From: Gemmatimonadota bacterium
GTDB lineage: Bacteria; Gemmatimonadota; Gemmatimonadetes; Gemmatimonadales; GWC2-71-9
Reading direction: 5' to 3'
Assembly: GCA_039591655.1 (NCBI GenBank)
Contig: JBDHDE010000076.1
Span: 1-10,100, forward strand
DNA: 10,100 bases
Part shown: positions 1 through 10,100 of the stretch, in pieces
How positions within the stretch are numbered: the stretch's first letter is position 1
Layout of the letters: the number at the start of each line of letters is the position of its first letter
The notes under the pieces: generated by a model
Told to the model about the DNA's origin: nothing
What the model saw: only the letters and a program-made list of their open reading frames with translations
The model's database searches: none
Made by a program: the position numbers and the translations under genes

Positions 1-1
1 A

Positions 2-292
2 GCCAGGGCCCTCGAGGTGATCAACGCGTCCAGCGGACGGTCCAACGTGACCGAGAACCTGATACCCGAGCGGGTCGTGAGCCGGGCCTGGCTGCGCACG
101 TTCCGCCTTGCCCTACTGGACAAGGACATTGGGATCGCCCTCAAGGTGCTAGAGGACACCGGCGTGCCCAGCGACGCCATCGGGATGACCAAGCGGGTGT
201 TTGGCGAGGGCCGCAAGGCGCTCGGGGAAGAAGCGGATCACGTCGAGCTGATAAAGGGAATCGAGCGGGCGGCGGGGGTAGAGATTCGGTAG
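2..292 (+). CDS. NAD(P)-dependent oxidoreductase, 3-hydroxyisobutyrate dehydrogenase / beta-hydroxyacid dehydrogenase family, C-terminal part (5' truncated by window)
   Basis: The frame is open from the window edge (ARALEVINASSGRS...). It shows C-terminal helical-domain motifs of the family: 'EVINASSGRS', 'F.L.LL.KD.GIA', 'LG..ADH.E.I...E'. From memory it resembles the Thermus-type HIBADH C-terminus. Stop TAG at 290-292. Confidence 0.88.
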   Translation, partial: ARALEVINASSGRSNVTENLIPERVVSRAWLRTFRLALLDKDIGIALKVLEDTGVPSDAIGMTKRVFGEGRKALGEEADHVELIKGIERAAGVEIR

Positions 293-540
293 GGGTGACT
301 GTCAGCGGGGGGGCGCAGCGAGCGGGAGGGACCTGCTGGCGCTAACGTCAGCAGGTACGAAGCGAACGGGTGTGGCCCACTGAAGCGAACGTCAGTGCAG
401 CGCACCGGGACGGCCGGCCTGTACCTGGAGCGAGCCCGTTTGCGAGGGCGCTGACAACTCTGGGAAGCCCAGCCAACTGCAGTTCGTGGAGGTGGGTCAC
501 ACCCGTAAGCGACGGAATCGCGGAGACAGGTCTCCCCACG
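293..540. other. Structured intergenic element (candidate ncRNA or palindromic MITE/REP-like element)
   Basis: Nested inverted repeats: TGTCAGCG 300-307 / CGCTGACA 449-456; an 11-bp hairpin 331-341/346-356; GCGAACGGG 362-370 / CCCGTTTGC 435-443; CACTGA 378-383 / TCAGTG 392-397. There are also small hairpins at 460-472, 509-521 and 522-535. Confidence 0.5.
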
Positions 541-543
541 CTT

Positions 544-1092
544 CTAGAACTCGACCGTCGGCACCTCCCGTGCGCCCTCCTCGGCCTCGAAGTACTCCTG
601 GGGCCCGGCCCCTATCGCCTTGGCTGTGAGCACCTGGGGGAACCGCCGAATGTAGGCGTTGTACTCCCGCACGGCGTTGTTGTAGTCCTGCCGGGCGACG
701 GAGATGCGGTTCTCGGTGCCCTCCAGCTGGTCCTGGAGCATCCGGAAGTTCTCGTTTGACTGGATCTCCGGATTGTCCTCCGCCAGGGCGATGAGCCGGC
801 CGAGTGCCGACGTGAGGGTCTGGTTCGCCGCGGCCATCGCGGCCAGGTCGCCGCCCTCCACGGCCCCACCGAGTGCTGCCCGCGCCGACGTGACCTCTTC
901 GAAGATCGCCAGCTCCTGCTGGGCGAATCCCTTCACGGTGTTCACCAGGTTGGGCACCAGGTCGGCGCGCCGCTGCAGTACCACTTCGATCTGCGCCTTG
1001 TAGCCCTCGGTCTCTTCGTCGAGCGTCTGGATGCGGTTGTAGCCGCACCCCGTAAGGGCGGCCGCACAGATCAATACGAGTACACGCTTCAT
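544..1092 (-). CDS. lemA: LemA family protein (predicted lipoprotein)
   Basis: Lipobox LTGC followed by GYN. LemA motifs 'QRRADLVPNLVNTVKGFA', 'P....NENF..LQDQLEGTENRISVARQDYN.AV..YN..IR.FP' and 'VPTVEF'. SD GGGAG lies 8 nt before the ATG at 1092. Confidence 0.95.
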   Translation of the reverse strand: MKRVLVLICAAALTGCGYNRIQTLDEETEGYKAQIEVVLQRRADLVPNLVNTVKGFAQQELAIFEEVTSARAALGGAVEGGDLAAMAAANQTLTSALGRLIALAEDNPEIQSNENFRMLQDQLEGTENRISVARQDYNNAVREYNAYIRRFPQVLTAKAIGAGPQEYFEAEEGAREVPTVEF

Positions 1093-1106
1093 TTCATGGT
1101 CTCCCG

Positions 1107-1850
1107 CTACTTTGCGCTCGCGGCGCGGGTGGGCTCGAAGGCGTCGACGAATCGAACCAGCCGCTCCAGCTGCTCTACGTAGCGATCCCCGACGGGGTCG
1201 TAGGGACGGAGCGGCTGCACGTTGTGGCCGACGATCCTGTCCAGCACCCAGTCGAATGCCGTGGCATCCAGGCCCGCCACTTCGGCCACCTCGTGGACCA
1301 GGGCCTTCGGTGTCTGGGGTGGCTCGCGATCCGCGAGGCGGAGCGCGGCCCGGAACAGCACGAAGAAGGTGCCTGCGGAGTCCAGCAACAGCTCGCCCAG
1401 CGCCTTACCGTTGGGGGCTGCCGCCACGAACTCGGTGCGCAACCGCAGGAGCTTGCCCCGAATCTCCCGCTCCAGCTCACGGCGCAGGTCCTCCTTGGTC
1501 GTCGGCACCCAGCCGAAGGGGTCGCGACCCCTGACCAGCAGGTGCGCCTCCCGCATGTCCTGGATCTCGATGGGGAAGACGTCGGCGGAGCCCCGCCAGC
1601 CGTCCTCGGCGAAGATGAGCGGCGGTGGATTGCCCCGCTTGGTCCATGCGGCGATGGCGGCCTCGATGGGTCGCAGCGCCGCCGGTGCTGCGTCGCGTAC
1701 GATGAGCAGGGTGGTGGCCTCCCGATCCTCCTCACGGGTGTCGTGCCGCACCGCCGGCCCGTAGAGGCAGAACGCCACCAGGTTCTCGCCCAGCGCCTGC
1801 TCCAGCTGAGCACCGAGCTCGTCCACGATCAGTTTGATGTTCCTAGCCAT
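1107..1850 (-). CDS. Nucleotidyltransferase-fold protein (LemA/TPM-associated type) with degenerate catalytic motif, 247 aa
   Basis: The real start is most likely the ATG at 1850 (MARNIKLIVDEL...), overlapping the TPM stop as TAATG. The longer ORF-track start at 1988 only reads the Gly repeat out of frame. 'LGENLVAFCLYG' matches the pol-beta-like NTase first strand. It also has 'DVFPIEI.D' and 'LRRELEREIRGKLLRLR'. Confidence 0.75.
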   Translation of the reverse strand: MARNIKLIVDELGAQLEQALGENLVAFCLYGPAVRHDTREEDREATTLLIVRDAAPAALRPIEAAIAAWTKRGNPPPLIFAEDGWRGSADVFPIEIQDMREAHLLVRGRDPFGWVPTTKEDLRRELEREIRGKLLRLRTEFVAAAPNGKALGELLLDSAGTFFVLFRAALRLADREPPQTPKALVHEVAEVAGLDATAFDWVLDRIVGHNVQPLRPYDPVGDRYVEQLERLVRFVDAFEPTRAASAK

Positions 1851-2653
1851 TAGAAGCTCCCTCCAGCGCCGCCGCCGCCGAAGCCTCCGCCGCCGCCGAA
1901 ACCACCGAAGCCGCCGCCGCCGAAACCGCCGCCGCCCCAGCTGCCGCCGCCGCGTCCGCCACCCAACAGCATGCCCAGGAGAATCCACTTGGCCGAGCTG
2001 CTCCGGCCCAGGTAGCCGCGGCGGTGTCCATGGGCAGCCATGCCAAACACGGCCGGTAGGACGAAGACGAACAGTATCAGCAAGACGAGCAAGCCGACAA
2101 TACCGGGTCCGGTGGACTCCTCTTGCTGCGGTGCCCGGGCCGGCCGCTCACCGGTGAGCTCGAACCCGAACTCCTCCGCGTAGGCATCTGCCAGGAGCCA
2201 TACGCCGACCTCCAGCCCGGCGGCGTAGCTGCGGGAGTCCACCGCGGCGCGACCGATCCGATCACGAATGCGCCCCGCACGGGCGTCGGTGATGAACCCC
2301 TCGGCACCGGTGCCCGGTGCGATGAAGAGGTCGGCCTGGCCGTCGCCTGGCCGAGCGCCCGGTTTGAGCAGCAGGACGACGCCGGCGTTTCGCGCCCGGT
2401 CTCCCGGCCCCCCCCGGGCGCCGACGCCCCACTGCCGTCCGATCTCCACAGCTACCTGTACCGGTGCCCGGCCACCCAAGTCCCGCAGCGTGACGACGGC
2501 AATCTCGCCGCCGCACTTGGCGCGCACCTCCTCGATGACCGCAGTCATCCTGCGCTCGGTGTCGCTGCCGATGACGCCGGCGAAGTCGTTGACGAAGCCC
2601 ACGGGATCGGGGATCTGCAGCTGCAGGGCGATGGCGAGGAAGATGGCGATCAT
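1850..2653 (-). CDS. TPM domain (YgcG/TLP18.3/Psb32/MOLO-1) membrane protein with Gly-rich tail
   Basis: Motifs 'P.P.GFVNDFAGVI', 'EIAVVT', 'WGVG...NAGVVLLL' and 'G.GAEGFITDA.AGRI'. TM helix IVGLLVLLILFVFVLPAVF. C-terminus 'GGGGFGGFGGGGGFGGGGAGGSF'. The LemA neighbourhood is typical. Confidence 0.93.
   Translation of the reverse strand: MIAIFLAIALQLQIPDPVGFVNDFAGVIGSDTERRMTAVIEEVRAKCGGEIAVVTLRDLGGRAPVQVAVEIGRQWGVGARGGPGDRARNAGVVLLLKPGARPGDGQADLFIAPGTGAEGFITDARAGRIRDRIGRAAVDSRSYAAGLEVGVWLLADAYAEEFGFELTGERPARAPQQEESTGPGIVGLLVLLILFVFVLPAVFGMAAHGHRRGYLGRSSSAKWILLGMLLGGGRGGGSWGGGGFGGGGFGGFGGGGGFGGGGAGGSF
1853..1963 (-). repeat. Low-complexity (GGC)n / GGGGF-coding repeat within the TPM gene
   Basis: Repeated ccgccgccgaa units on the + strand encode the Gly/Phe tail. 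Confidence 0.85.
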
Positions 2654-2664
2654 GCTCGCTTAGA

Positions 2665-3639
2665 CTACATGCCGCGCAGCAGTACCCGCAACTGCCCCGG
2701 CGGGCCGCGCTGGTCCAGGCGGGTGAGCCCGGCCTCGCGGGCGATCTGCCCCGCTGCGGCGAACTCCTCGGCGTAGAGCGCGCGATTGATCTCGGCGTAG
2801 CGGTTGCGGCCCACCTTCCCCGCGGGGCGGTACTGATCCATCAGGTTGACGTAGGTGTTGGGGCTCAGCTCCCTGGCGATCCACTGGAGGATCGCCCGCG
2901 TCTCGTCCAGTTGGCCGGGCATGACCAGATGACGCAGCAGGATCCCCCGGCGGGCGAGCCCGTTTGAGTCGATCACGAGATTTCCCACCTGCCGGTGCAT
3001 TTCCCCGAGCGCGGCCCGGGCGGCCTCAGGGTAGTTCTCCGCCTTGAGATAGGTGCGGCTGCGCTCCACCGACCAGTACTTGAAGTCGGGCATGTAGATG
3101 TCCACCACACCGTCCAGCAAGGCGAGACTCTCGAGAGAGTCGTACGCGCTGGTGTTGTACACGATGGGCAGGGTCAGCCCCTGCTCCACGGCCACGGCGA
3201 GCGCCTCCAGCACCTGGGGCACTACGTGCTCGGGCGTGACGAAGTTGATGTTGTGGCACCCCGCCTGTTGCAGCGCGAGCATCGTCGCGGCGATCTCCTC
3301 TGGTGGCGAGCCGGGCTCGGCCGGACCCGGGCGGACCGCCTGGCTGATGTCGAAGTTCTGGCAGAAGACGCAGCGCAGGTTGCAGTGGGAGAAGAAGATC
3401 GTGCCGGAGCCGTTCCAGCCCCGCAGGCAGTCTTCCTCACCGAAGTGCGCGAAGGCGGAGCTCACCACCGCGTAGCGGCCGGTCTTGCAGGCGGCCCAGC
3501 GGTTCTCCAGGCGATTCACCGCGCAGTCGCGGGGGCAGGCGCGGCACTCGGCAAGCGAGGAGACCGCGCGCTGGGCACGGGCCGCCAGTTCACCCTGCGG
3601 AAGAGCGAGATACGCCGCCCGAAAGCCGTCGTGGGGCAT
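2665..3639 (-). CDS. Radical SAM Fe-S protein, PflX-like (COG1313, often annotated as pyruvate formate-lyase activating enzyme-like)
   Basis: CxxxCxxC motif in 'GSGTIFFSHCNLRCVFCQN'. N-terminal 'CRACPRDC...NR' and 'HFGEE.CL.G'. Further motifs 'GCHNINFVTPEHV', 'PIVYNTS.YD', 'VDIYMPDFKY', 'RHLVMPG' and 'N.MDQYRP'. SD GGAG lies 7 nt before the ATG. Confidence 0.92.
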   Translation of the reverse strand: MPHDGFRAAYLALPQGELAARAQRAVSSLAECRACPRDCAVNRLENRWAACKTGRYAVVSSAFAHFGEEDCLRGWNGSGTIFFSHCNLRCVFCQNFDISQAVRPGPAEPGSPPEEIAATMLALQQAGCHNINFVTPEHVVPQVLEALAVAVEQGLTLPIVYNTSAYDSLESLALLDGVVDIYMPDFKYWSVERSRTYLKAENYPEAARAALGEMHRQVGNLVIDSNGLARRGILLRHLVMPGQLDETRAILQWIARELSPNTYVNLMDQYRPAGKVGRNRYAEINRALYAEEFAAAGQIAREAGLTRLDQRGPPGQLRVLLRGM

Positions 3640-3682
3640 GAGTGCGCTCCGGAGCGGGATGGCCGCTCCAGGTATGATACCG
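3640..3682 (-). promoter_or_regulatory. Candidate internal promoter/operator and RBS-proximal hairpin upstream of the radical SAM gene
   Basis: Palindrome GGTAT-G-ATACC at 3671-3681 contains -10-like TATCAT (minus) and TATGAT (plus). The hairpin GGAGCGG-N5-CCGCTCC (3651-3669) lies just upstream of the SD. No -35 element is recognisable. Confidence 0.3.
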
Positions 3683-4735
3683 CTAGCGGCCCTCGGTTCG
3701 CTGCGGCTCCCCGGCCCGGATCACGAATCGGGACACCCCGCGCCGTCGCTGGTTCTCCTGCTCCACGCGGGCGGCCTCCTCCTGCCACGCGGTGCGCAGC
3801 GAGTCGTTGTGGGCGACGTTCTCCGGGATCGCGGTCGAGGGCCTCTGCAGCACGAAGCCGACCAGTCCTGCCAACGTCACGACGCCACCCACCACGATGC
3901 GCACGTCGCGATTGTCGCTGTCGCTGTCGAGCGCCGGTAGGATGAGAGCGGCCCCCATGACGGCGCTGGGCAGCAGGATCTTGAGGCTCCCTCCCGCAGA
4001 GCGCGCCTCCGGGAGGAACAGGGAATCCGGCGGGTGCGCCGGCGCCGAGAGGGTACGCAATGGCGCCGCTCGCCAGTCGATGGGCACCTGGACCGATCGA
4101 ATGGGGGTGCCGGGAGTCACCATCGACACCGCCTCGAGTCGGTACCGGCCCGCGGGGGGTGCGGCGCCGTTGGCGCCGATCCCGTCCCATGAGATCACGA
4201 GGCTATCGGCGATCGGCGCGTCGTGCAGCGTGCGGACCAGATCGCCTCCTGCACTGCGGATCGCGACCGTAACGTGGTGGCTCGAGGAGACCCACAGCCG
4301 GATCTGCCAGCGCTCGGAGCCCGCTACCATTGTCTGTTCCCGCGGCGACTCGACGGCGACGACCTTGGTGGTTCTGAGCACCTCGTCGAACGTGCGGGTC
4401 ACCCGCGGCGGGAACACCAACCGGTCCGGCCGGTACCGGGGGTCGAGCAGGGTCAGGGTGCGGAACACCTCGATCCCCTCATTCCTTCGGTCACGGAGCA
4501 CCTCGGTGGCGCCGAGATACATCAGGGCCTGTTGGCGCTGGGCGAGGGTGAGGGGAGGTTCGCCACCCGGTTCCAGGGCGCGACGCAGAATCCGAGCAGC
4601 AACGCCGAACTCCAGGTCCTGGTAGGCGCTGACGCCCTCGTCCAGGAGGGCGCTAGGGGTCTGCGCCGGTGCCGCCGTCGGCAGCATCAGGAGGCACGCG
4701 ACCGCGAAGAGGATTCCTAGTCGACCTTGGATCAC
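3683..4735 (-). CDS. Exported protein: signal peptide + TPR-like helices + FlgD-like Ig domain + hydrophobic hairpin (paralog of 6819-7880)
   Basis: The GTG start overlaps the kinase stop (GTGA, 4732-4735). Signal peptide ends APA|Q. TPR-like 'G...Y...EF..A...L.RAL' and 'AL.YLGA'. FlgD-Ig-like 'G.LVRTL...WDG...G...PAGRY.L'. Two hydrophobic segments lie near the C-terminus. Confidence 0.8.
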   Translation of the reverse strand: MIQGRLGILFAVACLLMLPTAAPAQTPSALLDEGVSAYQDLEFGVAARILRRALEPGGEPPLTLAQRQQALMYLGATEVLRDRRNEGIEVFRTLTLLDPRYRPDRLVFPPRVTRTFDEVLRTTKVVAVESPREQTMVAGSERWQIRLWVSSSHHVTVAIRSAGGDLVRTLHDAPIADSLVISWDGIGANGAAPPAGRYRLEAVSMVTPGTPIRSVQVPIDWRAAPLRTLSAPAHPPDSLFLPEARSAGGSLKILLPSAVMGAALILPALDSDSDNRDVRIVVGGVVTLAGLVGFVLQRPSTAIPENVAHNDSLRTAWQEEAARVEQENQRRRGVSRFVIRAGEPQRTEGR

Positions 4736-6141
4736 TGCGAGTCCCTGGCTTGTTGCTCGAGCTCGATGTTCGTCAGCCGTGTCTCTGCTCCGGGTGCGAC
4801 CTCGACCTCCTCCTCCCAGGGTAGGAACCCCTCTTGGACGATGCGGACGAGATGCCGGCCGGGTTGTACGGCGAGTCCCGCCTGGGGGGTCTCGCCTACG
4901 AGGCTATCGTTCAGGTAAACGTAACCCCAAGGGTTGGAGCTGACGAATAACAGCCCGGGCGTGGCCGGGACGGTAGTCGCGGCGGGATCGGCGGTGGCCG
5001 AGGACGGGGCGGCGCTGGGGCGAGTGATCCAGGTGATCCCCACGAGGCTGGCCATGACAACTGTTGTGGCACCGAGGGCGGCCCAGCGGCGCCATGGGCT
5101 CATGCCGCTGCCCTCTACCAGCTCCGTGGGCGCGCTGGCAACGGTGTCGCGGAGGTCCAGGTTCGTGGTGGTCACGAAAGCGGGGGTCGGACGCAGCCCC
5201 GTGCCTCCCAGCGTCTGCACGAACTCCAGGACGCTGTGGAACCGGTCGCCGGCGTGCTTGCTGAGCGCCCGGTTCAGAGCGTCGCCAACGGTGGGCGGCA
5301 GGTCGGAGCGGCGCTCGCCCACGGGGGGCGGCAACTCCAAGCAGTGCTTCCGCACGATCTCGCCCAGCGACTCCCCATAGAACGGAGGGGCGCCGAGCAG
5401 ACACTCGTAGGTGAGGATGGCTAGGGAGTACTGGTCCGAGCGGCCGTCCAGCGCCTGCCCGTAACACTGCTCCGTGGACATGTACGCCGGGGTGCCCAGA
5501 GTGCCGCCCGACTGGGTCAGGGGCACCGACCCGAATGCCTTGGCGATGCCGAAGTCGCAGACCGTCACCCAGCCCACCTCGTCGATGAGCACGTTCTCCG
5601 GCTTCACGTCGCGGTGCACGATGCCGCGCCGATGGGCGTGATCCAGCGCCCCGGCCACCGGCTCGATGATCTGCACCACGTCTTCCAGGCTCATGGGGCC
5701 GGTCTCGCACAGGACGTCCCGCAGCGAGCGCCCCTGCACGTACTTCATCGAGTACCACAGGAAGGTGCGGGTGGCGCCCACCCGATAGATCGGAACGATG
5801 TGGGGGTGGTCCAGCGACGCGGCGATCTTGGCCTCGCGCTTGAACCGGTCCACGGCATCGGGCCCCATGGTGAGCTGCAGCGGCAGGACCTTGATCGCCA
5901 CGGGACGATTGAGCTCCCGCTCCCGAGCCAGGTACACGATGGACATGCCGCCCCGGCCGAGCTCGCGCTCGACCTTGAAATCCTGCTCCAGCTCCTCCCG
6001 GATGCTGGCTTCCATGAGCGGCGAGAAGAGGTCTTCGCCCACTGCGATGGCAGTGATCGCTTCGCCGCACATCGGGCACGAGACCGTGTCCGGGTTGAGG
6101 CCTTTGCCGCATTTCGGGCAGAACGTCCAGGGCGTTGGCAT
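4732..6141 (-). CDS. Hanks-type Ser/Thr protein kinase with N-terminal zinc ribbon, single TM helix and C-terminal PEGA domain (kinase #2)
   Basis: CPKC-x10-CPMC at the N-terminus. Kinase motifs GRGGMSIVY, VAIK, HRDVKPEN, DFG, GTPAYMSTEQ and SDQYSL. TM WAALGATTVVMASLVGITWI. PEGA 'G.L.VSSNPWGYVYLND..VGETP....V.PGRH.VRI...GF.PWE..V.V.PG'. Confidence 0.95.
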   Translation of the reverse strand: MPTPWTFCPKCGKGLNPDTVSCPMCGEAITAIAVGEDLFSPLMEASIREELEQDFKVERELGRGGMSIVYLARERELNRPVAIKVLPLQLTMGPDAVDRFKREAKIAASLDHPHIVPIYRVGATRTFLWYSMKYVQGRSLRDVLCETGPMSLEDVVQIIEPVAGALDHAHRRGIVHRDVKPENVLIDEVGWVTVCDFGIAKAFGSVPLTQSGGTLGTPAYMSTEQCYGQALDGRSDQYSLAILTYECLLGAPPFYGESLGEIVRKHCLELPPPVGERRSDLPPTVGDALNRALSKHAGDRFHSVLEFVQTLGGTGLRPTPAFVTTTNLDLRDTVASAPTELVEGSGMSPWRRWAALGATTVVMASLVGITWITRPSAAPSSATADPAATTVPATPGLLFVSSNPWGYVYLNDSLVGETPQAGLAVQPGRHLVRIVQEGFLPWEEEVEVAPGAETRLTNIELEQQARDSQ

Positions 6142-6162
6142 CTCAGGCAGCCATCCTATCCG

Positions 6163-6822
6163 CTACCATGCTCTACCGAGTCCGAGGCTCACCATGAGTC
6201 CGTCGGTCACCTCGCGGCGGGCCCCATCACCCAACCGGTACAACTCGATGCGATAGCCGAGCTTGATCCACAGGGGCGGCCGTGGCAGCGCCACCACCAT
6301 TCCCACGTCGGCGCCCTCTCCGTAGTCCCAGTCCTCCTCGACATTGACGTCGTGGGCGACGACGCCCCACACCTCCGCGTACCCCTTTGCCAGGTCGGGG
6401 ATGATGAAGGCCTGCCCCCGGACCATGACCTCCCACAGCCTCCAGCGCTGGGTGCCGATGGAGGTCACGTAGGAGCGCAGGTGGGGCCCCGTGCCGACGC
6501 TGAGCCAACTTGTGGGGCGCACTGCCAGCATCAGTCGCAGGTCGGCGGATTCCCGCGTGAGCGTGCTGACCGTCGAGGGGTCCAGGTTGGCCTGGAGGTA
6601 ACGGACCTCGAGGCCCAGACGCCAAACGTCGGCCACGCCCTCGAACCCGATCATCGGCGCGCTCAACTCCTCGCTCCCACCCGGGAAGGTGCTGCTCACG
6701 TGCCATTGGCCGCTCGTCGCACCGAGAGCGAACCGCAGGGGGAGCTGCCCGGCGAGACCCGCCGGGAGGGCCAGCGCGAGCACCGCGGCCGCCACGCAGA
6801 CCAATCGGGCGCGCCGCTTCAT
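6163..6822 (-). CDS. Putative outer-membrane beta-barrel protein, 219 aa
   Basis: The probable start ATG at 6822 overlaps the upstream stop (ATGA, 6819-6822). Signal peptide MKRRARLVCVAAAVLALALPAGLAG|Q. Many amphipathic strands (LGLEVRYLQA, ADLRLMLAVRP, WLSVGTG, ADVGMVVAL, WIKLGYRIELY). The terminal strand GLMVSLGLGRAW ends in an aromatic residue. Confidence 0.72.
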   Translation of the reverse strand: MKRRARLVCVAAAVLALALPAGLAGQLPLRFALGATSGQWHVSSTFPGGSEELSAPMIGFEGVADVWRLGLEVRYLQANLDPSTVSTLTRESADLRLMLAVRPTSWLSVGTGPHLRSYVTSIGTQRWRLWEVMVRGQAFIIPDLAKGYAEVWGVVAHDVNVEEDWDYGEGADVGMVVALPRPPLWIKLGYRIELYRLGDGARREVTDGLMVSLGLGRAW

Positions 6823-7880
6823 GAACCCTCGTGCTCGATGCGCAACGGTGCGCCTGTTCGGATGTGGAGGCGCACGTCCCGCAGGCGCTGCACGTTCTCG
6901 GCGAAGACCGAATCGCGGCGCGCCTGCCACTCGTACATCAGCACCTCGTTGGCCGCGATGTTGTCGGGCAGGGCGGCTCCTGGCGGCCGCATGACGAGAC
7001 CGATGATCCCCCCAATCGCGATGGCGCCTCCCACCGCGTACCGGCTGTTGGACGCCTCCTCAGAGCCGCCAACCAGTTGGGGTAGCCCCGCGGCCAAAGC
7101 CCCGAGGGCCAGCCCCAGACCCAGGGACTTGAGCCCCGGGCCGGCCGAACGCCGCTCCGGGAGGAGCAGAGAGTCGGCGGGCGGCGGTGGATAGGTGAGT
7201 GAGTCCTGGCGGGCGAGCTCCACGTCCAGCGGCAGCTGCAGGGTGCGCAGCACCACCCCGTCCGGGGCGAGCGAAGAGACGCTCAGATAGTAGAGACCCG
7301 AGGGAGCCGGGTTGCCCTCGGTGTCGAAGCCATCCCACCGCAGGGAGAGGCTGTCGCCAATGTCCCCCCCGTAGAGCCGCCGCAGCATCGTGCCGTCCTC
7401 TCGCGCGATGAGGGAGCTGATGCTGTGGTACGAGCTGGCGTACAGCTGGACGGCGAACGTCTCCTCCTCGTGCAGCCGGATGGTCGTGTCGGGGGGCGCC
7501 GCGGTGCCGATCACCTTGAGACTCCGCCGCACGCCGTCGTACACGCGCACTACCGGTGGGGGGAAGACCAGCGGGTCCGGCCGGTAGCGGGGGTTGAGCA
7601 AGACCATCTGGCGGAAGGCGGCGATGGCCGAGTCGCTCCGCCCGCGGTAATGCTCGGCCGCGCCCAGGTAGCCCAGGGCGGTGGCCCGCTCGGCCTCCGA
7701 GAGCCCTTCCTCGGGAGAGGCCGCGAGGGCCCGTCTGATGAAGGCAACGGCCGCACCGAGCTCGAGATTGCCGTACGCCTCGATGCCGTACTGGAGTTGC
7801 TCCTGGGCGGATTGGGCAGCGGCGCTCGGGGGCAGGACCGCCGCAACGAGCAGCGCGACCGCCGGGAAAGCCCGCCGCAT
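6819..7880 (-). CDS. Exported protein: signal peptide + TPR-like helices + FlgD-like Ig domain + Gly-rich hydrophobic hairpin, 353 aa (paralog of 3683-4735)
   Basis: The probable start ATG at 7880 lies 1 nt after the kinase stop (TAG-C-ATG). Signal peptide MRRAFPAVALLVAAVLPPSAAA|Q. TPR-like 'ALGYLGAAEHYRGRSDSAIAAFRQ'. Ig-like 'LRWDGFDTEGNPAPSGLYYL'. Hairpin LGLGLALGALAAG ... VGGAIAIGGIIGLV. Confidence 0.82.
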   Translation of the reverse strand: MRRAFPAVALLVAAVLPPSAAAQSAQEQLQYGIEAYGNLELGAAVAFIRRALAASPEEGLSEAERATALGYLGAAEHYRGRSDSAIAAFRQMVLLNPRYRPDPLVFPPPVVRVYDGVRRSLKVIGTAAPPDTTIRLHEEETFAVQLYASSYHSISSLIAREDGTMLRRLYGGDIGDSLSLRWDGFDTEGNPAPSGLYYLSVSSLAPDGVVLRTLQLPLDVELARQDSLTYPPPPADSLLLPERRSAGPGLKSLGLGLALGALAAGLPQLVGGSEEASNSRYAVGGAIAIGGIIGLVMRPPGAALPDNIAANEVLMYEWQARRDSVFAENVQRLRDVRLHIRTGAPLRIEHEGS

Positions 7881-7881
7881 G

Positions 7882-9441
7882 CTACGGCTTGATTTCGATG
7901 AGGACGATTCCGGTGAGGCGCACCGTCTCACCGGGTGAGACGTTGATGATCTGCTCGAAGGGCTCGTAGAGATCCCGGGCAACACGGAGGGTGTGCCGGC
8001 CCGGTGGGATGGCCAGGTTCATGATGGGGGTCTCCTGGAGGATCTCGCCGTCCAGGTAGACATAGGCCCACGGATCCGCCTGGACCCAGAGACTGCCGGG
8101 CGCCTGGGACGCCTGTGTCTGGGGCGTACGCTGTACGGTCTGGGCCGGCGGCGGCGTGGGCTCGGGTTGCCGTACCGGCGTCTCGGCGGGGGTCGCCGGC
8201 TGATTCTGGTCGGTCTCCCCGGCCGGCGCGCTGGGTGCGCTGTCCTGCTGCTGGCCGGCCTCGGTCGGCGGGAGCGATTCGGCCAAGGCCGCGTTCCTGA
8301 GCCGCTGCGCCGCGTTGGCGATCTCGGGCGCCACCGACTCTGGGAAGGGCCACATGACGGCTCCGGCAATCAGGGCGGGCACCGCCACCGCTGCCACGAT
8401 GCGCATGCGGGGCCGCCGCCAGCGCCGGATGCGCCGTGCTGTGACGATCGGCTGCGGCGTCGCCGCCATCATCTGCTGGAGCGAAGCGTTGGGCATCTGG
8501 AGCGACACCCGCCCGCCCAGCGCCTCCACGAACTCGACGATGTCAGGGAACCGGTCGTCGGGCGTCTTGCTCATGCCCCGGAGCACCGTGTTCGAGACCC
8601 GCGGTGGCAGGTCGGGCCGCAGGTCCGCGAGCGCCGGCGGCGGCTCGAGACAGTGCTTCCGGATCATCATCCCCAGCGAGTCGGTCACGAACGGCGTCTC
8701 GCCGGCCAGGCAGCGGTACGCCAGGACGGCCAGGGAATACTGATCGGATCGGGGATCCAGGGCCTGGCCGTAGCACTGCTCCGGCGACATGTAGCTCGGC
8801 GTGCCCAGCGTGGTGCCGGTGTCGGTCAGCGGCAGCGTGCCGAACGCCTTGGCGACCCCGAAGTCGCACACCCACACCCAGCCCTCGCCGTCGACCAGCA
8901 CGTTCTCCGGCTTGATGTCGCGATGGATCACACCGCGGCGGTGCGCGTAGTTGAGGGCGCCCGCCGTCTGGCCGATGATGTCGATGCACACGTCCAAATC
9001 CATGGGGCCCATCTCGCCGAGCATTTCGGCCAATGAGCGCCCCTTGACGTACTTCATCGTGTACCAGAGGAAGCTGGACGTGGTCCCGACACGGTGGATT
9101 GGGACGATGTGGTGATGCTCGAGGGAGGCGGCGATCTTGGCCTCCCGCTTGAAGCGCTCGACCGCCGCACTGCCGAGGACGAGCTGGAGCGGGAGGATCT
9201 TGAGAGCTATCTGGCGGTTGAGATCCCGCTCCCGGGCGAGGTAGACGAGGGACATCCCGCCCCGGCCGAGGAGTCCCTCCATCTGGAAATCCTGGCCGAG
9301 GTGCTTGCGGACGTTCTGCTCGACTTCTTCCGCCGCCGGGAGATCGAGCGTTTCCCGCTCGGAGACTTCCACCCTGCAGGTATCGCAGAGCAGGTCATCG
9401 CCAGCGGTAGTCTCTCCGGTGCGGCAGCGAGTACAGATCAT
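7882..9441 (-). CDS. Hanks-type Ser/Thr protein kinase with N-terminal Cys4 zinc finger, TM helix, long P/Q/T/A linker and C-terminal PEGA domain (kinase #1)
   Basis: CTRC-x12-CDTC at the N-terminus. Kinase motifs GRGGMSLVY, IALK, HRDIKPEN, DFG, GTPSYMSPEQ and SDQYSL. An Arg-rich stretch precedes TM IVAAVAVPALIAGAVMW. PEGA 'GSL.V.ADPWAYVYLDG...ETP.....PPGRHTLRV'. SD-like GAGAGGG upstream. Confidence 0.95.
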   Translation of the reverse strand: MICTRCRTGETTAGDDLLCDTCRVEVSERETLDLPAAEEVEQNVRKHLGQDFQMEGLLGRGGMSLVYLARERDLNRQIALKILPLQLVLGSAAVERFKREAKIAASLEHHHIVPIHRVGTTSSFLWYTMKYVKGRSLAEMLGEMGPMDLDVCIDIIGQTAGALNYAHRRGVIHRDIKPENVLVDGEGWVWVCDFGVAKAFGTLPLTDTGTTLGTPSYMSPEQCYGQALDPRSDQYSLAVLAYRCLAGETPFVTDSLGMMIRKHCLEPPPALADLRPDLPPRVSNTVLRGMSKTPDDRFPDIVEFVEALGGRVSLQMPNASLQQMMAATPQPIVTARRIRRWRRPRMRIVAAVAVPALIAGAVMWPFPESVAPEIANAAQRLRNAALAESLPPTEAGQQQDSAPSAPAGETDQNQPATPAETPVRQPEPTPPPAQTVQRTPQTQASQAPGSLWVQADPWAYVYLDGEILQETPIMNLAIPPGRHTLRVARDLYEPFEQIINVSPGETVRLTGIVLIEIKP

Positions 9442-9462
9442 CGCGCCCTCTCAAACACCCTC

Positions 9463-9490
9463 AAACTAGACCGCAACACCGGGTTGGGAA
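9463..9490 (-). promoter_or_regulatory. Weak sigma70-like promoter candidate for the kinase operon
   Basis: Minus-strand TTCCCA (9490-9485) - N16 - TAGTTT (9468-9463), 21 nt upstream of the kinase ATG, in a locally AT-richer patch. Confidence 0.25.
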
Positions 9491-9496
9491 ACATCA

Positions 9497-9528
9497 CCCC
9501 GACGTCGGCAAAACCGCCAACGACGGGG
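9497..9528 (-). terminator. GC-rich hairpin, possible terminator or attenuator downstream of the Ig/FN3-like gene
   Basis: Minus strand reads CCCCGTCGTTGGC-GGTTTT-GCCGACGTCGGGG (13 positions, one U-U mismatch, one G-U pair). It is followed by only a weak U-tract (TGATGTTT). Confidence 0.3.
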
Positions 9529-9712
9529 GGCCCCGAAAGGCTTCCGAAGATATCCCGGTGGGGAGGTGGGGACAAGGTCCACACTGTAGCGTGCTCCCCA
9601 GGTGAGGCAGTGCGGTGCGTCACCAAGCCCCTGGGCGTCCGGCAAAGGTACCGCCACTTGCGCGACAGTGCCACTTCTCCCCCCAAAGAACCGGCTGAGC
9701 GTGAGGCGGGCG

Positions 9713-10099
9713 TCATGGGACGTCCACGATGAAGTCGACGCCGGAAGTGCCGAACTCCACCCAATTGCTGGTGTTGCCGTCGAGGTCCTTCGCCCGGGCC
9801 CGCCAGTGGTACGAGCCGTCTGCCAGGCCGGTCCACACGACCTCGGCCTCCTGCCCAGTCGAAACGGGCAGGCTCTCTAGGGTGGGTGCTCCGTTGAACG
9901 CAGTACCGAACGGCTTGACCTCTACCTCCAGCACGATCTGGTCCCCTGGATCGGGATCCTCGACGGTCGCCTTGAGTGTCACCCGGTTCTCATCGGTAGT
10001 TGCGCCGGTATCGATCGGTGTGCTGCCGTCGCTCCTGAACTGACCGAGACTCAGCGGCTGGATGGTTGGGTCTTCCGGCACAGCAACGTGGAAGTCCGC
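9713..10099 (-). CDS. C-terminal part of a probable extracellular protein with an Ig/fibronectin-III-like beta-sandwich domain (5' truncated by window)
   Basis: The frame is open to the window edge (ADFHVAVPEDP...). The sequence is acidic and beta-rich, with 'ATVEDPDPGD' and the FN3-like 'TGLADGSYHWRARAKD.DGNTSNW'. Stop TGA at 9713-9715. Confidence 0.75.
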   Translation of the reverse strand, partial: ADFHVAVPEDPTIQPLSLGQFRSDGSTPIDTGATTDENRVTLKATVEDPDPGDQIVLEVEVKPFGTAFNGAPTLESLPVSTGQEAEVVWTGLADGSYHWRARAKDLDGNTSNWVEFGTSGVDFIVDVP

Positions 10100-10100
10100 C

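Follow-up and report, generated by a model that had tools for sequence, protein, structure and literature searches.

A conserved Gemmatimonadota module of lipoprotein, PEGA kinase, TPR adaptor and outer-membrane beta-barrel with a predicted envelope-bridging function

The locus studied here belongs to a conserved module of the Gemmatimonadota whose complete unit has the order lipoprotein, kinase-TM-PEGA, TPR/Ig/hairpin adaptor and 10-stranded barrel. On balance, we lean towards the view that the four co-inherited products form a bridge across the envelope and that the kinases of the window (the whole 10,100-nucleotide stretch of DNA that was analysed) report the state of the lipoprotein by phosphorylation. 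The phylum was assigned from Atlas clusters rather than from a named locus because a P1 scan of named genomes yielded a single partial match, to the FlgD region, in a Spirochaetia MAG.

The locus and its products

The features of the window are, in transcription order:

9713..10100, gene running beyond the contig end, minus strand: Ig-repeat lipoprotein, C-terminal Ig-like domain; first gene of the module
7882..9441, minus strand: K1, 519 aa; Zn ribbon, intact RD-type Hanks kinase, TM at about aa 349-367, Pro/Ala/Gln-rich linker, C-terminal PEGA
7885..8115, minus strand: PEGA domain of K1 (aa 443-519), with residues predicted by the complex model to touch the P1 TPR
6819..7880, minus strand: P1 adaptor, 353 aa; signal peptide, TPR, FlgD-like Ig, hairpin, long helix, C-terminal strands
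6163..6822, minus strand: barrel gene, 219 aa; predicted 10-stranded outer-membrane beta-barrel, OpcA/omptin fold
4732..6141, minus strand: K2, 469 aa; Zn ribbon, intact RD-type Hanks kinase, TM, shorter linker, PEGA
3683..4735, minus strand: P2 adaptor, 350 aa; P1 paralog, no barrel gene behind it

The initial annotation had described five co-oriented genes, K1, P1, barrel, K2 and P2, with these domains and junctions, and coordinates, sequence and Pfam matches bear this out. Read from the sequence, each kinase abuts its own partner, K1 and P1 with a 1-nt gap at 7881 and K2 and P2 with a GTGA overlap (4732-4735). P1 and the barrel gene share an ATGA overlap (6819-6822), and a 21-nt gap (6142-6162) lies between the barrel gene and K2. 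Neither a sigma-70 promoter nor a convincing terminator was found within 3500-10100. As a description of the module, five genes are incomplete: the upstream Ig-repeat lipoprotein gene (9713 to beyond 10100) had been overlooked. The encoded part shares 45-54% identity with C-terminal repeats of the lipoproteins that precede K1 in two loci of the same genus (L021 and L023). Contig C43 (G000) ends, behind the same three neighbour genes, in a matching lipoprotein N-terminus with a lipobox (LGTC). C43 and the window contig have no sequence overlap; this N-terminus most likely belongs to the truncated gene of the window.

Both kinases match Pkinase (E 3.7e-43 for K1, 2.7e-43 for K2) and PEGA (E 1.5e-9 and 1.1e-10) in Pfam. 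The zinc ribbon is matched in K2 below the cut-off, and CxxC..CxxC is visible in K1 and K2. All 14 of the 14 scored positions in the G-loop, VAIK Lys, alphaC Glu, HRDxKxxN, DFG and GT..Y motifs are intact in both proteins, which by sequence are Hanks-type Ser/Thr kinases with intact catalytic motifs. P1 consists of a signal peptide, recognized by eye (AAA-Q23), a TPR region (25-120), a FlgD-like Ig domain (124-223), a Gly/Ala-rich helical hairpin (247-297), a long helix (305-334) and C-terminal strands. The Pfam TPR matches are weak and confined to P1, FlgD_ig is matched in both adaptors (E 1.7e-5 for P1, 7.9e-7 for P2), and an AlphaFold model of the adaptor (pLDDT 92.2) supports TPR, Ig and helical hairpin. 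Hydrophobicity is a coarse test for the hairpin: K1's own TM scored 2.0. A flagellar role of the adaptor was considered and rejected, since the FlgD match covers the Ig domain alone and lies far below the NCBIfam cut-off. The common architecture claimed for the two kinases and for the two partners holds, with the same Pfam domains and 44% identity between K1 and K2, and FlgD_ig in each adaptor and 40% identity between P1 and P2.

The barrel matched no Pfam or NCBIfam family. Its AlphaFold model (pLDDT 92.5) has 10 strands and resembles OpcA (2vdf; Z 20.5, rmsd 2.2, 182 aligned) and the omptin pOmpT (7xw0; Z 20.4, rmsd 2.3, 187 aligned), and thus has the 10-stranded omptin fold. Long outward strands are common to all of them; identity to OpcA and the omptins is only 9-14%. 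Omptin proteases have an Asp/His catalytic site. Among 93 barrel homologs, compared by residue conservation, no His is conserved at 50% or more, so the omptin site is not evident in the barrel. A pattern scan of viral contigs found no barrel relative.

The idea of a duplicated module flanking the barrel stands as regards the two paralogous pairs but not as regards a symmetric layout: one complete four-gene unit comes first, and a pair lacking a barrel comes after it. K1 and K2 fall into separate well-supported clades, the K2 clade including another genus, and their mutual relation has a support of only 0.25-0.28. A recent symmetric tandem duplication was rejected on these grounds; K2-P2 is instead an old pair of paralogs without a barrel and no mirror copy of K1-P1. 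Three well-assembled genomes of the same genus retain K2-P2, and the subfamily-A barrel was not found in them.

Co-inheritance and the PEGA-TPR contact

The host genome (3.3 Mb) contains 90 kinase ORFs. Just five of these match PEGA in full, and the genome has no more than two full adaptors, both behind a PEGA kinase, so that the pairing is not due to chance. The other three PEGA kinases have no adaptor behind them. To follow the module across genomes, 125 full-length adaptors in 121 loci were selected by adaptor match only. A PEGA ORF directly precedes 116 of the 125, a combined kinase and PEGA ORF precedes 106, and the barrel follows 107; these counts are not independent, the loci being kin. 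Stop and start codons overlap by 4 nt at 83 of the 116 PEGA-adaptor junctions and at 96 of the 107 adaptor-barrel junctions. Seven adaptors have no adjacent PEGA gene. For 80 triplets the trees of adaptor, barrel, kinase and PEGA are in agreement: of 42 adaptor splits, 40 fit the barrel tree, against 0.9 once shuffled, and PEGA distances correlate better with those of the adaptor (rho 0.56) than with those of the kinase domain in their own chain (0.25). Thus the kinase-partner adjacency and tree congruence that the initial annotation had proposed to check are both found. Within the phylum the module is patchily distributed. FHA, phosphatase, substrate and ABC transporter genes do not recur in its neighbourhoods.

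In its occurrence, the lipoprotein depends on the barrel in one direction. In 89 of 89 loci a lipoprotein is accompanied by a barrel, and all nine barrel-less loci are devoid of lipoprotein; ten loci with a barrel have no co-oriented Ig lipoprotein upstream. The median gap from the lipoprotein gene to the next gene is -1 nt (79 loci), the lipoproteins range from about 115 to more than 2,600 aa, and every one of the three paralog subfamilies has a lipoprotein type of its own.

In a three-chain model, PEGA sits on a conserved TPR motif of the adaptor with a score of 0.70, compared with 0.00 for the best of three controls, in agreement with the PEGA-partner interface that structure prediction had been suggested to reveal. 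This mark was reached by 116 of 157 solved pairs versus 2 of 215 mismatched pairs, a benchmark that applies only roughly in this case. The runs agree to 100%, the partners have a pLDDT of at least 87, and the contacts listed are all between PEGA and TPR and involve conserved residues. On K1, W452, Q454, D456-W458, E470-P472, R508 and T510 are predicted to touch the P1 TPR; K1-P1 and K2-P2 carry an identical set of interface motifs. The top mutual-information pairs from 93 triplets recovered no interface, neither adaptor-PEGA nor adaptor-barrel. At the predicted contacts the mean z is 0.99 versus 0.01 +/- 0.20, an enrichment that is driven by subfamily differences and shares its input with the model, hence is not independent of it. 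A sequence search found no solved PEGA-TPR complex, the nearest being the N-terminal domain of a TonB-linked receptor (E 2e-4).

Fusion lineages and the kinase as read-out

In one lineage, TPR, linker and barrel form a single ORF (71 of 81 loci), which in 64 of the 71 lies directly behind a PEGA ORF. The interface motifs are retained (69/71 and 77/79), and the kinase and Zn ribbon are absent from 66 of 66 TM-PEGA genes. The lineage probably arose in one event. TPR-PEGA-barrel fusions also occur. These fusions and the score of 0.70 versus 0.00 speak against the highly improbable explanation that the genes share an operon without forming a common complex, even though the model covers the PEGA-TPR contact alone and the top inter-protein covariation pairs give no coherent patch.

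Kinases are intact in 15 of 16 subfamily B and 32 of 33 subfamily C loci and degenerate in 31 of 50 loci of subfamily A, to which the window belongs. In L112 a His kinase takes the place of the Hanks kinase. The kinase-less lineage has an acidic juxtamembrane motif that was not found in K1 or K2; of 113 scored proteins, it matched only 4. The fusion lineage has lost the kinase and kept TM-PEGA. Hence the kinase counts as an optional read-out: the window has it intact, and relatives have it degenerate, absent or exchanged for a His kinase. The relay from the outer membrane to the kinase that had originally been envisaged gains support from linkage, congruent trees, the predicted PEGA-TPR interface and the TPR-barrel fusions. 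Phosphorylation as its defining output does not, because of these degenerate, absent and swapped kinases.

Retention of everything except the kinase in the minimal lineage could also mean that the block serves first to export its cognate Ig-repeat lipoprotein, or to display or anchor it at the surface. TM-PEGA would then act as a tether in the inner membrane or as a hand-over arm, and the kinase, where intact, would have no more than a regulatory role. No lipoprotein occurs without a barrel (0 of 89 loci), and its range of sizes resembles that of variable cargo. As described in the available text of PMC8406197, Slam/type XI secretion (DUF560) employs a 14-stranded barrel for TbpB-like cargo, and the TPR and beta-barrel beside a lipoprotein cargo, here fused in one lineage, recall it. 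However, the module has 10 strands, Ig-repeat cargo and no DUF560 match, and passage of a polypeptide through the smaller barrel is unlikely. SlipAM did not match the barrel, nor did it match the host genome, in a search of which the controls were silent too. The available part of PMC9143113 reports that PorE-PorP-PG1035 and SprF-SprB anchor T9SS type B cargo; in these systems the outer-membrane barrel holds an adhesin on its outer face and a periplasmic protein on its inner one, an arrangement that the module would share. Compared with PorP/SprF as described there, the module barrel is 10-stranded and OpcA/omptin-like, its cargo has a lipobox and no evident type B CTD, and a PEGA protein or kinase of the inner membrane would be linked to it. 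PorP_SprF (PF11751) matched neither the barrel nor the host genome, the control genomes being silent too, and for 45 upstream proteins, many of them truncated at contig ends, no T9SS CTD family appears among the best Pfam hits; lipoboxes were found instead. A SprA_N match is present in the host genome. Since kinases remain intact in subfamilies B and C, and kinase-adaptor pairs without barrel or lipoprotein persist in about five lineages, we regard a display machine as possible but doubtful.

Related systems and proposed mechanism

FecA/FecR/FecI is a system of surface signalling from the outer to the inner membrane. The analogy drawn by the initial annotation is loose: the relay logic is alike, and no TonB-dependent receptor, anti-sigma or ECF sigma gene occurs in the window or among recurring neighbours. 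PknB/Stk1 are single-pass kinases with an extracytoplasmic PASTA sensor. K1 and K2 are built alike with PEGA in place of PASTA; they score 267-283 against NF033483 (cut-off 450) and contain no PASTA repeats. TagQ/TagR/PpkA and PorE/PorP are nearer in logic. According to the available portions of the sources, TagQ/TagR/TagST-PpkA-Fha1 serves the H1-T6SS of Pseudomonas aeruginosa as a sensor module (PMC13713981); TssW-PpkA-Fha of Acidovorax citrulli (PMC12607579) is placed beside it here. As far as these texts describe the former, it shares with the module a membrane lipoprotein, a periplasmic adaptor, an inner-membrane Hanks kinase with a periplasmic domain that binds the adaptor in models, and dimerisation as likely activation. 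It differs in that TagR is FGE-sulfatase-like, whereas our adaptor is TPR/FlgD-Ig/hairpin by Pfam and fold; moreover, the module kinase ends in PEGA and can be lost, a beta-barrel is part of the block, and its surroundings have no recurring gene for an ABC transporter, FHA or phosphatase. The T6SS sheath VipB/TssC (PF05943) had no match in the host genome (95% complete; E. coli control positive), and T6SS core genes were not among the recurring neighbours.

The reported response of PpkA to membrane damage (PMC13713981, available text), the Pro/Ala-rich TM-to-PEGA linker (median 68 aa across module loci), which could span the periplasm, an adaptor-type TPR that in L168 is joined to a TonB C-terminal domain, and the presence of K2-P2 without lipoprotein would suit a structural tether between the two membranes that senses envelope stress, the lipoprotein being periplasmic or just co-regulated. 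This is unlikely in view of the subfamily-specific lipoprotein types, their tight junctions with the next gene and a patchy distribution unlike that of a housekeeping tether.

In the envelope bridge that we favour, which the Pro/Ala-rich linker also suits, PEGA of the kinase is predicted to grip the adaptor TPR. TPR-barrel fusions and tree congruence suggest that the adaptor is held at the outer-membrane barrel, and the one-way dependence that the barrel anchors the Ig-repeat lipoprotein, which would be surface-exposed. Hanks kinases are generally activated by clustering and trans-autophosphorylation. This may also apply here, intact K1 and K2 relaying the lipoprotein state into the cell as phosphorylation. 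The signal might be contact with, or load on, the lipoprotein fibre. K2-P2 is likely to be a second read-out pair, which would share the barrel of K1-P1 or act independently of it.

The lipoprotein/PEGA-kinase/adaptor/barrel arrangement is undescribed in the freely accessible papers searched. What sets the module apart from known systems is its composition; its logic has analogues and its function is predicted. In the available text of PMC7159879, PEGA is treated as peptidoglycan-associated, without a test; the predicted docking on a TPR motif offers it a role at residue level. From intact kinase through pseudokinase, exchange for a His kinase and loss of the kinase to fusion of TPR and barrel, a natural series exposes the irreducible core, and the links of the bridge are accessible as small soluble domains. 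More tentatively, the module may be a new display and sensing system in which the 10-stranded barrel and TPR adaptor present Ig-repeat lipoprotein fibres at the surface and a universal PEGA-TPR clamp links these fibres to exchangeable outputs in the cytoplasm. If so, a Ser/Thr kinase, a pseudokinase, a His kinase or none would serve as output, and the PEGA of membrane kinases would generally be a TPR-docking arm. A kinase-rich, little-studied phylum may couple events at its outer surface to phosphorylation through a beta-barrel, outside T6SS.

Genes of the module and their linkage

Re-reading of the window, which is the entire contig C76 of a 3.3-Mb, 95% complete genome (G000), bore out the five genes, domain assignments and junctions of the initial annotation: two Zn ribbon-Hanks kinase-TM-PEGA proteins, K1 (9441-7882) and K2 (6141-4732), with 44% identity; two adaptors, P1 (7880-6819) and P2 (4735-3683), with 40% identity; and a barrel (6822-6163), all on the minus strand. 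The AlphaFold model of the adaptor (pLDDT 92.2) comprises:

aa 25-120, TPR
aa 124-223, FlgD-like Ig domain
aa 247-297, Gly/Ala-rich helical hairpin
C-terminal part, a long helix followed by the two last strands

The barrel model has 10 strands (pLDDT 92.5); its closest fold is OpcA (Z 20.5, rmsd 2.2, 182 aligned), followed by pOmpT (Z 20.4) and a Dot/Icm porin (Z 18.6). Beyond P2, a block at 544-3639 (minus strand) encodes a Radical SAM protein, a TPM-domain protein, an unassigned 246-aa protein and LemA; it follows K2-P2 at most loci of the genus and appears to reflect ordinary synteny.

Linkage was scored in 121 loci, namely 40 of the 71 listed related-genome matches, 80 of the listed phylum-profile matches (mostly full-length, a few partial, unpublished genomes excluded) and the window, which together contain 125 full and 4 partial adaptors. 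The adjacency noted in the window recurs: a PEGA-bearing ORF immediately precedes 116 of the 125 full adaptors, in 106 cases with a kinase in the same ORF, and a barrel directly follows 107 (122 have room to see one). Four-nucleotide overlaps occur at 83/116 PEGA-adaptor and 96/107 adaptor-barrel junctions, counts favoured by choosing the start codon nearest the preceding stop. An adaptor nearly implies a PEGA protein. Among the 90 kinase ORFs of G000, five have PEGA and three of these lack an adaptor behind them; therefore, a PEGA kinase does not imply an adaptor. A Zn ribbon-kinase-PEGA protein at G000:C17:29765-31741 (minus strand) has a C-terminus that by eye resembles a TonB C-terminal domain. 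At L168:4208-8492 (minus strand) a two-PEGA kinase is followed by a fusion of TPR and TonB C-terminal domain and by a TPR-PEGA-PEGA protein with a barrel-like end.

The Atlas clusters of adaptor and barrel are both nameless, with Gemmatimonadota as the commonest phylum. P1 matches are present in 29 of 61 related genomes. At E 0.001 the adaptor profile finds matches in 166 of the 251 genomes of the phylum, a figure that counts three unpublished genomes, and at E 1e-30 it picks up 568 protein representatives. Beyond the order the hits are for the most part weak; full-length adaptors are concentrated in f1 and f3, and family f2 contributes a few and f5 one.

The upstream lipoprotein and the paralogs

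Neighbour clustering revealed a co-oriented gene upstream of the module, absent from the initial annotation, that falls into four families with Big_1, Big_2, Big_3_5, Invasin_D3, BACON, PPC or beta-helix domains. A lipobox is present wherever the N-terminus is visible (signal peptides and lipoboxes were called by eye or regular expression), and the proteins are between about 115 and more than 2,600 aa long. The gap to the next module gene has a median of -1 nt (79 loci), versus 271 nt in the window (9442-9712), where a search for a promoter or terminator gave no match. In the window the lipoprotein ORF ends at 9713; its N-terminus likely forms the end of contig C43, behind the genes that also adjoin it in sister genomes. 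Only nine ORFs of G000 resemble the lipoprotein families, three of them in module loci. Among 108 scorable loci, 89 have lipoprotein and barrel, none a lipoprotein without barrel, 10 the barrel only and nine neither. Ten singletons entered these counts on the strength of Pfam hits, except for two that were judged by eye; since five of the nine loci with neither gene belong to one clade, the Fisher value for the association is overstated.

There are three paralog subfamilies (A, B and C), each with its own lipoprotein type. K1-P1 and K2-P2 both belong to A, and G000 also carries a subfamily-C module divided over C34 and C146. K1 and K2 lie in separate clades, that of K2 including another genus and having its own barrel in none of the examined loci. 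In five same-genus genomes K2-P2 occupies the same site but lipoprotein, K1, P1 and barrel are all missing there, and a barrel search in three of them, more than 90% complete, yielded only the C-type barrel. At L029:12294-13448 and L141:3307-4563 the gene directly upstream of a barrel-less K2-type pair encodes a protein of another kind, porin-like and with Phe as its last residue.

The congruence of kinase and partner trees suggested earlier as a check was found in 80 adaptor/barrel/kinase/PEGA triplets: 23 of 26 supported barrel splits recur in the adaptor tree, and Spearman's rho is 0.83 for adaptor-barrel, 0.56 for adaptor-PEGA, 0.54 for adaptor-kinase and 0.25 for PEGA-kinase. Much of this agreement can be explained by shared descent alone.

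Predicted interface, proposed mechanism and the optional kinase

The PEGA-partner contact implied by the relay first proposed is predicted by co-folding of P1, the barrel and the K1 PEGA domain, in which PEGA scored 0.70 and the best control 0.00, also 0.00 being obtained when P1 was replaced and the barrel kept. Among 157 solved complexes 116 reach the score mark, as do 2 of 215 mismatched pairs; this calibration is only roughly valid for three chains with custom alignments. The runs agreed to 100%, with a partner pLDDT of at least 87. Predicted contacts join P1 residues 37-39, 41, 78 and 104-109 to K1 residues 452-458, 470-474 and 508-511, which are among the most conserved and show matched differences between subfamilies. 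A sequence search found no solved PEGA-TPR complex; the complex model supports PEGA-TPR binding as a prediction.

With moderate confidence we favour a bridge across the periplasm. The TM-to-PEGA linker (median 68 aa, 41% Pro+Ala) would allow the TM-linker-PEGA arm to span the periplasm and clamp the adaptor TPR, while the adaptor would rest against the barrel, via its hairpin if this lies in the outer membrane, a location weakly suggested by a crude hydrophobic threshold for the inner membrane that 5% and 0% of the hairpin helices exceed, versus 69% of kinase TMs. The long strands of the barrel, which carry the conserved R116 and Q125-W127 and whose outward side is deduced from strand order, would hold the lipoprotein. 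Clustering of the complex would switch on intact kinases, K1 and K2 included.

The kinase is an optional part of the module. HRD and DFG are intact in 19/50 A, 15/16 B and 32/33 C kinases, a few 'degenerate' entries being truncations. In locus L112 a His kinase-TM-PEGA protein precedes the adaptor (2517-7763, plus strand: degenerate Ser/Thr kinase-PEGA and His kinase-TM-PEGA in tandem, then one adaptor and barrel), L108 and L130 have TM-PEGA without kinase, and seven adaptors directly follow the lipoprotein. The phosphorylation output proposed initially may hold for K1 and K2, whose catalytic motifs are fully intact, but is not expected of relatives in which the kinase is degenerate, swapped or absent. 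The main rival, a machine for display or anchoring to which the kinase is an accessory, is compatible with the bridge and appears rather unlikely to us.

In proteins P0035-P0038 the adaptor TPR is connected by a linker rich in Pro to a member of the barrel family (HH probability 99.7%). Such fusions occur in 71 of 81 loci chosen for this form (one genome from 301 searched and 80 metagenome loci), probably of one lineage. A PEGA ORF immediately precedes 64 of the 71; five others are too close to the contig start and two fall outside the distance rule. Where an upstream Ig gene is visible, the PEGA genes encode a TM in 66/66 and a Zn ribbon or kinase in 0/66 cases. The contact motifs are kept in 69/71 and 77/79. 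The fusion lineage sets the minimal core: lipoprotein, TM-PEGA, TPR and barrel. The short cytoplasmic tail of the kinase-less TM-PEGA proteins (L171-L251) keeps an acidic motif, about LLDDxWE, a possible docking site; it is absent from K1 and K2.

Relation to known systems

The inner side of the module would work like TagQ/TagR/PpkA (PMC13713981; PMC12607579) and its outer side like PorE/PorP/adhesin (PMC9143113) or Slam (PMC8406197). However, no T6SS sheath gene was found in G000, the TagR-type adaptor has a different fold, and the Slam barrel has 14 strands (PMC8406197), that of the module 10; the module appears to belong to none of these systems, in keeping with the initial view that no characterised system has this composition. 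No description of it was found in the open-access main texts searched; the sole match joining PEGA and kinases in multicellular bacteria mentions PEGA only in other systems, as a domain presumed to associate with peptidoglycan (PMC7159879). G000 also contains a T9SS-like translocon gene, a 1,574-aa frame whose SprA_N match (C37:44309-44668) exceeds the cut-off.

At Atlas rank 17 for P1 stands a Myxococcota TPR family (score 0.84), a lead that the PEGA-TPR clamp may extend beyond Gemmatimonadota. The new elements are the predicted interface between PEGA and TPR, the fusion lineage that lacks a kinase, the swap to a His kinase, the dependence of the lipoprotein on the barrel, and the barrel-less K2-P2 clade.
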